Source of the DNA: Thermoanaerobaculia bacterium | Lineage (GTDB): Bacteria; Acidobacteriota; Thermoanaerobaculia; Gp7-AA8 | Direction of reading: 5' to 3' | Assembly (NCBI GenBank): GCA_036522835.1 | Contig: DATDFB010000093.1 | Span: 40,683 to 104,682 of the forward strand | DNA: 64,000 nucleotides | Shown here: in pieces, positions 1 to 64,000 of the stretch | Position numbering within the stretch: position 1 is the stretch's first letter | Layout: every line of letters starts with the position of its first letter | Made by a program: the position numbers and the translations under genes | The notes under the pieces: generated by a model | Seen by the model: the letters and a program-made list of their open reading frames with translations, nothing else | Databases searched by the model: none | What the model was told of the DNA's origin: nothing

Positions 1-1
1 C

Positions 2-448
2 GCCATCGACGGCGCCACCAAGTGGGCGGGCGGCCAGTCAAACCGCATCTGGGGCAACGGCGGCATCGCCGTCGACGACGCTCTCGACGGGCCGTCGCCG
101 GACGTGCTCACCACGCGCGGCCGGATGGCCACGCCGGTCATCACCAGCGCGACGTTCGATCCGGCCGCGGGCACGACGACGATCCGCGGCAGCGCCTCCG
201 CGCCGGGGCCTGTAAACGGCGTGAACGTCCACGTCGACGTCTACGCCGCCGACGCCGCGGGTCTCTTCGGCTCCGGCGAATCGCAGCGCTACCTCGGACA
301 AATTCAGCCCGGCGACTTCGAGATGAAGGTACGGGGCGACTTGCGCGGCCAATGGGTGTCGGCGGCGACGGTTCTCATCGACTACACCGTCAGCGAGGAC
401 GGGCCGACGCGGATGACGGAGCTCAGCCGGGCCGTGCAGGTACGCTGA
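2..448 (+). CDS. hypothetical protein, C-terminal fragment (5' end lies outside window)
   Basis: Frame is open from the window edge to TGA at 446-448. Product is Gly/Thr/Val-rich and beta-like. No family recognised. Confidence 0.45.
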   Translation, partial: AIDGATKWAGGQSNRIWGNGGIAVDDALDGPSPDVLTTRGRMATPVITSATFDPAAGTTTIRGSASAPGPVNGVNVHVDVYAADAAGLFGSGESQRYLGQIQPGDFEMKVRGDLRGQWVSAATVLIDYTVSEDGPTRMTELSRAVQVR

Positions 449-1298
449 CGACCACGCGCCCGCGCACGTGGCCGCTCTCCACGGCCTCGTGCGCGAGCGC
501 GATCTCGCCGAGCGGGAAGGTCCGGGCGATGCGCGGACCCTCCCACCCCTCCGCAAGCATGGCGTTGAGCTCGCGCGCGGCCGAGAGCTTCGCCTCGAGC
601 GGAAAGTCGTCGCTGCCGAGGAGGTAGAGGCGGGCGTTCCGGAAGAGGAGCGGCCAGAACGGAAGCGTTGGATGCGGATCGCTCGCCGCGTACGCCGCGA
701 TCGAGCCGTTCGGGGCGAGCGCGTCGAACGGGCACGTCGCGAAGTCGACGGTGACGATGTGATCGGCGTTCTCTTGCACGATCGTCGCGCCGGCGCGCTC
801 GGCGAACAACACCGCCAGCTCGCCGACCGCGCCGCGCGCGCCGTGCACCAGCACGCGCTTGCCGCGAAGATCGCCGGCGACGTGCACGGCGCGATGGGCG
901 GTGATGCCGGGGATACCGAGGCACGCGCCGGCCTTGAACGGAACGCCGTCGGGGAGCGGCACGGCGTTGTGCAGCGGCACGGTCGTGAATTCGGCGGCCG
1001 TGCCGAACGGGCGGTAGCTCTGCGCGCCGAAGCACCAGACGCGGCGGCCGAGGTGCTCCTCCGAAACGCCGTCGCCGACTTTGTCGATCACGCCGGCGCC
1101 GTCGCTGTGCGGGATGACGCGCGGATAGGCCATGCCGTAGCCGAAGGCGTCGTTGCGCTTCTTGATGTCGCCGGGATTGATCCCCGAGGCGGCGATGCGG
1201 ATGCGCACCTCGCCGGGCGCGGGCGAGGGATCGTCCATCTCGCCGACGACGAGAACATCGCGCGCGGGGCCTTGGCGCTCGTACCAGGCGGCTCGCAT
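423..1298 (-). CDS. quinone oxidoreductase, zinc-type alcohol dehydrogenase superfamily (NADPH:quinone reductase-like)
   Basis: Begins MRAAWYERQGP. Has GINPGDIKKR and the VLVHGARGAVG Rossmann motif. Start chosen at the second Met (ORF opens at 1331). 3' end overlaps feature 1 convergently by 26 nt. Confidence 0.75.
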   Translation of the reverse strand: MRAAWYERQGPARDVLVVGEMDDPSPAPGEVRIRIAASGINPGDIKKRNDAFGYGMAYPRVIPHSDGAGVIDKVGDGVSEEHLGRRVWCFGAQSYRPFGTAAEFTTVPLHNAVPLPDGVPFKAGACLGIPGITAHRAVHVAGDLRGKRVLVHGARGAVGELAVLFAERAGATIVQENADHIVTVDFATCPFDALAPNGSIAAYAASDPHPTLPFWPLLFRNARLYLLGSDDFPLEAKLSAARELNAMLAEGWEGPRIARTFPLGEIALAHEAVESGHVRGRVVVSVPARPG

Positions 1299-1342
1299 GA
1301 GGAGAGCGGCGGCATGGCCGCCGCACTCCATAATAATCGCGC

Positions 1343-2044
1343 GTGTTCGCGCTGCTCATCGCCGTCGCCGCCGCGGTGGCCGGCGGCATCGCCGCGGTGG
1401 CCGGCTTCGGCATCGGCAGCCTCCTCACGCCGCTCCTGGCGCTGCGCTTCGGGACGAAGCTCGCCGTCGCCATCGTCTCCGTGCCGCACTTCATCGGCAC
1501 GGCCGTCCGCTTCGCCACGATGTGGCGCCGCGTCGACCGCCGCGTGCTTCTCCGCTTCGGCGCGCTCAGCGCCGCCGGCGGCCTCCTCGGCGCGTTGCTG
1601 AACGCGTGGGCGAATAGCCGCGCGCTGACGATCGTCTTCGGCCTCCTCCTCATCTTCGCCGGCACCGCCGCGGGACGGCTGCGCTTCGGGCGCAAGACGG
1701 CCTGGCTGGCCGGGCTGGTGTCGGGACTCTTCGGCGGTCTGGTCGGAAACCAGGGCGGCATCCGCTCCGCCGCGCTCCTCGGATTCGAGCTGGAGAAAGA
1801 AAGCTTCGTCGCCACCGCCACCGCCATCGGCCTCGTCGTCGACGGCGCGCGGATGCCCGTCTACGTCGCCACGCAGTGGGCCGGCATGGCGCAGGCGCGC
1901 ACGGAGATGCTCATCGCCGCGGCCGGCGTCGTGGCCGGCACGTTCCTCGGCATCACGCTTCTCCGGCGCATTCCGGAGCGCTGGTTCCGCCGCGCCGTGT
2001 CGCTTCTCATCGTCCTGCTCGGTGTGTATATGCTCTTCAAATGA
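1343..2044 (+). CDS. TauE/SafE (DUF81) family sulfite-exporter-like membrane protein
   Basis: 233-aa poly-TM protein with two Gly-rich repeat halves (GFGIGSLLTPLL / GGLVGNQGG) typical of TauE/SafE. Confidence 0.75.
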   Translation: MFALLIAVAAAVAGGIAAVAGFGIGSLLTPLLALRFGTKLAVAIVSVPHFIGTAVRFATMWRRVDRRVLLRFGALSAAGGLLGALLNAWANSRALTIVFGLLLIFAGTAAGRLRFGRKTAWLAGLVSGLFGGLVGNQGGIRSAALLGFELEKESFVATATAIGLVVDGARMPVYVATQWAGMAQARTEMLIAAAGVVAGTFLGITLLRRIPERWFRRAVSLLIVLLGVYMLFK

Positions 2045-2793
2045 AGCGGCTCGCCCTCGTCGCACTCCTCGTCGCCACGCCCGCCTTCGCCCACGACTTC
2101 TGGATCGAGCCCTCGACGTTCCACCCCGCCGCGGGCGCGCGCATCACCGCCGCGCTCCGCGTCGGCATGCACCTCCTCGGCGATCCCGTTCCACGCATCG
2201 CGGAGCTCATCGACAAATTCTTCATCCGCGGCAACGGCGACGAGCGGCCGGTCGTCGGGCGCACGGGGATGGAGCCGGCCGGCATCGCCTTCGTCTCCGG
2301 GCCGGGGCTGCACTGGATCGGCTATCAGAGCTTCGCATCGCCGCTGAACCTCGATGCACAGAAGTTCGCGGAGTATCTGCGCGACGAAGGACTGCCGACG
2401 GTTCCGCGGGGGCCGGAGCGCTTCTACCGCTGCGCGAAGGCTCTGCTCGACACGCCCGGCGACTCCGGCAAGGTGCTGGAGACGCCGCTCGGCTTCACGC
2501 TCGAGCTGGTCCCGCACCGGAATCCCTACGCGTCGCGCGAGCTGCCGCTCACGCTGCTCTTCCGCGGCAAGCCGCTCGCGAACGCGCAGATCGTCGCCAT
2601 CAACGGCAACCACGAAGAGAAAGTGCGCACCGACGCGCGCGGCCGCGCCACCGTTCGGACCGCGCGGAGCGGCTTGTGGCTGATCAAGGCAGTGCACATG
2701 GAGCCGGCGCCGAAGGGCTCCGGCTCCATGTGGGAGAGCTGGTGGGCATCGATGACGTTCGAGTCTACGGGCGATATTCTGCTGCCGAGATGA
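2041..2793 (+). CDS. DUF4198-like secreted protein
   Basis: Signal peptide MKRLALVALLVATPAFA followed directly by HDFWIEP. ATG overlaps the upstream stop (ATGA). The upstream part of the 305-aa ORF is a non-coding extension. Confidence 0.65.
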   Translation: MKRLALVALLVATPAFAHDFWIEPSTFHPAAGARITAALRVGMHLLGDPVPRIAELIDKFFIRGNGDERPVVGRTGMEPAGIAFVSGPGLHWIGYQSFASPLNLDAQKFAEYLRDEGLPTVPRGPERFYRCAKALLDTPGDSGKVLETPLGFTLELVPHRNPYASRELPLTLLFRGKPLANAQIVAINGNHEEKVRTDARGRATVRTARSGLWLIKAVHMEPAPKGSGSMWESWWASMTFESTGDILLPR

Positions 2794-3499
2794 AGCGGCC
2801 GTCGTTGGTGGTGTTGTCGACGACGACGGCGTAGCAGACGGCGCTGTCCGACGGATTGAACCGCACGTACCCGTCCGTGACGATCGGAGTGATTCCGGTC
2901 TGTCCCCACGCGTGCGGCGGGAGGACCAGCGCGGCCGTGCCGATCGTCAGCTTGCCGGTGCTGTCGAGGACCGTGGCGGTGATCGTGTTCGCCGCATCGG
3001 ACTGGTTGAAGCAGCCGACGTTCGTACGGCTCGTGGAGTTGACGTTGATGCCCGGCGCGAACGACGGCGAGCTCGAGCCCCCGAACTCCAGCGCCGGCAC
3101 GGACGTGCTGAAGTTGCCCGCCGTCACCTCGCTGCTCACGACGAAGCGGTTGCTCGGATCGGGACTGGACAGCACCACGGCGCCGCCGCCCGTCGTGGCG
3201 AACACCGTGCCGAGAAAGTTCCCGAAGACCTTCTGCTCGCCGGCCGCGAGGGTGATGGTGGCGTCCTTCTTCGTGCCGGTCGCATCGAAGAAGCTGGCGG
3301 TGATGGAGTAGTCCGACGGCGTCGGATTGAGGATGGCCACGGAGCTCCGGAACACCGCGCCGCCGAAGCCGGTCGTGTTCGCGACCACGGGGATCGTTTG
3401 CACGTTCGAGGCGAAGCTGTCGTTCGGGGCGACGCCGCGCTTGCTCGTCTGCGCGAGCGCGGTGGTGGCGATGAGCGCGAGAAAAAGAAATCGTTTCAT
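2765..3499 (-). CDS. secreted hypothetical protein
   Basis: ATG at 3499 gives signal peptide MKRFLFLALIATTALAQT. Thr/Ser/Asn-rich beta-like mature protein. The remaining 5' part of the 635-aa ORF is a start-less in-frame extension. Confidence 0.6.
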   Translation of the reverse strand: MKRFLFLALIATTALAQTSKRGVAPNDSFASNVQTIPVVANTTGFGGAVFRSSVAILNPTPSDYSITASFFDATGTKKDATITLAAGEQKVFGNFLGTVFATTGGGAVVLSSPDPSNRFVVSSEVTAGNFSTSVPALEFGGSSSPSFAPGINVNSTSRTNVGCFNQSDAANTITATVLDSTGKLTIGTAALVLPPHAWGQTGITPIVTDGYVRFNPSDSAVCYAVVVDNTTNDGRFISAAEYRP

Positions 3500-3510
3500 G
3501 GTCGTTCTCC

Positions 3511-5058
3511 TCACTGGCACGGCGGGAAGGCGTTCGGATCCGGGATCACCGGCGTCGCCGGCAGGTTGATGCCGCCGTGGCCCTGAAGCAGCCCCTGGTG
3601 CGGCGGAGCGAGGAACGGGAAGCGCGGCAGGAACTCCTTGTCGTTGACCTCCACGCCCTTGGCCAGGCCGGCGTTCGGGTTGCCCGCGGCGATGAGGCTG
3701 ATGAGCACGGAGTTGACGTTGACCTGTTGGCGCGTCGACGTCGTGCCGCCGCCGAGGCGGCGCCCGTTCGGGAACTGCGAGTCGATCGCGGCGTCGAGCG
3801 TGATGACGTCGCCGGTCGAGCCGTCCGCCACCGGGATCGGGCGCCCGAGGTTGATGGCCTTGATGATGTCGAAGCGCGGTCCCTTCAGCGTCGCGATCGT
3901 GGCCGCGTCGAGGCCGAGGGCCTTGTAGACGCCGAGGGCCTCGAGGTCGCGCACGAGCACCGGGAAGAGCACGTCGTTGCCGAAGCGCGACACGTCCTTC
4001 ATCGGATCGGTGTGGAGATACAGCGTCTGCCGCTGCGTGCCGACAAAGCCGGCGTTGAAGAGCGGCAGGCCGTTGCGGCCGACCTGCACGAAGTTTCCGG
4101 AGCCGCGCAGGCCGGTGATGATGTTGCTCGGGTCGACGGTCTGCGTGGCCTGGCGGCTGATGCTGACCCAGACGCGCAGCAGGCTGTCGACGGAGTTCGC
4201 GTCGAGCGTGCCGTTGTGCGGAATGCCGTCGGGGAAGAGTTCCGCGGTCGGAATCTCCAGGGCGATGGAGGAGACGTTGAAGCCGGTGAAGACATCCTCG
4301 GACGGCGTCTTGCGCGCGCCGGGCGCGAGACCGGCGAGGTCCGGCGCGGCGAGGTTGACGAGGTCGAAGATGCCCTTCTCGTCGAGCTGATACGGATCGT
4401 CGAAATCGCCGGCGATGATGCGCCCGCCGTTCGAGAGCGGCTGAATGAACGTGTCGATGAAGGCCTGGCTGTAAAGGCCATTCTCGCGGCTGGAGCGGTC
4501 GGTGGAGTCGTAGCCCTTGAAGGGCCCGAGGCCGTAGACCAGACGGTCCGTCTGCGGGCCGTGGTTGTTCGGAAGGACTTTGAGGTCCTTGCCGATGACG
4601 GTCGGATTCGGCTGCCCCGGCGCCATGACGCGCGTGATGGTCATGGTCTCGGTGCCGCCGGTGAGCTGCCACAACAGCTCATTGCCGCCGCCTAAGGGGT
4701 CGGAGGCGCTCGGCGCGGCCTCGGGGGTGAGCGTCTTCTTGAACTCGACGCGGTAGACCGCCTGATCGGCGAGGCTCGCGCCCTTCCCGATGTGAAACTC
4801 GTATCGGTAGCCGTCGCACGCACGGAAGCCCTGGTTGCCTTGCCCAGGCTCATGCAGCGGGTTGTAATCCATGATCAGAAACAGCTTGTCGTGCGTGCCG
4901 TTCGAGACCCAGGCGAACGTGTCGGTGTTGTCCGCGCACGGCTCGTTGAGGACGGCCAGCGCCTCGCGGTGGCTCGACGCGTGCGCCGGCATGACGACCG
5001 CGAAAAGGGCGAGGACCAGCAACGCACCGGACATCCGGCGTATGGGAGAGAGTCGCAT
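3511..5058 (-). CDS. secreted hypothetical protein (~515 aa)
   Basis: Internal ATG at 5058 gives MRLSPIRRMSGALLVLALFAVVMPAHA signal peptide. The first 50 codons of the ORF are Arg/Glu-rich junk. No catalytic motif recognised. Confidence 0.6.
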   Translation of the reverse strand: MRLSPIRRMSGALLVLALFAVVMPAHASSHREALAVLNEPCADNTDTFAWVSNGTHDKLFLIMDYNPLHEPGQGNQGFRACDGYRYEFHIGKGASLADQAVYRVEFKKTLTPEAAPSASDPLGGGNELLWQLTGGTETMTITRVMAPGQPNPTVIGKDLKVLPNNHGPQTDRLVYGLGPFKGYDSTDRSSRENGLYSQAFIDTFIQPLSNGGRIIAGDFDDPYQLDEKGIFDLVNLAAPDLAGLAPGARKTPSEDVFTGFNVSSIALEIPTAELFPDGIPHNGTLDANSVDSLLRVWVSISRQATQTVDPSNIITGLRGSGNFVQVGRNGLPLFNAGFVGTQRQTLYLHTDPMKDVSRFGNDVLFPVLVRDLEALGVYKALGLDAATIATLKGPRFDIIKAINLGRPIPVADGSTGDVITLDAAIDSQFPNGRRLGGGTTSTRQQVNVNSVLISLIAAGNPNAGLAKGVEVNDKEFLPRFPFLAPPHQGLLQGHGGINLPATPVIPDPNAFPPCQ

Positions 5059-5167
5059 TGATTTCTCCTTTAGTTCCTTACTGCGTTCTTGTTCCCTCGA
5101 GGTGTTGACAAGTACGCGGGCGGGCTGCAAGTGGATTTGAGGCCCGTCTGTTGCACGGGCGAAATTC

Positions 5168-5548
5168 ATGAGACTCTCCGACGCGGATGCCGTGGCGACG
5201 ATCGCCGTCAAAGACCTGAGCGTGGCGAAGAAGTTCTACGAAGAGACGCTCGGCCTCAAACCGTTCGATGAACAGAATCCCGGCGGCGCCCGGTTTCACA
5301 GCGGCAACTCGACGCTGTTCGTCTATGAGTCGCAGTACGCCGGAACGAATCGCGCCACTGCCGCGACGTGGGTCGTCGACGACGCGGAGGAGGTCGTCCG
5401 CGCGCTCAAAGCGAAGGGCGTGGCCTTCGAGCACTACGACGATCTGCCCGGCCTGACCCGCCAGGGCGATCTGCACGTGGCCGGCCGTTTCAAGGGAGCG
5501 TGGCTGAAGGATCCGGACGGGAACATCCTGCACGTATTGAGCGTGTAA
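5168..5548 (+). CDS. VOC family protein (glyoxalase/bleomycin-resistance fold)
   Basis: 126 aa. IAVKDLSVAKKFYEETLG N-terminal beta-alpha-beta motif typical of VOC proteins. Confidence 0.8.
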   Translation: MRLSDADAVATIAVKDLSVAKKFYEETLGLKPFDEQNPGGARFHSGNSTLFVYESQYAGTNRATAATWVVDDAEEVVRALKAKGVAFEHYDDLPGLTRQGDLHVAGRFKGAWLKDPDGNILHVLSV

Positions 5549-5557
5549 CCGCTTCGC

Positions 5558-7762
5558 TCACGTTCGCCGCAAAGCGTGCAAAGCCGCCGCGCCCGGCGAG
5601 GCCGCTGACCGCGACGGCCGCGCCGGCGATCTGAACGCCGCCGCAACGGCCCCGCGGAGCATCGACTCCGAGGGAATGTACGGAATCGCGCCGCCGCACA
5701 TGGCCTCATCCCGCCGTCTGTGCCAATCCGTGACTTTCGAGCGATGGAGATCCGCCGCGCGCGCGAGAACGAAGTCTCGCGTGATCGTCGATCGCGTTTC
5801 GCCCGCGATGGGCGGTTGGCCGCGATCCAACAGCGGAAAGTCATTCATGATGAGAGCCGCGTCGTCCAGGTCGAGGCCGTACGCTTTGAAGATCGTCGCG
5901 TCGATCGTGGCCCGGAGCGCCGCCGCCGCGAGCATCGTGTCCCGGCTCGAGCCGGCGGACGCGAGGCGTACGAGCTTCCGCGCGTCATCGGCCAGTCTCC
6001 GCGTCGCGATCGTCTCCTCCATCAGGCTGGCCGGGACCGGCAGGCTCCGCAAGAGAAAATAATTGACCGTCGTGGTGATGACTCTTCGGGCCACCCAGTC
6101 GAAGGCAAAGCTGTTGAGCAGGGCCAGGAAGCGCAGCCGCTGAACTTCATCCTCATCACCGAAGGAGATCGTCGGCACCTTGTTGCCGCAGACGACGCCG
6201 GCCGGAATTGGCGCGGCCAGAATGGCGCGCTCGTTCGTCTGCCCGGTGGTGTCGCAGAAGCCCAAGCGCTCGCGGAAGGCGCGCTGGAGCGTCCGCTCGG
6301 GAAGCGAATCTTTCTTGCACCAGAACTGCGGCGCGGTCGCGGCGTCGCCGAACGGCAGCGGCGTCCATTGCGCGCGGCGGCCGCTGCCGCTCGCATACGC
6401 TTTCGCGCCGAACAGATATTGATTCACCATGCGGCCCTCGACAATCGGAAGAGCGCCGCTCGAGCGGTGCCGCGAGAACAGGGCGCGGTCGCGCGTCATG
6501 TCGAGCTCGCGAACGATCGTCGGCTGCCAGCGCGGCGGCACGTCGCTCCACCTCTGGCTATGACGATAGATGGCCCGGAGCACCCGCCATTCGGCGGGCC
6601 CGCGCACCTCCGGCACCGTCAGGTCTGGCCGCATGGCCTGCAACTGACGGATCGGGATCCGAACGCTCGACTCGGATGGCGCGGCGTGCGCGACTTCGAA
6701 TGCGCGCGCGCCCTTTTTCGCAACGCGCGCCGTGAGCGCGAGAAACTTGAACCGCGAGTCGATGGCGAAGAACCGCGCGCGATTTTCCATGACCACCAGG
6801 CGAAGGCCGCTCGTTCGTCCGAGCAGCAGTTGCCGCAGCTCTTCGGTCGATTGCGAGCGAATCAGGCCGGCGGGGACGAGCACGGAAAGCCGCCCGCCGC
6901 TGCCGGCCAGCCGGAACATCAGCTCCAGAAATGCTCTGTAGAGATCGGGCTCGCCGTTTCGGAGAAGCGGATACCGCTCGAGGAGCTGCATCGCATACGA
7001 GCTGACCTGCTCGAGCCCGGCCTCGTACGCGCGCAACGCCGATGAATCGTAGTCGGCGCCGTAGTGCCGCTCGCCGCCGAGCGACTGGATGTATTCGTGC
7101 CGCGAGAGCTTCAACTTCTCCCACGGCGGATTGGCGATCACCAGGTCGAAACCGCGCTCCGGGACGCCGGCGAGGAGACTGTCGTGCCGGCGCCAATGCG
7201 AATTCATTTCGTCGATGGCATCGAGATCGTCGACCATCGACGCCAGGGCCAACCGCGCGCCGCGCAGCGCGGCCGCCGACCGGTCCGCCGCATAGACGCG
7301 GTCGCGCAGCCACGACGCCGTTCGCACCCGGTCCGACCCGCACGCGGCCATGACCACGGCGGCGAGCAGCACGCCCGACCCGCTGGCCGGATCGATGACC
7401 CGGCCGTCCATGGCGTCGCGAGACAGGCCGGCGAGATATTGCGCAAGCCGGAAGTCGGTGTAATACGCGCCGGCCGTCCTCCGCGACAAATGCGGAAGGC
7501 GCTCGCGCGCGAGCGCGCTCAATGCCAGCGGAAGCGGAATGGCGATGTTGGAGAGCAGCGCCACGACGCGCTCCGCTGCCGCCAACGCTTCGTTCGCGCG
7601 GATGCGCGGCGAGAGATGGAAGCGCCGCCAGTATTCACGTACATCGAAACCGCCCGCTCGCGACGACGCCGCCTCGAGGACGGCCACGCGATCGTCGACC
7701 TCGGCGAGCAATAATTCGACAGGCGCTAAAAGCTGATCTTCGTGCGTCGACGCGACGGTCAA
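5558..7762 (-). CDS. gamma-class N6-adenine DNA methyltransferase (Eco57I/TaqI-like) with TaqI_C-type target-recognition domain, no nuclease domain
   Basis: YYTDFRLAQYLAG, SAM motif I VIDPASGSGVLL, catalytic motif IV IANPPWEKLK, GGRLSVLVPAGL, C-terminal LALLNSFAFDWVARRV (TaqI_C-like). The first 183 codons of the ORF overlap the dam gene and are Arg-rich junk. Proposed TTG start overlaps the dam stop (TTGA). Start uncertain. Confidence 0.75.
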   Translation of the reverse strand: MTVASTHEDQLLAPVELLLAEVDDRVAVLEAASSRAGGFDVREYWRRFHLSPRIRANEALAAAERVVALLSNIAIPLPLALSALARERLPHLSRRTAGAYYTDFRLAQYLAGLSRDAMDGRVIDPASGSGVLLAAVVMAACGSDRVRTASWLRDRVYAADRSAAALRGARLALASMVDDLDAIDEMNSHWRRHDSLLAGVPERGFDLVIANPPWEKLKLSRHEYIQSLGGERHYGADYDSSALRAYEAGLEQVSSYAMQLLERYPLLRNGEPDLYRAFLELMFRLAGSGGRLSVLVPAGLIRSQSTEELRQLLLGRTSGLRLVVMENRARFFAIDSRFKFLALTARVAKKGARAFEVAHAAPSESSVRIPIRQLQAMRPDLTVPEVRGPAEWRVLRAIYRHSQRWSDVPPRWQPTIVRELDMTRDRALFSRHRSSGALPIVEGRMVNQYLFGAKAYASGSGRRAQWTPLPFGDAATAPQFWCKKDSLPERTLQRAFRERLGFCDTTGQTNERAILAAPIPAGVVCGNKVPTISFGDEDEVQRLRFLALLNSFAFDWVARRVITTTVNYFLLRSLPVPASLMEETIATRRLADDARKLVRLASAGSSRDTMLAAAALRATIDATIFKAYGLDLDDAALIMNDFPLLDRGQPPIAGETRSTITRDFVLARAADLHRSKVTDWHRRRDEAMCGGAIPYIPSESMLRGAVAAAFRSPARPSRSAASPGAAALHALRRT

Positions 7763-8802
7763 GCGATCACCGCCCTCGCCAGCACCTCCTCCTCCTTTTG
7801 GATCTCGATCAGATATTCGGTCACGTCCGCCGCCGCCGCGCTGGCCACTGCATTCGGCCGGTACCGCCCGATCTCGCCGATGGCGCCGACGCTGACCTCC
7901 CCCAACGCGCTCAAGGCCTCGGTCAGCGGCTCGATCGGCACGTGCCCCTCCGAGCTGTAGGAGAGAAGAATGCGCCGCGGCGGCAGTTGCCGGACCATTT
8001 CGGCGATCGCGCCGAGGGCCTTGCGCCGATAGCAGAAGCGCGAGGCGTTCTGGACCCACGGCCTCAAGCCCGTCACGCCCGTGACTTCGGGCTCGTCCCC
8101 CAAGGCGATCGTTTCGAGGATGTGGTAGTAGGCGGCGTATTGGCGCTTCGTGTAGGGCGGGTCGAGATAGGCGACGTCGTCCGCGGTCATCGGAACCTCG
8201 AGGACGTCGCCGCAATGAATCCGCAGATCGACGCGCCGCGAGAAAAGCGTGCGCCGCGGCATGAGCATCAGCGGCTCGCGCGCCTGCGGCAGCCAGTGCC
8301 GCAGAAAACATCCATACGTTCCGGCGATGTTGGCGACGCGATTGGCCGCGGCCATGAGGTCCGCCACGAGCACGCGGTGCTCGGCCGTCGTGATCTCGCC
8401 AAGCGCGAAACGCCGCTCGATCTCGAAACGAATGGCGTCGATGCGAGCGGCGTTCTCTTCAGAAAAGTACTTTCGTCCCGAGACCGGGCTGTACTCGCGG
8501 TAAATGAATCCCTCGCGTGGCGGAATCTCGTTGAGATGAACGAGCGCGCGCTCATACGAGCCGAACGCGCGGAAGGGTATGTCTTCGCGCGCCGTCATCC
8601 GCGCCGCGGCCATGATCGTGGCCGAAAAGAGCGTGTCGTTGAGCGTGACGCTCCAGCCGCGAAGGGCGGCCCGTTCGGAGACGACGCCGGTGCCGCAAAA
8701 CGGCTCGATGAGACGGCGGCGAGAGTCCGCCGGCCTGCCGATGAGAGTGGCGATCGCGTCCGCAACCCGAGCTTTCGAACCGATGTAGCGAACGGTCGCC
8801 AT
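7759..8802 (-). CDS. Dam-family (D12/alpha class) N6-adenine DNA methyltransferase
   Basis: MATVRYIGSKARV (motif X), EPFCGTGVV (motif I), and DPPY (motif IV) after a central TRD, in alpha-class order. Starts 4 nt after the stop of the upstream GGDEF gene. Confidence 0.8.
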   Translation of the reverse strand: MATVRYIGSKARVADAIATLIGRPADSRRRLIEPFCGTGVVSERAALRGWSVTLNDTLFSATIMAAARMTAREDIPFRAFGSYERALVHLNEIPPREGFIYREYSPVSGRKYFSEENAARIDAIRFEIERRFALGEITTAEHRVLVADLMAAANRVANIAGTYGCFLRHWLPQAREPLMLMPRRTLFSRRVDLRIHCGDVLEVPMTADDVAYLDPPYTKRQYAAYYHILETIALGDEPEVTGVTGLRPWVQNASRFCYRRKALGAIAEMVRQLPPRRILLSYSSEGHVPIEPLTEALSALGEVSVGAIGEIGRYRPNAVASAAAADVTEYLIEIQKEEEVLARAVIA

Positions 8803-8806
8803 CCAT

Positions 8807-11575
8807 TCATGATTGCACGCGGAGGCTCGAGTGTGTGGGCGCGCCCACCCACGTGTTCCGCCCACTATTCTTCGCCCTGTAGAGTGCCTGATCGGCGAGC
8901 TCCACGACCTCCTCCCACGTTCGCGTGCCCATCGGAAATGCGGCGAAGCCGATCGACGCGGTCTTCGGCAGCGCTTGCCCATCGTCGAGGAGGAACGGAC
9001 GTTCGGCGATGGCGAGCCGCAGCCGCTCGGCGATCTCCGCCGCGTCGTCGCGGCTGCTGCCGCGCGTGATGGCCAGGAATTCTTCGCCGCCCCAGCGGAG
9101 GACGTAGTCCGAGGCGCGGAAGACCTGCTCGAGGCGCTCGCGCATCTGGCGGAGCACGGCGTCGCCCGCGGCGTGGCCGAGCTGATCGTTCACGGCCTTG
9201 AAGTGATCGATGTCGACGTGGAAGAAGACGAGATCGGTCCCTTGGCGCAGCGCCAGCGCGACGTCGTCGTCGATGCGCTGCATGAGGAACCGCCGGTTGC
9301 GCAAGCCGGTCAGCGCATCGGTGACGCTCATGTTCTCCAGCGCCGCATTCGCGGTAGCCAACTCACTGGTCCGCTCGGCGACGATCGCCTCGAGCCGCCG
9401 CGCGCGCTGCCGGAGGATTCGCGTCCTCGCGCGGATGACGGCGAGCACCGTGGCCACGAGCAGCGCGGCGACGAGCGCGCGGAACCACCACGTCTCGTAC
9501 CACGCCGGCAGCGCGCGCAACTGAAGGGCGATCACGCTCGTGCTCCACGCGCCGAGGCGGTTCGTGGCGCGGACGCGGAGCGTGTAGTTGCCGGGAGAGA
9601 GATTCGTGTACGCGGCCAGGCGATGCGCGGCGTCGGCGTCGATCCAGCCGTGGTTGTAGCCGTCGAGCGTGTACGCGTAGCGCAACGCCTCGGGCGCGGA
9701 GTAGTCGAGGGCCGCGAATTCGACGGCGATGTCGCGGTCGCCGGCGGGCAGCTCGATGCTCGCGCCGCGCGGCACGTCGCGTCCGCCGGCGCGTAGCGCG
9801 GTGATCGCCAGCGGCGGCGCGTACGTCCACTCCGCGCTGGCGCCGGGCGCGATGACGGTGACGGCGTAGGTGCCGGCGAAGAAGATGGTGCCGTCGGGCG
9901 CCGTGGCCACCGCGCGCGTCCAGAACTCGGTTTCCTGCACGCCCTCGGCCGGCCCGAAAACGCGCGCGCGGAAGGTGTCGGGATCGATGCGCAGGAGCGC
10001 GTTCGTCGCGCTCGCCCAGATCTGTCCGTCGGCGCCGAGGGCGAGGCCGGCGATGTTCTGGCGGTCTAGCCGGCGAACGCGGCCGCCGTCGAGAACGCAG
10101 AGCGGTCCGCCGAACGCCCCGGCCCAGACGCGGCCGCGGCGGTCCTCGACGATGGAGGTGATCGAGCCGGCGAGGAAGCGCGTCACGCTGTGCGTCTGCG
10201 GGTCGATGCGATTCAGCCCATTCGATGTGCCGGCCCAGATGCGTCCCGCGCGGTCGGCGTAGAGGACGGTGACGAAGTCGTTGGAGAGCTGGCCGTGGCC
10301 GTAGCGCGTGACCGCGCCGCTGCGCTCGTCGAGCGCGGCCACGCCGGCGCCGGAGCCGACCCAGAGCGTTCCGTCGCGTTCGAGAATCGCAAAGACGCGG
10401 CCGATGTCGCGATACGGGCAATCCACGGCGCCTTGCCGCAAACGGCAGAGACCCTGCACCGTGCCGATCCACAACGTGCCATCGGCGCCGCCGTGCAGCG
10501 CTTGCACGTGGCCCGGGACGGTGAACGTGGCCGGCATGCCGGTGCGCGGGTCGACCCGCACGACTTTGCCGGCGCCGCCGAGCCAGAGCGCGCCGTCGGA
10601 CGCCGCGGCAATCGCCCGCGCTCCCATGCCGCCCGCGCCGACGTCTTTGTCGAGCGCGAAGAGCTCGTGAATGCCGCGGTTGAGCGGGTTGTGCACGAGC
10701 AGGCCGCCCGGCCCGTTCGCCACCCAGATCAATCCCGAGCGGTCGCGAAAGAACTGCCAGACGTCGCCGGGCGTGAAGCCGCCGGGATTGGCGCGGTCGA
10801 CGGCCAGGCGCCGCACGCGCCGGCTCGCGTCGTCGACGATGGAGATGCCGCCGTCGTACGTCGCGACCCAGAAGACGCCGGGGGTGACTTCGATGATGCC
10901 CCACTGCTCGCCCACGATCGGAATCGCGCGCGCGCCGGCGAAGACGGCGTTGACGGAGCCGGCCCACAGCCGCCCAGCCGAATCCTCGTACAAGCTGAAA
11001 AACGTGCCGTCGCGCACGAGCCGAAACGCGGCGCCGGAGCGCGGGCGATGAAAGAGCCCGCGTACGGTCGCAACCCAGACGCCCTGCGCGCGGTCGACGA
11101 GGATGGCCTCGACGCGCGCGTCGATATCGACGTGCTGAAACGCGTCGCTCGCCGGATCGAGCAAATCAAGCCCGCGGTCGCCGCCGACCCACAGCCGCCC
11201 GTCGGGGTTTCGCGCGAGCGCAATGACGGTCGCGCTCCGCGGTTTGAAGGCGCGAAACCGATCGGTGGCCGTGTCGAGCGCCAAGAGGCCGTTCGACGGC
11301 GTGCCGATCCAGAGCGTGCCGGAAGGGTCGGCCAGCAGCGCCTGCACGGCCGGCGGAAAGTGCCGGAAGCGATGGCCGTCATAGCGCGCCAGCCCGCCCG
11401 GCGTCCCGACCCAGATGAACCCGGAGGCGTCCTGCGCCACCGCGTAGACGGCCGGATGCGGCAAGGCCTTCTGATCGATGCGCAGAAAGACGGGATCGGC
11501 AACGTCGCCCCACGGCGACGCCGCGGCAACCCGCACGAGGAGGGAGGAAAGGAGGGCGGCCCGCGCCCAATGCAT
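8807..11575 (-). CDS. sensor diguanylate cyclase: periplasmic two-component-regulator propeller (Reg_prop) repeats + Y_Y_Y, one TM helix, GGDEF domain
   Basis: Signal peptide. Repeated GxIWVGTxxGLxRYD Reg_prop units. YAYTLDGYNHGWID (Y_Y_Y). TM WWFRALVAALLVATVLAVI. RWGGEEF active-site motif. Confidence 0.85.
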   Translation of the reverse strand: MHWARAALLSSLLVRVAAASPWGDVADPVFLRIDQKALPHPAVYAVAQDASGFIWVGTPGGLARYDGHRFRHFPPAVQALLADPSGTLWIGTPSNGLLALDTATDRFRAFKPRSATVIALARNPDGRLWVGGDRGLDLLDPASDAFQHVDIDARVEAILVDRAQGVWVATVRGLFHRPRSGAAFRLVRDGTFFSLYEDSAGRLWAGSVNAVFAGARAIPIVGEQWGIIEVTPGVFWVATYDGGISIVDDASRRVRRLAVDRANPGGFTPGDVWQFFRDRSGLIWVANGPGGLLVHNPLNRGIHELFALDKDVGAGGMGARAIAAASDGALWLGGAGKVVRVDPRTGMPATFTVPGHVQALHGGADGTLWIGTVQGLCRLRQGAVDCPYRDIGRVFAILERDGTLWVGSGAGVAALDERSGAVTRYGHGQLSNDFVTVLYADRAGRIWAGTSNGLNRIDPQTHSVTRFLAGSITSIVEDRRGRVWAGAFGGPLCVLDGGRVRRLDRQNIAGLALGADGQIWASATNALLRIDPDTFRARVFGPAEGVQETEFWTRAVATAPDGTIFFAGTYAVTVIAPGASAEWTYAPPLAITALRAGGRDVPRGASIELPAGDRDIAVEFAALDYSAPEALRYAYTLDGYNHGWIDADAAHRLAAYTNLSPGNYTLRVRATNRLGAWSTSVIALQLRALPAWYETWWFRALVAALLVATVLAVIRARTRILRQRARRLEAIVAERTSELATANAALENMSVTDALTGLRNRRFLMQRIDDDVALALRQGTDLVFFHVDIDHFKAVNDQLGHAAGDAVLRQMRERLEQVFRASDYVLRWGGEEFLAITRGSSRDDAAEIAERLRLAIAERPFLLDDGQALPKTASIGFAAFPMGTRTWEEVVELADQALYRAKNSGRNTWVGAPTHSSLRVQS

Positions 11576-11589
11576 GAAAGGATGTTCTC

Positions 11590-12414
11590 ATGACAAAGCA
11601 TGGCGTGATCGGGGCGAAAGGACCCATGGGGAACGCGCTGATGGATCTTTTCCCGGGCGCGGTCGGTGTCGACAAAGGCTCGGATTTATCCGCGGTGTGG
11701 GCCTGCAATGCAATTTGGCTGGCGATCCCGCGAGACGAGGTCGACAAGGTGCTGGACGACGTGCGTCTTCAGCCCTCGCAGGTCGTGATCGACATCTGCT
11801 CGATCAAGCGCGGCGTCGCTGCGGTCGTCCGCTCCTCGGGCGCGACACACCTCTCGCTGCATCCGATGCACGGCCCCAACATCCGCCACGATCGCCAGAA
11901 GTGGTTTTTGATCGGCGGGCGGAACAACGTCGCCGGCGTCGCCGCCGAGGTGCTGGCGTTCCTGGAGGGTCTCGGCATCAGGCTCATCGAGACGACCGAG
12001 GACGAGCACGACTTCATGATGGGCATCCTCCTCGGCATGAAGGAGCTCCTGACGCTGGCGATGGACCGGATGATCGCCGCGTACGCGGAGGATCGGGGAA
12101 GGGGGGAGCCGACGATCGCGAAGCTCCTCGATTGGGCCAGTCCCGTCGCGAACGCCGTGTACGGCGCGTACGTGCATTCGGTGCTGCGGTCGAACGACGC
12201 GCTGCGAGAAGAGCTCGTGGAAGGATCGACGGGCGTGCGGGAGAGCGCGATCCGCGCGCTCGCTGCGCTCGCGGAAGAGCTGAAAGGGCTGGAGCTGGAG
12301 GCGGCGTTCCGGCGTCAACGCGCGCGCGTCGCAGGCGAGGTCTCGGCGGCGCGTCAAGACGATATCAGCGACCACATCGACGCATGGTTCGAGGACGTCC
12401 GGGCGGTGCGGTAG
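11590..12414 (+). CDS. prephenate/arogenate dehydrogenase-like NAD(P)-binding protein
   Basis: N-terminal VIGAKGPMGNAL dinucleotide-binding motif. Length and helical C-terminal half fit the TyrA family. Assignment is moderate. Confidence 0.55.
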   Translation: MTKHGVIGAKGPMGNALMDLFPGAVGVDKGSDLSAVWACNAIWLAIPRDEVDKVLDDVRLQPSQVVIDICSIKRGVAAVVRSSGATHLSLHPMHGPNIRHDRQKWFLIGGRNNVAGVAAEVLAFLEGLGIRLIETTEDEHDFMMGILLGMKELLTLAMDRMIAAYAEDRGRGEPTIAKLLDWASPVANAVYGAYVHSVLRSNDALREELVEGSTGVRESAIRALAALAEELKGLELEAAFRRQRARVAGEVSAARQDDISDHIDAWFEDVRAVR

Positions 12415-12479
12415 CGGGGTTGCAGTCGTGAATGACGAGGTCGCCCGTCATCGCCGATCGCTCCGCCGTCGTCATCGAT

Positions 12480-12850
12480 GACTCGTTTGTCGCCGCCAGT
12501 CGCACGATCGTCGTCAACGTTGTCGACGGCGATGTGAACGGTATCGACGATGTCGTGAACGTCTTCGACGGAGGTCGTGAACCGTATCGACGACAAACCT
12601 GAACGTCATCAACGGCGTTGTGAACATCTTCGATGATGTCGTGAACGTCATCGACGATCTCGTGAACGGTATCGACGGCGTTGCAAACGTCTTCGACGAT
12701 GTCGTGAACCGTATCGACGACAAACCTGAACGTCATCGACGATGTCGTGAACGGTATCGACGGCGTTGCAAACGTCATCGACCGCGATGTGAACGTCATC
12801 GCCGGGTATCATCAACGTTATGAATACGTTGTGAACGTCATCGACCGGCT
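12480..12850. repeat. imperfect 21-22 bp tandem repeat array (~16 units, consensus GTCGTGAACGTCATCGACGAT, 126-bp higher-order unit)
   Basis: Read directly. Units vary by 1-nt indels so no frame is conserved. Lower GC than flanks. Lies between convergent 3' ends of features at 12414 and 12961. Confidence 0.85.
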
Positions 12851-12960
12851 CGCCGCCGCCGTGGTCCACCTCCGGCGGGCGGGGATTCGTCTCCAGGACA
12901 CCCAGCAGAGCCCGGTGCTCGCGCCGGAAGAGGGACCGCGGGGCGCACCCTCATTGACGC

Positions 12961-14952
12961 CTACATCGCCGGCAACGCCCGTTTGCTCGGCGCGAGAATT
13001 TCGTCGAGACGGCCGGGCGTGCCGTCGACGCGCTCCAGAGACGGGACGCGCAGGCCGCCGTAGTACGGGATCGAGAATGATTTGAACTCCTCCCCGCGGC
13101 GGAACTGCAGATCGAGCGGCTGCCTGGTTTTCTCGGCGTCCAGGATGGCATCGCGCAGGACTTTCGCCGTGTACGCTTTCCCGTTGACCGAGACGATCTG
13201 CATGTCGGGCGTGATCCCCGCGTTGAACGCCGGGCTGTTCCACCAGACGTTGCCGAGGTCGTTCGATTCCCGGGCCGCGGCCTCCGCTGCGCCTCCCCGT
13301 GAGCCGCCGACCGAGAAGCCGAGCGAGGTCGAGAAATCGGCGCCCGTGAGAGGCGTTTCCGACTTGGTCAGCCACGAAGGCATCGTGTCGGTGTAGACGA
13401 GCTTGTAGCCGCCGCGGGTGATTCCGTCCGCCGGAACATCGGGATGCAGCGCATAGACGCGCTCCCGAAAGAATTTCATCCAGTCGTACGGCGCGATCCG
13501 ATTCAGCGTGTTGACGATTTCGTCGAGGTTGTATGTGTACGTGACGAAACTGCCGTTGAATGGGCTGAAGAACTCCGCGGCGAAGTCGTCGAGCGATTTC
13601 CGTTCATTGGTGAGCTCGCGCACCTTGGTGTCGGCATCCAGCCAGATCAGCTCTCCTTCCATGTAATAGTTTTCCGGAAGCTGCCAACTGACCCAGCTCA
13701 CGGGACGGCGCTGCGAGACGGTGGGCTGATTGGTGGTGTCGACCAGCGGACGCCAATCGCGGCCCGGGCTGATGGCGAATCCGGCGGCCACGCGCGCAAA
13801 CACGTACCGCGCCTGCTCCGGCGTCCGGATCCCGGAGCGCGCCGCGAGCACGCTTCCCCAGTACTGGGTCAGGCCCTCGTAAACCCAAAGCAGATCGTCG
13901 CGCATGGGGACGTTGAAATTCGGCGTCCACAGCCCGGCCGGACGGCGGAACTTGCCGTTCCACGAATGCGTGTATTCGTGCGGCAGCAGATCGCTGCGCA
14001 GGTCGCCGCGGCCCCACTCCGTGAAGTAGGTCGGACGCGAGCCGTTTTCGCTCGACCGATGGTGCTCCAAGCCGATGCCGCCGACGGTGCTGCTGAGCAG
14101 CAGTAGAAAATCGTAATGATCGTAGTGATGCGACTGAAACAGTTTCTCGGCTTCGATCGCCAGGTTCTTGTGCTTTTCGAGAGCGTCCGCGGAGACCTCG
14201 AGATCTTTCTCACTGTCGGCGAATACGTTCAGGCGAACGATGTTCGTCGCCGACGGCGAAAGGTCGACCCGCTTGAAATGAATGCCGGCATAGAGCGGCG
14301 AGTCCACCAGCGTGTTCAGCGTGGTCCGTTTGAACGTCAGCGTGGAACCGTCCTCCCTTGCGGTCTCCAGCGCGGTTGCGTACTTCCAGCCTTTCGGAAG
14401 TTGGAGGGTGACGTCGAAGGGAATGCCGCGCGAGAAGAATCCCGCGGGATAGAGGACCACTTCGTTCCATTGAAGATCGAGGATCGCGTCCGAACGCTCG
14501 ATCCGGCCTTCGGCCGCTTTCATGGGCGACAGGTAGTCGAACTGGACCGCGACGGTCCTGGCGCCCGCGCTCAGTGGAACGTGGAAGGCGTACACGTTGA
14601 TCTGATCGCGGACCCACTGCACGCGCTTTCCGTCGACGCTGGTGACGATTCCGGCGAGGCGCGAGATCGGGCCGGACGGCGAGTGGTTGCCGGGGATCCA
14701 CTGCGGATACAGCAGCACGAGCTCCTTTGCGTTGGGCGGGACGGGAATCTCCTCGCGCACGTGCGCCACGCGGTCCCTGACGTTGGTCAGGTCGACTGCG
14801 AGTCGCACCGGGCCGGCATAGGGCTGATCGACCGGAGCGGCGATCGCCGGCGGCATCGGAACCGGCTGCGGCGGCGAAGGGTTTTTGACCGTTTGTGCGG
14901 AGATCGCGAGAGACACGGCCAGAGCAGAGACGCTGAATCGGCGCAAGTTCAT
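12961..14952 (-). CDS. M61 family glycyl aminopeptidase with C-terminal PDZ domain
   Basis: HEYTHSWNGK zinc-binding HEXXH. Signal peptide. 663 aa. Confidence 0.85.
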   Translation of the reverse strand: MNLRRFSVSALAVSLAISAQTVKNPSPPQPVPMPPAIAAPVDQPYAGPVRLAVDLTNVRDRVAHVREEIPVPPNAKELVLLYPQWIPGNHSPSGPISRLAGIVTSVDGKRVQWVRDQINVYAFHVPLSAGARTVAVQFDYLSPMKAAEGRIERSDAILDLQWNEVVLYPAGFFSRGIPFDVTLQLPKGWKYATALETAREDGSTLTFKRTTLNTLVDSPLYAGIHFKRVDLSPSATNIVRLNVFADSEKDLEVSADALEKHKNLAIEAEKLFQSHHYDHYDFLLLLSSTVGGIGLEHHRSSENGSRPTYFTEWGRGDLRSDLLPHEYTHSWNGKFRRPAGLWTPNFNVPMRDDLLWVYEGLTQYWGSVLAARSGIRTPEQARYVFARVAAGFAISPGRDWRPLVDTTNQPTVSQRRPVSWVSWQLPENYYMEGELIWLDADTKVRELTNERKSLDDFAAEFFSPFNGSFVTYTYNLDEIVNTLNRIAPYDWMKFFRERVYALHPDVPADGITRGGYKLVYTDTMPSWLTKSETPLTGADFSTSLGFSVGGSRGGAAEAAARESNDLGNVWWNSPAFNAGITPDMQIVSVNGKAYTAKVLRDAILDAEKTRQPLDLQFRRGEEFKSFSIPYYGGLRVPSLERVDGTPGRLDEILAPSKRALPAM

Positions 14953-15010
14953 GACGACGGGAGTGTATGTCGATCGGATACGGCGGCCGCAACCTCGGCG
15001 GGCCGCGTGG

Positions 15011-15697
15011 TCATGCGGGAGAAATCACCACGTGGACGCGGCCGGATCGCAGCTCCAGGCGGACGGCGCTCCACTCTTCAAAATGCGCGTCCGCCTCCGT
15101 TTGATCCTCTCGGCCGAAGACCTTGGACGGCGTAGCGACACAGACCAGTCCCGCAGCGCGCGCGGCGGCAATGCCCGAAGGCGCATCCTCGAAGGCGATC
15201 GCGCATTCGTTGGGAACCCCGAGCGCCGAGACCGCCAGCCGATAGCCGGCCGGATGCGGCTTGACGTTCGGCTCGACGTCCTCGCGCGCGATCACGACGT
15301 CCGGCGCCGGAAGGCGCATCGTACGCAGCGCGATCTGGGCGCTGGACCGTCGCGCGGTGCTGACGACGCCGATCGCAACGCCGAGAGCCCGCAGCCGAGC
15401 CCAGAACGCTTCGACACCGGGAAGGGGACGTAAGTCTCGCTCGGCCAAGACGGCGAAGTGCGCCGATTTCTCGCGATGGAGGACTGCCGCCTCGTCGGAG
15501 GGCAGCATCAGGACCTCTTCGAATCGGCGCTGCCCCCGCAGACAGAAGTCGACGTAATCGTCCCAAACCGGCGCGGAGCGGCCGCGATCGGCGAGCGCGC
15601 GGCGCCACGCCTCGAAGTGCAGCGGCGCGCTGTCGCAGAGCGTGCCGTCCAGGTCGAAGAGCGCAGCGCGAAGATCCGCAATCAACTCGCCGCTCAT
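15011..15697 (-). CDS. HAD-superfamily hydrolase (beta-phosphoglucomutase-like phosphatase)
   Basis: FDLDGTLCDS motif I. ATG overlaps stop of upstream SIR2 gene (ATGA). Confidence 0.8.
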   Translation of the reverse strand: MSGELIADLRAALFDLDGTLCDSAPLHFEAWRRALADRGRSAPVWDDYVDFCLRGQRRFEEVLMLPSDEAAVLHREKSAHFAVLAERDLRPLPGVEAFWARLRALGVAIGVVSTARRSSAQIALRTMRLPAPDVVIAREDVEPNVKPHPAGYRLAVSALGVPNECAIAFEDAPSGIAAARAAGLVCVATPSKVFGREDQTEADAHFEEWSAVRLELRSGRVHVVISPA

Positions 15698-18534
15698 CCC
15701 CGTTCGGCCCAAAGCGCCTGCCACACCCGCTCATTGCGCAGTCGTTCCAGGACGCACAGGAAATCGACGAACGACCCGGCGTAGCATTTGAGGCTCGCCA
15801 GCACCGTCGCGGCGAAGAGAATCGTCTCGGGTGTTTGACGGTTTTCCAAGCTCCTCCAAAGACCGTACGAAAGAATGCCCCGAACCGTATCGCCCGCGCC
15901 GAGGGTGTGCCGTTTCAGCGCTGCAGCCACGCGAAAATCGGCCGACTCGCCGTTGCACCTCAAGTGGCCGTCTCCCGCGCCCGCGTCCGCAGGAATGGTA
16001 ATCGTTGCTTCGTTGACGATGTTCGGAACGCCGCCGCGATCGGACTCGCCCACGAAGCGGATCTCCCGGCCGGAGCGCTCCGTTCGCACGATGATGGCGA
16101 CGGGCGAAGCCTGGGCATCGCGACGCCATGACGCAATCAAGCCCAGCTCGTGCATCGTGACCACGAATCCGCCTCCCAACCGGGCGTCGGGGGCCAGCAA
16201 CGCGGCCGGTACGAGACCCGGAGTCGAGAGAATCTGCCACGCCGATCGGTGGATGTCCGTCCAGCAGGCCTGAAGCCAGCTGCCGTAGGCAATCTCCGGT
16301 CCGTGAGCAACCTTTTTCGGATCCCAGAGAGTCTTTCCGAAGCTGTTGATCCGCACCACGTACTCAGCGCCGCCGGGAGCCGCCGGCGACGCCAGCTGCT
16401 GCAGGCGGGGATCCGCGCGAAATTCGCGGAATGCGCGATCGACGGTCTCCCAATCCGGCATCGTCGGGTTGTTATTCGTGTCGAGGAAGCCGATGGACTG
16501 GAGCGCAAGCGTGCGGAGAAATGACCCGATCGACGCCGTCCAGACGGCGGGAGGCTTCGACAGACGGAGCAGTTCATCGCCGGATGATCCGGTCTCGTAG
16601 ACGACCGGCCCCTTCCAGTTCCCGACGAGCTGCGCATCGGCCAACTTGTCCGCGAAGAGCAAGTCTGCGGCTCCGGCAAAATCCAGATGCGGAGGAACCT
16701 TCAACGCGCTGACGCGCGACGCTGACAGTCCGGCCACGACAGGCTCATCGACATCGAGGATCATGCGTTGCCGTGGCTGGAGCGAGTCTTCGTCGCTCTT
16801 TTCCGCATCGAATAGGAGGACATGGCTCGTCCGTCCCGCTTCCGTACCGGCCGTCTCGCCGATGGGCCGCACGTCGATGCCCGCGGAAAGACAGAACTCT
16901 TCGACTTCGTTCCAATGGGACCAGCGCTCGACGCCGTTCGACAGGAATGCGATTCGCCCCACCGACGAAGGGCCCGCCGCCGTCGCCGCGACCATCACCG
17001 GTACGAGCCCGGAACCTCCCGGGACCTGCGAATCGACGGGCTCGAGGCTTGCGGAGACGCGCCGCCGCTCCGGGAAATCATCTGCCTTGCGCAGCGCGAT
17101 GGCGTGCCAGACGGACGCGAGTCCGGCGACGACGAGGCGCGGCGGCGTCGCCGGTGCCGGCGTGCCGGCTTTCGATCGGACGCCGCCGGATGCGAGCGGG
17201 ATTCGCGTGAGCTCGGCGGTCTGTGCGTCGAGCCACGCCTGTGCGGACGCGTGCTGGAGACTGCGGCGCCAGGGGTTGTCCAACTGCGCACGGAGGTCCA
17301 CACCGGGGTCGCGGCGGCCGCCGGGATAGCGCCACTCGTGCTTCTTGACGGCCGTCAGCTCGCCCGGAAGCCGCGCGCGACCGATTCCTCCCGGCGAAAA
17401 GCTCCACCACTCCACGCCGAGTTGCCTCAGCCGCTCCTCCTCGTGAAGGTCGGCGAGCGCATCGCGCCGGTATCGCAAGGCCACACGCCGGTTCGGGCCT
17501 CTCCACTCGTGTTTGTGGCGCTGCAGGACGGCGCCGACGTCGACGTCCACCTCGTGCAGGTCATAGCCGATGAAGAGCAGCGGCGACCGTCCCAAGACTT
17601 CGAGAAGCTCGGCGATGGCCGCGTCCTCCCCAAGAAAACGCCGGAGCACTTCCAGATACTCGGTCTGGGAAAATACGCCGGTGGTCACGGCGGATTGCTC
17701 GTCATGCTCGGGAGCCATCCGCCAATGCAAGCCGGGCACGAGTCGATCGGTCGGGACGGCGCCGGCGAATTCTTCGTCCGCGCCCAGTTTGCCCCACAGA
17801 CTGTCCGCCGCAAACGCGCGGTCGAGCTCCATTCGTTCCGTCAACCAACGCCGGCCCAGAGCGCGCTTGATCGCGTGGAGGCAGCCATGGATTTTCCAGA
17901 TTTTGACCGACGCCGCCGTACTGGCGGAGCCTCGGGTCCAGCGCGCGTTGATCCCTTCGGGCGTTGCCGTCTCGATCGCGACGGCGGGGTCGTGCACAAC
18001 GCCGTCGAGGGCTCTGGCAATGTTCTGTTCGATCGCACAATCGACGTTGGTGGTGACGACGTGAACGGGCGGTGACTTCCTCGCCAGAACCTGGATGGTC
18101 ACGACCTCGGCGATCCATTCGAGGAGCGCATTGCTGGCAATTCCGTTCGGGGGATGGAGCTCGCGGCCGAGCAGATGGAGACGAGCAAGCCGCGCCGACT
18201 CGCGCGTCAGATGCGGAAACCGGCTCACCACCTGATCGTCGAACCATTCCGCCTGCCGCGGTGCCGGCAGTTGGACGAAGCTCGACAGGGGCAGGCACGC
18301 GCGGCTTTTGGGATCGCCCGCCAGCGACCAGAGATCTTCCATGTGCTTCTGCCAGGAAGGACCAGGCTCGCCCTCGTCGAGATTCCTTCTGGGCACGGTG
18401 TTCGTCGGCACCCTGCGAATCCCATTGCCGATGAAGAGAACGAGCTCCCCTTTGGCGATGGATTCGCCGAGGTGACCCGCCATCTCGACTTTGCGCGCCT
18501 CGTCCGGATCGACCATTGCAGGTTCCAGCGGCAT
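15694..18534 (-). CDS. SIR2_2 (ThsA/DSR-type sirtuin-like) domain protein with ~550-aa uncharacterised C-terminal region
   Basis: ELVLFIGNGIR (Rossmann), VVTTNVDCAIEQ (TTNYD-like), KIWKIHGCL (HG), PLLFIGYDLHEVDVDV. ATG at 18534 preceded by GGAAAG. The upstream 74 codons overlap the nth-like gene. Confidence 0.75.
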   Translation of the reverse strand: MPLEPAMVDPDEARKVEMAGHLGESIAKGELVLFIGNGIRRVPTNTVPRRNLDEGEPGPSWQKHMEDLWSLAGDPKSRACLPLSSFVQLPAPRQAEWFDDQVVSRFPHLTRESARLARLHLLGRELHPPNGIASNALLEWIAEVVTIQVLARKSPPVHVVTTNVDCAIEQNIARALDGVVHDPAVAIETATPEGINARWTRGSASTAASVKIWKIHGCLHAIKRALGRRWLTERMELDRAFAADSLWGKLGADEEFAGAVPTDRLVPGLHWRMAPEHDEQSAVTTGVFSQTEYLEVLRRFLGEDAAIAELLEVLGRSPLLFIGYDLHEVDVDVGAVLQRHKHEWRGPNRRVALRYRRDALADLHEEERLRQLGVEWWSFSPGGIGRARLPGELTAVKKHEWRYPGGRRDPGVDLRAQLDNPWRRSLQHASAQAWLDAQTAELTRIPLASGGVRSKAGTPAPATPPRLVVAGLASVWHAIALRKADDFPERRRVSASLEPVDSQVPGGSGLVPVMVAATAAGPSSVGRIAFLSNGVERWSHWNEVEEFCLSAGIDVRPIGETAGTEAGRTSHVLLFDAEKSDEDSLQPRQRMILDVDEPVVAGLSASRVSALKVPPHLDFAGAADLLFADKLADAQLVGNWKGPVVYETGSSGDELLRLSKPPAVWTASIGSFLRTLALQSIGFLDTNNNPTMPDWETVDRAFREFRADPRLQQLASPAAPGGAEYVVRINSFGKTLWDPKKVAHGPEIAYGSWLQACWTDIHRSAWQILSTPGLVPAALLAPDARLGGGFVVTMHELGLIASWRRDAQASPVAIIVRTERSGREIRFVGESDRGGVPNIVNEATITIPADAGAGDGHLRCNGESADFRVAAALKRHTLGAGDTVRGILSYGLWRSLENRQTPETILFAATVLASLKCYAGSFVDFLCVLERLRNERVWQALWAERG

Positions 18535-18560
18535 CGCTTTCCACGCGTGCCGCAAGCAGT

Positions 18561-19147
18561 CTAACGATGCGCCGTCACGCCGACCTGCCGGCAGTACTCG
18601 AGGACCGCGCAAGTCGAGCACTTGGGCAGGCGTCCCGTGCAGATGTGCTTTCCGAACGGCACGCGACGTAGCCCCAGCGGTTCGTGACGCGATGCACGTG
18701 GATATCCACGCTGATCCGCTCCGCCCCGCAGGCCACCCCCATCGCCAAATTCGCACACTTGGGACCGACGCCGTGGAACGAGGTCAGAATCTCGAAGTCG
18801 CAGGGAATCTCGCCGCCGAATTCGTCCACGGTGCGCCGCGCGATCTCGCGGATCTGCGCCGCCTTCGCCTCGTGAAAGCTGCTCGCCCGGATCAGCGTAT
18901 CGATCTGCGCCACGGACAACGCCGCCACAGCGGCCGGCGTGGCCGCACGCTCGAAGAGGTTGATGGCCGTTGGAAGACTCACTTCGTCGCGAGTGCGGAT
19001 GGAGATGATGCACCCGACAAGCTGCTGAAAGACGCTCCGAAAGCCGCGCTGCGCAAGCGCGAACATGGCCGCGTCCGCATGCTCCGTCACCGCCGCGCGG
19101 ACGCGGCGCAGGACGTCGTCGATGTCGAACGGCCGCTTGCGCGCCAT
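18561..19147 (-). pseudogene. nth: endonuclease III (Nth)-like HhH-GPD glycosylase, apparently frameshifted before the 4Fe-4S motif
   Basis: HhH-GPD region (FHGVGPKCANLAMGV ... DIHVHRVTNRWGYV) lies in one frame. The Cys-x6-Cys-x2-Cys-x5-Cys cluster (CTGRLPKCSTCAVLEYC) lies in the +1 frame of the same strand. Confidence 0.5.
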
Positions 19148-19214
19148 GCAGATATCGAGCACGGTAAGCTAACCGCCGGTTGCCTCGTCCGTCTCTTCTC
19201 TTCGGAGGCTCCTC

Positions 19215-20606
19215 TTGAGAAGGCTCGCTCTCGTTGTCCTCACGTTTGCCCTAACCGCGTGCGCGACCACGGATGCCGATCGCGTCAAGGGGTTCGAGCG
19301 GGAGGCGGATGCGCTCCGGCAGGCTCTATACATCCCCGGCATGTCCGCCGCGATCGTGAAGGACCAGAAGGTTCTTTGGACGCACGGCTTTGGATACGCC
19401 GACCTCGAGAACCGCGTGCCCGCCACGCCGGACACGCTCTACCACGTGGCCTCGGTGACGAAGACGTTCGGCGCGACGCTGGTGCTGCAGCTCGTCGAGA
19501 AGGGGGAGGTCTCGCTCGACGAGCCGATTGCGCCGTACACGCCGTCGCGGTTCTCGGGGAAGATCACCGACCCGCGCGTGCAGATCCGCCATATTCTCAG
19601 CCACACGTCCGCGGGCACGCCGGGCGATGCCTTCGCCTACAACGGCAGCCTCTACGATGCGGTCACGCCGGTGATCGAGAAGAAGTACGGGGCGCCGTTC
19701 CGGCAGGTGATCGCGCAGCGGATTCTCGATCCGCTGAAGATGACGGAAAGCGTTCCCGGCCACGAGGTGATCAACGATCCGGAGCTCGCGCGCCGCTACG
19801 CGCCCAACCTCGCGCGCTTCGCCAAACCGTACGCGCTCTACGGCAAGGGCGAGATCGTCCCCGCCAGCTACCCCGGCAAAGAGATCGGTGCCTCCGCCGG
19901 GTTGCTCTCGACGGTGCGCGACCTCGCGAAGTACGACATCGCCATCGATCGCCACGTCCTTCTCCAGCCGAAGACGCAGGAGCTTGCGTGGACGCCGTTC
20001 GTGTCGAACAAGGGCGAGCGCCTCCCATACGGACTCGGTTGGTTCACCGGCGAGTACCGCGGCGAGAAACTCATCTGGCACACCGGCAATTGGGGTTTGG
20101 GGTTCTCAGCGTTGGTTTTCAAGGTGCCGGCGAGGAATGTGTCGGTGATTCTTCTGGCGAACAGCGAGGCGCTCGCCGACGGCTTCTGGGTCCCGGGCGA
20201 GACGAATCCGTTTGCCTGCGCGTTCCTTCGGCAGTTCGTGTTGACGGCGGACGATCCTTGCAAAGAGGCGGCGGCGGCGGTGATGAACCAGTGGCTGGCC
20301 GGGCGCGCGGCGGCTTACGAGCCGGCCATCGCGCTCGACGAGGCGGTCCTGGCGTCCTACGCCGGCGAGTACCGGCCGAGCGAGGGGCGGACGCACACGA
20401 TCGCGCGCGAGGGAACGCACCTTTTCGTCGACATCCCAAGGAAAGACGATCGATTGGAGATTTTCCCCTCCGCGAAGGGCGATTTCTTCCTCAAAGTCCC
20501 GACGGTGACGCGCATACGATTCATTCGCGAGGGGGAGAAAGTGACGGCGCTGGAGTTCACCTTCGGCCCAGGAGAGAAGCCCATTCGCGCGGAGAAGATC
20601 CGGTGA
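19215..20606 (+). CDS. serine hydrolase of the class C beta-lactamase / penicillin-binding-protein-like family
   Basis: Lipoprotein-like signal peptide. S-x-x-K motif in HVASVTKTF. 463 aa. Confidence 0.85.
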   Translation: MRRLALVVLTFALTACATTDADRVKGFEREADALRQALYIPGMSAAIVKDQKVLWTHGFGYADLENRVPATPDTLYHVASVTKTFGATLVLQLVEKGEVSLDEPIAPYTPSRFSGKITDPRVQIRHILSHTSAGTPGDAFAYNGSLYDAVTPVIEKKYGAPFRQVIAQRILDPLKMTESVPGHEVINDPELARRYAPNLARFAKPYALYGKGEIVPASYPGKEIGASAGLLSTVRDLAKYDIAIDRHVLLQPKTQELAWTPFVSNKGERLPYGLGWFTGEYRGEKLIWHTGNWGLGFSALVFKVPARNVSVILLANSEALADGFWVPGETNPFACAFLRQFVLTADDPCKEAAAAVMNQWLAGRAAAYEPAIALDEAVLASYAGEYRPSEGRTHTIAREGTHLFVDIPRKDDRLEIFPSAKGDFFLKVPTVTRIRFIREGEKVTALEFTFGPGEKPIRAEKIR

Positions 20607-20790
20607 CGGACTTCAGGACCTGCTTTTCGAAAATGCCGCTTCGATCGGCGCCGACCGAGCCGGCAGCCTGCCACTGCACGATGAGTTTCGAGGCCGCCTC
20701 GATCGAAGTCACGTCGAGCGCGCAGGGGATGTTCTCCGCCGATCGCGAACGGCCGTTCCGAAGTACGTATTGAGTACGCGGAGTCCAACA
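20600..20790 (-). mobile_element. degenerate duplicate of the integrase 5' region (integrase remnant) ending in the conserved GTACGTATTGAGTACGCG motif
   Basis: 20612-20725 is ~85-90% identical to 25307-25510. Encodes ALDVTSIEAASKLIVQWQAAG vs ALDVTTIEAASKLILQWRAAG of the integrase at 25159-25623. Confidence 0.5.
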
Positions 20791-21034
20791 TGTCATAGCT
20801 TTTCGCCCTTTGCCGGTTGTCCTCGAAGAAGGAAGGTCTTCGGATACTTTCCTTCGCTGCAAATCTTGAATGAGCCGAAGTCTTTACCCAGGGTCCGTCC
20901 GGTGCTACCGGCTCCGACTCACGCCAGACCTTGAGCTGGTAGAGGTCTTCGACGGTGATTTTGCGCGCGCGAAGTCGGTCGAAGAGGTGGTCGCGCAACG
21001 CTGCCGGTAGATTGGTCCACTGAATCTTCGGCAC
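20770..21034 (-). pseudogene. truncated ORF translationally coupled to the upstream RHH gene (putative toxin remnant)
   Basis: GTG overlaps the RHH stop (TAGTG). Reads VPKIQWTNLPAALRDHLFDRLRARKITVEDLYQLKVW... and runs without a stop into the integrase-remnant duplicate and the opposite-strand bla-like gene. Confidence 0.3.
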
Positions 21035-21306
21035 TACGGCTCACCGAACGTCATGCGTGCCAGTTCTTCTTTGAGCCGTTTCTGCTCGGCGGGATCGGAC
21101 GAATGGGTCAGCCGGTCCGCAACCTCAAAGAATGCAACCTTCTCCCGCTCCTTTGCATCGAGACCGCTTTCGATCAGATCGACGATGACGCGGTTGGCAC
21201 TGGTGCGATGGCGCTTCGCGAGCGCCTGAACACGCCGTGCCACGGATAACGGGAGACTGACGCTCTGGCGGACAGTTCGCTGCGATTGAGCCATGAGCTT
21301 CTTCAT
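21034..21306 (-). CDS. ribbon-helix-helix (CopG/ParD-like) protein, antitoxin-like
   Basis: RQSVSLPLSVARRVQALAKRHRTSANRVIVDLIESGL fits the RHH beta-strand plus two helices. 90 aa. Lies in the low-GC patch. Confidence 0.6.
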   Translation of the reverse strand: MKKLMAQSQRTVRQSVSLPLSVARRVQALAKRHRTSANRVIVDLIESGLDAKEREKVAFFEVADRLTHSSDPAEQKRLKEELARMTFGEP

Positions 21307-21548
21307 CCTACACCATCATGCACCACGATGCACCAGCGCAGCGCATCGTAGTCGACAGCTCTGAGTTTGAGCGGAAACAGCAGCTTGAGGAGTAGTAGCG
21401 ATTGATGGAGACGGCGGAACCTAACCCTACTCTCGTCTTTTCAGTAACTTACTGAAAACACTATACCACGAAAAGCGCGTGAACCGCGTGAATGGCGGTT
21501 CGGAGGTACGTATTGAGTACGCGACACGGGCGCGGATGCGGCGTTCGA

Positions 21549-21824
21549 TCATTTTCCGACCTTGACCCAGGTGAAATACTTCGCGGTAATCGGTTCGGAA
21601 GCACCATTCCATGCCCGCATTGAGGCGATCTTCTTGTCTGTCATCTGGTCTCCGGCAAGAACAGCGGTTGAGCCGTCGTCGAAGCGCACGTCGCATTTGG
21701 CGCGGTGCTCGAATTCCTTCGGAAAGATGTCGACGGCTTCGCCGTTGCATAGCGCGGCAGGACGACATCCGGGCAGCCGGGTAGGTCTCAAACATGGATA
21801 CGGAAACGTAAGCCACGCGCCCAC
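21549..21824 (-). CDS. small hypothetical protein (GTG start)
   Basis: 91-aa ORF in the low-GC island, downstream of the REC-effector gene. No family recognised. Confidence 0.3.
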   Translation of the reverse strand: MGAWLTFPYPCLRPTRLPGCRPAALCNGEAVDIFPKEFEHRAKCDVRFDDGSTAVLAGDQMTDKKIASMRAWNGASEPITAKYFTWVKVGK

Positions 21825-21989
21825 AATCTGCTCCGCAGCGCTACTTCCGCTGAGGTATTCCGTCTTGGCAGTCTTGCCTTGATTCTGGACGCCGCCTCCG
21901 AACTCGATTTAAAGCCGTTGAATCGAGGTGCCAGCATTGTCCTTTGCTAAACGTACTGGTCATTCTCAAATTCGGTACGGTGTCGCACG

Positions 21990-22973
21990 CTACGATGCGA
22001 TCTGCCGCACCCATCTCTCAACCACCGCCCGCACCTGGAGATCCTTTGAATAATCTTGATAGAGGTCCTTGATTAGATCGAAGGGCACGGACGGCAGCGA
22101 CGTATGACGCAGTACGAGACACTCCTTTCCTTGGTAATGCATCATGCCAAGCTCGTAGGCGACATTTGGGCTATAAGCCTGGCCAGCTTCAGCTTCATCA
22201 AAGAGTGCGATGCCGAATTTGCAGCAGTAGAGGACTGCAATCGGATTGTAGATGTTACGGGTTATATTCCAAGCGTCCTGATCAGCACGGACGCCGCACA
22301 GGCCGGCGCGCGCGAGACATTCAATGATGAATTCGCCTAGCTCCACATTGTTTGCACGAAACTTCATCATTAGGAATACGTTTTTCTCGAATGGGAAACG
22401 AAGTAGTTGGCGCTCGATATCTTTTTTGTAGCCGACTAGTGGTTTTATGAGTTCGTATCGGCCATGACTAAGCAGGTCAAGTGTTCGCTCCTTCTCGGGA
22501 ACCAGGCGCCTTATTTCTTCCTCGACGATACGCCGCACCTCACGTTCGCGCACAAATTCTAAGTTGGGGTGTGGCGCAGCGACTGGCGTTCTAATAATCG
22601 AGTCAATGAGTTCCATCAAGGACGCTGTGTTCAACTCCGACTTGTCCAACAAGGCGTCCACACCTAGCGCACTTAGCTCGCGGGTATAACGGGCCGAGAA
22701 TGCAGAAACGGCGATAAGGGGCGTTTTCGGTAGTAAAGTCTTAGCGAACTTAATAAAGCCCAGGCCGTCCGATTCATTCGGAGAAAGTACGAGATCGGTT
22801 ACTATGGCGTTGTAGGCCGGATCGGCCTTCAGGCGAGCTATAGCGTCCTCGGCGGACGTGACGAGAGTGACGTCGACCCTATCGCTAATAGTGTCGCGAA
22901 TCGCGTCGAGGTAAATCACGTCATCGTCGAGCCACAGTAGACGCGGCTTGGATGAAGAAGATGTCGTCGGCAT
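21990..22973 (-). CDS. response regulator: receiver domain fused to a nucleoside 2-deoxyribosyltransferase/DNPH1-like (TIR-related flavodoxin-fold) domain
   Basis: REC part: LLWLDDD, IVTDLVL, LIAVSAF, LLDKS. C-terminal part: NVFLMMKF ... IAVLYCCKFG ... SPNVAYELGMMHYQGKECLVL, which matches the catalytic-Glu motif of NDT (DVGLGMELGYALSQGKYVLLV) and DNPH1 (SLGVGYELGRAVAFNKRILCLF). ATG overlaps the HK stop (TGATG). Confidence 0.75.
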   Translation of the reverse strand: MPTTSSSSKPRLLWLDDDVIYLDAIRDTISDRVDVTLVTSAEDAIARLKADPAYNAIVTDLVLSPNESDGLGFIKFAKTLLPKTPLIAVSAFSARYTRELSALGVDALLDKSELNTASLMELIDSIIRTPVAAPHPNLEFVREREVRRIVEEEIRRLVPEKERTLDLLSHGRYELIKPLVGYKKDIERQLLRFPFEKNVFLMMKFRANNVELGEFIIECLARAGLCGVRADQDAWNITRNIYNPIAVLYCCKFGIALFDEAEAGQAYSPNVAYELGMMHYQGKECLVLRHTSLPSVPFDLIKDLYQDYSKDLQVRAVVERWVRQIAS

Positions 22974-24418
22974 CAATCCTCCCCTTGCGTCAGTTCAGTG
23001 CCGTCTGGCCGCCGCTGAAATGCGAACAATGTGCATCGGACACGCGGTAATGTTACCGTCGCAATTGTTTTTGCCTCGTCATCAGATACGCTGCGTTGCA
23101 GTTTGACTGAACCACCATACCCTTCAATTACTGTACGGACGACGGCAAGACCATACCCGCGTCCCGGCCCATTCCGGGTTGAGAAGCCCTCCTCGAAGAT
23201 CTTCTGTTGCAGGCCTGGCGGAATACCTTCCCCATTGTCAATCACTCTGATGATCACGCGCCCGCCGTCTGGATTTCCTTCGCCTTGAGTCAGGACGGCG
23301 ACGCGGCCAGATCTGTCAGGCGAAACCGCGTCATACGCGTTCCGCAGTAGATTCACAATAGCGCGCATAAGTTCTACGCTGTCGGCACGCACGCAGCAGT
23401 TGTGTGAATAGTGGACTGTTAGAACAGCGCGCTCCGGCCGCGTTTCTTTGATCGCCATAACGGCGAGTTGGACCACGGTATTGACATTGACAACGCTCGT
23501 GCGTGGCGCACGGCTATCCGAAGCGGCGGTGGGGGCCAAAAGATCGTTTAGATCTATAAGATCATTAGGAGTCGGCAATAACTGCTGCGCGGCTGAGAGC
23601 GTAGCGTTAACGCGCAGGACGGCGTCGTCCAGCGCTTGTAGCTCGGCAGCGACCCGGTCTTCGGCCGGCCCGAGTAACTGTGTAATACGGTCGACATGCA
23701 GGCCGATTTGGGCAATAGGCGTTCCTAGTTCGTGCGTCACACGACCTATGGTGGCAGCCGCTCCAGATAGACGTGCGCCGATCGACGCCTTTTCAATGAA
23801 GGCCGCCTCAAGCCCATATGCGATCGACACTTTACTAGCAATAGCGACGACGAACAGGATTTGCAAAAAAGGAGCGGCTGTGGTCGCTGGAATGATGGCT
23901 GATAGTGGCTGCAGCATTGCGTAGCAAAGGGCACCGCCTGCTGGCAGATGGACAAAGCGTGCGGCTCCCGGCAACGAAATGGTTAAAGCCTTGCAATAGA
24001 AGACAGCAAGAGCGACCAGGCCGAATGTGTTCAGCATTGCCATGAGAAACGGTCGCAGTTGAAAGGGCGCCCAAATCGATGACGCGGCGATGACGATTAG
24101 TAGCGTTAGGGCGATGCGCCATATGGAAGAGACACGTCGCTCACTTAGCAAAGCTGCGCCGAACAGCGCAGCGGAGATAACATCAAAAGCCACCGAGGAG
24201 ACTTCCAGCCACCGGTATTCAGGAAGTGCGGGGACGCCAAGAGTACCGATGAGGAGGTATACGAGGTGGGCGAACCAGCCTAGTGCGGCTAGCGAGAACG
24301 ATCGTCGCGCCAACACCCGGACGGCCTGTGCATTGGTGATGATTAAGAGGATGACCGCGAAGAGTTGCGCGGTCACGAGATAGTTGATCAGCCGTTGAAG
24401 CACCTGCGAAGTCACCAT
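22973..24418 (-). CDS. multi-pass membrane sensor histidine kinase (6-7 TM, HisKA, HATPase_c)
   Basis: About 200-aa N-terminal region with 6-7 hydrophobic helices. H-box VTHELGTPIAQIG. N, G1 and G2 boxes (NLLRNAYDA, DNGEGIP, GYGLAVV). Confidence 0.85.
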   Translation of the reverse strand: MVTSQVLQRLINYLVTAQLFAVILLIITNAQAVRVLARRSFSLAALGWFAHLVYLLIGTLGVPALPEYRWLEVSSVAFDVISAALFGAALLSERRVSSIWRIALTLLIVIAASSIWAPFQLRPFLMAMLNTFGLVALAVFYCKALTISLPGAARFVHLPAGGALCYAMLQPLSAIIPATTAAPFLQILFVVAIASKVSIAYGLEAAFIEKASIGARLSGAAATIGRVTHELGTPIAQIGLHVDRITQLLGPAEDRVAAELQALDDAVLRVNATLSAAQQLLPTPNDLIDLNDLLAPTAASDSRAPRTSVVNVNTVVQLAVMAIKETRPERAVLTVHYSHNCCVRADSVELMRAIVNLLRNAYDAVSPDRSGRVAVLTQGEGNPDGGRVIIRVIDNGEGIPPGLQQKIFEEGFSTRNGPGRGYGLAVVRTVIEGYGGSVKLQRSVSDDEAKTIATVTLPRVRCTLFAFQRRPDGTELTQGED

Positions 24419-24494
24419 TCTGGAATCATGTATTTTGTGGTATCGGGTAGGGCGCTGCCAATGAGAAGTTCGCTGGGATGATGAATGCCACGCG

Positions 24495-25623
24495 TTAGCG
24501 ATGGCCTCGCACGAGTCGAAGGTGCGCGGGTGCGACGGGCCAAGCTTTCATGACTGCCGCTTCAAGCTGCTCATGCCGCGCCTTCACCCACGGCGCATAG
24601 CTCTTCTCGGTGATTTTCACCGGGGAATGGCCGAGAAGCACGGACACTTGGTCGATCGGAACGCCGGCGAGGAGAAGCTCCACGGCGAAGGTGTCACGGA
24701 AGCGGTGGGCATGCGCGCCGCTCACATTCGCTATGTCGACGCAAAGTTTGCGGAGCGATCGCTGTTAATCGGCAACCGTCGTTTTGGGGAGGCCGTTGCC
24801 GGACCAGAAGAAGTAGCTCGGATGCACGTTCGGCGTCTCGTCGAGGGCCGCGATGACGTAAGGTGGCAGCGGCACGAAGACCGGCACGCCGGTCTTCTGC
24901 ATATAGAGGAGAAGCTTGCCGTCGCGGACGCGCTCACGCCGGAGCGTGGCGGCGTCGCGGATACGGAGCCCGGAGTGCGCAGGAGCAGCACCATCGCACG
25001 GAGGCGGGTGCGGTTCCCTTCGCCGTAGATGCCTTTGATCGGGAACCGGTCGCAGGCAGAGACGATCGCAGTCATTTCCTCGGCGGTGAAGGGGAGCGTC
25101 GGGTCCTGCTTCACCTTCGGCGGGTGGAGTGACTTCATCGGGTTGTCGGAGATCCACTTCATGCGCATGCAGAAGTAGAAGAAGCCGACGACGCGCTGGT
25201 ACTTCTTCGAGGCGGCGAGCGCCTCGTCTTTCCACGTCGAACGCCACGCGGTGAGGCGATCGGGAGTGAGGTCTTGAGGAACCGGTAGCCGTGGTCTTTG
25301 GCGAACTTCAGAAACTGCCTTTCGAAAATCGTGGTGAGCTTCGTGATGGTGGCTTTGGCGAGGTCCCGGGCGCGGGCGTCGTCGAGGTACTTCATGACGG
25401 CCGTCTCGATGCGCGTCGGTTCAACCTTCTGGCCGCCGATCGTGCCGGCGGCCCGCCACTGCAGGATGAGCTTCGAGGCCGCCTCGATCGTGGTCACGTC
25501 GAGCGCGCGGCTGATGGTCTCTCCGGCGAGCGTGCCCTGGACCCAGATGGGGCAGGAGCAGCGGAGATAGGAACGGGAGGTATGGGAGCAGGACTTCAGA
25601 TGGCGGCGGTAGATTCGAAGCAT
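24495..25623 (-). pseudogene. int: tyrosine-type site-specific integrase disrupted by at least three frameshifts
   Basis: N-terminus MLRIYRRHLKSC...RCSCPIWVQG in one frame. RAMVLLL... / HSGLRIRD...KTGVPVFVPLPPYVIAAL in two other frames. C-terminal HRFRDTFAVELLLAGVPIDQVSVLLGHSPVKITEKSYAP (catalytic Tyr) in a fourth. Sits next to the tmRNA 3' end. Confidence 0.7.
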
Positions 25624-25732
25624 CGCGCTCTCCGTTCTAGATCGAAGAGTACGTATTAGGTACACGCCGAATCGCCAGTTTCGCGAGAATCGCTAAACGC
25701 CGCAAGATCAGTCGTTTAGGTCGCTAAAATCG

Positions 25733-26089
25733 TTGGTGGAGGCGGCGGGAGTCGAACCCGCGTCCGAGAGCAGTGAAGCGTGGCTCCTACATGCTTATCT
25801 CTCCTTTAGATCTCGTCCGCGTTCTGCCCGGAGAGCGGGGAACGGACGCGGGCCAGCCTGTACGGTTTTCGTGCGCTGCGGCCAGGCGGTCCGCGGCACC
25901 TTAGCTCGACTCAATGACACCTCTTCCGCCGGCTCGAGCAACCGTACGGAGAGGCGCTCACGGGTTTTTAGGCCGCGAGGGCGAGTTCGCTGTTGTTCGC
26001 AGCTACTCAGTGTGATCGGATTTACGAGGCAATCAGCTCGGCATGCAACCACCGCCCCGACGTGTCCCCGTCGAAGCCGGTGCGCCCCC
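25733..26089 (-). ncRNA. ssrA: tmRNA (SsrA)
   Basis: 3' end ...AAGCAUGUAG...CGGACGCGGGUUCGACUCCCGCCGCCUCCACCA nearly matches the E. coli ssrA 3' end. 5' GGGGGCG..UUCGACGGG..GCAUGCCGAG..GCCUCGUAAA also matches. Predicted tag GCGAACAACAGCGAACUCGCCCUCGCGGCCUAA = ANNSELALAA*. Confidence 0.9.
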
Positions 26090-26124
26090 AACTTGTCAAC
26101 GAACTGCATCCGAAAACGGCGGGC

Positions 26125-26976
26125 ATGATGAGAGCATTCCGCGGCATGGACGTCCAGACCATCGTTCGCGCCGCGCTCGCCGAGGACCTGCCCGACATCA
26201 CCAGCGAAGCCATCTTCGACGCCGGCGACCGCGGCCGGGCCCGCTTCGTGGCCAAGGCAGCGGGCGTCGTCGCCGGGCTGCCGTTTGCCGAGGCGACATT
26301 CCAGGCCATCGACGCCACGAGCTCGTTCCGGGCGACGAAGAACGACGGCGACGCCGTCCAGCCCGGCGACGTCATCGCCGAGGTCGAGTCGAGCGTCATC
26401 GCCCTCCTGAGCGGCGAGCGCACCGCGCTCAACCTACTCCAGCGCGCCTCCGGCATCGCTACGACTACGAAACAATACGTCGACGCCGCCGGCGGCACGA
26501 ACGCCAAGATCTACGACACCCGCAAGACCGCGCCGGGCCTGCGCGAGATCGACAAATACGCCGTCCGTTGCGGCGGCGGCGAGAACCACCGCATCGGTCT
26601 CTTCGATATGTTCCTCATCAAGAACAACCACGTCGACCGCGCCGGCTCCATCACCAACGCCGTCGAGCGCATCCGCCGGCGGGGAATGCCGCAGAAGATC
26701 ATGGTGGAAGTGCGCGACATGCGCGAGCTCGACGAGGCACTGAGTCTGAGGCCCGACTTCATCCTTCTCGACAACATGAGCGCGAGCGAGCTCAAACAAG
26801 CCGTCGAGCGCACCGCCGGCGCCGTCCCGCTCGAGGCTTCGGGCGGCATCACGCTCGAGACCGTCAGGGCCATCGCCGAGAGCGGCGTCGACCGCATCTC
26901 CGTCGGCGCTTTGACTCATTCCGTCAAGGCTTTGGACATCTCCATGCGCGTCGTGGCACCGCCTTTGCCGCAGTGA
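26125..26976 (+). CDS. nadC: nicotinate-nucleotide pyrophosphorylase (quinolinate phosphoribosyltransferase)
   Basis: N-terminal IVRAALAEDL. TRKTAPGLR. NNHVDRAG. Start at ATG 26125, because the upstream part of the ORF is the tmRNA antisense. Confidence 0.85.
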   Translation: MMRAFRGMDVQTIVRAALAEDLPDITSEAIFDAGDRGRARFVAKAAGVVAGLPFAEATFQAIDATSSFRATKNDGDAVQPGDVIAEVESSVIALLSGERTALNLLQRASGIATTTKQYVDAAGGTNAKIYDTRKTAPGLREIDKYAVRCGGGENHRIGLFDMFLIKNNHVDRAGSITNAVERIRRRGMPQKIMVEVRDMRELDEALSLRPDFILLDNMSASELKQAVERTAGAVPLEASGGITLETVRAIAESGVDRISVGALTHSVKALDISMRVVAPPLPQ

Positions 26977-26982
26977 CCGCTT

Positions 26983-27990
<1,008 letters not shown>

Positions 27991-28275
27991 CGACGTGCTG
28001 GCGGATGGTCTCGTCCATGGCCTCGCCTTCGCCGAGGCGCTCGATCGCGGCTTCCAGCGCGGCGGCGTCGGTGGAGATGCGCTGGAAGCCGTAGCTGCCG
28101 CCGGAGCCCTTCAACTGATGCGCCAGATACGACAGCCGCTCCAGCGCCTCGGGCGAGCGCTCCGAGACCTTCGACTCGATCTCCGCGACCTTCTGCTCCG
28201 CCTCGGCGAGGAACTCGCGCTTCAGCTCTTCCAGTTCAAGATCGACGACCATGGCCAGAGAATGTTGCATGGGAT

Positions 28276-28881
28276 ATGCCGCAGAGTCAGTTCCTAGTTC
28301 CTAGTTCTTCGTTCTTCGTTGAGGATCCGTGGCGGGTCCCGCAAGGTTGTGTGCCGGTTTCGTTGCGGCGCGCGACTGACGGCGCTGCGCCGCGGCTCGC
28401 CACTTCGCTCGCGCTTTATCACGACGGCGAGTGTTTGACGGCGGTGTTCCGCGGCGAAGACGACGGCGTGCATGCGACGTTTCTGCAACACGATGATCCT
28501 CTGTTCAAGGAGGACGTCGTCGAGCTCTTTCTCGCGCCGGAGCGGCCGTCGCGCTACTTCGAGATCGAGGTCAACCCCCTCGGCACGACGTTCGACGCCG
28601 TCATCGACTCGCCCGATCTCGATCGCGCCACGATGCAAAGCGATCTGGCGTGGACGTGCGAGGGGCTCTTCACCATGGTACGCACGACGCCGAACTCGCT
28701 CGACGTCCTGGTGCGCGTTCCCTTCGCCGCCCTCGGCGCGAAGCCCGAGGGGGAGTGGCGGGCGAACTTCTACCGCATCGACCGCGGCACGCCCGACGAG
28801 TACACGGCGTGGCAGCCGACGATGAAGACGCCGCCGGACTTTCACGTGCCGCGCGCGTTCGGCGGGCTTCGTTTTGCATGA
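28276..28881 (+). CDS. hypothetical protein, carbohydrate-binding-family-9-like / DOMON-like
   Basis: YFEIEVNPLGTTFDAVI and later segments resemble CBM9-like domains. True start uncertain, because the ATG at 28276 lies inside a heptamer repeat only 23 nt from the divergent Hpt start. Confidence 0.45.
   Translation: MPQSQFLVPSSSFFVEDPWRVPQGCVPVSLRRATDGAAPRLATSLALYHDGECLTAVFRGEDDGVHATFLQHDDPLFKEDVVELFLAPERPSRYFEIEVNPLGTTFDAVIDSPDLDRATMQSDLAWTCEGLFTMVRTTPNSLDVLVRVPFAALGAKPEGEWRANFYRIDRGTPDEYTAWQPTMKTPPDFHVPRAFGGLRFA
28289..28325. repeat. direct heptamer array (A/C)GTTC(C/T)T x5
   Basis: agttcct agttcct agttctt cgttctt cgttgag read directly. Confidence 0.6.
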
Positions 28882-30659
28882 GACGGCTGATCCTTTTTCT
28901 CTTGGTCGCTTGCTCGCCGCTGTCCGCGGCGGTGTGGGGCTCGCGCGGCGTGAGCCATGCGTTCCTCGTGCGCGACCATCTCGTTTACGACATCGACGGC
29001 CGCGGCGTCGCGGTCTACGACACGGCGACGTTCCAGCGCGTCAACGTCGTCGAGAGCGACGCCGAGACGCTCGACGGCGCCTTCGCCGGCGAGAACCTCT
29101 TCGTCCTGACGCGGCAGGGCATCGACCGCTATGACCGCAGTCTTTTCTTGCATGAGCGGCTTCCGGCCCGCGGCTTCACGCACCTGCGCGCGAACGAAAA
29201 ATGGATCGTGGCGGCGTCTGCGACGGACGTCGCAGTCTGGAGTGCGGCGGCCGTGCCGCCGCTGTCAGGAGCGCCGGCAAGGCCGGCGCACTCCACATCG
29301 CGCATCAGCGCGATCGCGCTGGCGGGCGATGCGCTCTACCTTGCGCTCGGCGAACTGGGCATCGAAATCATCGACCTCTCCACCGGTGAGCAGAGCGTCC
29401 TCGCGGAGAACGCGCAGGACCTCGCCGTCGCCGGCGACAAGCTCTACGTCGCCAGCGGCGTGAACGGCCTCGTCGTGGCCGACCTTGCCAACCCGCTCGC
29501 ACCGCGTGTCATTCGAAGAGAGGGCGCGGGCGAGACCAACCTCGCGCACGTCGCCGTCGCCGGCACGAGGGTCGCGGCGAGCGAGTCGCCGGCGACGATC
29601 CACATCTTCGACGACAGCGGCGAAGTGGCGCGCATCGACAACGAGCCGGTGCAGACGCTCGCCGCGAGCGGCACGCGCCTTTTCGTCAGCGGCACGAACT
29701 TCGACCGCTTCGGCCTGGCCACGGAGACCGGCATCCCGCTGCGCGCCTACGAGATCAGCGCCGCGCCGCGCGTCATCGGCGAGATCAAAGACCTGGCCGG
29801 CCCGGTGAGCGGCGCCGCCACCGACGGCACGCTCGCCTACGTCGTCGACCGTCCGTTCTTCCGCGTCATCGACGTCTCGAACACGAGCGCGCCGCGCGAG
29901 CTGGCCTCGCTCGCCATCGACAACATCGAGGACCACGTCAAGCTCCTCGGCAAAGAGGTCATCCTCTACGGCCGCGGCGACGTCGACCTCGTCGACGTCA
30001 GCGATCCGTATCGCCCGCGCCTCGTCAAAGTCTTCCACTCCTTCGGCCGCCCGCCGAGCAACGCCGCGTTCGCGCGCGACACGATCCTCGAGGGCAACCC
30101 GTGGTCGGGCTTTCACGTCGTCGACTTCGTCGACTACGCCGACCCGGCGCAGATCGGCGGGATCAAAGGGCACTACTACGAGATCGTCGCCAACGGCGGC
30201 GACGTCGCCTACATCGCCGGCGAAGGCGTCTCCATCGCCGTCATCGATCTGCGCGACCCGCGCAATCCGGTGACGGCGAAAGTCATCCGCATCGGCGTGC
30301 GGCAGGCGTTCCTCCGCAACAACGAGCTCGTGGTGCGCAGCGCCGACGGGCTGCACGTCTTCAGCCTCGCCGATCCGCTCGATCCGGTGGAGACGTCGTT
30401 CGTGCCGATGGCGGAGCCGGGTGTGGCCGGGCCGGCCGCGGACGGCGTGCTGGTGTGGATCGACGACGCGCTCGTGCGCGCAGACCTCGCCACGCGGACG
30501 ATCGTGGACAGCGGTTTGGTCGCGCTGTCGCCGATGCAGATCGACAGCGCGGGGGCGAAGATCGTCATCGCCGACCGCTATGGCCTACGCGTCTACGGCC
30601 CGAATACCCCGCCGCCGCCTCCACCGCCGCCGGTACGGCGGCGCGCAGCTCGTCCATAA
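28880..30659 (+). CDS. secreted LVIVD-repeat beta-propeller protein
   Basis: Signal peptide MRRLILFLLVACSPLSAA. Repeated LYVASGVNGLVVADLANPLAP-type LVIVD units. Pro-rich C-terminal tail. Confidence 0.7.
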
Positions 30660-30763
30660 CTCGTTGACATTGCAGGGAATTCATCCGAGATTTTCGGATT
30701 TGTAATCGCCACTGCCGGGCCCGAGGACGTAGATTGGCGTCGGCCAAGGACCCAGACCAGAGC

Positions 30764-31243
30764 ATGCGTTCCCGATTGATCAGACTCTCCGCCGTCGTCG
30801 TGTCGATTGCCGCCGTGGCGTTCGCCGACGAAGCACAGAAATGCAACACGCCGCCCGACGAGTGCGCGCGCACGATCCGGAAGATGCTGGCCGGCAAGCC
30901 GTACCTCGGCGTGGAGCTCGCGGAGCTGTTGCCCGGACTGGCCGTGAAGACGGTCGTCCCCGACAGTCCCGCCGATCACGGCGACGTGAAGCCCGGCGAC
31001 CGCGTCATCGCCGTCAACGGGCACCGCACGACGGAGGCGTCGATCAAGGATTTCAAGATGATCCTCGCGGAAGTCGGCCGGACGCACCGCCACATCTGGA
31101 TGATCGTGAACCGGCGCGGCGCACTGAAGAAGATCGACGTGATGATGGAGCCGCTGACGAAAGCACAGATCGAGAGGATCGTGGCCCAGCACCTGGCCGA
31201 GGCGCACTCGATTGCTTCAGCGATTCCGGACTCGCGTCCGTAA
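30764..31243 (+). CDS. secreted PDZ-domain protein
   Basis: Signal peptide. GVELAEL...GLAVKTVVPDSPADHGDVKPGDRVIAVNG PDZ signature. Confidence 0.65.
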   Translation: MRSRLIRLSAVVVSIAAVAFADEAQKCNTPPDECARTIRKMLAGKPYLGVELAELLPGLAVKTVVPDSPADHGDVKPGDRVIAVNGHRTTEASIKDFKMILAEVGRTHRHIWMIVNRRGALKKIDVMMEPLTKAQIERIVAQHLAEAHSIASAIPDSRP

Positions 31244-31255
31244 TGCTGGAGGACC

Positions 31256-32797
31256 ATGTTTCCACGACTCCTGGCGAGGTTGCGAGAGAGCCTCACGCAA
31301 AGTGAGCGCTCCACCCATGCCCGGGACGTCATCCTTCCCCTCCTGATCATCTCCATCGCCCTGGGCGGCCTGGCCTGGCGGGCCTGGCAGCTCTCGCGGC
31401 AGATGGAGCACGGCGCGAACACGCTGGCGACGCAGTACGCCGGCTATGCCGCCGACGTGACGGCGCGGCAGCTCGACTCCGCCGCGGGCGCCGAGCTCTT
31501 CAAGGCCAGCGAGGAGTGGCAGCAGCTCGAGCGCGGCATGGCCAAGCCGACCGACGCGGCGCTGAAGAGCTGGGTGGCCGGACACGACTGGATCGTCGGC
31601 GCGATCTACGTCCCCGACGCCGATCCGACCGGCTCGATCTACGTCAGCGCGCTCACGCCGTCGAAATCGGAAGAGGGGCTGACGCGCGAGTTCTACACAT
31701 CGGGCGGCCTGGTCCGCTATACCTACGATCCGTCCAAGCTCCTGGCGCACGTGCGCAGCGCCGTGCGCCTGCAGCCGCTGATGCAGTCGCGCGGCGAGCA
31801 GACGCACGCGCAGGTCGACGTGGTCACGAAAGCGCCCGCGGGGGCGGTGCGCACCAGCGAGGGCTTCGCCTTCGTGGCGCGGCTCGCGCCGCCGCTCACG
31901 TCGTACGGCGTGCGCGCGTTCGTGCCGAACGCGGCCGGCACGGAAGGGTGGGAGAACGCGCGGCGCATCAGCGCGTTCGTCTGCCTGGTGGCCGTGCTCC
32001 TGACCGCGCTCGGCGCGTACCTGGCGTTGCGGGGCCTGCGCAAGGAGGCGGAGACGATGAAGCTGCGCGGCGCGCTCATCGCCAACGTCTCGCACGAGCT
32101 GCGCACGCCGCTGTCGATGATCCGCCTGGGGGCGGAGACGCTCAAGCGCAGCAACAAACTGAGCGAGAAGCAGCGCGTGGAGATCGAGGACTCGATCCTG
32201 CGCGAGGTCCTGCACCTCTCCCACCTCGTGGAGAACGTGCTCGACGTCGCGCGCATGCAGCACCGCCAGGCCAAGGCGCTGACGTTCGCACCCGTCTACC
32301 CGCGCGAGCTCGTCACCAGCGTCATGACCACGTACGAGTCGTGGATCCGCAGCCGCGGCTTCGAGGTCACGGTCGAGATCGACGATCCGATCGACGAGCA
32401 GTTCTGGGACCGCGACGCCGTCTCGCGCGCGCTGCTCAACCTGATCGACAACGCCATGAAATACTCCGGCGACGTGAAGCTGCTCAACGTGGCCCTGCGG
32501 CAGACCGAGGAGCACGTCGTCATCGAGGTGCGCGACCGCGGCATCGGCATCGACGCCGCCGACCTCGAGCACATCTTCGATCCCTACTTCCGCGCGCAGT
32601 TCTCCGACACGCAGACGCGGCGCGGCGCCGGGCTCGGGCTCACGCTCGTGCAGCAGATCGTCGCCTCGCACGGTGGACGCATCGACGTGGAGTCGTCCAC
32701 CGGCGTCGGCTCGACCTTCCGCCTCCTCTTCCCGCGCGGGCGAACCGAAACTCAACAGGCGGTGCCGCGGCTGGCGCACGCGCCGCAGGCTTTTTGA
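31256..32797 (+). CDS. sensor histidine kinase (periplasmic sensor, HisKA, HATPase_c)
   Basis: Two TM segments. H-box VSHELRTPLSMI. NLIDNAMKYS, DRGIGI, GLGLTLV. Confidence 0.85.
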   Translation: MFPRLLARLRESLTQSERSTHARDVILPLLIISIALGGLAWRAWQLSRQMEHGANTLATQYAGYAADVTARQLDSAAGAELFKASEEWQQLERGMAKPTDAALKSWVAGHDWIVGAIYVPDADPTGSIYVSALTPSKSEEGLTREFYTSGGLVRYTYDPSKLLAHVRSAVRLQPLMQSRGEQTHAQVDVVTKAPAGAVRTSEGFAFVARLAPPLTSYGVRAFVPNAAGTEGWENARRISAFVCLVAVLLTALGAYLALRGLRKEAETMKLRGALIANVSHELRTPLSMIRLGAETLKRSNKLSEKQRVEIEDSILREVLHLSHLVENVLDVARMQHRQAKALTFAPVYPRELVTSVMTTYESWIRSRGFEVTVEIDDPIDEQFWDRDAVSRALLNLIDNAMKYSGDVKLLNVALRQTEEHVVIEVRDRGIGIDAADLEHIFDPYFRAQFSDTQTRRGAGLGLTLVQQIVASHGGRIDVESSTGVGSTFRLLFPRGRTETQQAVPRLAHAPQAF

Positions 32798-32854
32798 CCC
32801 CAACCCGTAACCATCTACGGACGTCTTCGTAGTATGTGACATTCGGAGAACGAC

Positions 32855-33571
32855 ATGACCAAGATTCTGATCGTTGAGGACGAGGCGGGGCTGCGCCAGG
32901 GGCTGGAGATCAACCTTCGCCTGGAAAACTACGACACGATTCAGGCCGCGGACGGCGAGGAAGCGATCCGCCAGTTCCACGCCGAGAAGCCCGACCTGGT
33001 GCTGCTCGACCTGATGATTCCGAAAAAGAGCGGTTTCGAGGTCCTCGACCACATCCGCAAGTTCTCGAAGATCCCGGTGATTCTCCTGACCGCGCGCGGC
33101 CAGGAGACCGACAAGGTGCGCGGCCTGCGCGGCGGCGCCGACGACTACGTGACCAAGCCCTTCGGCCTGCAGGAGCTCTTCGCCCGCATCGACGCGGTGA
33201 TGCGCCGCAGCGAGGCGCCCGCGGCGTCGAGCAAGGTGATCTGCGAGGACGAGTTGATCAAGCTCGATCCCTCGACGCGCGAGGCCTCGGCGAAGAACCA
33301 GAAGCTCAAGCTTTCGCCGAAGGAGTTCGACCTGCTGATGTATCTGTTCAAGAACAAGGAGCGCGTCGTCCCGCGCGACGAGCTGCTCTCGCGCGTCTGG
33401 AACTACCGCGTCGACCTGAACCTGAACTCGCGCACGGTGGACACGCACGTGACGCGGCTGCGGCGCAAGCTGCAGAAGGCGGTCGGCACCGACTCGGCGG
33501 TGATCGTGGCGGTGGCGAAGATCGGGTATCGGTATCTGGGGGAGGCGGCGGCGGCGGTGACGAGCTCGTAG
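32855..33571 (+). CDS. OmpR-family winged-helix response regulator
   Basis: ILIVEDE, LVLLDLMIP, PVILLTAR. C-terminal LSPKEFDLLMYLFKN...RTVDTHVTRLRRKL. Confidence 0.9.
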   Translation: MTKILIVEDEAGLRQGLEINLRLENYDTIQAADGEEAIRQFHAEKPDLVLLDLMIPKKSGFEVLDHIRKFSKIPVILLTARGQETDKVRGLRGGADDYVTKPFGLQELFARIDAVMRRSEAPAASSKVICEDELIKLDPSTREASAKNQKLKLSPKEFDLLMYLFKNKERVVPRDELLSRVWNYRVDLNLNSRTVDTHVTRLRRKLQKAVGTDSAVIVAVAKIGYRYLGEAAAAVTSS

Positions 33572-33600
33572 TTCTTGGTTCTTGGTTCTTAGTTTGATAC
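33572..33600. repeat. short heptamer array TTCTTGG x3
   Basis: tagttcttggttcttggttcttag immediately after the response-regulator stop. Confidence 0.6.
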
Positions 33601-33687
33601 CGTGATCGGCCCATGAGGCACGCCATCTGTCGCTGTACCAACTCACGCGGTCCGACATAGGCGCGCCGTCACCAACGCATTGAATTC

Positions 33688-33720
33688 GGACCCGGACCCA
33701 AAGCCGGGTCCTTTTGTTTT
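33688..33720 (+). terminator. intrinsic terminator / possible attenuator hairpin
   Basis: GGACCCGG-N8-CCGGGTCC followed by TTTTGTTTT, 18 nt upstream of the cysK start. Confidence 0.5.
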
Positions 33721-33737
33721 CGGAGGAGGAATCAGGA

Positions 33738-34751
33738 ATGCACGGAAAGATATACAACGACATCACCGAAACGATGGGCAACACGCCGCTGGTGCGGCTC
33801 AATCGCGTCCCCGAGGCCGGCAGCGCCGAGGTCGTGGTCAAGCTCGAGTCGTTCAATCCGCTCTCGTCGGTCAAGGACCGCATCGCCGTGTCGATGATCC
33901 GCGAGGCCGAGAAGGCGGGAGAGTTGAAGCCGGGATCGACCGTCATCGAAGCGACGAGCGGGAACACCGGCATCGGCCTCGCCTTCGTGGCCGCGGCGCG
34001 CGGCTACCGCTGCGTGCTGGTCATGCCCGACACGATGTCGGTCGAGCGCCGCAAGCTGCTCCAGGCCCTCGGCGCGGAGCTGATCCTCACGCCGGGACCG
34101 AAGGGCATCAAGGAGTGCCAGCGCGTCGCCGACGAGATCCTGGCCAAGACGCCGGGCGGATGGCTGTCGAAGCAGTTCGATAATCCGGCGAACCTCAAGG
34201 TCCATCGCGAGACGACGGCGCAGGAGATTCTTCGCGACACGGGCGGCAAGCTCGACGCCGTCGTGGCCGGCGTCGGCACCGGCGGGACGATCACCGGCAT
34301 CGGCCAGATCTTCAAGAAAGAGGTGCCGAACGTCATCACCGTCGCGGTCGAGCCGATCGAGTCTCAGGTGCTGAAGGGCGGGACGCACAACCCGCACAAG
34401 ATTCAGGGCATCGGCGCGGGGATGATCCCGTCGATCTATGACGCGAAGGTGGTCGACCGCGTCACCGACGTGAAGTTCGAGGACGCCGTGGGCGTGGCCC
34501 GCCGGCTCTCGACGGAGGAAGGAATCTTCGTCGGCATCTCCTCCGGCGCGGTGGCGTGGGCGGCGCTGGAGATCGCCAAGGAGCTCGGCGAAGGGAAGCG
34601 CGTCGTGGCCGTGCTGCCCGACACGGGCGAGCGCTATCTCTCGACGGCGCTCTTCGAGTACACGGACGTCGTCAATCAGCCGGCCACGACGCCGCAGATG
34701 CTGGCGGCGCAGGAAGCGGCGGCAGCGGCGGCGGCAGCGTCACCGTCGTAA
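33738..34751 (+). CDS. cysK: cysteine synthase A (O-acetylserine sulfhydrylase)
   Basis: PLSSVKDRIA (PLP lysine), TSGNTGIGLA, GVGTGGTITG. RBS GGAGGAGGAAT before the ATG. Confidence 0.9.
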   Translation: MHGKIYNDITETMGNTPLVRLNRVPEAGSAEVVVKLESFNPLSSVKDRIAVSMIREAEKAGELKPGSTVIEATSGNTGIGLAFVAAARGYRCVLVMPDTMSVERRKLLQALGAELILTPGPKGIKECQRVADEILAKTPGGWLSKQFDNPANLKVHRETTAQEILRDTGGKLDAVVAGVGTGGTITGIGQIFKKEVPNVITVAVEPIESQVLKGGTHNPHKIQGIGAGMIPSIYDAKVVDRVTDVKFEDAVGVARRLSTEEGIFVGISSGAVAWAALEIAKELGEGKRVVAVLPDTGERYLSTALFEYTDVVNQPATTPQMLAAQEAAAAAAAASPS

Positions 34752-34766
34752 GCGGTAAGGGCCTTC

Positions 34767-34880
34767 TCCCCGCTCGCGGGGAGAAGGTGCGGCACAGCCG
34801 CGGATGAGGGGCGCCATCCTGCAGCCATCGCCCCTCACCCGGCGCTTCGCGCCACCTCTCCCCGCGACGCGGGGCGGGGC
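34767..34880. repeat. GC-rich palindromic (REP-like) units between convergent cysK and moeB-like genes
   Basis: CCTTCTCCCCGC-TC-GCGGGGAGAAGG perfect hairpin. GAGGGGCG/CGCCCCTC inverted pair. CTCCCCGCG-ACGC-GGGGCGGGG. Related to the element at 62881-62967. Confidence 0.6.
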
Positions 34881-34887
34881 CCTCAGG

Positions 34888-35967
34888 TCACCGTCGTAGC
34901 CAGGCCGCGTATCCACCGCGGAGGTGCCGCGCTCTCGAAAAGCCGGCACCTCGCAAGATCTCCAACGCCCGCGCCGACCGCCCGCCCGTCTGGCAGTAGA
35001 CGACGATGTCGCGGTCGCGCGGGATTTCGCCGAGGCGGTTCGGAAGCGTTCCCAGCGGAATGAGCCGCGCGCCGTCGATCGCGCCGCCGGCAAACTCCTC
35101 CGGCTCGCGCACGTCGATGAGCGCCGCGTCGATGCGCGCGAGCTCCGACGGCGTCACCTCGACCGCGCTGGCGGGATTGCAGAACTGCTCGTAGTCGATG
35201 AGCGCCGCGATCGTCGGATGCGCTCCGCAGATCGCGCAGTTCGGGTCCTTGCGCAGCTTCATCTGGCGGAACGACATACGCAGCGCGTCGAAGAGGAGCA
35301 GGCGCCCGACGAGCGTCTCGCCGATGCCGGCGAGCAGCTTGATTGCCTCGGTGGCCTGAATCGTCCCCACCACGCCCGGCAGCACGCCCAGCACGCCCCC
35401 CTCGGCGCACGACGGCACGAGGTCGGGCGGCGGCGGCTCGGGGTAGAGGCAGCGGTAGCACGGGCCTTCGTTGGCGAAGAACACCGAGGCTTGGCCTTCG
35501 AAGCGGAAGATCGAGCCGTAGACGTTCGGCTTGCCGAGGAGGACGCAGGCATCGTTGACGAGGTAGCGCGTGGCGAAGTTGTCGGTGCCGTCGAGGATGA
35601 CGTCGTAGCCGCGGAACAGATCGAGCGCGTTGTCCGAGGTGAGCGCGGCGTCGTGCGTCGCAATCGCGACCTCGGGGTTGATGTCCGAAAGACGTGCGCG
35701 CGCCGCCTGCAACTTCGGCGCGCCGACGTCGCTCGTGCCGTACAGCACTTGACGGTGAAGGTTGGTGGCGTCAACGCGGTCGAAGTCGACGAGGCCGATG
35801 CGGCCGACGCCCGCGGCCGCGAGGTAGATCGAGGCCGGGCTGCCGAGGCCGCCGGCGCCGACGATCAGCACCGAGCCTTCCTTGAGGCGGAGCTGCCCCT
35901 CTTCGCCGATCTCCGGCAGAATCAGGTGGCGCGCGTAGCGGGCGCGCTCGGCGGCGGTGAGGGTCAC
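34888..35967 (-). CDS. MoeB/ThiF-type E1-like adenylyltransferase fused to a C-terminal rhodanese domain (MoeZ-like)
   Basis: VLIVGAGGLGSPASIYLAAAGVG. CYRCLYPEPPPP ... CxxC pairs. C-terminal IVVYCQTGGRS rhodanese active-site Cys. GTG start overlaps the upstream stop (GTGA). Confidence 0.85.
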   Translation of the reverse strand: MTLTAAERARYARHLILPEIGEEGQLRLKEGSVLIVGAGGLGSPASIYLAAAGVGRIGLVDFDRVDATNLHRQVLYGTSDVGAPKLQAARARLSDINPEVAIATHDAALTSDNALDLFRGYDVILDGTDNFATRYLVNDACVLLGKPNVYGSIFRFEGQASVFFANEGPCYRCLYPEPPPPDLVPSCAEGGVLGVLPGVVGTIQATEAIKLLAGIGETLVGRLLLFDALRMSFRQMKLRKDPNCAICGAHPTIAALIDYEQFCNPASAVEVTPSELARIDAALIDVREPEEFAGGAIDGARLIPLGTLPNRLGEIPRDRDIVVYCQTGGRSARALEILRGAGFSRARHLRGGYAAWLRR

Positions 35968-36410
35968 GGCAGTAAGCGCGCGACGATCTCCTGAATGCGC
36001 TTGCCGTCCGCGCGTCCTTTGTATCGCGCCGTCGCTTCTTTCATCACTTTGCCCATGTCCTTCTTCGACTGCGCGCCGGTGGAGGCGACGATCTCGCGCA
36101 GGCCGGATTCGAGCTCTTCGTCGGAAAGCTCCGCGGGGAGGTAGCGCTTGAGCAGATCCATCTCCGACTGCTCTTTGGCGGCGAGCTCGGGGCGGTTGCC
36201 CTTCGTGTACTGCTCGATCGAGTCGTGGCGCTGCTTCACCCCTTTGCGGATGACGGCCATGGCCTCTTCGTCGGAGAGCTCGTGTCCTTTGTCGATCTGC
36301 TCGTATTTGAGCGCGGACTGGAGCATGCGCAGCGTCGAGGTCCGCTCCGCGTCGCGCGCTTTCATGGCCTCGGTGAGGTCGGCGCGGATCTGCTCGGTCA
36401 ATTTCGCCAT
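35964..36410 (-). CDS. GatB/YqeY domain protein
   Basis: 148 aa. MAKLTEQIRADLTEAMKARD...KKDMGKVMKEATARYKGRADGKRIQEIV, characteristic of the YqeY family. Confidence 0.85.
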   Translation of the reverse strand: MAKLTEQIRADLTEAMKARDAERTSTLRMLQSALKYEQIDKGHELSDEEAMAVIRKGVKQRHDSIEQYTKGNRPELAAKEQSEMDLLKRYLPAELSDEELESGLREIVASTGAQSKKDMGKVMKEATARYKGRADGKRIQEIVARLLP

Positions 36411-36529
36411 GTTGCGTTGCTCCTCTTCGTGTCATCCCGAGCGCAGCGAGGGACCTCCTCCCGACCCGCAGGGGATGCTTCGCCGTCTGCGCGGCTCTGC
36501 ATGACACTGTAATGCTATTCTCGCCCGCC

Positions 36530-37102
36530 ATGCCGCTCGACCTCCCGGCGCTTCTGCGCGAGACCGGCGCGCTGCTGACCGGCCACTTTCGCCTCTCCTC
36601 CGGACTGCACAGCCCGGGCTACGTGCAATGCGCGCGGCTCCTGGAGCAGCCGCGGAACGCCAAGGCGATCGGCATCGCGCTCGCCGGCAAACTGCGCGAC
36701 GCCGGCGCGCGCAAGGTCGTCTCCCCCGCGCTCGGCGGCGTGATCATCGGCTACACCGTGGCCGAGGCGCTCGACGTGCCGTTCGTCTTCACCGAGCGGA
36801 AGGAGGGCGCCATGACGCTGCGGCGCGGATTCCGCATCGAGCCCGACGAGCCGGCGGTGATCGTGGAGGACGTCGTGACGACGGGGAAGTCGACGCGCGA
36901 GACGGCGGATGTCATCGCGGCGCACGGCGGGCGCGTCGTCGCCTTTGCCTCGATTCTCAACCGCAGCGGCAAAGAAAATCCGTTCGACGCGCGTTATGAG
37001 TCGCTGATGACGCTCGCGCTGGAGACGCACGACGAAGCGAACTGCCCCCTCTGCGCGAGAGGGCTCGCGCTCGACGCGCCGGGGTCGCGATACTCGGCAT
37101 GA
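36530..37102 (+). CDS. pyrE: orotate phosphoribosyltransferase
   Basis: [20 protein letters not shown]-binding [12 protein letters not shown]. Confidence 0.75.
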
Positions 37103-37479
37103 AGATCGACGTCGTGGCCATGCGCGGCAACGAGGCCGAGCTCCTCATCGACGGCCGCACCGCGTTCGTACCGTTCATCGTCAAGGGCGGCGAAGTCTGG
37201 CTCTCGCTCGACGGAGAAATCTGGACCGTCGACGTCACCGACAAACGCGCCCGGGCGCGGCACCGCGACCACTCCCTGAGCGCGCCGATGCCGGGGATGG
37301 TGTTGAAGATCCTTGTGAAGCAAGGCGACGCAGTCGCCAAGGGCGCGCCGCTCGTCATCCTCGAGGCCATGAAGATGGAGCACCAGGTCGTGGCGCCGCG
37401 CGACGGCACGGTTGCGGCAATTCACTGCACCGAGGGAGAGCTCGTGCAGCCCGGCGTAGACTTGGTCGAGATCACATGA
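37099..37479 (+). CDS. biotin/lipoyl attachment domain protein (BCCP-like)
   Basis: C-terminal [16 protein letters not shown] biotinyl-lysine motif. 126 aa. Confidence 0.7.
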
Positions 37480-38420
37480 AGATCGCCGTCGACACCGTGA
37501 AGATCGTCGAAGTCGGCCCGCGCGACGGCCTGCAGAACGAGAAGGTCACCGTCCCCACCGACGCGAAAGTGGCCTTCATCACCGCCCTCGGCGACGCCGG
37601 CCTGCGCACCATCGAAGCCGGCGCCTTCGTCTCGCCGAAGTGGGTGCCGCAGATGGCCGACACGGACGAGGTCTACGCGAACATCCCGAAAGATCCGGGC
37701 GTCGAGTACCCGGTGCTCGTGCCGAACATGAAGGGCCTCGAGCGCGCGCTCGACGCGGGCGTGACGTCGATCTCGATCTTCACTGCCGCCTCCGAGACCT
37801 TCAACAAGCGCAACATCAACATGTCCATCGACGAGTCGTTCGAGAACTACGCGCCGGTGGCGACGCGGGCGCGCGAGCACGGCGTGCGCGTGCGCGGCTA
37901 CGTCTCGACCGCGTTCGGCTGTCCGTACGAGGGCGACGTCGCGCCGGAGAAGGTGCTCGAGGTCTGCGCGCGTCTCCTCGACCTCGGCTGCTACGAAGTC
38001 TCGGTCGGCGACACCATCGGCGTCGGCACGCCGATGCAGGTGCAGGGCGTGACCGGCATGCTGCTGCAAGTCATCCCGGCCAAGCGCCTGGCCATGCACT
38101 TCCACGACACGCGCGGCACGGCGCTGGCGAACACGCTGGCCGCGCTGGAGATGGGGATCGCGACGTTCGACGCCTCCGCCGGCGGCCTTGGCGGCTGCCC
38201 CTACGCTCCCGGCGCCTCGGGCAATCTGGCGACGGAGGACTTGGTGTACATGCTCGACGGGATGGCCATCGAATCGGGCGTCGATCTGAATCGCCTGGTG
38301 GCCGCGTCGTCGATCATCGCGCCGTATCTCGATCACCCGCTGCCGGGAAAGTACCTGCAGGCGTATACGAAGCCGGTAGGGGCGCACGGCGTGCGCCCAG
38401 CGACAAACGCGGTACAGTAG
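37476..38420 (+). CDS. hydroxymethylglutaryl-CoA lyase
   Basis: [16 protein letters not shown]-terminus. [26 protein letters not shown]. Confidence 0.9.
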
Positions 38421-38423
38421 AGC

Positions 38424-38837
38424 ATGCTGAAGGACGGCTGGTACGTCGTTCCATGGCAGGTGATCTTCCGCGACCTCGACGCGTTCGGCCACGTCAACAA
38501 CGCGGTCTACCTCTCCTACTTCGAGTGGGCGCGCGCCAAGCTCTGGTTCGAGCTGACGGGCGGCGCCAACGCGCGCGACATCAGCTTCATCGTGGCGCGC
38601 GCGGAGATCGACTTCAAAGCGCAGATCGGGCTGGAGCCGATCGAGCTCGCCGTCCGCGTCGGCGAGATGCGCACGACGTCGTTCGACACGCTTTACGAAA
38701 TTCGTAACCAAAATGGCAAACAACTTGCCGCTACCGGCAGGGTCGTGCTTGTTCTGTTCGACTGGAAGCGCCATGCGAAGCTGCCGATCCCCGATGACCT
38801 GCGCGAGAAAGTCCGGACGCTGTTCGGGAGGGAGTGA
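38424..38837 (+). CDS. acyl-CoA thioesterase (4HBT / YbgC-like hotdog fold)
   Basis: RDLDAFGHVNNAVYLSYFE hotdog thioesterase motif. 137 aa. Confidence 0.8.
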   Translation: MLKDGWYVVPWQVIFRDLDAFGHVNNAVYLSYFEWARAKLWFELTGGANARDISFIVARAEIDFKAQIGLEPIELAVRVGEMRTTSFDTLYEIRNQNGKQLAATGRVVLVLFDWKRHAKLPIPDDLREKVRTLFGRE

Positions 38838-38840
38838 GGA

Positions 38841-39695
38841 ATGATGCAGGCACGCGTTCTGACGCATCCGGCATTCGCCCGCCGCCGCTTCGTGGAGATG
38901 GCCCAGCTCCCCGACGCGGCGCTCGACTTGGTCGAGGCCTCGCTGGTGATCGACGTCGAGGACAATCCGACGATCGCGATCGACCGCTACCTCGAAGAGG
39001 TCAACGGCTGGAGCGGCGCCGTGCGCCAGCGCCTCGGCGGCTCGCACGACGTGGAGCGCATCGTGGAGGCGATCAACACGCTGCTCTTCGACGAAGAGGG
39101 CTTCCACGGCGAGAACGACGACTACTACGACCCGCGCAGCGCGCTCTTGAGCGAGACGCTCGACCGCCACGCCGGGCTACCGATGACGCTGTCGATTCTC
39201 TACATCGAGATGTCCCGCCGCGCCGGCGTGGAGGTCTCCGGCGTGGCGCTGCCGGGGCGGTTCCTGGTGAAGTTCAGCGGCGCGTTCGGGCACATCGTGG
39301 TCGATCCGTTCGACGGCGGCCGCGTGCTGACGAACGTCGAATTGCAACAGCTCCTCGACGGCGTCTACGGCGGCGGCGTGCGCCTGCGCGAGCATCACCT
39401 CCGCTCCTTCACGGCGAAGGAGATTCTGGCGCGCGAGCTGGCGCATCTGAAGTCGGCCTACCTGGCGCGGCGCGACCTGCAGCACGCCGCGGCGTCGATC
39501 GACCGCCTGCTCATCCTCGACGGCAACGACGCCTACGAGCTCCGCGACCGCGCCGCCGTGGCCATGCAACTGCACGCCTACGGCACGGCCATCAAGTGCT
39601 TCGAGCGCTATCTCGTGCTCATGCCCCACGCCGACGACGGAGGGCGCGTCCGCGAGCAGATCGCCTGGCTTCGCGGCTGGCTGGAAAAGAATTGA
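38841..39695 (+). CDS. transglutaminase-like / TPR protein (UPF0162, SirB1-like)
   Basis: 284 aa. GLPMTLSILYIEMSRRAGVEVSGVALPGRFLVKF segment resembles SirB1/YchA family proteins. Assignment is moderate. Confidence 0.6.
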   Translation: MMQARVLTHPAFARRRFVEMAQLPDAALDLVEASLVIDVEDNPTIAIDRYLEEVNGWSGAVRQRLGGSHDVERIVEAINTLLFDEEGFHGENDDYYDPRSALLSETLDRHAGLPMTLSILYIEMSRRAGVEVSGVALPGRFLVKFSGAFGHIVVDPFDGGRVLTNVELQQLLDGVYGGGVRLREHHLRSFTAKEILARELAHLKSAYLARRDLQHAAASIDRLLILDGNDAYELRDRAAVAMQLHAYGTAIKCFERYLVLMPHADDGGRVREQIAWLRGWLEKN

Positions 39696-39717
39696 CGATG
39701 TTAGGCTTGTACCCGGC

Positions 39718-40428
39718 GTGATCACCGGCTTCAACACCGACATCAAGCACAACGAAAAGGTCTACCACATCCAGACCGAGGACAAGGGTCTGCAGAATCC
39801 GTACATCGAGTCGCTCGTGTACGTCGGCGGCGAGATCCTGGCCTCGAAGAAGACCTCGTACGCCGAGCAGCTCAAGACCGGCGTCGACGAGAAATGGATT
39901 GGCAACCTGATGGAGCAGCAGCACCGCACGATGATCGCGGCGATCAAGCGGGGGCGCTTCGACGGACCGGCCGATCCGACGCGCTCCGCGGCGCCGAAGC
40001 CGGGCCCGACGCTTTCGGCGGAGCCGGCGCCCACGACTGCGGCGACGGCCACGCCCCCGCTCGACGACCGCACCCTCGACCAGGTCATCATCGACTACCT
40101 CGCCTCCGAGGCGGAGAGCGAGCACCTCGAGCTGTCGCTGTTGAGCAGCGGCGCGGAGTTCTTCGCCGGCTCGGCGGTCGAGGTGCGCGTGGCCACGAAG
40201 AAAAGCCTCTCCCAGCAGCCCATCCCCGCCGCCGCCATCGAGGTCAAGGTGATCTCGACCGTGGAGGCGCCGCGGGTGATCTTCCGCGGCAAGACCGCCG
40301 CCGACGGCACCGCCGTCGTGCGCGCGACCATCCCCGCGTTCCGCGAGGGGACGGCGGCCGTGATCATCTCCGCGCAGAGCCCGATCGGGAATGATGAGGT
40401 GAAGCAGTTGGTGAAGCGGCGGAAGTAG
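39718..40428 (+). CDS. hypothetical protein (GTG start)
   Basis: 236 aa with an Ala/Pro-rich central linker. No recognisable motif. Confidence 0.5.
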   Translation: MITGFNTDIKHNEKVYHIQTEDKGLQNPYIESLVYVGGEILASKKTSYAEQLKTGVDEKWIGNLMEQQHRTMIAAIKRGRFDGPADPTRSAAPKPGPTLSAEPAPTTAATATPPLDDRTLDQVIIDYLASEAESEHLELSLLSSGAEFFAGSAVEVRVATKKSLSQQPIPAAAIEVKVISTVEAPRVIFRGKTAADGTAVVRATIPAFREGTAAVIISAQSPIGNDEVKQLVKRRK

Positions 40429-40540
40429 TGGTTTGTTCTTGGTTCTTGGTTCTTGGTTCTTGGTTCTTAGGTTCTTAAGTTTCGCAAACCTAAGAACCTA
40501 ACAACCTAAGAACCTAAGAACCTCTCTGGCCTCCCCCCTG
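40428..40540. repeat. heptamer-array hairpin: (GTTCTTG)x6 ... loop ... (CTAAGAAC)x4
   Basis: gtttgttcttggttcttggttcttggttcttggttcttaggttcttaagttt-cgc-aaacctaagaacctaacaacctaagaacctaagaacc read directly. Imperfect ~35-bp stem. Confidence 0.8.
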
Positions 40541-40557
40541 CATTCACGCCACTCGCA

Positions 40558-42984
40558 ATGCCGCGCTCCGCCCGCATCCTCCTCACCCTGGCCGGCCTTA
40601 CCCTCGTCGGCTACCTGCTCGTCAGCCTCTATCTCCCCTCGTCGCGGTGGCTCGTGTTCGGCGTCGACAAGCATTCCGGCGCGGTGCGCATCGTCGAGTC
40701 GCACATCACCCTTCTGCCGCCGAACCAGTTCTACCGGCTCAAGTTCGAGAAGCGCGAAGGGTTCGCGCAACGCGACGGGATGATCCGCATCACCTCGAAA
40801 GAGGGGGTGCCGGTGTCGGTCTATTACCGGCTGCGCTTCGGGATCGCCGGCAATCGCCTGCCGGACGCGCAGCGCATCGTCAACGACGGGTGGAACGCCT
40901 GGATCCGGGCGCGCGTCTCCGAAGCCGTGGCGGCGGTGGCGGCGCAGGTACCGATCGAGGACCTCTTGTCGCCGACGTCGCAGTTCAACACGCAGGGGCG
41001 CGATCCGCTGCGGCGCACCGTGGCCGGGCACCTCGCGCGCAGCGGCTTGAACGTCACGGCCTTCGAGATCGCCCGCATCGACGCCGACCGCGAGGCCCTG
41101 CTGCGCGTGAAGCGCACCGAATTGCGCCGCGACGCGCGCAGCGCGCCGGGACGGGTGGCCATCATCGCCCTCGACGGCGCCGACTGGGAGCTGATCTCCG
41201 AGCTCGCCGACGACGGCCGCCTCCCGAACCTCAAGGCTCTCGCGCAGGGCGGCACCACGGCGTCGGTGCAGTCGATCCAGCCGATGGTCTCGCCGATGCT
41301 CTGGACCACCGTGGCCACCGGCCTCACGCCCGACCGCCACGGCGTGCTCGATTACATCGACCACTCCCTGCACCTGCCCGTGAGCGCGTACTCGCGGCGC
41401 GCGCCGGCGCTGTGGGAGATCGCCGACTCCTTCGGCCGCAATGCGCTCGTGGCGAACTGGTGGACCGACTGGCCGCCCTCGCCGCACGACAACGTCATCG
41501 TCGACGCGCCGGTGGAGCAGCGCCCCGACGTGCTTTACCCCGACGCGATCCGCCAGCGCGCGGATTCGCTCGACGTGCCGGTGGAGACTGTCGGCTACCC
41601 GCAGATCCGCCGCTTCCTCAACATCAGCCTCGCCGAGTACGACAAGGCCGTGAACAGCGACAACGCCGCCGATCCGATCAACGTCTTCCGCCGCGTGCTG
41701 GCAAAGACGTGGAGCGACCACCGCGTGGCCATCAATCTCTACAACGATGCGCGCCGCAACGGCCGCGAGCCGCTGCTGGTGATGATGTCGTATGAAGGGA
41801 CCGACGCCGTCAATCACCTCTTCGCGCCGTTCCACCCGCCCTACCGCGAAGGGATCAGCACGGACAACTACCGCAAGTTCTGGCCGGCGGTGGCGAATTA
41901 CTACAGCGAAGTCGACCGCCTCGTCGGCGAGTGGATGGGCGTGCTCGCGCCGGATACGAACGTCGTCATCGTCTCCGCGCACGGCTTCCGCTGGGGAAAG
42001 AACCGGCCGCGCTCGATGCCGAACGGCGGCACGATGCTCTCCGACCACCGCAGCACCGGGATCTTCATCGCCTACGGCCAGCGCGTGCAGCCGTCGCGCG
42101 GGAATCACCCCATGTCGATCTTCGACGTGGCGCCGACCGCGCTGGCGCTGCTCGGCCTCCCGAAGTCGACGGAGATGCCGGGCAACCTCGTGCCGTGGGC
42201 GTTCCGCGACGTGGCGCCGCTGACGTCGGTGCGCGTCGTGAGCTACAGCGAGTTCGTGAATTCGAAGCCGGCGCCGGCGCCGGCGTCCGTCGACTCGAAG
42301 CAGTTCGAGGCCGACCTCCGCGCCATCGGGCATCTGTACGATCCGTCAAAGAACCTCCAGCCGCTGCTCGATGAGGACGAGCCGCAGAAGGCCGCGACGC
42401 CGCTGCCGCCGGAGCAGTGGGGCGCCTACGCGTATTACAACAACCTCGGCGTGCAGTTGCGGCAGCAGGGAAAGCTGATGCCGGCCATCGACGCGTTCGA
42501 CCGGGCCATCGACATCAATCCGGAGCGGCCGACGCCCTACCTGAACAAGGCCATGGCCATGTTCGACAAGCAGTACTACACCGATGCCGACGAGACGTTC
42601 CTCACGGCGGTGGCGAAGGGGCTGCCGAACGCGGAGCAGTGGATCATCGACTTCGCCGCGCTTTACCGGGAGCGCAACATGCCGAGCCGGGCCATCGCGC
42701 TGCTGTACAAGGCGCGGCAGATGTTCCCGCAGTCGTACGCGATCGCGGCGAACCTCGGCTCGGCGCTGGTGGCGGCGAGCCGCTACACCGAGGGGGTGCC
42801 GGAGCTGGAGCGCGCGCTGGGGATGCAGCCGTCGTCGACGATGGTGCTGAACAACCTCGGCATTTTCTACTCGAAGAAGCACGACTTCGCGCGGGCGTTG
42901 GATTATTGGAACCGTTCGCTCTCGATCGAGCCGCGCCAGCCGCAGATCCGCGCGGCGGCGGAGGCGGCGCGGACGATGCTTTGA
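40558..42984 (+). CDS. membrane-anchored alkaline-phosphatase-superfamily (type I phosphodiesterase/nucleotide pyrophosphatase-like) protein with C-terminal TPR repeats
   Basis: N-terminal TM. VAIIALDGADWELI...LPNL and MVSPMLWTTVATG metal-ligand/active-site Thr region. C-terminal TPR-like repeats (AYAYYNNLGVQL..., AIANLGSALV..., NNLGIFY...). Confidence 0.7.
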   Translation: MPRSARILLTLAGLTLVGYLLVSLYLPSSRWLVFGVDKHSGAVRIVESHITLLPPNQFYRLKFEKREGFAQRDGMIRITSKEGVPVSVYYRLRFGIAGNRLPDAQRIVNDGWNAWIRARVSEAVAAVAAQVPIEDLLSPTSQFNTQGRDPLRRTVAGHLARSGLNVTAFEIARIDADREALLRVKRTELRRDARSAPGRVAIIALDGADWELISELADDGRLPNLKALAQGGTTASVQSIQPMVSPMLWTTVATGLTPDRHGVLDYIDHSLHLPVSAYSRRAPALWEIADSFGRNALVANWWTDWPPSPHDNVIVDAPVEQRPDVLYPDAIRQRADSLDVPVETVGYPQIRRFLNISLAEYDKAVNSDNAADPINVFRRVLAKTWSDHRVAINLYNDARRNGREPLLVMMSYEGTDAVNHLFAPFHPPYREGISTDNYRKFWPAVANYYSEVDRLVGEWMGVLAPDTNVVIVSAHGFRWGKNRPRSMPNGGTMLSDHRSTGIFIAYGQRVQPSRGNHPMSIFDVAPTALALLGLPKSTEMPGNLVPWAFRDVAPLTSVRVVSYSEFVNSKPAPAPASVDSKQFEADLRAIGHLYDPSKNLQPLLDEDEPQKAATPLPPEQWGAYAYYNNLGVQLRQQGKLMPAIDAFDRAIDINPERPTPYLNKAMAMFDKQYYTDADETFLTAVAKGLPNAEQWIIDFAALYRERNMPSRAIALLYKARQMFPQSYAIAANLGSALVAASRYTEGVPELERALGMQPSSTMVLNNLGIFYSKKHDFARALDYWNRSLSIEPRQPQIRAAAEAARTML

Positions 42985-43226
42985 TTCAGACCGCACGCAA
43001 TTCCGCCCACGCTCTAGGGAGACGACGGGGAGCGCCTCCGGCGGGCCGCCACGGGCGGCAGCGCTGGTTGCCTTCGGCCGACTCACGCCAGCCGCCTTAG
43101 GCGCGCCTCTCGCGGCTGCACGTGCTTCGATCAGCGCTGCCGGCCGTGCCGGCCCGCCGGAGGCGCCCTTCGTCGTTCCCCGGGGCGTGTGGGCGAAATT
43201 GACGCGCCGCACGCGCCCGCGCCCGC

Positions 43227-43257
43227 TTGACTTGAGACTGAGTCTCAGTACAGAATC
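43227..43257 (+). promoter_or_regulatory. sigma70-like promoter TTGACT-N17-TACAGA with palindromic operator TGAGACTGAGTCTCA in the spacer, upstream of fur
   Basis: cttgacTTGAGACTGAGTCTCAgtacagaat ends ~12 nt before the fur ATG. Perfect 7-1-7 inverted repeat. Confidence 0.5.
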
Positions 43258-43268
43258 GAGGCCGTTCA

Positions 43269-43775
43269 ATGCCGGCCGTCGAGCGAGAGATCCACCGCTT
43301 CGAAAACTTCCTCGGGACCCAGGGGCTCCGCCTCACCCAGGAACGCGTCGCCCTCGTCCGCGAGATCTTCTCCACGCACTATCACTTCGAGGCCGACGAG
43401 CTCCTGCTCAAGATGAAGCAGAAGGCCGTCAAGATCTCCCGCGCCACGATCTACCGCACCCTCGAGCTCCTGGTGAAGTCCGGCATGGTCCGCCGCGTCC
43501 ACCTCGGCGAGGACCACTACCACTACGAGTACGTGAGCGGGAACTCCCACCACGACCATCTCATCTGCACGACCTGCGGCTCGGTCATCGAGTTCCACGA
43601 CGTCACGCTCGAGAACCGCACCCGCGAGATCTGCGAGAAGAAGAAGTTCACTCCCACGTTTTACAACCTGCAGGTCCTCGGGATCTGCGACTCCTGCCGA
43701 CGGAAAGGTGCGTTGCCCGTGGCCCCCGATCGCGTCACCGCGATCTCCGAGGGGGCCTTGCAGCTTCGCAAGTAA
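43269..43775 (+). CDS. fur: Fur-family metalloregulator
   Basis: RATIYRTLELLVKSGMVRRV HTH. HHDHLICTTCG and C-x2-C metal sites. 168 aa. Confidence 0.9.
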   Translation: MPAVEREIHRFENFLGTQGLRLTQERVALVREIFSTHYHFEADELLLKMKQKAVKISRATIYRTLELLVKSGMVRRVHLGEDHYHYEYVSGNSHHDHLICTTCGSVIEFHDVTLENRTREICEKKKFTPTFYNLQVLGICDSCRRKGALPVAPDRVTAISEGALQLRK

Positions 43776-43778
43776 CCC

Positions 43779-45476
43779 ATGCTCCCTGCGCTCGTCATCG
43801 TCTTCCGCGAAGGCTTCGAAGCCTTCCTCACCGTCGCCATCATCTTCGCCTTCCTGCGCAAGACCGGCCGCGACTGGCTGCGGCCCACGGTCTACGCCGG
43901 CGTCGTCACCTCCATCGCCGCGAGCTTCGCCCTCGGCTGGGTGCTGATGCGCGTCAACCAGTCGCTGTGGGAGGGAATCCTAGGCCTCGTGGCCGCGGTG
44001 CTCGTGGCCAGCTTCGTCGTCCACGTCTGGCGCACCGCGCCGCGCATGAAGGGCGACATGGAAGCGCACCTCGAGACGGCGTCGTCAAAGGCTTCGCGGG
44101 CGCTTGCCGTCGCCGGCGTGTTCGTCTTCACCGTACTGATGGTCACGCGCGAAGGGATGGAGACCGCATTGATGCTCATCCAGGTCAAGAACACGCGTTT
44201 CATCCTCGGCTCGCTCCTCGGCATCGTCGCCGCGGCGGCGATGTCGTGGGCGTGGGCGCACTACGGGCATCGCATCAACCTGAAGCGCTTCTTCCAGGTC
44301 ACCGGCCTCTTCCTCCTGCTCTTCACCGCGCAGATCGTTTTCTACGCGATCCATGAGCTCTCCGAGGCCGAGGTTCTGCCGAACAGCCAAGCGATCCACA
44401 CCGCCACCGAGCCGTTCTCGCCCGTCGGCGTGTACGGCAAGTGGTTCTCGATGGCGATGGTCGGCTTCTGCGCGGCGTGGCTTTTGGCGGTGTCGATGAA
44501 AGACCGCTTCCAGCGCGCGCACGCCGTGGTCATGCTGCTGATCGTGGTGGCCATCTTCCCCGCCGCCGTCGCGCACGCCGACACGACGCGCGCGCAGTCG
44601 CTCATGGGCACGGTGTGCGAGATCACCGTTCCGGACAACGACGCGAGATACATCGACCTCGCCTTTGCCGAGGCCAAGCGCCTCGACGCCATCATCGACA
44701 CCTGGCGCGACGACAGCGAGCTCTCCCTCGTTAACGCTCAGAAGCTCCAAACCGTCTCCGGAGAGTTGGGAGGAATGCTGGTGACGACGGTGTGGTGGGC
44801 GAACAAGACCGGCGGCGCGTTCAACCCGCTGGTGCGGCCGCTGGTCGACATCTGGAAGACGCGCGACGGCGGCGCCGTCCCCTCGCGGGAGCAGATCGCC
44901 GAGGCGATGAAGCGCGTCGACCTCGCCAACGTCGATGTGACAAAGGAAAAAATCACGCTGAAGAACGGCGCGATGGTCGAGGAAGGGGCTTGGGGCAAAG
45001 GCCTGGCCCTCGACCGAATGCTCGGCATCTTCAAGCAAAAAGGGGTTCTGCGCGCGCGCATCAACTTCGGCGGACAGATCGCGCACTACGGCGACCAGCC
45101 GTACGTCACGATCGCCGATCCGAAGAAGCGCGACACGCCCGCGCTCGGCTTCTCGCTCGGCAAGCGCTCGATCTCCACGAGCTCCGGCTCGGAGAAGAGC
45201 TTCACCGTCGGCGACAAGACGTTCACGCACATCATCGACCCGCGCACCGGCTTCGCCATGCCGGCGTGGGGCTCGGTGTCGGTGATCGACAACTCCGCCT
45301 TCGTCGCCGACGTCCTCTCGACCGCGCTCTACGTCATGGGTCCCGAGGCGGGCATGAACTGGGCGAAGGCGCACAACGTCAGCGCCATTTTCATCACCGA
45401 CAAGAACGAAGTCCTGACGTCGGCGCCGATCCAGGGTTTGCAGGCGCTCGACGCGAAGTTCTCGATCAAGAAGTAA
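43779..45476 (+). CDS. FTR1/EfeU-type iron permease fused in-frame to a periplasmic ApbE-like FAD:protein FMN transferase domain
   Basis: Two REGxE motifs (FREGFEAFL, TREGMETAL) within 7 TM. Then a TM/signal-like MLLIVVAIFPAAVAHA. Then an ApbE-like region (IDLAFAEAKRLDAIIDTW..., ALDRM..., IADPKKRDTP...). No stop between the halves. Starts 3 nt after fur. Confidence 0.75.
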   Translation: MLPALVIVFREGFEAFLTVAIIFAFLRKTGRDWLRPTVYAGVVTSIAASFALGWVLMRVNQSLWEGILGLVAAVLVASFVVHVWRTAPRMKGDMEAHLETASSKASRALAVAGVFVFTVLMVTREGMETALMLIQVKNTRFILGSLLGIVAAAAMSWAWAHYGHRINLKRFFQVTGLFLLLFTAQIVFYAIHELSEAEVLPNSQAIHTATEPFSPVGVYGKWFSMAMVGFCAAWLLAVSMKDRFQRAHAVVMLLIVVAIFPAAVAHADTTRAQSLMGTVCEITVPDNDARYIDLAFAEAKRLDAIIDTWRDDSELSLVNAQKLQTVSGELGGMLVTTVWWANKTGGAFNPLVRPLVDIWKTRDGGAVPSREQIAEAMKRVDLANVDVTKEKITLKNGAMVEEGAWGKGLALDRMLGIFKQKGVLRARINFGGQIAHYGDQPYVTIADPKKRDTPALGFSLGKRSISTSSGSEKSFTVGDKTFTHIIDPRTGFAMPAWGSVSVIDNSAFVADVLSTALYVMGPEAGMNWAKAHNVSAIFITDKNEVLTSAPIQGLQALDAKFSIKK

Positions 45477-45490
45477 GGGGATAGAAACCG

Positions 45491-46750
45491 ATGATTCGAC
45501 GTTTCCTGGTCGTAGTGTGCTCATTCGCGCTGGCGAGCGCGGCAATCGCGCAAGATACCGGCGATCTCGAGCGCCGTCTGCGCGCGCTGCAAGACAAAGT
45601 CAACGAAGTGGAGGAGCTGAAGCGCGAGATCGACGTGCTGTCGAAGGAGATCGAGGCGCTCAAGTCGGGGCAGCAGAAGCAAACGGTCGAGGTGACGCCG
45701 GCGCTCTCCGGCCGGCAGTACGGCCTCGGCGCCGCGGCCTCGAAGGTCTATCGCTCCGAGCCGGGCTTCTCCATCGGCGGCTACGGCGACATGGTCTACG
45801 CGAACCGACGCGGCGGCGAGAGCACGGCCGACCTCGTGCGCGCCGTCCTCTACACCGGCTACAAGTTCAACAACAACGTTCTCTTCAACTCGGAGCTCGA
45901 GGTCGAGCACGCGTCGACGGAGCTCGGCGGCGCGGTGTCGATGGAGTTCGCCTACCTCGATTTCCTGATGAAGCCGCAGGCGAACGTGCGCGCCGGCGTG
46001 GTGCTGATGCCGGTGGGCTTCATCAACGAGCAGCATGAGCCGACGGCGTACTTCGGCGCGCAGCGGCCGGTGGTGGAGCGCGTCATCATCCCGACGACGT
46101 GGAGCGAGATCGGCGCCGGGCTCTTCGGCGACGTCGGCCGCTTGAGCTACCGCACGTATCTGACGACGGGGATGGACAGCTCGCGCTTCGAGGCCGAGGA
46201 AGGGCTGCACGAAGGGAAGCAGGCCGGCGCGGAGGCGAAGGCGGAGGATTTCGCGTTCGTGGCGCGCGCCGACTGGCACCCGATCGAGGGCACGCTCCTC
46301 GGCGGCGCGTTCTACACCGGCAACTCCGGACAGGGCCGCGGCTTCGGCGGGCGGGTCAACCTCGCCGAGGTGCACGCGGAGTCGAAGTTCCGCGCCGTGT
46401 CGCTGCGGGCGCTGGCGGCGCGCGCGTCGATCGGCGACGCCGCGGCGATCAATGAAGCGAACGGCTTGGTGGGCGAGGAGTCCGTCGGGAAAACCCTCGG
46501 CGGTTGGTACGTCGAAGGGGGCTACGACCTCGGCAACGGCAACGTCGCGTTCATTCCGTACGCGCGCTACGAGCGCTTCGACACGCAGCGCAGCGTGCCG
46601 TTCGGCTTCGAGCGCAATCCGGAGAACGACGCGCGCGTCTTCACGCTCGGCATCGAGGTGAAGCCGATCCCGCAGACGGTGATCAAGGCCGACTGGCAGC
46701 AGCGCAGGAACAAGAATCAGTTCAACCTCGGACTCGGATACATCTTCTGA
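45491..46750 (+). CDS. outer-membrane beta-barrel porin-like protein
   Basis: Signal peptide, coiled-coil segment, alternating amphipathic beta strands, C-terminal ...NLGLGYIF aromatic terminus. Confidence 0.6.
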   Translation: MIRRFLVVVCSFALASAAIAQDTGDLERRLRALQDKVNEVEELKREIDVLSKEIEALKSGQQKQTVEVTPALSGRQYGLGAAASKVYRSEPGFSIGGYGDMVYANRRGGESTADLVRAVLYTGYKFNNNVLFNSELEVEHASTELGGAVSMEFAYLDFLMKPQANVRAGVVLMPVGFINEQHEPTAYFGAQRPVVERVIIPTTWSEIGAGLFGDVGRLSYRTYLTTGMDSSRFEAEEGLHEGKQAGAEAKAEDFAFVARADWHPIEGTLLGGAFYTGNSGQGRGFGGRVNLAEVHAESKFRAVSLRALAARASIGDAAAINEANGLVGEESVGKTLGGWYVEGGYDLGNGNVAFIPYARYERFDTQRSVPFGFERNPENDARVFTLGIEVKPIPQTVIKADWQQRRNKNQFNLGLGYIF

Positions 46751-46751
46751 T

Positions 46752-46812
46752 GTGGAGTACGCCGGCCATGCCGGCGCCGTCAGAGCGGCGGCATGGCCGC
46801 CGCACTCCAGAG
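46752..46812. repeat. REP-like palindromic element (GTGGAGTGCGGCGGCCATGCCGCCG ... CGGCGGCATGGCCGCCGCACTCCAC family)
   Basis: Imperfect inverted repeat read directly. A near-identical copy lies at 47741-47803 and a half copy at ~1300-1335. Confidence 0.7.
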
Positions 46813-46821
46813 AGACACGTG

Positions 46822-47340
46822 ATGAAGCGACTCGTCCTCCTCCTCCTGCTCGTGACGACGGCCGCGCACGCGCGCGTGCTGCTCACGCAGGAGCAGGCGC
46901 TGGCCACCGCGTTCCCGAAGGGCGTGACGGTGACACGGCAGAAGTTTTTCCTGACGGAGCAGCAGCTCGCGGCGGCGCGGAGCGAGAGCGGCGTCGACTT
47001 CGACGACCGCCTCGTCGTCCGCTACGCCGGCAGCGACGGCCGCATCGCCTACTTCGATACGCACCGCGTGCGCACGGAGCCCGAGACGGTGATGGTCGTG
47101 GTGATGCCGGACGGCAGCGTCGACCGCGTGGAGATCCTGACCTTCAACGAGCCGACCGACTACTTCCCGAAGCGGCGCTGGCTCGACCAGCTTCTGCACC
47201 GCCGCCTCGACCGCGAGCTCGCGCTCAACCGCGGCGTGCGCCCGATCTCCGGCGCGAGCCTCACCGGCCGCGCGCTCGTCAACGCCACGCGCAAGGTGCT
47301 GGCGCTGCACCATGTGCTCACCGGGGTGGCGCCGCGATGA
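46822..47340 (+). CDS. secreted FMN-binding domain protein
   Basis: Signal peptide MKRLVLLLLLVTTAAHA. ISGASLTGRALVNA resembles the flavinylation site of FMN_bind domains. Adjacent to the ApbE-like transferase. Confidence 0.7.
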   Translation: MKRLVLLLLLVTTAAHARVLLTQEQALATAFPKGVTVTRQKFFLTEQQLAAARSESGVDFDDRLVVRYAGSDGRIAYFDTHRVRTEPETVMVVVMPDGSVDRVEILTFNEPTDYFPKRRWLDQLLHRRLDRELALNRGVRPISGASLTGRALVNATRKVLALHHVLTGVAPR

Positions 47341-47822
47341 TGCCGCGCGCGCAGGTACTGCTGCTGCAGCTGTCGCTGCTGGCCATGGCCGTCACCGGCC
47401 TCGTTTTCGCGTGGATGAAGTACTTCATGAAGAGCGACGATCCCTTCGCGGTCGCGAATCATCCGCTGCAGCCGTACTTCCTCGACGCGCACGTGCTGCT
47501 CGGGCCGATCGCGGTCTTCGCCATCGGATGGGTGTTCGGCAATCACATCTGGCCCGCGTACCGCGGCGGCGCGCCGAACCGCAAAAGCGGCATCGTGGCG
47601 ATGCTCTTCATCGTGCCGATGACGCTCAGCGGGTATCTGATGCAGGTGTCGACCGCGGACGCGGCGCGCAAGGCGTTCGCGGTGGCGCATTGGGTGAGCG
47701 TGGGCTTATTCGCGGCGGGCTACATCGCGCATTTGACGTGGAGTGCGGCGGCCATGCCGCCGCTGTCAGAGCGGCGGCGTGGCCGCCGCACTCCACAGGA
47801 TCAACCGCGAAAGCCGGCGTAG
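47337..47822 (+). CDS. hypothetical membrane protein (4 TM)
   Basis: ATG overlaps the upstream stop (ATGA). Four hydrophobic helices. C-terminal tail is encoded by the REP element and overlaps the gltX 3' end by 57 nt. Confidence 0.5.
   Translation: MMPRAQVLLLQLSLLAMAVTGLVFAWMKYFMKSDDPFAVANHPLQPYFLDAHVLLGPIAVFAIGWVFGNHIWPAYRGGAPNRKSGIVAMLFIVPMTLSGYLMQVSTADAARKAFAVAHWVSVGLFAAGYIAHLTWSAAAMPPLSERRRGRRTPQDQPRKPA
47741..47803. repeat. REP-like palindromic element (second full copy)
   Basis: gtggagtgcggcggccatgccgccgctgtcagagcggcggcgtggccgccgcactccac. Confidence 0.7.
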
Positions 47823-49184
47823 CGTCCGCTCCTTCCCCAAAATCACCGCCACATCGAAGATCGGCGGCGAGGCGCCGCGGCCCGTCAGTGCCAGCCGCAA
47901 CGGATGAATGAGCTTCGCGGCGCTGACGCCGCGCTCCTCGGCGAGCTTGCGCAGCGCGGCCTCGGAGGTGGTCACATCGAACGGCTCGACTGCGGCAAGC
48001 ACGGCGTGGAGCTCGCGCAGGCGGTCGCCGACGTCGTCGCCTTTGAGATGCTTCTTCGCCGCCTCGGCGTCGTACTCGAAGTCGTCGGTGAAGTAGTACG
48101 AGATCTGCTCGGCGATCTCGCGCAGCGTCCGCGCGCGCATCTTGTGCAGCTCGAGGATCGGCCGCAGCTCCTCGACCGTGCGCGGCGCTTCGCCGAGGAA
48201 GGGAACGAGGTGCGCGTAGATCTCGCCGGCGCTCATGCGCATCAGGTACTGGCCGTTCATCCAGAGCAGCTTCTCCGGATCGAACACCGCGGGCGCTTTG
48301 TTGACGTCGCCCAGGTCGAAGAGCTGTGCGGCTTCGTCCTTCGTGAAGAGCTCGCGGTCGCCGCCGGGCGACCAGCCGAGGAGCGTGAGGAAGTTGAAGA
48401 GCGCCTGCGGCACGATCCCGAGGTCGCGGTACTCCTCGGCCGACGTCGCGCCGGTGCGCTTGGAGAGGCGCTTGCGGTCGCTGCCGAGAATCAGCGGCAG
48501 GTGCGCGAAGACCGGCGGCGCCGCGCCGAACGCGCGGAAGAGCACGACGTGCTTCGGCGTGTTGGAGAGGTGGTCGTCGCCGCGCGCCACGTGGGTGATG
48601 CCCATGTCGATGTCGTCGACGACGACGGAGAGGTGATAGGTCGGATGCTTGTCCGAGCGCAGGAGGACGAAGTCGTCGATCAGATCGCCCTCGAAGGCGA
48701 CGTCGCCGCGGATCAAGTCGTGGAACTCGATCGTCCCCGGCTCGACGCGGAAGCGGATCACGTGCGCCGCTTCGGGATTCTGTTCGGCGAGCGCGCGGCA
48801 GCGGCCGGAGTAGCGCCAGGCGCGCCCCTCGGCCTCGGCCGCGACACGCTCTTCCTCGAGCTCCTCGACCGTGCAGTAGCAGCGATAGGCCTTCCCGCTC
48901 GCCACGAGCTCCTCGGCGCGCTGGCGGTAGAGCGCCAGGCGGTCGCTTTGGTAGAGCGGGCCTTCGTTCCACTCCACGCCGAGCCAATGCAGCGAGCTGA
49001 CGATCTGCTCGGCGTGGTGCTGCTTGGAGCGCTCGACGTCCGTGTCCTCGATGCGCAGCAGCATCGTGCCGCCGTAGCGGCGGGCGTGGAGGAGGTTGAA
49101 GATCGCGGTGCGCGCGCCGCCGACGTGGAGGAAGCCGGTGGGAGAAGGAGCGAAACGGAGTTTCAAACGGCGGGAGTCTAACAA
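47766..49184 (-). CDS. gltX: glutamyl-tRNA synthetase
   Basis: RFAPSPTGFLHVGGARTA class-I HIGH region. KLSKR (KMSKS-like). About 470 aa. TTG start chosen 9 codons before RFAPSPTG (ORF opens at 49253). Start uncertain. Confidence 0.8.
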   Translation of the reverse strand: MLDSRRLKLRFAPSPTGFLHVGGARTAIFNLLHARRYGGTMLLRIEDTDVERSKQHHAEQIVSSLHWLGVEWNEGPLYQSDRLALYRQRAEELVASGKAYRCYCTVEELEEERVAAEAEGRAWRYSGRCRALAEQNPEAAHVIRFRVEPGTIEFHDLIRGDVAFEGDLIDDFVLLRSDKHPTYHLSVVVDDIDMGITHVARGDDHLSNTPKHVVLFRAFGAAPPVFAHLPLILGSDRKRLSKRTGATSAEEYRDLGIVPQALFNFLTLLGWSPGGDRELFTKDEAAQLFDLGDVNKAPAVFDPEKLLWMNGQYLMRMSAGEIYAHLVPFLGEAPRTVEELRPILELHKMRARTLREIAEQISYYFTDDFEYDAEAAKKHLKGDDVGDRLRELHAVLAAVEPFDVTTSEAALRKLAEERGVSAAKLIHPLRLALTGRGASPPIFDVAVILGKERTLRRLSRLILWSAAATPPL

Positions 49185-49210
49185 ACGAGTGCTGGCACTA
49201 GAATCGTTCG

Positions 49211-49597
49211 ATGCGACGGCGTGGCTTTTCACTCGTGGAGGTGCTGGTCGCACTCCTCGTATTGGCCATCGTGATCACAACGACGATCGCGATGTTCGCA
49301 GAGCGGCAGAAGCGGCTGCGGCAGGCGCACGAGACGACGCTCGCCTATCAGGTCCTGGGCAACGAAGCCGAGCTCTGGCGGCGCATCGACTTCCACAGCA
49401 TCGACGCGCAGCCGCTGCAGTTTCGGTCGGACACGTCGCTCCTCGCCCCGATGGCGCCGTACGTCGCCTCGGTGAAGATCGACACGCCGCGCGCCGACGT
49501 CCGCAACATCACCCTCACGATCCGCTGGGACCAAGCACGGCACGCGGCATCGCTGGCCCTGGCGCGCGCCGACACGGGCGGGAGCAACCTGTGGTAA
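49211..49597 (+). CDS. prepilin-type N-terminal cleavage/methylation domain protein (pseudopilin / minor pilin)
   Basis: RRRGFSLVEVLVALLVLAIV class III signal motif. Confidence 0.7.
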   Translation: MRRRGFSLVEVLVALLVLAIVITTTIAMFAERQKRLRQAHETTLAYQVLGNEAELWRRIDFHSIDAQPLQFRSDTSLLAPMAPYVASVKIDTPRADVRNITLTIRWDQARHAASLALARADTGGSNLW

Positions 49598-50088
49598 CCC
49601 GCGCGCGCGGCTACTCGCTCATCGAGATCGTCGTCACGCTGGCGCTGTTCGGCACCTTCCTCTTCATTATCGTCATGCTCACCGCGGAGATGCGGCGCAA
49701 CGAGAAGAAGTGGCCGGTCGACTTCATCAGCCATCCGGACGTCGGCGCCGTCGTGTCACGCCTCCGCCGCGACGTCTACGACGCGAAGTACTTCCCCGAC
49801 GCCTGGCAGACGTACACGCAAAGCGACCAGACGCCCATTATCTACACCATCACCTCGGCCGGCTTCGGCGAGACGGTGGTGTGGGACTTCCGCAAACCCG
49901 GCGAGGTCACGCGCCACTCCTGGAACGCGAACCAGCAGCAGGCCGATTGGGTGGCGCGCGCCACGCCGCGCTTCACCACGGCGAAATACGAGGCGCCGAA
50001 CGGCGAGACCGGACTGCACGTCCTCGCCGTCGACGACAAAGGCAAACTTGCGATCGATCAGATCCTCATCCAGCGGCCGCACGACTGA
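49591..50088 (+). CDS. prepilin-type N-terminal cleavage/methylation domain protein (pseudopilin / minor pilin)
   Basis: GTG start. RARGYSLIEIVVTLALFG motif. Confidence 0.65.
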   Translation: MVTRARGYSLIEIVVTLALFGTFLFIIVMLTAEMRRNEKKWPVDFISHPDVGAVVSRLRRDVYDAKYFPDAWQTYTQSDQTPIIYTITSAGFGETVVWDFRKPGEVTRHSWNANQQQADWVARATPRFTTAKYEAPNGETGLHVLAVDDKGKLAIDQILIQRPHD

Positions 50089-50461
50089 GCGGGGCTATGT
50101 CCTCGTCTCCGCCATCGCGCTGGCCATCCTCTACTTCGCTCTGATGGAGCTGATGCTGATCGACTCCTCGCGCGCGCTGCGCGAAGCCCAGCGCTTCCGC
50201 GCGCGCGTCGTGGCCACGACTCTCGCCGAGAGCGCGGCGGAGCTGGCGGCCGCGCAGCTCGTCACGGCGCCGGGCGCGACGGTGAACGCCACGGACGAGC
50301 AAGGGACGATGAGCGCCACGCTCAAGAAGAGCGGGAACACGTTCATGATCGAGGCGCAGGCGGAGGCGACCGGCGTGCCGGCGCAGAAGGCGACGGTGCG
50401 GGTGCAGGGCGACGTGCAGGGAACGCGGGTGAGGGTCGCGTACACGTACCACGGGTACTGA
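50048..50461 (+). CDS. pseudopilin-like protein
   Basis: ERGYVLVSAIALAILYFALMELMLI N-terminal hydrophobic segment. Start uncertain, because the ATG overlaps the previous gene by 40 nt. Confidence 0.5.
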   Translation: MRSIRSSSSGRTTERGYVLVSAIALAILYFALMELMLIDSSRALREAQRFRARVVATTLAESAAELAAAQLVTAPGATVNATDEQGTMSATLKKSGNTFMIEAQAEATGVPAQKATVRVQGDVQGTRVRVAYTYHGY

Positions 50462-50491
50462 TAGGGGCGCACGCTGTGCGCCCCTACCGGG

Positions 50492-50728
50492 TTATCGCGC
50501 CCTCCTCATCATGCCGAGGCCGATCGCGGCGGCGGCGAGACCGCCGAGGACCATGCCCGGGTTCGACTTCGCGTACTCGCGGACCTTGCCCAGCGAGCCG
50601 TTCACGTCGAGATTCTTCGCCTTTGACAGAATGCCGTTGAGACCGCTCGCCTGCCGCTCCGCCACCGGCGTGTCGGTCGGCGGCTGGTACGGATGGAACT
50701 GACTGGTAGGATTCACGTTATCAACCAT
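50492..50728 (-). CDS. small C-terminally membrane-anchored protein (~78 aa)
   Basis: Internal ATG with strong SD (AAAGGAGGAGAGGAATGG). C-terminal GLAAAAIGLGMM hydrophobic anchor. The upstream part of the 156-aa ORF is not coding. Confidence 0.55.
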   Translation of the reverse strand: MVDNVNPTSQFHPYQPPTDTPVAERQASGLNGILSKAKNLDVNGSLGKVREYAKSNPGMVLGGLAAAAIGLGMMRRAR

Positions 50729-51006
50729 TCCTCTCCTCCTTTCCCGTGCTCTATCTATTGCCAGCGCGGTGCCATAAAATCCGCCCGCAATGGCAGGCAA
50801 TCCGCGCGAGAACGCCAAGTCGAAGGGCTTCTGGGACGGCGGCTCGGCCGGGCGCAGCGAGAACGGCCAGTCCGCCGGGCGGCCGAGCGGGTTCCCGGGC
50901 ACGCGCACGCCGAGCAAGACCGGCGTCCGCACCGACATGGACGCTCCTTTGAAACCCAACAAATCCGATCCGCGCCGCTGAGCGTAGAATCGGCATCACA
51001 TCCCTG

Positions 51007-51576
51007 ATGAGCGCGAGCGTCGACTCGTCGGCAGCGTTGATTCCAGCGGTGGCCCAGGGCGACATGGCCGCCTTCGAGGCGGCTTATGACCGTTACTCGG
51101 GCACGCTGTACGCGCTATTGCTGCGCATTCTCGGCAACGCCGAAGATGCGCAGGAAGTGCTGCAGGAAGCGTTCGTCAAAGTCTGGACGACGGCGCGCAT
51201 GTTCGACGCGGCGCGCGGCAGCGAAGTGGCCTGGCTGATCTCGATCGCGCGCAGCAAAGGAATCGACAAGCTGCGCTCGCGCAAGATCCGCTCGGACCGC
51301 GAGAACGACGCCGGGCGGGAAATCTCGATTCACTCGGCTTTCGTAGATAAGACGACGGGGGCGGATGTCGCCATCCTGTCGCAAGAACGAATTGCCGTGC
51401 GCAACGCGCTCGCCGAATTGCCCGAGGCCCAGCGCATCGCACTCGAGCTTGCCTACTTCGAGGGACTCTCGCAATCGGAGATCAGCGAGCGTTTGCACGA
51501 GCCCCTCGGCACGGTGAAGACGAGAATGCAGCTCGGGATGAAGAAACTGCGGGAGCGGCTCCAGGCCTTTCGATGA
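51007..51576 (+). CDS. ECF-type RNA polymerase sigma factor
   Basis: Sigma-70 region 2 (YDRYSGTLYALLLRIL...) and region 4 (LELAYFEGLSQSEISERLHEPLGTVKTRM). Confidence 0.9.
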   Translation: MSASVDSSAALIPAVAQGDMAAFEAAYDRYSGTLYALLLRILGNAEDAQEVLQEAFVKVWTTARMFDAARGSEVAWLISIARSKGIDKLRSRKIRSDRENDAGREISIHSAFVDKTTGADVAILSQERIAVRNALAELPEAQRIALELAYFEGLSQSEISERLHEPLGTVKTRMQLGMKKLRERLQAFR

Positions 51577-52355
51577 TCGCGCACGACGAAGCACAGGAGA
51601 TCGCCGCGCTCGACGCCGTCGGCGCCGCGTCGGCGGAGGAAGAGCGCGACCTCGGCGAGCATCTGGCCGCGTGCGCGGAGTGCCGGCGCGTCCGTGACGA
51701 GTACGCCGAGGCGGTGACGCTCTTGGCGCGCGGGCTCACCCCCGTGCCGCCGCCCGCCGAGCTGCGCGAGCTGGTGGTCAGCGGCGAAGCGGCCGACAAC
51801 GTCGTCGACGCCCGCCGCCGCTTCGGCTCGAGCAAGTGGTGGCTGGCCACGGCGGCCACGATTTTCCTGGCGCTGTGGGGCTGGCGCGAGCTGACGATGC
51901 GCGTCGAGCGCGAGAAGTACGCGACGCAGGAGGCGGAGATCCGGCGCCTGGCCGAGGACAACTTGCGGCTGTCGCAGAACAACGAGAAGCTGAGCGCGGA
52001 AATGGCGTCGCTGGCCTCGGCCGGCACGCGCACGATCTCATTGAGCGGCCAGCAGGCCGCGCCGAGCGCCTCGGCGCGCGTCTTCCTCGAGCCGGAGCGG
52101 CGCCGCGCGATCGTGTTCTTCTACAACCTGCCGGCGAACGCGAAGGACAAGAGCTATCAGCTCTGGATTATCACCGCGAAGCCGCAGAGCGCCGGCGTCT
52201 TCGACGTGACCGGCAGCGGCAACGCCACAATCACGATCGAAAACCTCCCGGTGGCGACGGAGATCAAGGCGCTGGCCGTGACGCTCGAGCCGCGCGGCGG
52301 CGTGGCCCAGCCGACGAATAGCAACTTCTTCGTGATGGGGAGCTCGTCGTTGTGA
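51573..52355 (+). CDS. anti-sigma factor (zinc-finger, RskA-like C-terminal domain)
   Basis: ATGA overlap with the sigma gene. HLAACAECR HxxxCxxC motif. Single TM. C-terminal anti-sigma-K-like domain. Confidence 0.8.
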   Translation: MIAHDEAQEIAALDAVGAASAEEERDLGEHLAACAECRRVRDEYAEAVTLLARGLTPVPPPAELRELVVSGEAADNVVDARRRFGSSKWWLATAATIFLALWGWRELTMRVEREKYATQEAEIRRLAEDNLRLSQNNEKLSAEMASLASAGTRTISLSGQQAAPSASARVFLEPERRRAIVFFYNLPANAKDKSYQLWIITAKPQSAGVFDVTGSGNATITIENLPVATEIKALAVTLEPRGGVAQPTNSNFFVMGSSSL

Positions 52356-52356
52356 C

Positions 52357-52405
52357 GTGGTGACGGGTGACAGGTGACGGGTGACAGGTGACAGATGCAC
52401 ACCAC
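52357..52405. repeat. heptamer array (GGTGACR)x6 flanked by 32-bp direct repeats copying the 3' end of the anti-sigma gene
   Basis: DR1 52325-52356 cttcttcgtgatggggagctcgtcgttgtgac. DR2 52406-52436 cttcttcgtgatgggagctcgtcgctgtgac. Array gtggtgacgggtgacaggtgacgggtgacaggtgacag lies between them. Confidence 0.8.
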
Positions 52406-52476
52406 CTTCTTCGTGATGGGAGCTCGTCGCTGTGACTACGGAAGAGGTACGATATCTGCGTCGTTTGAATGGGCGG

Positions 52477-52710
52477 AGGACCACCATGGCCACGATCACA
52501 TTGAACCTGCCGGATGACGCGCTCGCCGAACTTCAGGAGACAGCGGCGAAGAGCGGCGGGCTCGACAAGTTTTTCGAAAACGCACTAAGCCTCGCCAAGG
52601 TCGTCTCCGACGAGACACGCCTGTCGGATGGGAAGCTGCGTGAGGATCGTGTCGTCGCGATCGCTGACAACGAGGGAAAGGTCCTGAAGAAGGTCAAATT
52701 CGTCAAGTGA
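52477..52710 (+). CDS. small hypothetical protein with RHH-like N-terminus
   Basis: Strong SD GGAGGAccaccATG. MATITLNLPDDALAELQETAAKSG fits a beta-strand plus helix pattern. 78 aa. Confidence 0.5.
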   Translation, partial: RTTMATITLNLPDDALAELQETAAKSGGLDKFFENALSLAKVVSDETRLSDGKLREDRVVAIADNEGKVLKKVKFVK

Positions 52711-52714
52711 CCCC

Positions 52715-53101
52715 ATGAGCGAAGGCCCTCCACCGCCAGGCCCACCACAAGCGCCGCCACCCGCCGCACCGCCGCCATCCGATGGTGGCAGCAATGTGAC
52801 AGTGACCGTCGGCTCGGTGAATCGGAGCACGGCGGAAGACTTCAACCCTGCCAAAGAGAAAGCTCTTGGCGCGCGCGGCATTGCACGGGTTCTGGTTTAT
52901 ACGTTTGCGGGTGCCGTTGCCGCGTTGTTTCTCACGATCGTATTCATCTTCGGCCTAAGCGCGTCACCCTCACAAGCGGGAGCTTTCGTGAAGGCATTCG
53001 TCGAGATCGTACCCGTCATGGAGAACTTCGTGACGAAGGTTTTCGGACCGCTGCTCGCATTCGTGCTGGGGTATTACTTCGGCGAAAAGAAGTCGGCCTG
53101 A
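52715..53101 (+). CDS. small Pro-rich two-TM membrane protein
   Basis: N-terminal PPPPGPPQAPPPAAPPP. Two hydrophobic helices. 128 aa. Confidence 0.5.
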   Translation: MSEGPPPPGPPQAPPPAAPPPSDGGSNVTVTVGSVNRSTAEDFNPAKEKALGARGIARVLVYTFAGAVAALFLTIVFIFGLSASPSQAGAFVKAFVEIVPVMENFVTKVFGPLLAFVLGYYFGEKKSA

Positions 53102-53139
53102 CCCTACAGCCCGACGATGTTTGGAAGCTCGGCGCTGTA

Positions 53140-53207
53140 AGGAGGTGACGGGTCACAGCAAACAGGTGACAGATTGCGATGACCTGTTACCTGTTACCCG
53201 TGACCTG
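53140..53207. repeat. heptamer-array hairpin (GGTGACG/GGTCACA ... CCTGTTACC...) flanked by ~22-bp direct repeats copying the fabI 3' end
   Basis: DR1 53102-53125 ccctacagcccgacgatgtttgga. DR2 53208-53231 acctacagcccaacaatgttgtac. Both encode ...NIVGL* on the minus strand. Confidence 0.8.
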
Positions 53208-53211
53208 TGAC

Positions 53212-53985
53212 CTACAGCCCAACAATGTTGTACCCGCAATCGACGTACAACACCTCGCCCGTGATCGCCGACGACATCGGCGACAGCAGGAAGAGCGCGC
53301 TGTTTCCGATCTCCTCGAGCTCCACGTTGCGGCGCAGGGGCGCCTTGTCGGCGTAGTGCTTGAGCATCCCGGTGAAGCCCTTGATCCCGCGTGCGGCTAA
53401 GGTGTTGACCGGGCCGGCGGAGATGGCGTTGACGCGGACGTTCTTCGGGCCGAGGTTCGCGGCGAGGTAGCGGACCGAAGCTTCGAGCGAGGCCTTGGCC
53501 ACGCCCATCACGTTGTAGCCCTCGATCGCCTTCACCGCGCCGTAGTACGACATGGCCAGCACCGCGCCGCCGCCGCTCTTCTCGAAGAGCGGGACGGCCG
53601 CGCGCGTCAGACCGACGAGCGAATAGGCAGAGATGTCGTGCGCGGTCTTGTAGCCGTCGCGCGAGGTCTTGAAGAAGTCGCCCTCCAGATCTTCGCGCGG
53701 CGCGAAGGCCACCGAGTGCACGAGCGCGTCGAGCCGTCCGAACTTGGCGTCGACCTCGGCGAAGACGCCGTCGATCTCCGCGTCGCTCGTGACGTCGCAG
53801 GGGAGCAGCAGCGCGTCCGGCAGCGTCGAGCTCAGCGCCTCCACGCTCTCCTTCAGCCGCTCGCCCTGGTAGGTGAAGGCGAGACGCATCCCCTCGCGCG
53901 CGAGCGCCTGCGCGATCGCCCAGGCGATGGAGCGCTTGTTGGCGACACCGAAGATGAGGCCGGTCTTGCCTTCGAGTAATGCCAT
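53212..53985 (-). CDS. fabI: enoyl-[acyl-carrier-protein] reductase (NADH)
   Basis: MALLEGKTGLIFGVANKRSIAWAIA N-terminus. Y-x6-K catalytic pattern (SYYGAVKAIEGYNVMGVAKA). Confidence 0.9.
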   Translation of the reverse strand: MALLEGKTGLIFGVANKRSIAWAIAQALAREGMRLAFTYQGERLKESVEALSSTLPDALLLPCDVTSDAEIDGVFAEVDAKFGRLDALVHSVAFAPREDLEGDFFKTSRDGYKTAHDISAYSLVGLTRAAVPLFEKSGGGAVLAMSYYGAVKAIEGYNVMGVAKASLEASVRYLAANLGPKNVRVNAISAGPVNTLAARGIKGFTGMLKHYADKAPLRRNVELEEIGNSALFLLSPMSSAITGEVLYVDCGYNIVGL

Positions 53986-53999
53986 GGGCGGATTCTATG

Positions 54000-54062
54000 C
54001 GAATGCAGAATGCAGAATGCAGAACGCAGAATTTTTGGCGCGGCGCCTCTTTCTGCATTCTG
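54000..54062. repeat. heptamer-array hairpin (GAATGCA)x4 ... loop ... (TGCATTC)x2
   Basis: gaatgcagaatgcagaatgcagaacgcagaa-tttttggcgcggcgcctcttt-ctgcattctgcatt in the divergent fabI / S9-peptidase intergenic region. Confidence 0.8.
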
Positions 54063-54080
54063 CATTAGGCTTCCGCCGCC

Positions 54081-56228
54081 ATGAAACGCCTACTGCTCGT
54101 TTCGCTCCTGCTCGTCATCTCCGCCACCGCGCTCGCCCAAAAGCGCGCCTTCACCATCGAAGACCTCTACCGCGTCCGCGGCCTCGGCGATCTGTCGCTC
54201 TCGCCCGACGGCGCATCGGTGCTCTACACCGTCACCACCTCCGACCTCTCGCACGCGAAGCGGACGACGCGGATCTGGATGATGAATGCGGACGGCTCGA
54301 ACGCCCGCGAGCTGACGCATGGCGACGCCGACACGGCGCCGCATTTCTCGCCGGACGGCAAGACGATCGCCTTCCTGCGCAGCGACAACGTCTATCTATT
54401 GCCCGTCGGCGGCGGCGAGGCGAAGCAACTGACGACGCTCTCGACCGGCGTCTCCGATCCGCTCTGGTCGCCGGACGGGAAGTCGATCGCCTTCGCCTCC
54501 GACGTCTATCCGGAGTGCGGCGCCGACGACGCCTGCAACCAGAAGATCGCCGACCGCTGGAGCAAGGGAAAGCTGCAGGCGCACATGGCCGACTCGCTGC
54601 TCTACCGCCACTGGACGGAGTGGCGCGACGGCAAGGTCACGCACACGCTGCTCGTCGACGTCGCGTCGGAGAAAGTGCGCGACCTCACCCCCGGCCGCTT
54701 CGACTTCCCCGGCTTCCAGCTCGGCGGGCCGCTGCAGTACGCCTTCTCGCCCGACTCGACGGAGCTCACCGTGGCGTCGAATCACGACGCGGAGCCGGCC
54801 TCGTCGACGAACAACGACCTCTGGGTCATCGACCTCAAATCCGCCACGCCCACGCCGCGCAACATCACCGCGGCGAACCTCGGCTACGACGACTCGCCGC
54901 AATACTCGCCCGACGGCCGGTACATCGCCTACCGCACGCAGAAGACGCCGGCGTACGAGTCGGAGCTCTTCCAGCTCGCGCTGTACGACCGGCAGAGCGG
55001 CACGTCGCGCATCGTCTCGGGGACGTTCGACAACTGGATCGACGACTTCCACTGGAGCGAGGATGGGAAGTCGATCGTCTTCACCGGCCCGGTCGAAGGC
55101 ATCAATCCGCTCTACCGGCTCGACCTCGCCGGCGGCGCGATCCGCAAGATCTACGAGCACGCCACGATCGACGCGTTCGACGTGTCGAAGCTCGGCGACA
55201 CGCTCTTCTACATCGAGCGCTCCGTCGGCGAGCCGTCGGAGATCTACCGCGTCTCGCTCTCGGGCAGCGCGGCCTCGACGCGGCGCAAGCTCACGCACCT
55301 CAACGAGGCCTTCGCCAACGAGGTCGACATCCGTCCCGCCGAGGCGATGTGGGTCAACGGCGCGCGCAACGAGAAGGTGCAGGTCTACATCGTCAAGCCG
55401 CACGGCTTCGATCCGGCGAAGAAGTACCCGCTGATCCTCAACGTGCACGGCGGTCCGCAGTCGCAGTTCGGCGACGCCTTCCGCGGGGACTGGCAGGTCT
55501 ATCCGGGCGCGGGCTACATCGTGGCGTTCCCGAATCCGCACGGCTCGACCGGGCGCGGGCAGACCTACACCGCGGAGATCTCCGGCGACTGGGGCGGCGC
55601 GGTGTTCGAGGACCTGATGAAGGTGACGGACGCGCTCGAAGCGCTGCCGTACGTCGACAAGAGCCGCATGGGGGCGATGGGGTGGTCGTACGGCGGCTAC
55701 ATGATGAACTGGTTCGAAGGGCACACCGACCGCTTCAAGGCCATCGCCACGATGATGGGGATCTTCGACAACCGCTCGTTCTTCGGCGCGACGGAGGAGC
55801 TGTGGTTCCCGGAGTGGGACCTCAAAGGGCAGCCGTGGAACTCGGAGCTGTACCAGAAGTGGTCGCCGTCGAACTTCGTGGTCAACTTCAAGACGCCGTG
55901 CATGGTGATCACCGGCGAGCGCGACTACCGCGTGCCGTACACGCAGGGCTTGCAGATGTTCACGGCCCTGCAGAAGCAGCACGTGCCGTCGCGCCTGATC
56001 GTGTTCTCGAAGGCCGGCCACTGGCCGAGCTGGTACGAGATGATTCTCTACTACACCGCGCACCTGGAGTGGTTCCAGAAGTACCTCGGCGGCGGCGCGC
56101 CGCCGTGGTCGACGGAGGCGTTCCTCCGCAACGCCGTCTTCGACACGTCGAGCGGCAAGCGCATCGACGAGAAGGAGAAGGCGCCGGAGAATCTGCAGGG
56201 GAAGCCGGCGGAGAAGCCGAAGAGCTAA
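54081..56228 (+). CDS. S9 family serine peptidase (prolyl oligopeptidase/acylaminoacyl-peptidase type) with N-terminal beta-propeller
   Basis: Signal peptide. TolB-like propeller repeats (FSPDGK...). GWSYGGY nucleophile elbow. D and H of the triad follow. Confidence 0.9.
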   Translation: MKRLLLVSLLLVISATALAQKRAFTIEDLYRVRGLGDLSLSPDGASVLYTVTTSDLSHAKRTTRIWMMNADGSNARELTHGDADTAPHFSPDGKTIAFLRSDNVYLLPVGGGEAKQLTTLSTGVSDPLWSPDGKSIAFASDVYPECGADDACNQKIADRWSKGKLQAHMADSLLYRHWTEWRDGKVTHTLLVDVASEKVRDLTPGRFDFPGFQLGGPLQYAFSPDSTELTVASNHDAEPASSTNNDLWVIDLKSATPTPRNITAANLGYDDSPQYSPDGRYIAYRTQKTPAYESELFQLALYDRQSGTSRIVSGTFDNWIDDFHWSEDGKSIVFTGPVEGINPLYRLDLAGGAIRKIYEHATIDAFDVSKLGDTLFYIERSVGEPSEIYRVSLSGSAASTRRKLTHLNEAFANEVDIRPAEAMWVNGARNEKVQVYIVKPHGFDPAKKYPLILNVHGGPQSQFGDAFRGDWQVYPGAGYIVAFPNPHGSTGRGQTYTAEISGDWGGAVFEDLMKVTDALEALPYVDKSRMGAMGWSYGGYMMNWFEGHTDRFKAIATMMGIFDNRSFFGATEELWFPEWDLKGQPWNSELYQKWSPSNFVVNFKTPCMVITGERDYRVPYTQGLQMFTALQKQHVPSRLIVFSKAGHWPSWYEMILYYTAHLEWFQKYLGGGAPPWSTEAFLRNAVFDTSSGKRIDEKEKAPENLQGKPAEKPKS

Positions 56229-57055
56229 CGTTTGTAACCGAGCACGCTGACCTTGCCGTCGCCGCCGATCTTGCGGATGCGCGGGATCCACTCGCGCCGG
56301 TTATCCGAGGCGGTGTGGAGGTACTCGAGGACATAGACGTCGCGGCCGTTGACGGCGACGGCGGTCGGTGACCACGGCGGCGCCGTGCGCAGTAGCGCGC
56401 CGGCGCGGCCGGCGGCATCGACGCGCATCAGCGCGCCGCAGCCTGCCGCGGCGACGTAGATGGTGCCGTCGTCCGCGACCGCGAGGCCGCGAAGATACGC
56501 GCCGTTCTGCGGCTCGTCGCTGGGAATCTTGGCGCAGTTCGGCACGGCCATGTTCGCGACGATCGTGGAGACGCGGCCGCGCGCGTCGATCTTCCGAATC
56601 GCGCGATCCTCGGTGTACAGCAGCGAGCCGTCGGGGGCGGGCGCGAGGCCGTTCACGTTTCGCGCGGGTGGAAGCGTTGCGAACACCGAGCGCGCGCCGG
56701 ACGGCTCGATGGCGACGATGTGGCCGCGGCCGTCCGCGTAGTAGAAGCGGCCGTCGCGGCCGATCGTCACCGGATAGTCGCTCGACAGCACGACGTTCCC
56801 GGCGGATCGGAATTCCGCGCCCGGAATGGACGGCCATGGCGTGTTGCGAAAGCGGCTCTCGGGATCGAAGGCGAACCAATGGAAGGCCGGGCCTTCGCGC
56901 CTTTCAATCCTGCCGGCCGCTTCGATGGCGAAGACGCCGGCGCCCGTGTCGACGAAATAGACAGTGCCGGCTTTCGACACCGCGATCGCGGAGCCGGGAT
57001 GCGCGGCGGCAGCGGTGGCGACGAGGAGGAGAGCGGCGGCAAATGTGAGCTTCAT
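56225..57055 (-). CDS. secreted NHL-repeat / SMP-30-like beta-propeller protein
   Basis: Signal peptide MKLTFAAALLLVATAAAA. Repeated GxxxxGLAVADDGTIYVA-type blades. Confidence 0.65.
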   Translation of the reverse strand: MKLTFAAALLLVATAAAAHPGSAIAVSKAGTVYFVDTGAGVFAIEAAGRIERREGPAFHWFAFDPESRFRNTPWPSIPGAEFRSAGNVVLSSDYPVTIGRDGRFYYADGRGHIVAIEPSGARSVFATLPPARNVNGLAPAPDGSLLYTEDRAIRKIDARGRVSTIVANMAVPNCAKIPSDEPQNGAYLRGLAVADDGTIYVAAAGCGALMRVDAAGRAGALLRTAPPWSPTAVAVNGRDVYVLEYLHTASDNRREWIPRIRKIGGDGKVSVLGYKR

Positions 57056-57080
57056 ATCAAGGAGACGAACGCGGGAGGCA

Positions 57081-57116
57081 AAGTGTTAACGCGGACATTT
57101 GTCCGCGGACAACCGT
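57081..57116. promoter_or_regulatory. cluster of overlapping GTCCG/CGGACA palindromes (candidate enhancer-binding-protein UAS)
   Basis: GCGGACAtttGTCCGCGGACAaccGTCCGttCGGACAc, including the perfect 12-mer TGTCCGCGGACA. Lies 55-90 nt upstream of the sigma-54 element. Confidence 0.45.
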
Positions 57117-57171
57117 CCGTTCGGACACTCTTTGTAACACCTAACTCATTGAAAACACGGCGCGACACGGA

Positions 57172-57186
57172 TGGCACCGCCATTGC
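57172..57186 (+). promoter_or_regulatory. sigma-54 (-24/-12) promoter TGGCAC-N5-TTGC
   Basis: ggaTGGCACcgccaTTGCgcat matches the RpoN consensus exactly at the GG/GC dinucleotides. Lies just upstream of the HlyD-like gene. Confidence 0.6.
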
Positions 57187-57200
57187 GCATAGCGACGCCC

Positions 57201-58472
57201 ATGATCCAAAACGCTTCTTCGATGGACCGGCCTGTCGCGACGCCGGGACGGCTCACCCGGCCGCGCCTCCTGGCGCTCATCGCCATCGGGCTATTCGTCG
57301 TCGCGGGGGCGATTGCCTTTCCGGCGATCCGCCGCTGGTCGCGCGCCGACCGCGCCGTCGACGCCACCACCCTTTCCATCGGCACCGTCACGCGCGGCGA
57401 TCTGCGCCGCGACGTTTCCGTGCAGGGCCGCGTGGTCGCGGCGCTGCATCCGACGCTCATCGCTCCCGCCGCGGGCTCCGTTTCGCTCAGAACCAACGCC
57501 GGCGCCGTCGTCAAGAAGGGCGACGTCCTCGCGGTCATCGACAGCCCGGAGCTCCGCAGCGCGCTGCAGCAGGCGAGTGCGCAGCTCCTCTCGCTCCAGG
57601 CCGACGCGGAGCGCCAGAAGATCCTCTCGCGCCAGGCCGACGCCCGCGCCAAGCAGCTCGCCGACCTCGCCCGCACCCGCCTCGACGCCTCCAAGCGCGC
57701 TCTCCGGCGTGCCGAGACGCTGCTCAAGGAAGGGCTCCTGAACCGCGGCGACTACGAGAAGGCGCAGGACGACGTCCACGTCGCCGAGCTCGAGCTCGAA
57801 CAAGCCACGCGCGAGATCGGCTCGAGCCAGGAGACCGGCGGCTTCGACGTCCGCACGCGCGCGCTGCAGGCCAACCGGCAGCAGGCCGCCACCGCGGAGC
57901 TGCAGAAGAAGTTCGAAGACCTCACCATCCGCGCGCCGTTCGACGGCATGATCGCCTCGGTCAACGTCAACGACCGCGACACCGTCGCCGCCAACCAGGC
58001 CATCCTCAACATCGTCAACCTCTCCTCGCTCGAGCTGGAGCTGACGATTCCGGAGGAGTACGCGAACGACTCGAAGATCGGGACGCCGGTGACCATGGCC
58101 TTCGGCGCGGAAGAGAAGCCGGGGCACATCACCGCCATCTCTCCCGAGGTCGTCGGCAACCAGGTCACGGCGCGCGCCGTGCCCGACGGCGGGTGGCCGG
58201 AGGGGATGAAGCAGAGCCAGCGCCTCACCACGCGGCTCGTCTTCGAGTCGAAGCACGACGTGATCAAAGTCCCGCGCGGCGCGTGGCTGGAGAGCGGCGG
58301 CGGGCGCAGCGTCTGGGTGGTCGACGGCAAGACCGCCACGAAGCGCGACATCGCCGTCGGCGCCGCCAGCGTCTCGGAGGTCGAGATCTTGAGCGGGCTG
58401 CAGGTGGGGGAACGCGTGGTGACGTCAGATACGTCGTCGTTCGGGAACGCACGATCGGTGATTTTGCAATGA
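57201..58472 (+). CDS. HlyD-family periplasmic adaptor (membrane fusion protein) of a MacAB-like efflux system
   Basis: N-terminal TM. Coiled-coil hairpin. Beta-barrel/lipoyl segments (GDVLAVIDSPEL, LTIRAPFDGMIASVNV). Start placed downstream of the sigma-54 promoter (ORF opens at 57171). Confidence 0.85.
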   Translation: MIQNASSMDRPVATPGRLTRPRLLALIAIGLFVVAGAIAFPAIRRWSRADRAVDATTLSIGTVTRGDLRRDVSVQGRVVAALHPTLIAPAAGSVSLRTNAGAVVKKGDVLAVIDSPELRSALQQASAQLLSLQADAERQKILSRQADARAKQLADLARTRLDASKRALRRAETLLKEGLLNRGDYEKAQDDVHVAELELEQATREIGSSQETGGFDVRTRALQANRQQAATAELQKKFEDLTIRAPFDGMIASVNVNDRDTVAANQAILNIVNLSSLELELTIPEEYANDSKIGTPVTMAFGAEEKPGHITAISPEVVGNQVTARAVPDGGWPEGMKQSQRLTTRLVFESKHDVIKVPRGAWLESGGGRSVWVVDGKTATKRDIAVGAASVSEVEILSGLQVGERVVTSDTSSFGNARSVILQ

Positions 58473-58474
58473 GG

Positions 58475-58562
58475 AGGTGACAGGGCACAGGGAACAGGGG
58501 ACAGGTGGTTGTCGTCGCGAAAAACACCACCTGTCCCCCGTTCCCTGTGACCCGTCACCTGT
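58475..58562. repeat. heptamer-derived hairpin (GGTGACAGGGCACAGGGAACAGGGGACAGGTGG ... CCACCTGTCCCCCGTTCCCTGTGACCCGTCACC)
   Basis: ~33-bp stem with 3 mismatches and a 17-nt loop, between the adaptor stop and the ABC ATPase RBS. Confidence 0.8.
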
Positions 58563-58576
58563 AAAAAGGAGATCGA

Positions 58577-59284
58577 ATGCTGCAGATGAACAACATCCGA
58601 AAGGTATACCGCACCGACCTGGTGGAGACGCACGCGCTGGAGGGGCTGTCGCTCACCGTCAACGACGGCGAGTTCGTCTCGGTCATGGGGCCGTCGGGGT
58701 CGGGGAAGACGACCTTCCTCAACATCGCCGGGCTGCTCGACGTCTTTGACGGCGGCTCGTACCATCTCGACGGCAAGGACGTCAGCCGCCTCTCCGACCG
58801 GGAGATGTCGCGGATCCGCAATCAGAACATCGGCTTCATCTTCCAGAGCTTCAACCTCATCCCCGACCTCGACGTCTTCGACAACGTCGACGTCCCGCTG
58901 CGCTACCGCGGGCTCTCCGCGTTCGAGCGCAAGCACCGCATCGAGAAAGCGGTGGACATGGTCGGCCTGACCTCGCGCCTGCACCACCTGCCGTCGCAGC
59001 TCTCGGGCGGGCAGCAGCAGCGCGTGGCCATCGCGCGCGTGCTGGCCGCGTCGCCGAAGCTGATCCTCGCGGACGAGCCGACCGGCAACCTCGACTCGCT
59101 CATGGCGCGCGAGATCATGGACCTCCTCGACGACATCAACCGCCGCGGCACGACCATCGTCATGGTCACGCACGCGCCGGAGTGCGCGGCGCGGGCCTCG
59201 CGCGAGATCCATCTCCTCGACGGCAAGGTCGTCGACGTGGAGCGCCCGCCGGCGCTGCTCGACGCCGCCGTGGCGGGAAAGTGA
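58577..59284 (+). CDS. ABC transporter ATP-binding protein (MacB/LolD-like)
   Basis: Walker A GPSGSGKTT. Signature LSGGQQQRVAIARVL. Walker B LILADEPTGNLD. Confidence 0.9.
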   Translation: MLQMNNIRKVYRTDLVETHALEGLSLTVNDGEFVSVMGPSGSGKTTFLNIAGLLDVFDGGSYHLDGKDVSRLSDREMSRIRNQNIGFIFQSFNLIPDLDVFDNVDVPLRYRGLSAFERKHRIEKAVDMVGLTSRLHHLPSQLSGGQQQRVAIARVLAASPKLILADEPTGNLDSLMAREIMDLLDDINRRGTTIVMVTHAPECAARASREIHLLDGKVVDVERPPALLDAAVAGK

Positions 59285-59291
59285 GGACGGC

Positions 59292-60614
59292 ATGCTCGCC
59301 TACAACGCCCGCATCGCCACGAAGAGCCTCAAGCGCAACCCGGTCCTGACGGCGATCATCATCCTCGGCATCGCCTTGGGCATCTGCGCCTCCACCACGT
59401 TCACCACAGTGCGCCACATGTTCGCCCGCGATCCGCTGCCGGGGAAGAGCGACAAGCTCTTCTACGTCCGCATGGACAACTGGGACCCGGCCCGGCCGTA
59501 TCCGACGAGCGAGAGCGGGCCGAAGAACGCGAATCCGCTCCCACCATCGCTGGCGTTCCGCGACGTCACGGAGCTGATGCGCTCGAACCTCCCGGCGCGG
59601 CAGACGCCGTCGTACATGACGATTCTCGCGGTCTATCCGGAGCGCCGGGTCAGCCGTCCGTATCAGGCTACGGTACGCGTCGTGGGGAGCGACTTCTTCC
59701 CGATGTTCGACGTGCCGTTCCAGTACGGCCACGGCTGGGACAAGACGGCCGATGCGAAGGCCGAGCAGGTCATCGTCATCGACCACGCCACGAACGCGAA
59801 GCTCTTCGGCGGCGCGAACAGCGTCGGCAAGCGCCTGCGCGTCGGCAGCCGCGACTTCACCATCGTCGGCGTGCTCAAGCCGTGGCGGCCGTTCATCAAG
59901 ATGTACGACCTCACGCAGAACTTCGTCGGCGAGCCGGAGCCGCTCTACATTCCCTTCAGCCTCACCCGGCCGATGCAGATCCGCAACGTCGGCAACAGCG
60001 ACGGGTGGCAGCCGGTCGGGCCGACGTTCGACGACTTCCTCGCCTCCGACGTCGACTTCGTCCCGTTCTGGGTCGAGCTGCCGAAGCCGGCCGACCGCGC
60101 CGCGTACCAGCAGTTCATCGACAACTACGTGCGCGCCGAGAAGACGAAGGGGCGCTTCCTGCGCCCGCTGAATAACCAGCTCACGGCAATGCACGACATG
60201 ATGGTGGAGATGGGCGTGGTGCGCCCGGCGCTGACGGCGATGGTGGCGATGTCGATCCTCTTCCTGGTCATCTGCGCGCTGAATCTGACCGGCCTCCTGC
60301 TCGGCAAGTTCCTGGCGCGGGCGCCGGAGGTCTCGGTGCGGCGCGCCCTCGGCGCCACGCGCGCCGACATCTTCCTGCAGCACATCGCCGAGTGCGAGAT
60401 CGTCGGCGTGGCCGGCGGCGTGCTGGGGATGCTGCTGTCGCTCGGCGTGCTGCGCTTCATCGCCAAGCTCATCACCGCCACGACCATCATCTCCCTCGAC
60501 TTGGAGATGATCCTCGCCGCGATCTTCCTCTCGCTCGTGGCCGGCCTCATCGCCGGTCTCTATCCGGCTTGGCGCATCTGCACGATGCAGCCGGCCGTGC
60601 AGCTCAAAGTCTGA
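59292..60614 (+). CDS. ABC transporter permease, FtsX/MacB family (MacB_PCD + FtsX)
   Basis: N-terminal TM. Large periplasmic domain. Four C-terminal TM with the conserved RRALGATRADIF motif. Confidence 0.85.
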   Translation: MLAYNARIATKSLKRNPVLTAIIILGIALGICASTTFTTVRHMFARDPLPGKSDKLFYVRMDNWDPARPYPTSESGPKNANPLPPSLAFRDVTELMRSNLPARQTPSYMTILAVYPERRVSRPYQATVRVVGSDFFPMFDVPFQYGHGWDKTADAKAEQVIVIDHATNAKLFGGANSVGKRLRVGSRDFTIVGVLKPWRPFIKMYDLTQNFVGEPEPLYIPFSLTRPMQIRNVGNSDGWQPVGPTFDDFLASDVDFVPFWVELPKPADRAAYQQFIDNYVRAEKTKGRFLRPLNNQLTAMHDMMVEMGVVRPALTAMVAMSILFLVICALNLTGLLLGKFLARAPEVSVRRALGATRADIFLQHIAECEIVGVAGGVLGMLLSLGVLRFIAKLITATTIISLDLEMILAAIFLSLVAGLIAGLYPAWRICTMQPAVQLKV

Positions 60615-60625
60615 AAGGAGACGCC

Positions 60626-61825
60626 ATGGAATTCGGACCGATCGTCCGCGCCCTTTCCCGCAACCGCATGCGCACGCTGCTGATCGTGCTGCAGATCGGC
60701 ATCACCCTGGCCGTGATCGCCAACGCCGTCACGATGATCAAGGGGCACCGCGCCAAGATGCAGAAGGAGTCGGGATTCGACGACGACAACCTCCTCTGGG
60801 TCCACAGCAAGCCATACGCGGAGACGTACAACGAGCGCTCGTTCCGCATCACCACGACGCAGGCCGACGTGCGCGCGCTCAACGGCATCCCCGGCGTCAC
60901 GGCAGCGTCGAACACGAACTTCGTCCCGTGGCAGGGCGGCGGCAGCTCCACCGAGGCGAAAGTGGCGGGCGGCGACGGCACCAAGGTGCGCATGCAGGCA
61001 TACGTGACGTCGCCGCAAATTCTCGACACGCTCGGCGTTCACCTCGTGTCGGGGCGCGCGCTGCGCGACAGCGACCTCGACCTCGACCCGAAGTCGACGA
61101 AGAGCACCGTGATCATCTCCCGCGCGCTCGAGCAGCTCATGTTCAAGGGAAAGAGCGCCGTCGGGCAGCAGCTCCTCGAGTCCGACAACAGCGTCGACAC
61201 GATCGTCGGCGTCTTCGACAAGTTCTACAACCCGTACGGCTTTCCGATCCACGAATACACGTACTTCGCGGACGGCATCGCCTCGTACGGCGGCGCGCGT
61301 TACCTGGTGCACGTGGAGCCGGGAAAGATGAAGCAGGTCATCCCGGAGATCGAAAAACGCCTGCTGCAGGTCAACGACGGACGTACCTTCGAGTTCAAGA
61401 CGATCAACGAGATCAAGAATCAGTACTTCACCGAGTCGCGCATCGTCATCGGCGCGATGACGGCGGTGATCCTCCTGCTCGTCATCGTGACCGGCCTCGG
61501 CATCGTCGGCGTGACGTCGTTCGCCGTCACGGAGCGGCGCAAGCAGATCGGCACGCGCCGCGCCCTCGGCGCAACCAAGCCGGCCATCCTGCGTTATTTT
61601 CTCCTCGAGAATTGGATCATCACGAATACCGGACTCCTTCTCGGCATCGCCATGGCCTACGGGCTGAACTACCTGCTCGTGACGAAAGCCGAGGGCGACA
61701 AGCTCGATTGGCGCTTCGTCGTCGCGGGTGTGGTTCTGCTCTGGCTGCAGGGCATCATCGCCACGCTGGCGCCGGCCACGCGCGCGGCCGCGGTGTCGCC
61801 GGTGATCGCCACGCGGGCGGTGTAA
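60626..61825 (+). CDS. ABC transporter permease, FtsX/MacB family (second copy)
   Basis: SD AAAGGAG before ATG 60626. RRALGATKPAILRYF motif. The upstream part of the 477-aa ORF is non-coding. Confidence 0.85.
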   Translation: MEFGPIVRALSRNRMRTLLIVLQIGITLAVIANAVTMIKGHRAKMQKESGFDDDNLLWVHSKPYAETYNERSFRITTTQADVRALNGIPGVTAASNTNFVPWQGGGSSTEAKVAGGDGTKVRMQAYVTSPQILDTLGVHLVSGRALRDSDLDLDPKSTKSTVIISRALEQLMFKGKSAVGQQLLESDNSVDTIVGVFDKFYNPYGFPIHEYTYFADGIASYGGARYLVHVEPGKMKQVIPEIEKRLLQVNDGRTFEFKTINEIKNQYFTESRIVIGAMTAVILLLVIVTGLGIVGVTSFAVTERRKQIGTRRALGATKPAILRYFLLENWIITNTGLLLGIAMAYGLNYLLVTKAEGDKLDWRFVVAGVVLLWLQGIIATLAPATRAAAVSPVIATRAV

Positions 61826-61826
61826 C

Positions 61827-63280
<1,454 letters not shown>

Positions 63281-63284
<4 letters not shown>

Positions 63285-64000
63285 AGCTCACCACCTCGAT
63301 CGCGCTGCGCGCCGCGATCGCCCTCGCCGCGGTGATCGCCGCCGCCGTCGTGGTCACCCGCTTCACGAACCTGCCGCTGCAGATCATGGCCGCGCTGGCC
63401 CTCGTGGCGCTCGCCTCGGCGTACTTTCTCCTCCGCGGCCCGCTGCGCCGCATCCGGGTGAACCTCGGCGCGCTGACGGACGGCGTGCAGGGCCTGTCCG
63501 ACGGCGACTTCTCGCTGCGCCTCCGCGTCACCGGTCACGACGAGATCACCGCGCTCGTGGCGATGTACAACGACGTCGGCAATCTCCTCCGCGCGCAGCG
63601 CAGCGACACGCTGCAGCGCGAGCTCCTCTTCGAGACCGTGCTGCAGGCCACGCCGCTGGCCATCATCCTCACCGCGGAGTCGGGCCGCGTCGTCTACGCC
63701 AACCGCGCCGCGCGCGACCTCTTCACCCCCGGCGAGCGCCTGGAGGGGCGCCACCTCGACGAGATCCTCGTGGCCGCGCCGGCGCTGCGCAACGCCTTCG
63801 CCGCCGACCGCGACACCCTCTTCACCGCCGGCACAGAGTCGTATCACCTGGCGCGGCGCACGTTCTATCTCAACGGCCGCGCGCACCTGCTCTGGATCGC
63901 CAACCGCCTCACTCCCGAGCTGCGGCGGCAGGAGGTCGAGGTGTGGAAGCGCGCCATTCGCGTGCTCAATCACGAGCTGAACAACTCGCTCGCGCCGATC
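63281..64000 (+). CDS. sensor histidine kinase with HAMP domain, 3' end outside window
   Basis: ATG overlaps the NtrC stop (ATGA). TM-HAMP (GALTDGVQGLSDGDFSLRLRVTGHDEITALV). H-box beginning RVLNHELNNSLAPI at the window edge. Confidence 0.65.

What the first reader, a model, noticed from the sequence alone, without database searches (positions are those of the whole stretch)
5558..11575. Tightly coupled operon: sensor diguanylate cyclase, Dam-class methyltransferase, gamma-class TaqI/Eco57I-like adenine methyltransferase, with no endonuclease in the vicinity
Three minus-strand genes are separated by 4 nt (TGA-N4-ATG) and by an overlapping TTGA. They are a periplasmic beta-propeller/Y_Y_Y/GGDEF sensor, an alpha-class Dam-like MTase (motif X RYIGSKARV, motif I EPFCGTG, DPPY), and a 730-aa gamma-class MTase (DPASGSG, NPPW, TaqI_C-like LALLNSFAFDW TRD). 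Two adenine MTases of different classes side by side are typical of Type IIS systems that methylate each strand of an asymmetric site. However, no restriction enzyme ORF is present on either side (VOC gene downstream, GGDEF upstream). Either this is an orphan epigenetic module co-expressed with c-di-GMP signalling, or the partner nuclease was lost or acts in trans. The first 183 codons of the long ORF are an artefactual extension across dam.
Basis: partly seen in the sequence, partly recalled or inferred. Interest (0 to 1): 0.55.

Follow-up and report, generated by a model that had tools for sequence, protein, structure and literature searches.

The report
Methylase pair left after nuclease deletion
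The two adjacent DNA adenine methylases are the surviving half of a five-gene restriction-modification cassette whose three restriction genes were removed by a 2.8-kb deletion, so this is an ordinary, well-documented case of restriction-system decay and not a new epigenetic or c-di-GMP module.

Summary
Three minus-strand genes (GGDEF sensor, D12-class methylase, 734-aa Eco57I/TaqI-like methylase) are joined by TGA-N4-ATG and TTGA, and no nuclease gene lies nearby. The explanation comes from related sequences. In 64 of 69 informative genomes the same methylase pair is followed by three more genes: a ~190-aa protein (S), a short McrB-like AAA+ motor and a McrC-like PD-(D/E)XK nuclease. This is the LlaI/BsuMI-type "non-canonical McrBC" layout.

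A syntenic sister contig (L004, 93% identical) has all five genes between the same GGDEF and glyoxalase genes. A more distant relative (L088) has the empty site. The window lacks 2,801 bp of L004, joined at a 3-bp CGG microhomology (5643-5641), and keeps about 26 cassette-derived codons of the McrC 3' end. A third relative (L091) lost the same genes through a different deletion.

The 4-nt coupling to the GGDEF gene results from the cassette inserting into that gene's last codons. It is absent from 80 other genomes. Both methylases are intact (dN/dS 0.14-0.19) and are probably still active as an orphan pair.

Verdict: a new member of a known kind, with low-to-moderate interest.

The parts
8807..11575 (-). 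Neighbouring host gene: periplasmic beta-propeller/Y_Y_Y/GGDEF diguanylate cyclase. Its last 11 codons and its TGA stop (8842-8807) are encoded by the inserted cassette DNA.
   Evidence: Pfam GGDEF 1.4e-42, Reg_prop, Y_Y_Y. Homology to the empty-site relative L088 stops at window 8842. C-termini differ...NTWVSGITRSRHEGYFRRDL* in L088 against ...NTWVGAPTHSSLRVQS* in the window.
5564..8841 (-). What is left of the inserted restriction-modification cassette (about 3.3 kb of an original 6.1 kb).
   Evidence: blastn of L088 (empty site) against the window and L004. L088 11752 aligns to window 8842 and L088 11740 aligns to window 5563. The insert in L004 is 1752-7836.
7759..8802 (-). D12-class (alpha) N6-adenine DNA methyltransferase, 347 aa, intact.
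   Evidence: PF02086 E 2.7e-29. PADLOC MTase_II PDLC03257 full length at 4e-58, and the first half of the 646-residue model PDLC03287 at 4e-61. dN/dS 0.14 against L004. It precedes the long MTase in 78 of 80 surveyed loci, counting four where it is cut by a contig end or an insertion; it is absent only in L086, whose D12 side is not cut, and in L073 it is split by an insertion.
5558..7762 (-). Eco57I/TaqI-like (gamma) N6-adenine DNA methyltransferase with TRD, 734 aa, TTG start overlapping the D12 stop. Residues 1-707 are native. The last 26 codons (5640-5561) are an out-of-frame read of the McrC remnant.
   Evidence: Pfam Eco57I and N6_Mtase. Family alignment. AF2 pLDDT 88.7 with residues 710-734 below 50. 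Foldseek hits M.BseCI, CamA and M.TaqI at E 1e-14 to 1e-19. Tail comparison with L004. dN/dS 0.19.
5641..5643 (-). Deletion junction: a 3-bp CGG microhomology where 2,801 bp (L004 4956-7756) are missing. The missing stretch covers the last ~20 nt of the MTase gene, all of S, all of the McrB-like gene, and 88% of the McrC-like gene.
   Evidence: blastn of L004 against the window and a base-by-base three-way alignment.
5564..5640 (-). Remnant of the McrC-like nuclease gene (about 26 C-terminal codons, GVQIAGAAVAVSGLAGRGGFARFAANV), in a different frame from the MTase tail.
   Evidence: tblastn: L004 McrC residues 377-427 match window 5645-5493 at 92% identity, E 1e-22. L005 McrC matches at 58% identity, E 1.5e-6.
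5168..5548 (+). Host glyoxalase/VOC gene flanking the insertion site on the right, convergent with the cassette.
   Evidence: PF00903 in the gene calls of L006, L004 and L088. Translation aligned.

Best explanation
The D12-class and Eco57I/TaqI-like methylase genes are the modification half of a five-gene cassette: D12 MTase, gamma MTase, S (~190 aa), a short McrB-like AAA+ motor and a McrC-like PD-(D/E)XK nuclease. This cassette is a LlaI/BsuMI-type 'non-canonical McrBC' restriction-modification system.

Shown: in an ancestor of this Thermoanaerobaculia lineage the cassette inserted between the convergent GGDEF and glyoxalase genes, inside the last 16 codons of the GGDEF gene. That insertion created the TGA-N4-ATG junction. 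Later, in the window's lineage, one 2.8-kb deletion between 3-bp microhomologies removed S, the motor and most of the nuclease gene. It also fused a 26-codon out-of-frame tail to the gamma MTase.

Inferred: the two intact MTases still methylate adenine, probably one on each strand of an asymmetric site. They are probably transcribed by read-through from the GGDEF gene, because only about 40 nt of cassette DNA precede the D12 start. The locus no longer restricts DNA. Restriction genes can be lost without harm while methylation continues, whereas the reverse order of loss is lethal. This asymmetry would explain why MTase-only remnants recur.
For: The five-gene order was seen in Pseudomonas, alphaproteobacterial, JGI and ENA contigs. 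It holds in 64 of 69 informative GTDB species loci.

B matches McrB structures 6hz4 and 6ut3 at E ~1e-12 and has Walker A, Walker B and the MNQADxS signature. C matches PF10117 at E 4e-15 and has a PD...DAKYK motif.

L004 is syntenic with the window on both sides and has all five genes. The junction and microhomology are shown, and the McrC remnant. The empty site in L088/L089 is shown.

L091 carries an independent deletion with different end-points, L004 4931-7842. The pairwise DNA identities put L091 (87.7% to the window, 88.1% to L004) outside the window-L004 pair (93.5%), so the two deletions arose separately.

The same deletion appears in three assemblies of one sample: NCBI, ENA and Logan. 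The MTase ORFs are intact and conserved, with dN/dS 0.14 and 0.19, and carry all invariant motifs.

LlaI and BsuMI are described as MTase(s) plus R1 (DNA binding), R2 (short McrB-like) and R3 (McrC-like), acting site-specifically (bioRxiv 10.64898/2026.08.31.748284). LlaJI is described in PMC1459862 and PMC12707154.
Against: No methylation or restriction data exist for any member of this cassette family, so MTase activity, the recognition site and strand assignment are inferences.

The dN/dS values cover the whole window-L004 divergence. They cannot show constraint after the deletion specifically.

S shows no detectable homology to LlaI.R1 (329 aa), so the equivalence rests on gene position only.

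Only 64 kb of the genome was examined for a relocated nuclease.

The promoter scan found no sigma-70-like site anywhere in 5000-12000. Read-through transcription is therefore assumed and was not demonstrated.
Confidence: 0.85

Rival explanations
1. A selected orphan epigenetic module. After the nuclease was lost, the MTase pair was retained because methylation is useful, either for gene regulation or as 'vaccination' against re-invasion by the same cassette. Its expression became tied to the c-di-GMP sensor gene.
For: Both ORFs are intact, with dN/dS 0.14-0.19, similar to the neighbouring GGDEF gene at 0.13. Two independent deletions in sister lineages kept both MTases. Pair-only loci recur in 3 of 69 other species. 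Only about 40 nt separate the cassette's left edge from the D12 start, so expression probably depends on the GGDEF transcript.
Against: Retaining M after losing R is the expected neutral outcome, because M cannot be lost first. The pair-only state is rare (about 5%) and phylogenetically scattered, which fits transient remnants. The GGDEF linkage is absent from 80 other genomes and from L091. The constraint signal cannot be dated to after the deletion.
Confidence: 0.25
2. The nuclease acts in trans. S-B-C, or another cognate nuclease, is encoded elsewhere in the genome, and the system is still a working restriction-modification system.
For: BsuMI is split into two separate operons in B. subtilis. 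Only 64 kb of the genome could be searched here.
Against: There is no S, B or C homologue elsewhere in the window apart from the remnant. The remnant and the microhomology junction show in-place deletion, not relocation. In 64 of 69 loci the five genes are contiguous.
Confidence: 0.05
3. A Type IIS-like system with a conventional single-chain endonuclease, now missing.
For: Two MTases of different classes side by side are typical of systems with asymmetric sites. The D12 enzyme matches the first half of a 646-residue two-domain Type II MTase model.
Against: None of the 80 related loci has a conventional REase after the pair. All complete ones have S plus McrB-like plus McrC-like genes.
Confidence: 0.02
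4. Assembly artefact or minor variant. The deletion exists only in a chimeric contig or a sub-population.
For: The source is a soil metagenome MAG. Full-length relatives exist in other samples (L004, L092).
Against: Three different assemblies of ERR1051325 give the identical junction: the NCBI 119.9-kb contig, the ENA 52.8-kb contig and the Logan 3.7-kb contig. The junction leaves a continuous ORF.
Confidence: 0.03

Closest known systems
LlaI (Lactococcus plasmid pTR2030) and BsuMI (Bacillus subtilis): 'non-canonical McrBC' restriction-modification systems
   Same: In full-length relatives there are cognate MTase(s) plus a three-gene restriction cassette. [quoted passage not shown] These systems are presumed to act on unmethylated specific sites.
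   Different: The MTases here are one D12-class enzyme plus one 740-aa Eco57I/TaqI-like gamma enzyme. LlaI has a single FokI-like MTase according to the literature. The first restriction protein, S, is about 190 aa with no Pfam or PDB sequence match, whereas LlaI.R1 is 329 aa with an ERCC4-like domain. The window itself has lost all three restriction genes.
LlaJI (pNP40): two MTases plus R1 (McrB-like) plus R2 (McrC-like)
   Same: Two MTases for an asymmetric site are combined with a McrBC-type motor nuclease that cuts unmethylated DNA (PMC1459862, PMC12707154).
   Different: LlaJI MTases are m5C enzymes. Its McrB-like R1 carries a fused N-terminal B3 DNA-binding domain. Here the motor has no such domain and a separate S protein is present. 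Foldseek gave only weak, non-significant B3-domain hits for S.
Solitary gamma-class m6A MTases with TRD: CamA (C. difficile), M.BseCI, M.TaqI
   Same: They are the best structural matches of the 734-aa MTase, with E 1e-14 to 1e-19 and TM 0.61-0.77 normalised to the target. CamA is an orphan MTase acting on one strand of an asymmetric site.
   Different: Sequence identity is 12-15%. The window protein has an extra ~95-aa N-terminal helical region and ~90 C-terminal residues. It derives from a restriction cassette and was not an orphan originally.
Orphan MTases produced by decay of restriction-modification systems (general phenomenon)
   Same: The R genes were lost, the M genes are retained and intact, and a deletion scar is present.
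   Different: Here all four states are observed in related genomes: the empty site, the complete cassette, and two independent deletion derivatives.

Membership tests
LlaI/BsuMI-type non-canonical McrBC restriction-modification system | Cognate DNA methyltransferase gene(s) in or next to the restriction operon | tested here: met
   D12 and Eco57I-like MTases lie directly upstream of S-B-C with overlapping stop and start codons.
LlaI/BsuMI-type non-canonical McrBC restriction-modification system | [quoted passage not shown] | tested here: not met
   Absent from the window because it was deleted. Present in relatives: 366-382 aa, Walker A at residues 23-33, McrB PDB hits at E 1e-12.
LlaI/BsuMI-type non-canonical McrBC restriction-modification system | McrC-like PD-(D/E)XK nuclease | tested here: not met
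   The window keeps only a remnant of about 26 codons. Relatives have PF10117 at E 4e-15 and the PD...DAKYK motif.
LlaI/BsuMI-type non-canonical McrBC restriction-modification system | Separate R1 DNA-binding subunit homologous to LlaI.R1/BsuMI.R1 | tested here: inconclusive
   S occupies the same position but is 190 aa against 329 aa. It has no Pfam hit in 50 members and no PDB sequence hit. Foldseek found nothing below E 0.07.
LlaI/BsuMI-type non-canonical McrBC restriction-modification system | Site-specific restriction of unmethylated DNA, with protection by the MTase(s) | not testable with these tools
   Needs cloning and phage or plasmid restriction assays.
   No such gene is in the window or in any of 80 related loci. 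The conserved partner is S plus McrB-like plus McrC-like.
Dam family (TIGR00571, GATC methylase) | Score at or above the NCBIfam cut-off | tested here: not met
   29.2 bits against a cut-off of 114.85, and only residues 3-57 align. Membership of the broader D12 class (PF02086) is met at 103 bits against a cut-off of 22.
Alw26I/Eco31I/Esp3I adenine MTase family (TIGR02987) | Score at or above the NCBIfam cut-off | tested here: not met
   104.4 bits against a cut-off of 353.5. The protein is a distant relative only. Eco57I PF07669 and N6_Mtase PF02384 are met.
Gamma-class N6-adenine DNA MTase | Motif I (D/E)PxxGxG upstream of motif IV NPPW, followed by a C-terminal TRD | tested here: met
   DPASGSG at residues 124-130 and NPPWEK at 211-216, both invariant in 56 homologues. 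The fold matches M.TaqI, CamA and M.BseCI including the TRD.
MADS defence system | mad2 MTase together with the other mad genes | tested here: not met
   There is a partial mad2 hit (1e-18 over the MTase core) and only a faint mad8 hit on B (0.0003-0.004). No other mad genes are present.
Orphan (solitary) DNA methyltransferase | No cognate nuclease in the genome | tested here: inconclusive
   None is present in the 64-kb window. The rest of the genome could not be searched.

The most novel reading that the evidence does not exclude
Two readings remain open. First, the cassette family (D12 MTase, gamma MTase, S, short McrB, McrC; found in more than 500 species representatives) could be an uncharacterised branch of site-specific McrBC systems, with S as a new kind of DNA-specificity subunit. 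Second, in this lineage the orphaned MTase pair may have been captured by the transcript of a periplasmic-sensor diguanylate cyclase. Genome methylation would then track expression of a c-di-GMP signalling gene, giving an accidental epigenetic output of that sensor.
Probability: 0.1. Interest if true: 0.55.

Novelty: new member of a known kind. Interest (0 to 1): 0.3.

Why it matters
The result removes an apparent puzzle: two methylases, no nuclease, and tight linkage to c-di-GMP signalling. All of it is explained by insertion followed by deletion.

The case is unusually clean. Related genomes show the empty site, the complete cassette and two independent nuclease-loss derivatives. This illustrates how orphan methylases arise and why M genes outlive R genes.

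The work also flags a widespread but unstudied LlaI/BsuMI-like cassette. It occurs in more than 500 species, including 5 E. coli genomes and Kluyvera ATCC 33433. Its small S subunit has no known relatives, and culturable hosts are available for experiments.

Tried and rejected
- PADLOC scan of all neighbours. It gave only generic MTase_II/IIG hits and a partial mad2 hit, and recognised no complete defence system.
- NCBIfam. Dam and Alw26I-family membership both fell below their cut-offs.
- Search for S, B and C elsewhere in the window. Only the remnant was found.
- Search for a GGDEF sensor next to the cassette in 80 genomes. There was one unrelated GGDEF domain 3.4 kb from the cassette end in L024 and nothing adjacent.
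- Sigma-70 promoter and terminator scan of 5000-12000. No promoter-like site was found, and terminator-like sites occurred at the chance level.
- Phage collection. It contains no homologue of the gamma MTase.
- Literature search for this specific five-gene family. Nothing was found beyond the LlaI/BsuMI/LlaJI and CoCoNuT census papers.
- First dN/dS attempt. It failed because of frame and coordinate errors and was redone.
- A possible ~25-nt imperfect direct repeat at the two cassette boundaries was noted, but it is too weak in GC-rich DNA to interpret.
Full report
**What is in the window.**
- The three minus-strand ORFs exist as described.
- The upstream gene (8807-11575, 922 aa) has Reg_prop, Y_Y_Y and GGDEF domains.
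- The middle gene (7759-8802, 347 aa) is a D12-class adenine MTase (PF02086, E 2.7e-29). It is not a Dam orthologue: TIGR00571 scores 29 bits against a cut-off of 115.
- The third ORF (5558-8311, 917 aa) is real only from the TTG at 7762, which gives 734 aa. The family consensus N-terminus aligns from that codon, and public gene calls use it.
- TGA-ATGG-ATG at 8809-8800 and TTGA at 7762-7759 were read directly from the sequence.
- The 734-aa protein passes the Eco57I and N6_Mtase cut-offs. It has invariant DPxxGxG and NPPWEK motifs.
- Its AlphaFold model (pLDDT 88.7) matches M.BseCI, CamA and M.TaqI including the TRD, with E 1e-14 to 1e-19.
- The downstream VOC/glyoxalase gene is on the + strand (5168-5548). 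No nuclease gene lies nearby.

**What the pair normally belongs to.**
- The 734-aa MTase has hundreds of ~740-aa homologues at 45-50% identity across many phyla.
- In contigs from Pseudomonas baetica, an alphaproteobacterium, and JGI and ENA metagenomes the gene order is always the same: D12 MTase, this MTase, a ~190-aa protein (S), a ~370-aa AAA+ protein, then a ~430-aa McrC-family protein. Stop and start codons overlap.
- At least 507 GTDB species representatives encode a relative. I scored the best 80 by tblastn.
- Of the 69 loci with at least 3.3 kb of downstream flank, 64 carry S, B and C. Three carry the MTase pair alone (L049, L070, L087). One has the pair plus S only (L075). One is degraded (L073). 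In L030 the McrC gene is split by a ~2.4-kb insertion.
- B matches McrB structures at E ~1e-12. It has Walker A, Walker B and the MNQADxS (NxxD) signature, but no N-terminal DNA-binding domain.
- C matches PF10117 at E 4e-15 and has a PD...DAKYK motif.
- S has no Pfam family and no PDB sequence match. Its AF2 model is confident (pLDDT 91.5). Foldseek finds nothing significant, only weak recurrent B3 DNA-binding domains with TM up to 0.49.
- PGAP annotates the five genes in E. coli as DNA adenine methylase, Eco57I-domain methylase, hypothetical protein, AAA ATPase and McrC. Five of 5,426 complete E. coli genomes carry the cassette. Six plasmids carry it and no phages do.

**Comparison with the literature.**
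- MTase(s) plus a separate small protein, a short McrB-like motor and a McrC-like nuclease is the layout reported for LlaI and BsuMI. These are called 'non-canonical McrBC' systems and act site-specifically, protected by their MTases (bioRxiv 10.64898/2026.08.31.748284).
- LlaJI is the related four-gene form. It has two MTases for an asymmetric site and a B3 domain fused to the motor (PMC1459862; PMC12707154).
- The McrBC census paper notes that association with methyltransferases occurs in all McrB branches (PMC11090510).
- I found no paper on this particular five-gene family.

**What happened at this locus.**
- Contig L004 (JGI 3300044854) is syntenic with the window on both sides. The GGDEF gene lies upstream with the same 4-nt spacing, and glyoxalase, DUF4331, DUF4198 and TauE lie downstream. 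L004 carries all five cassette genes.
- blastn aligns L004 1-4955 to window 10592-5638 (93.5% identity) and L004 7757-12059 to window 5643-1342 (96.7% identity). L004 4956-7756 has no counterpart in the window.
- The base-level alignment shows the two arms meeting at a 3-bp CGG.
- The deletion removed the last ~20 nt of the MTase gene, all of S, all of the motor gene and 88% of the McrC gene.
- What follows the junction still translates, in another frame, to the McrC C-terminus. It is 92% identical to L004 (E 1e-22) and 58% identical to the more distant L005 (E 1.5e-6). The event is therefore a deletion in the window's lineage, not an insertion in L004.
- As a result the window MTase ends in a 26-residue out-of-frame tail, where L004 has EEERFGG. 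That tail is predicted to be disordered.
- The same junction appears in three separate assemblies of sample ERR1051325.

**The insertion that preceded the deletion.**
- A more distant relative, L088/L089 (GGDEF 88% identical), has the empty site. There the GGDEF and glyoxalase genes converge and overlap.
- Alignment places the cassette's left edge at window 8842 and its right edge at 5563.
- The left edge is 33 nt before the GGDEF stop. The last 11 residues of the GGDEF protein and its TGA therefore come from cassette DNA, and the D12 start follows 4 nt later.
- The 'tight coupling' is thus a by-product of where the cassette landed. The GGDEF Pfam domain (residues 751-907) lies upstream of the junction and is intact.
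- The GGDEF sensor is not adjacent to the cassette in any of 80 other genomes.

**A second, independent loss.**
- Contig L091 (MTase 86% identical) also has the pair directly followed by the glyoxalase gene. It lacks L004 4931-7842, which are different end-points, and it has a different left flank.
- L091 is more distant from the window (87.7%) and from L004 (88.1%) than those two are from each other (93.5%). Since L004 is complete, the two deletions must be independent.
- L092 is a second complete relative from another sample.

**State of the surviving genes.**
- Neither MTase has internal stops, and both keep all family-invariant residues.
- dN/dS against L004 is 0.14 for D12 and 0.19 for the gamma MTase core. 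For comparison it is 0.13 for GGDEF, 0.25 for glyoxalase and 0.06 for DUF4331.
- This shows purifying selection over the whole divergence. It cannot be assigned to the period after the deletion.

**Most likely function now (inference).**
- The two enzymes still methylate adenines, plausibly one strand each of an asymmetric site as in LlaJI and BsuMI.
- They are probably transcribed by read-through from the GGDEF gene. No promoter-like site was detected, although the scan covers only the sigma-70 consensus.
- The locus no longer restricts DNA. Whether the pair is kept by selection or is a transient remnant cannot be decided from sequence.

**Verdict.**
- This is an ordinary decay product of a restriction-modification system that belongs to a known kind (LlaI/BsuMI-like).
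- The cassette family itself is experimentally unstudied and has an unknown small subunit.

Noticed in passing
window 15694-18756 (-): A 1020-aa ORF with weak SIR2_2 (Pfam 4.8e-7) and PADLOC SIR2 (1.8e-4) hits, about 4 kb beyond the GGDEF gene. It may be a defence-type SIR2 protein. Its neighbours gave no Pfam hits.
   Followed up: partly
L004 7837-7910 and window 5563-5490: In the complete relative the McrC ORF runs about 24 codons past the cassette's right edge into host DNA, antisense to the 3' end of the glyoxalase gene. The inserted cassette therefore lacked its own McrC stop.
   Followed up: partly
window 8842 and 5563 (cassette edges) against L088 11740-11775: Both edges resemble the same ~25 nt of the empty site (GTGAGCGGCATCACGCGCTCAAG). 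This could be an imperfect duplicated target or chance similarity in GC-rich DNA. No integrase or transposase is present.
   Followed up: partly
L091 1-205: In this relative the DNA left of the D12 gene is not the GGDEF gene. Homology to L004 starts only 21 nt before the D12 ATG, and a TACAAT -10-like hexamer lies just upstream. The left flank has been rearranged.
   Followed up: no
L030 12038-14450: The McrC gene of the Meridianimarinicoccus roseus cassette is split by a ~2.4-kb insertion. This is another route to nuclease inactivation with the MTases intact.
   Followed up: no
L033 6889-13195, with E. coli NZ_CP020835 852088-858394 and others: The Kluyvera ascorbata ATCC 33433 cassette is 99.9-100% identical in four E. 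coli genomes from unrelated sources, which indicates very recent horizontal transfer.
   Followed up: no
window 10592-5638 compared with 5643-1342: DNA identity to L004 is 93.5% left of the deletion junction and 96.7% right of it. dS is 0.17-0.21 for GGDEF and the MTases against 0.07-0.14 for glyoxalase and DUF4331. This may reflect recombination or different constraint.
   Followed up: no
S protein family (alignment A2, e.g. L004 4983-5546): The family has invariant GGGARDLRF, PPTDAR and E..R motifs, a confident beta-rich AF2 model and no annotated relatives anywhere. It is a candidate DNA-specificity subunit.
   Followed up: partly
L008 4926-5456 (-): In the Hyalangium MAG an S-like ORF lies upstream of the MTase pair on the opposite strand, and the contig ends 1.2 kb after the gamma MTase. 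The cassette may be rearranged.
   Followed up: no

Follow-up and report, generated by a model that had tools for sequence, protein, structure and literature searches.

A SIR2–PfkB-like fusion gene and its phosphohydrolase neighbour in a Thermoanaerobaculia bacterium: a candidate two-gene module for NAD+ processing

Bacterial immunity relies heavily on SIR2 NADases and, to our knowledge, every characterised immune member pairs its SIR2 domain with a sensor, be it SLOG, HEAT, pAgo, HerA or STAND. In ThsA of the Thoeris system, the effector carries at its C-terminus a SLOG domain that binds nucleotides or ribose; DSR2 is a single-gene system whose C-terminus is a HEAT-like sensor of the phage tail tube; and KomC of the Kongming system (KomBC) is a dITP-activated SIR2 NADase controlled via a nucleotide from accessory enzymes. 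In ADP-heptose synthesis, the PfkB kinase of HldE is followed by the HAD phosphatase GmhB. NAD+ is also destroyed by aRES, whose RES domain turns it by phosphorolysis into ADPR-1''-phosphate, a product that phage NARP1 is unable to convert back (bioRxiv 10.64898/2026.01.28.702374).

Our study concerns a locus within a stretch of 64,000 nucleotides, referred to as the window, in which one gene joins a SIR2 domain to a PfkB-like domain and overlaps the gene of a phosphatase:

15694..18534, minus strand: SIR2-PfkB-like fusion gene (ORF list, start shared with homologues, AF2 model, 34 homologues)
15011..15697, minus strand: HAD-IA phosphatase of 228 aa (Pfam and NCBIfam matches, four HAD motifs)

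The fusion gene product has 946 aa, its ORF being called from the ATG at 18534, and the aligned methionine is also the start in the homologues P0002 and P0003. Its AF2 model has a pLDDT of 81 and a pTM of 0.85; the homologues measure ~900-1000 aa (n=34) and, among 31 sequences, the entire protein is strongly conserved at a near-constant length. The ~946-aa frame listed in an earlier note on this DNA is a real gene, and the overlap that the note had seen with the phosphatase is also there, the stop TGA (15694-15696) sharing bases with the ATG (15697-15695) in an ATGA.

The N-terminal part of the protein and the linker that follows it contain these features:

17365..18447, minus strand: SIR2 (SIR2_2-type) domain, residues ~30-390 (Pfam PF13289 and Foldseek)
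18040..18054, minus strand: TTNVD motif, residues 161-165, with the catalytic-Asn equivalent N163 (T161, T162, N163 and D165 invariant in 31 sequences)
17884..17895, minus strand: KIHG motif, residues 214-217, with the catalytic-His equivalent H216 (K214, H216 and G217 invariant in 31 sequences)
17149..17364, minus strand: conserved linker, residues ~391-462, with HEWR and a helix at 421-442 (alignment and AF2 secondary structure)

Pfam PF13289 (SIR2_2) matches at 30.7 bits against a gathering score of 24.5, with partial coverage restricted to residues 158-220. In Foldseek, the N-terminal half retrieves ThsA (8btp, 6lhx, 7uxt), DSR2 (8ykf, 8w56) and KomC (9v0g, 9xvc) at E values of 4e-6 to 1e-4 and a probability of 1.00. 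Judged by its modelled fold, this domain, for which NADase activity is predicted, is a defence-type SIR2 resembling those three proteins, and it is of the ThsA/DSR2 NADase type and not of the deacylase/CobB type. The earlier note had called it a defence-type SIR2 from four motifs, all of which we located (LVLFIGNGIR at residues 31-40, TTNVD, KIHG, and LLFIGYDL at residues 319-326); the catalytic Asn and His, whose conservation it had left as a question, are invariant across the 31 homologues, as are H399, E400, W401 and R402 of the linker.

The remainder of the protein, which the same note had described as ~550 aa with no recognisable motif and had interpreted as a sensor of a phage protein, turned out differently:

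15697..17148, minus strand: diverged PfkB/ribokinase-like domain, residues 463-946 (Foldseek, and hhalign to a sister family)
17008..17022, minus strand: PGGSG, probably corresponding to the di-glycine (GG) motif of PfkB kinases (G506-G509 invariant)
15889..15906, minus strand: TLGAGD, PfkB anion-hole and catalytic-base motif with D882 (L878, A880, G881 and D882 invariant)

When the C-terminal domain was modelled by itself, 40 of the 41 top Foldseek matches were kinases of the PfkB/ribokinase superfamily; the C-terminal half matched RBK1, human RK, LacC and YihV at TMt values of 0.55-0.59, and adenosine kinase as well. On these structural comparisons the C-terminal ~480 aa are a diverged PfkB/ribokinase-like domain with an enzyme-type fold that is neither HEAT-like nor SLOG, and since the note itself had named a metabolic enzyme fold in this region as counter-evidence, the sensor part of its reading fails. 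About 60 C-terminal residues are invariant and many of these are polar; one is the Asp of GAGD, the catalytic base.

The domain shares its fold with the PfkB/ribokinase kinases (RbsK, LacC, AdoK, YihV), as well as the order of GG followed by GAGD. It differs from them in insertions totalling ~190 aa (helical at ~680-780, beta at ~810-870), in the lack of an evident NXXE motif, and in its constant fusion to SIR2, no other architecture of the domain being found among 1.84 billion representatives. Pfam PF00294 (PfkB) has no match in the window protein and reaches one of 13 family members, at E 0.13. It is important to note that AF2 confidence is low immediately before PGGSG, and that a weak hhalign alignment (Prob 57%) places TPNETE of RbsK against TAGFPF in the sister family and TASIGS in the window protein, with no acidic residue; the domain could consequently be a pseudo-kinase that binds a ligand. 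Near the putative NXXE position lie two invariant residues, E647 and E654, which could substitute.

The sister family supplies a link to recognised kinases. It is related to the window family over 597 columns (hhalign 99.3%, E 1e-20), and its member P0064 matches both Pfam SIR2_2 (48.9 bits) and PfkB (53.9 bits). In the alignment at Prob 57%, the sister family pairs with E. coli RbsK end to end; its GGSA, equivalent to PGGSG, falls on G41-G42 of RbsK, and TLGAGD falls on the RbsK AAGD (D255).

The second gene of the locus is a phosphatase by class, matching PF00702 Hydrolase (96.8 bits), PF13419 HAD_2 (80 bits) and TIGR01509 (62.4 bits, cutoff 29.4) and carrying the motifs FDLDGT, VVSTA, KPHP and FEDAPSG, and it scores under every equivalog cutoff. 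The fusion gene nearly always adjoins a phosphate-removing enzyme whose fold differs by lineage, and this is its only recurring neighbour. A downstream HAD gene occurs at 7 loci of basal lineages, with orthologues in L001, L015, L011, L024, L025 and L026; an upstream, divergent IMPase-family gene is found at ~10 loci that form one derived actinobacterial clade; L014 has a metallophosphoesterase as its partner and L017 a NUDIX protein; and in L009 and L013 the full-length fusion gene has no adjacent hydrolase. Independent arrangements are seen in the sister family, with partners of the HAD (divergent), IMPase (same strand) and NUDIX (overlapping downstream) types. Between the two families, the partners show no more than a generic relationship, which indicates independent recruitments and hence selection for the activity itself. 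Co-translated or co-regulated with the fusion gene, the partner has repeatedly given way to unrelated folds (HAD, IMPase family, NUDIX). The pairing of an NADase with a phosphatase proposed in the earlier note stands, and its conservation among homologues is real and strong at the level of the activity, the fold being variable.

The family comprises 34 proteins in a search of 5.8 billion sequences and is present in 3 of 185,579 species genomes, with a patchy distribution across phyla (Acidobacteriota and Actinomycetota). Its homologues are not core genes: they are rare, their neighbours are not conserved even between homologues 77-78% identical, and no conserved additional pathway genes were found around the family loci. 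Genes near these loci include transposases, PIN/MazE, TIR-nSTAND1, PycTM, a second SIR2_2, Macro and MTases, and an IS truncates one copy of the fusion gene. The contigs around the locus are chromosomal. In the window itself, the immediate neighbours are an M61 peptidase, a serine hydrolase and a GGDEF protein, none of them a defence gene, nadC lies ~7.5 kb away, and GC is 0.65-0.67 over the locus, host-like and similar to that of the remaining window, as had been noted before. Upstream of the module, and outside it, is a broken gene:

18561..19162, minus strand: nth (endonuclease III) pseudogene (alignment to EndoIII 1orn)

The earlier note had recognised this disrupted nth as frameshifted, which is only partly correct. 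Its first fragment corresponds to residues 13-156 of 1orn and a fragment with the Fe-S loop, in another frame, to residues 183-210; from the gap between them, ~26 codons were deleted in addition to the change of frame. The same broken sequence is identical in two further assemblies, and nth is not beside the 77-78% identical homologues.

Compared with the closest described systems, the module shares with ThsA the SIR2_2-type fold, TTNxD and KxHG, and an effector joined at its C-terminus to a domain for nucleotide or ribose binding, but that domain is PfkB-like where ThsA has SLOG, a phosphohydrolase partner is present, and neither the window nor 20+ loci have a ThsB/TIR gene adjoining the fusion gene. 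With DSR2 it shares a length of ~950-1000 aa and a SIR2 domain that superposes over ~380 columns (8ykf, 8w56), which is all that the Foldseek alignments to DSR2 span; the conserved enzyme fold and the conserved partner hydrolase set it apart from the HEAT-like sensor and single gene of DSR2. Membership of the ThsA or DSR1/DSR2 families was ruled out on the C-terminus. The match to KomC extends from the SIR2 fold to the idea of nucleotide control, whereas KomA and KomB homologues are absent here and the nucleotide-handling domain, of PfkB type, is in cis. PADLOC v2 gives no full-length system model match for the window protein, only a weak SIR2-domain match (E 1.6e-4), and its ThsA and Dsr models do not match it; in the sister family, the ThsA and Dsr2 models match the SIR2 domain only. 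Together with the recurrent phosphohydrolase partner, these searches point to an undescribed and uncatalogued module built on a rare SIR2-PfkB fusion.

We tentatively favour, with a little less than even confidence, the interpretation that the two genes form a horizontally scattered NAD+-processing module, most likely for biological conflict of the anti-phage or abortive-infection type. The extreme rarity of the family, its patchiness across phyla, its unconserved neighbours and the IS-truncated copy argue for conflict, as do the nearby transposase, toxin-antitoxin and STAND-type genes and the PADLOC ThsA/Dsr2 matches of the sister family. This interpretation is weakened by the conservation of the whole protein at constant size, unlike fast-evolving phage sensors, by the host-like GC, the non-defence neighbours and the lack of a PADLOC model, and by the replacement of the KxHG His with Asn in NUDIX-partnered sister proteins. 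The architecture is an observation and the mechanism a proposal, in which the SIR2 domain would cleave NAD+ to nicotinamide and ADP-ribose; the kinase-like domain would bind the ribose-bearing product and, with ATP, might phosphorylate ADP-ribose or a related ribosyl compound; and the partner hydrolase would then remove or destroy the phospho-product. The net result would be consumption of NAD+, and possibly ATP, that is not simply reversible by ADPR-based salvage or, alternatively, a self-limited phospho-ADPR signal.

A more specific version of this chemistry, which we regard as unlikely, is that ADP-ribose made by SIR2 would be phosphorylated at once by the kinase in cis, that phospho-ADPR would act as a new immune second messenger or as a dead end blocking phage NAD+ reconstitution, and that the interchangeable hydrolase (HAD, IMPase, NUDIX) would set the lifetime of the product or drive an ATP-burning futile cycle. 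For the favoured interpretation as a whole, aRES offers a conceptual precedent by functional analogy only, in that NAD+ destruction would end in phosphorylated ADPR unusable by NARP1; the folds differ, and hydrolysis plus a kinase is proposed here as opposed to phosphorolysis. In addition, a phosphatase is the phage's counter-measure in the case of aRES and is host-encoded here; a host enzyme returning phospho-ADPR to ADPR would undo the anti-NARP1 effect, which speaks against the favoured interpretation.

Two other explanations each have a low probability in our view. The first is an accessory metabolic or salvage route unrelated to immunity, with N-glycosidic cleavage or transfer on NAD+, phosphorylation of the ribose and dephosphorylation, a 'phosphate walk' that would make or recycle a ribosyl compound and may be likened to HldE/GmhB in the logic of a PfkB-type kinase and a HAD phosphatase acting on one sugar phosphate; the nucleotidyltransferase is absent here and a SIR2 domain is present. 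All three parts have folds common among enzymes that metabolise sugars and nucleotides, and strong purifying selection over the full length, host-like GC, ordinary window neighbours with nadC not far off, and loci inside chromosomal contigs are in agreement with it; however, such a route fits poorly with so few species genomes, the lack of further conserved pathway genes nearby, a SIR2 of NADase type, and the IS, toxin-antitoxin and STAND genes flanking several loci. The second, equally doubtful, is a DarT/DarG-like toxin-antidote pair, in which the SIR2-kinase toxin would deplete NAD+ or make a toxic phosphorylated nucleotide and the phosphohydrolase would continuously destroy the product, either as an addiction module or with release upon infection. 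The translationally coupled two-gene unit, the exchange of the partner for any hydrolase that destroys phospho-nucleotides, NUDIX included, and the mobile, patchy settings beside other toxin-antitoxin genes are compatible with this, but NAD+ could not be regained through a phosphatase, the partner lies downstream or is transcribed divergently, unlike the usual antitoxin-first operon, and L009 and L013 keep the full-length fusion with no hydrolase adjacent. Finally, it is very improbable that the protein is a single-gene sirtuin like DSR1/DSR2 or ThsA, as first proposed, with a C-terminus that switches on the NADase upon sensing a phage protein (or cyclic ADPR as a signal) and a HAD enzyme tidying ADP-ribose products, since, despite a SIR2 fold similar to both and a size near that of DSR2, this is largely refuted by a PfkB fold in place of HEAT repeats or SLOG, highly conserved with invariant catalytic-type residues and known in no other architecture, by the absence of a TIR/ThsB partner, and by the silence of the PADLOC ThsA/Dsr models.

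That SIR2 is hard-wired to a kinase-type domain, and that its hydrolase has been exchanged at least five times in evolution, implies that the product of NAD+ cleavage undergoes further chemistry. This bears on how hosts make NAD+ depletion irreversible in the face of phage NAD+ reconstitution pathways. If ADP-ribose is indeed phosphorylated in cis, NAD+-centred immunity would gain a new biochemical route; a metabolic module would instead represent a new ribosyl pathway that consumes NAD+. As a compact two-gene system, the module is experimentally tractable.

The fusion gene lies on the minus strand, between the remnant of an endonuclease III gene (nth) and the gene of a HAD phosphatase:

18561-19162, minus strand, nth pseudogene, whose Fe-S loop is in another frame than its HhH-GPD part
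ATG 18534 to TGA 15694, minus strand, fusion ORF of 946 aa
15011..15697, minus strand, HAD phosphatase of 228 aa (PF00702, 96.8 bits; PF13419, 80 bits; HAD-IA subfamily model)

The ATG at 18534 is supported as the start by the homologues P0002 and P0003 (77-79% identical), which begin at the aligned Met. As an earlier note on this DNA had claimed, the stop of the fusion gene and the start of the HAD gene share an ATGA, and the GC content is host-like (0.65-0.67 throughout the locus, matching the window); the host is a Thermoanaerobaculia (Acidobacteriota) metagenome-assembled genome (MAG) from soil. No substrate-specific equivalog model reached its cutoff with the HAD, the closest being the PGMB/YqaB subfamily (89.9 bits vs 153), and a promoter and terminator scan gave a result at chance level. 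The nth gene, described as frameshifted, is indeed broken, though a frameshift alone does not account for it: its first fragment (18575..19162) aligns with residues 13-156 of endonuclease III 1orn and its Fe-S cluster loop, in another frame, with residues 183-210, so that about 26 codons have been lost in addition to the change of frame. The broken sequence is identical in assemblies of two other samples, and the protein numbering of the parent NCBI MAG leaves no accession for nth.

The N-terminal domain was previously read as a SIR2 domain on the basis of four motifs, all of which we found: LVLFIGNGIR (31-40), TTNVD (161-165), KIHG (214-217), and LLFIGYDL (319-326). Pfam SIR2_2 exceeds its gathering score, with coverage limited to residues 158-220; T161, T162, N163, D165, K214, H216, and G217 are invariant among 31 aligned family members; and Foldseek with the full-length AF2 model (pLDDT 81, pTM 0.85) matched the SIR2 domains of ThsA, DSR2, and KomC (E 4e-6 to 1e-4). 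Taken together, these results uphold the SIR2 identity of the domain, and by inference from its family the fusion protein is a putative NADase. PADLOC gave a weak generic SIR2 match only, and NCBIfam had no match for the protein. One family member, P0043 (1127 aa), carries a low-complexity insertion of ~170 aa within its SIR2 domain.

The C-terminal half had been considered a motif-less sensor of a phage protein, a proposal for which we found no support; instead, model matches, invariant motifs, a profile search, and sister-family homology point to a PfkB/ribokinase-like domain. This half of the full-length model matches ribokinase, LacC, adenosine kinase, and YihV (Foldseek, TMt 0.55-0.59), and 40 of the 41 top matches of a C-terminal-only model are PfkB/ribokinase-superfamily kinases; the latter model is poorer than the full-length one (pLDDT 69.8 vs 81) and served only to confirm the PfkB matches. 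PGGSG (505-509) and TLGAGD (877-882) are invariant, as are ~60 further, largely polar residues. A Pfam search of 13 C-terminal domains (E<=10) yielded a single PfkB match (E 0.13), the whole-family profile had no match among PDB sequences at E<=10, and global hhalign of the domain against E. coli ribokinase RbsK was informative at the GAGD motif only. A search of 1.84 billion representative proteins with the C-terminal-domain profile found only 38 proteins, full-length or fragmentary members of the same family except for the bridging protein P0064. None of the 38 is fused to a different effector, and we rejected the idea of a modular sensor common to other effectors.

P0064 clears the Pfam thresholds of SIR2_2 (48.9 bits) and PfkB (53.9 bits) alike. 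It is one of a sister family of SIR2_2+PfkB proteins of 750-810 aa, whose homology to the window family extends over 597 columns (hhalign 99.3%, E 1e-20). A weak hhalign alignment (Prob 57%) pairs the C-terminal domain of the sister family, from end to end, with RbsK (query identical to 1RKD/1GQT); it matches GG, GAGD, and the TL(G)..G strand, and the NXXE of RbsK falls on non-acidic residues. Given this last mismatch and the weakness of the alignment, canonical kinase chemistry is plausible but unsecured. In two NUDIX-partnered sister proteins, P0072 (L034, 7001-9675) and P0073 (L035, 1691-4586), KxNG replaces KxHG; since the catalytic His has become Asn, SIR2 activity may be lost or changed in them.

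Phosphohydrolase partners of the fusion genes; the first two rows are the main arrangements, read by tblastn over all fetched loci (L numbers denote loci of homologues)
Window, L001, L015, L011, L024, L025, L026: HAD, directly downstream, same strand
L002/3/12, L006-8, L010, L018-23, L027: IMPase family, immediately upstream, divergent
L014: calcineurin-like metallophosphoesterase, upstream, divergent
L017: NUDIX, upstream, divergent
L009, L013: no hydrolase at the divergent upstream position
Sister family, L031/32: HAD, upstream, divergent
Sister family, L033: IMPase, upstream, same strand
Sister family, L034, L035: NUDIX, downstream, overlapping

The IMPase partner is nearest to HisN, an identity that we rejected, its 114-144 bits being far under the cutoff of 275. 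Neighbour joining placed the HAD-linked lineages at the base of the tree, as a paraphyletic group, and united the IMPase-linked ones in one derived clade, the pattern of non-orthologous displacement. The sister-family arrangements are independent of those of the window family, and the HADs of the two families, like their IMPases, are only generically related, which argues that phosphohydrolase activity, rather than a particular protein, is what is selected.

The gene neighbourhoods of the homologues resemble variable regions or defence islands, though not uniformly, and they differ even between relatives that are 77-78% identical:

L002: second SIR2_2 protein, Macro-domain protein, STAND-type regulator
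L004: multiple transposases, helicase
L006, L007, L011: NUDIX proteins
L033: IS1595 transposase, PIN protein
L034/L035: TIR-nSTAND1-FGE (sulfatase), PycTM, PIN/MazE, transposases, resolvase

At L002 (6134-12903, Pseudonocardiaceae MAG), the family member has its IMPase and a membrane-anchored Macro-domain protein beside it; the second SIR2_2 protein (636 aa) is unrelated and on the convergent strand. Two unrelated loci each have a DUF6788 protein no more than a few kb from the family member (L004, 15382-15864; L010, 12472-13050). In the window, the immediate neighbours of the fusion gene are ordinary genes, and two adjacent DNA methyltransferase genes (5558-8802, minus strand) lie 6-9 kb from the module:

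7759-8802, minus strand, D12-class type II MTase
5558-7762, minus strand, Eco57I/type IIG-like REase-MTase

The nadC gene (quinolinate phosphoribosyltransferase, NAD+ biosynthesis; 26128-26976, plus strand) is ~7.5 kb from the SIR2 gene, a proximity that is probably coincidental. A histidine kinase gene (22973-24418, minus strand) overlaps that of a response-regulator-like protein (21990-22976, minus strand), whose C-terminal domain of ~200 aa matched nothing in Pfam or PADLOC. The pair lies inside a 54% GC patch (~20.6-25 kb), which may have been acquired, as it is about 12 GC points under the rest of the window. A 90-aa ribbon-helix-helix-looking ORF (21034-21306, minus strand) abuts a second ORF (20357-21034, minus strand); the two may be a small TA-like pair, and neither has a family match.

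The family is rare: a search of 5.8 billion sequences identified 34 proteins, every one annotated as hypothetical. Among 185,579 species genomes there were three loci (Pseudonocardiaceae and other Actinomycetota MAGs), and JGI metagenomes had 14. No relatives were found in the viral contigs searched. On a 7-Mb contig, the copy at L004 (8001-10238) has been cut to 745 aa by an adjoining DDE transposase, amid five clustered IS genes, which indicates that the gene is dispensable.

In its SIR2 domain the fusion protein works like ThsA, DSR2, and KomC, but it belongs to none of these families, having neither a SLOG nor a HEAT domain and no TIR or Kom partners. PADLOC v2 does not include the system in its catalogue, and a literature search on SIR2 with ribokinase, PfkB, or sugar kinase returned nothing relevant and no described SIR2-PfkB fusion. 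We class it among the SIR2-based NAD+ systems, its new elements being an enzymatic domain and a conserved hydrolase partner.

In the simplest chain that we infer, the usual substrate class of each enzyme is the product of the preceding one: the SIR2 domain would cleave NAD+ to nicotinamide and ADPR, the PfkB-like domain would phosphorylate ADPR, or a related ribosyl compound, on a ribose hydroxyl, and a monoesterase (HAD or IMPase) or pyrophosphatase (NUDIX) would hydrolyse the phospho-product. As a precedent, aRES makes ADPR-1''-phosphate and thereby defeats phage NARP1 (bioRxiv 10.64898/2026.01.28.702374), so phosphorylation of ADPR has a bearing on the arms race; the host-encoded phosphatase found here is not obviously compatible with the exact logic of aRES. 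The module may also have a purely metabolic role. For the cell, the proposed chain could mean a drain of NAD+ (and ATP) not easily reversed, a phospho-ADPR signal that limits itself, or a pairing of toxin and antidote.

Follow-up and report, generated by a model that had tools for sequence, protein, structure and literature searches.

A histidine kinase (HK) gene and a response regulator (RR) gene from a Thermoanaerobaculia (Acidobacteriota) MAG may constitute a self-contained, horizontally mobile two-gene phosphorelay that has an enzyme, and not a transcription factor, as its output; we put the chances of this reading at about even. The C-terminal module of the regulator is an unannotated conserved domain that combines an N-glycosidase fold with a predicted catalytic Glu, which makes it probably a nucleotide- or NAD-degrading unit, switched by a signal and of the anti-phage kind. 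Catalysis by this module, a substrate that is either NAD+ or nucleotides, and a role in defense are what we infer. The features of the locus are listed in Table 1, where positions refer to the window, i.e., the entire 64,000-nt stretch of DNA that was analyzed.

Table 1. Features of the HK-RR locus and the surrounding island in the window.
Feature	Position	Strand	Basis and remarks
Sensor histidine kinase gene (HK)	22973..24418	-	481 aa, intact ORF; public record HEY6137837.1 'sensor histidine kinase'
HK N-terminal membrane-embedded region, residues 1-208	23795..24418	-	~6 TM segments (hydropathy scan, translation)
Codon of predicted phospho-accepting His H229 (VTHELGTP H-box)	23732..23734	-	Invariant column H229, codon checked
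HK catalytic ATP-binding (CA) domain	23042..23383	-	PF02518 over residues 346-459
GGAGGA Shine-Dalgarno and TGATG stop/start overlap	22971..22982	-	Sequence read; translational coupling HK to RR
Response regulator gene (RR)	21990..22973	-	327 aa from ATG at 22973, stop codon counted; intact
Receiver (REC) domain	22590..22943	-	PF00072 E 1.1e-5; (beta-alpha)5 fold in model
Codon of predicted phospho-acceptor Asp D60 (IVTDLVL)	22794..22796	-	Conservation, codon checked
Charged helical linker EREVRRIVEEEIRRLVPEKE after disordered hinge	22488..22547	-	Full-length model, translation checked
NDT/TIR-like effector module, C-terminal ~165 aa	21993..22490	-	Beta-hairpin, helix, then flavodoxin-like core
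Codon of predicted catalytic Glu, E274 of protein = E113 of module (NVAYELG)	22152..22154	-	Conservation, hhalign; codon checked
Weak sigma-70-like promoter match 5' of HK gene	24432..24461	-	Hexamers match at 9/12
Tyrosine-integrase pseudogene, three reading frames	24495..25665	-	Three ORF fragments; C-terminal one PF00589 E 3e-7
tmRNA gene, island integration target	25734..26089	-	ARAGORN; tag peptide ANNSELALAA
Candidate degenerate att copy of tmRNA 3' end	21403..21419	-	14/17 bases; support modest
RHH/RelB-like small ORF, older island fragment	21034..21306	-	NCBIfam RelB-like E 0.006, weak; no Pfam match
Remnant of second integrase 5' region, older island fragment	20604..20780	-	Direct repeats D1-D4

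Both ORFs were found at exactly the positions given in a first-pass annotation of the window. The RR ORF (21990-22976, minus strand) encodes 328 aa from a TTG start and 327 aa from the ATG start; 516 RR homologues were recovered, and the RR cluster member HEY6137836.1 carries the name 'response regulator'. Translational coupling of kinase and regulator, also proposed in that annotation, was borne out by the overlapping stop and start codons and the Shine-Dalgarno sequence ahead of them. A promoter and terminator scan of the region returned sites no more numerous than in shuffles, with nothing over the shuffle expectation.

By its predicted residues the kinase is a canonical two-component kinase, with a phospho-His H-box and N, G1, and G2 ATP-binding boxes. 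It had been described as a multi-TM sensor kinase, and the hydrophobic segments of its N-terminal region, approximately six in number, are indeed followed by the H-box and a HATPase_c match (E 9.6e-21). The membrane region lacks a large extracytoplasmic loop, and a Pfam search of the HK found no sensor domain. In an alignment of four partner kinases (A3), the residues of the H-box and of the N, G1, and G2 boxes do not vary, namely H229, N356/N360, D394-N395-G396-x-G398, and G421-x-G423-L424. The partner kinases of other loci share ~20% identity yet have a common membrane architecture.

The receiver likewise appears canonical, and the complete phospho-chemistry set claimed for it (acidic pocket, phospho-Asp, Ser/Thr, and Lys) was recovered: D17, D60, and K111 are each present in 90% or more of 60 homologues, and the consensus reads VDD...TDL...IIVxS...K. 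In the full-length RR model, residues 135-139 have a pLDDT below 50 and a helix spans residues 143-162. Pfam detected no DNA-binding or c-di-GMP domain in the RR, in agreement with the earlier statement that the output is of neither type, and an ordinary output of either kind was rejected on the absence of such domains.

A Pfam search of the ~165-aa module gave no model above cutoff. In its AlphaFold model (monomer, pLDDT 92), the module is predicted to have a flavodoxin-like NDT fold; the top structural matches of the model are nucleoside 2-deoxyribosyltransferases, the MilB/BcmB CMP N-glycosidases, and DNPH1, with TIR domains closely behind. One strand of the first-pass annotation had to be reassigned: IAVLYCC was taken as beta3, whereas residues 82-87 (NPIAVL) are helical in the model and beta3 is FGIALF. 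The PF05014 profile scores 15.5 bits against the module (cutoff 28.8) and is weakly matched by 40 of 50 close members, all under the cutoff (best E 7e-4). PF10137 (CAP12/Pycsar TIR-like) did not match the window protein; it was matched weakly by 4 of the 50 close members and by 30 of 106 distant members, in the latter on the module stretch itself, with P0249 as the only distant member above its cutoff (25.7 versus 24.7 bits). HMMER profiles (narrow A1, broad A4, and the distant member P0249) run against all PDB sequences retrieved no NDT, DNPH1, or TIR chain, so the link of the module to solved enzymes comes from the fold searches together with weak hhalign and Pfam matches. Because these sequence links are below cutoff and divided between PF05014 and PF10137, NAD+ is as good a candidate substrate as dNMP/NMP.

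Of 228 homologues, 226 retain the motif Glu E113, 100% have N82, and at least 96% have each of N37, N109, and D138. Using LlNDT and DNPH1 reference sequences that had been checked against the PDB, hhalign aligned E113 with the Glu of the DNPH1 GYELG motif and with LlNDT E98 (pairwise E 0.0025-0.015, probability 3-12%), and the PFDL motif of the module (D138) with PINL of LlNDT (N123); an acidic counterpart of LlNDT D92 is absent from the alignment. By alignment, a near-invariant Glu occupies the NDT/DNPH1 nucleophile position of the module, in the helix that follows beta3. An NDT/DNPH1/TIR-related fold with a catalytic Glu had been proposed for this domain; the fold match and the aligned Glu agree with the proposal, but the sequence links fall below the family cutoffs. 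Three outcomes had been named as refuting the proposal, and none was observed: profile searches placed the C-terminal domain in no non-enzymatic family, the Glu is conserved among homologues, and the neighbors are not nucleoside-salvage genes (see below).

The module family comprises 1,442 representatives (clusters at 50% identity), for which there is no Pfam, NCBIfam, or PADLOC model. PADLOC gave no match to module or kinase when run on both proteins of the HK-RR pair, on the ORFs of the island, and on other module architectures; it recognized nothing but the canonical TIR fused in P0091 and a neighboring MTase. The module is fused mainly to sensor or input domains (REC, GAF, HEAT, ResIII/DEAD helicase, AbiJ_NTD3, and guanylate-kinase-like), and the conflict-system domains TIR, SIR2_2, and AEP-TOTE are also among its partners; such a joining of many input domains to one module fits the role of an effector. 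Within the HK-RR system, constraint is strongest on the module, with a pN of 0.067 compared to 0.20 for REC and 0.30 for HK; pN and pS are given instead of dN/dS because synonymous sites are saturated. The family is spread patchily over many phyla and archaea (62 loci in ~186,000 species genomes), and the REC-fused form is an Acidobacteriota clade. No relatives of the module were found in GenBank phages (tblastn) or IMG/VR viral contigs. The literature searched describes no REC-NDT or REC-TIR-like regulator; Kaur et al. (2020) mention receiver domains only sporadically, and no kinase.

The HK-RR pair lies on a tmRNA-integrated island, as seen from an integrase beside the tmRNA gene (its fragments begin 68 bp away), a deviant GC content (52-60% over 21-25 kb, with flanks at 65-70%), and a weak far repeat. 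The far-boundary repeat is a weak element, being no more than a 14/17 candidate; four other matches with three mismatches occur elsewhere in the window. In addition to the second integrase-region remnant, a shorter third copy is found at 21487-21523, and an 18-nt repeat is present three times versus 0.02 expected. The first-pass annotation had described a decayed low-GC tmRNA island that also carries an RHH gene. The tmRNA, the GC dip, and the split integrase were all confirmed, but the RHH gene belongs to the older fragment; located beyond the att-like remnant, it is probably outside the HK-RR unit.

Of 13 REC-type loci, 9 have a kinase gene next to the regulator gene and in the same orientation, and four lack an adjacent kinase. 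REC-type neighborhoods are mixed: they are often mobile or R-M-like, e.g., transposases with a Type ISP R-M enzyme, or an integrase trio with PIN_12, FRG, and a TIR protein, and they also include plain housekeeping genes. Contexts of the non-REC forms include a prophage-like locus with HicAB and an MmeI R-M system, and an integrase/relaxase element. In the loci examined, the neighbors are never nucleoside-salvage genes, which would speak for metabolism, and no conserved metabolic neighbor was found in REC-type loci. A nucleoside-salvage role was rejected on the absence of conserved salvage neighbors. The preference for a conflict or defense role over housekeeping, expressed in the first-pass annotation, agrees with the mobile or R-M-like contexts, but the contexts are mixed and form the sole basis for defense.

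For the HK-RR pair we propose a mechanism in which the kinase would sense a membrane-associated cue, such as a perturbation at phage entry or envelope stress, autophosphorylate on H229, and pass the phosphate to D60. Receiver dimerization, relayed by the charged helical linker, may then gather two or more effector domains, which would form a composite active site; NDTs work as dimers and TIRs as oligomers, and in both the assembly is needed for the active site. The gathered effector would cleave an abundant nucleotide cofactor or precursor, either NAD+ or (d)NMP/NTP, at its N-glycosidic bond, and depletion of the pool would stop growth and hence phage replication. The polarity could also be the reverse, with the effector activated by loss of phosphorylation.

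Alternatively, the pair could be a physiological, non-immune regulator that responds to membrane or envelope stress and, via a phospho-activated nucleosidase, tunes nucleotide/NAD pools or induces dormancy, the ppGpp-regulated PpnN/LOG-type nucleotide nucleosidases being an analogue. The module is 60-70% identical from one architecture to another, a degree of conservation unusual among immune effectors, which evolve fast, and one that counts against an immune role. We nevertheless consider a non-immune regulator unlikely, given that its distribution is rare and patchy, with the gene located on islands, transposon-flanked segments, prophage-like regions, and tiny plasmids, that a metabolic neighbor is never conserved, that the module has fusion partners typical of conflict systems, and that the window pair is the cargo of an island and not part of the core genome.

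Another explanation, which we judge quite improbable, takes the pair as the orphaned remainder of a larger R-M-linked system with methylase, nicking-endonuclease-like, and GHKL-ATPase genes. In the closest relatives (loci L008, L009, and L012, where the module is 79-89% identical), a cluster of HhH-GPD (nicking-endonuclease-like), Dcm, HATPase_c_3, and PF20553 genes adjoins HK-RR in the same orientation and with very short gaps, and in L021 a 740-aa HATPase_c_3 gene lies directly upstream of a REC-module gene that has no HK. By gene content, the cluster resembles the layout of Ambrosia (2025 preprint), a two-component module in an R-M-like phage-defense cluster (XRE, MTase, HK/HATPase, REC-wHTH, and HNH), which provides a precedent for an MTase, a HATPase, a REC protein, and a nuclease as one defense unit. 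In Ambrosia, however, the regulator is a transcription factor of the wHTH type with no enzyme fusion, and the window island is without Ambrosia-like R-M genes. The HK-RR pair also occurs without the R-M-like cluster in L001, L003, L004, and L014, as in the window, where both genes remain intact and purifying selection acts on them.

The module might instead be a non-catalytic output, namely a TIR/SLOG-like ligand-binding or scaffold domain that oligomerizes, or binds a partner or a nucleotide signal, upon phosphorylation. There is little room for this reading: 99% of homologues retain the Glu at the nucleophile position, and the polar N37, N82, N109, and D138 are retained as well; structural searches rank NDT and MilB enzymes first; the GAF, HEAT, and REC fusions would be left without an output; and a partner gene is never conserved. 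Least probable is a signal generator, a TIR-like cyclase or transferase making a cADPR-isomer-type messenger for an unlinked effector, which would fit the relatedness of the module to the CAP12/Pycsar TIR family and to TIRs making signaling ADPR isomers, as well as the TIR_2 gene adjoining one non-REC member, but the CAP12/Pycsar TIRs are themselves terminal NADase effectors, and a conserved receptor or effector gene (SLOG, Macro, or SIR2-type) accompanies the pair in none of the loci examined.

To our knowledge, Detocs is the sole described two-component phosphorelay that directly drives an immune effector, and an enzyme-output phosphorelay at the HK-RR locus would extend its logic to another effector fold, to a sensor in the membrane, and to a simpler layout of two genes. 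Detocs consists of the DtcA kinase, the DtcB buffer receiver, and the DtcC REC-PNP effector, which in the canonical system is an ATP nucleosidase that cleaves the N-glycosidic bond; effector swapping is documented (Rousset et al., 2023). Common to both is a kinase that acts on a regulator with an enzyme output in place of a DNA-binding domain, cell arrest being the outcome that we infer here. The earlier label 'Detocs-like' holds for this kinase-gated regulator with an enzyme-type output but not for membership of the system. As had been noted, there is no separate buffer receiver, since no second REC ORF is present in the window island or beside related pairs, whereas the MacSyFinder rule for Detocs needs all three genes. 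The kinase is multi-TM with no recognized sensor domain, whereas DtcA is depicted with TPR repeats, and the effector has an NDT/TIR-like fold instead of PNP/PF01048. PADLOC v2 gave no match to HK and RR at E values up to 1, the presence of Detocs models in that version being unconfirmed.

The NDT-like N-glycosidase effectors that type II retrons (Retron-Eco1/Ec86, Sen2) use in defense, in which the catalytic E106 corresponds to LlNDT E98 and activity needs dimerization, share with the module an NDT-like fold with a Glu, a likeness of fold and motif with no sequence relationship established. The retron effector is restrained by RT-msDNA filaments and has a C-terminal DNA-binding lobe, whereas the module is predicted to be controlled by a receiver and a kinase. 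CAP12/Pycsar proteins (PF10137; TIR-STING, PycTIR) are terminal NADase effectors activated by oligomerization; in contrast to the HK-RR pair, their input is a cyclic-nucleotide sensor (STING or cNMP-binding) and not phosphorylation, and the module differs by an extra N-terminal beta-hairpin and helix and by close members that favor PF05014. The NDT, DNPH1 (Rcl), and MilB-BcmB enzymes resemble the module in the order of secondary structures and the E-L-G nucleophile motif, but they are stand-alone metabolic enzymes, whereas the module would be a signaling output. The DUF4062 TIR-like NADases (Swarozyc, Evangelion), which have a conserved Glu and lie between the TIR and NDT clans, offer a precedent, since this once unannotated family turned out to act in defense upon assembly. 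They are of a different family (PF13271 is absent among the Pfam results) and are activated by a phage portal and not by a kinase.

The module exposes a large unannotated family between the NDT and TIR-like NADase clans. We tentatively suggest, as a possibility well short of an even chance, that it is a new, widespread N-glycosidase immune effector family bridging these clans (at least 1,400 clusters at 50% identity), and that its receiver-fused form is a defensive two-component system pared down to two genes and lacking a buffer, in which the membrane kinase reports phage at the envelope and switches on NAD+/nucleotide depletion, possibly acting on a substrate new to immunity (for instance (d)NMPs or nucleotides that carry modifications). 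As the family is wired to many input domains, more systems that deplete nucleotides or NAD are likely to be found in it. Plasmids of 3.6 kb in Citrobacter, Klebsiella, and Salmonella carry a distant homologue as their only cargo, which makes the family experimentally tractable.

The translationally coupled kinase-regulator pair proposed in the first-pass annotation was borne out by the open reading frames, the gene overlap, and the domains found. The stop codon of the histidine kinase (HK) gene and the start codon of the response regulator (RR) gene overlap as TGATG, with the A common to both, and a GGAGGA Shine-Dalgarno sequence is located six bases upstream of the RR start. HK residues 1-208 comprise about six hydrophobic segments without a sizeable extracytoplasmic loop and are followed by the H-box VTHELGTP and an HATPase_c domain (E 9.6e-21). 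The RR carries a receiver domain (REC; PF00072, E 1e-5), beyond which the domain search returned nothing above any cutoff, and the public record of this Thermoanaerobaculia MAG names the two proteins 'sensor histidine kinase' and 'response regulator'. The coordinates of these and other features are collected in the table.

Coordinates of the features discussed (window positions, unless a locus of the module family is named)
Feature	Position	Strand	Remarks
HK ORF	22973-24418	minus	481 aa; ORF call
RR ORF	21990-22976	minus	327/328 aa; ORF call; downstream of HK ORF
91-aa ORF	21549-21824	minus	between RR gene and att-like remnant
Candidate att copy of tmRNA 3' end	21403-21419		14/17 bases; support only modest
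RHH-like ORF	21034-21306		weak RelB-like match
ORF from GTG 21034	20790-21034	minus	immediately after RHH gene
Tyrosine integrase	24495-25665		broken into three frames; adjoins tmRNA 3' end
Integrase 5'-region copies	20604-20780; 21487-21523		
18-nt integrase 5'-end sequence	20763-20780; 21506-21523; 25649-25666		three copies
88-nt repeat	20649-20736; 25434-25521		86% identity
tmRNA gene	25734-26089	minus	
nadC	26122-26973	plus	quinolinate phosphoribosyltransferase; E 5e-74 to 1x1o; host side of tmRNA
REC-GGDEF response regulator	26983-27990	plus	host side of tmRNA
R-M-like cluster + HK-RR, L008	3347-7500		
R-M-like cluster + HK-RR, L009	4163-7558		
R-M-like cluster + HK-RR, L012	925-5069		
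HATPase_c_3 and REC-module genes, L021	1454-4839		Terracidiphilus MAG
Split REC-module gene, L064	6505-7511		Vicinamibacterales
WP_200002678.1-type gene, L010	1648-2586		NZ_OW967268.1, Citrobacter freundii 3.6-kb plasmid
WP_200002678.1-type gene, L011	1067-1972		

Receiver residues D17, D60, and K111 were each at least 90% conserved among 60 full-length homologues, in which the REC half was far more diverged than the C-terminal module (the last ~165 aa). In the full-length RR model (pLDDT 89, pTM 0.57), residues 135-139 form a disordered hinge after REC, and a charged helix spanning 143-162 connects this hinge to the module. Partner kinases at other loci kept the same multi-TM/DHp/CA layout and every catalytic box at an identity of only about 20%. 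In the comparison with the closest genomic relative, synonymous sites were saturated (pS 0.75-0.93), and pN rose from 0.067 in the module through 0.20 in REC plus linker to 0.30 in the kinase; thus, the effector is under the tightest constraint and the sensor under the loosest, a pattern to be expected when a conserved weapon is paired with an adaptable trigger. Purifying selection acts on both genes.

Searching 5.8 billion proteins for RR homologues gave 516 matches, and the module remained 60-72% identical even where the remainder of the protein was unrelated. It was found after REC, after a canonical TIR domain (protein P0091), after ~300-aa uncharacterised N-terminal regions, alone, or N-terminal ahead of C-terminal extensions. 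At 50% identity, the exhaustive profile search (E up to 1e-3) yielded 1,442 representatives, among which the commonest fusion partner was guanylate-kinase-like; this P-loop N-domain plus the module, in proteins of about 365 aa, is the commonest architecture and occurs in Firmicutes, Bacteroidota, Planctomycetota, and archaea (loci L022, L029, L030, L032-L043, L045-L047, L050, L053, L062, L070, and L073). Other partners were NUDIX, AbiJ_NTD3, AEP-TOTE, GAF, HEAT, ResIII/DEAD, SIR2_2, and acylphosphatase. Since several partners (REC, GAF, HEAT, helicases, and AbiJ N-domains) serve as inputs or sensors, the constant module is likely the output domain of its fusions. The window pair rests on an unannotated domain family.

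The AlphaFold model of the module (50-sequence alignment; pLDDT 92, pTM 0.88) consists of a beta-hairpin and a helix followed by a five-stranded flavodoxin-like core. The top Foldseek matches in PDB were the CMP N-glycosidase BcmB (E 4.6e-4), several nucleoside 2-deoxyribosyltransferases (NDTs), and Rcl/DNPH1, followed by SARM1 and plant TIRs; matches in a viral library were mainly annotated as NDT or CMP hydrolase. These results corroborate the NDT/DNPH1-type fold initially suggested for this domain. The accompanying assignment of IAVLYCC to beta3 was wrong: this segment is helix plus turn in the model, and beta3 is FGIALF. As modeled, NDT and TIR are inseparable by fold alone.

The window module scored 15.5 bits against the NDT family PF05014 (cutoff 28.8). 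Close members matched PF05014 in 40/50 cases (best E 7e-4) and the CAP12/Pycsar TIR-like family PF10137 in 4/50, whereas among distant members PF10137 matched the module itself in 30/106 (best E 6e-7, one above cutoff) and PF05014 in 11/106. By this split of profile matches, the family is placed between CAP12/Pycsar TIR-like NADases and NDTs, and its nearest family is TIR-like NADase as much as NDT. With DNPH1 and L. leichmannii NDT (LlNDT) sequences verified against PDB, hhalign placed module YSPNVAYELGMMHYQGKECLVL on DNPH1 PSLGVGYELGRAVAFNKRILCLF (E 0.006 and 0.0025) and, on LlNDT (E 0.015), module E113 (protein E274) on E98 and PFDL (D138) on PINL (N123); the alignments to the two proteins were mutually consistent, at probabilities of only 3-12%. 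E98 is cited as the catalytic residue of LlNDT. Across 228 module members with identity down to about 27%, N82 was kept in 100%, E113 in 226, D138 in 97%, and N37 and N109 in 96% each. The catalytic-Glu motif noted at the outset holds up.

The GC content at 21-25 kb is 52-60%, compared to 65-70% in the surroundings. The 18-nt integrase 5'-end sequence occurs three times against 0.02 expected, and the integrase repeats point to repeated insertion at the tmRNA gene and subsequent decay. Based on the decayed integrase, the repeats, the GC dip, and the tmRNA gene, the locus is a tmRNA island that was targeted in series and has decayed; the HK-RR pair within it is intact. This agrees with the location originally reported for the pair, but the RHH-like gene assigned to the same island lies past the att-like remnant, within an older fragment. 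The ORF that follows it has an apparent frameshift near 20900, with the +1 frame going on ...DFGSFKICSEGKYPKTFLLRGQPAKGEKL to a stop, and its annotated frame extends into the integrase remnant; this frameshifted ORF probably represents what is left of the RHH gene's partner. The presence of the NAD-biosynthesis gene nadC near the island is probably a coincidence.

Only 62 module loci were found in about 186,000 genomes (one per species), distributed over Acidobacteriota, Desulfobacterota, Firmicutes, Bacteroidota, Planctomycetota, Verrucomicrobiota, Chloroflexota, Nitrospirota, and two archaea; the module was not found in phage genomes and IMG/VR contigs. Members fused to a receiver (REC-type) are essentially restricted to Acidobacteriota, and a kinase adjoins 9 of their 13 loci. 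Of the other four, one is a truncated copy and one a pseudogene split into three ORFs (L064), which shows that the cassette decays too in some genomes; in the remaining two, the gene upstream encodes Fic or, in place of HK, a 740-aa MORC-like HATPase_c_3 protein (L021). One REC-type neighbourhood contains transposases and a Type ISP R-M enzyme, another has three integrases together with PIN_12, FRG, and a TIR-pentapeptide protein, and a third is a chromosomal site near Fic. Of the non-REC members, one lies in a prophage-like region that also has HicAB and an R-M enzyme of MmeI type, another adjoins an integrase and a relaxase, and a third adjoins a TIR_2 gene.

The HK-RR pair is intact, coupled, and mobile, with a competent receiver and an effector-type domain that has an N-glycosidase fold and a conserved Glu at the nucleophile position. 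We give about an even chance to a phospho-gated N-glycosidase serving conflict or defence. The kinase would be switched on by a membrane-associated cue and would relay phosphate from H229 to D60; receiver dimerisation, via the helical linker, would build effector dimers or oligomers, whose composite site may cut the N-glycosidic bond of NAD+ or a nucleotide, and loss of that pool would lead to growth arrest. Active sites are dimeric in NDTs, and oligomerisation is required by TIR NADases. The fold, the Glu, and the mobile context of the earlier interpretation stand, whereas its enzyme activity, substrate, and defence role are what we infer. The suggested likeness to Detocs applies to the logic, in which a kinase acts on a REC-effector predicted here to cleave an N-glycosidic bond; however, lacking a buffer receiver and differing in kinase class and effector fold, the pair falls outside Detocs. 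NDT-like or TIR-like defence effectors are already established (retron Ec86, Cap12/PycTIR, and DUF4062), but none is receiver-gated, and the searchable literature yielded no account of a REC-NDT or REC-TIR-like regulator.

Some of the rival explanations are compatible with the phospho-gated N-glycosidase. That the pair regulates nucleotide or NAD pools under stress, outside immunity, appears rather unlikely; the census of 103 neighbours included integrases, HATPase_c_3, MTase, MADS components, and housekeeping genes, with no conserved nucleoside-salvage neighbour, in line with the non-salvage context expected from the first reading. It is quite unlikely that the pair belongs to, or is left over from, a larger R-M-linked system, for which the precedents are the Ambrosia system and a gene cluster in the three closest relatives (L008, L009, and L012). 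There, HhH-GPD (type II nicking-endonuclease-like), Dcm (C5 DNA methylase), HATPase_c_3 (MORC/MutL-like), and PF20553 genes directly abut HK-RR on the same strand and, by analogy, may form with it a larger R-M-linked unit resembling Ambrosia. A non-catalytic TIR/SLOG-like output is improbable, with E113 retained in nearly all members. A second-messenger generator is very improbable.

Small ColE1-type plasmids of Citrobacter (3.6 kb), Klebsiella, and Salmonella carry as essentially their sole cargo a distant, non-REC homologue of the module. This 312-aa hypothetical protein, WP_200002678.1, shows weak PF10137 and PF05014 matches and offers a tractable way into experiments.
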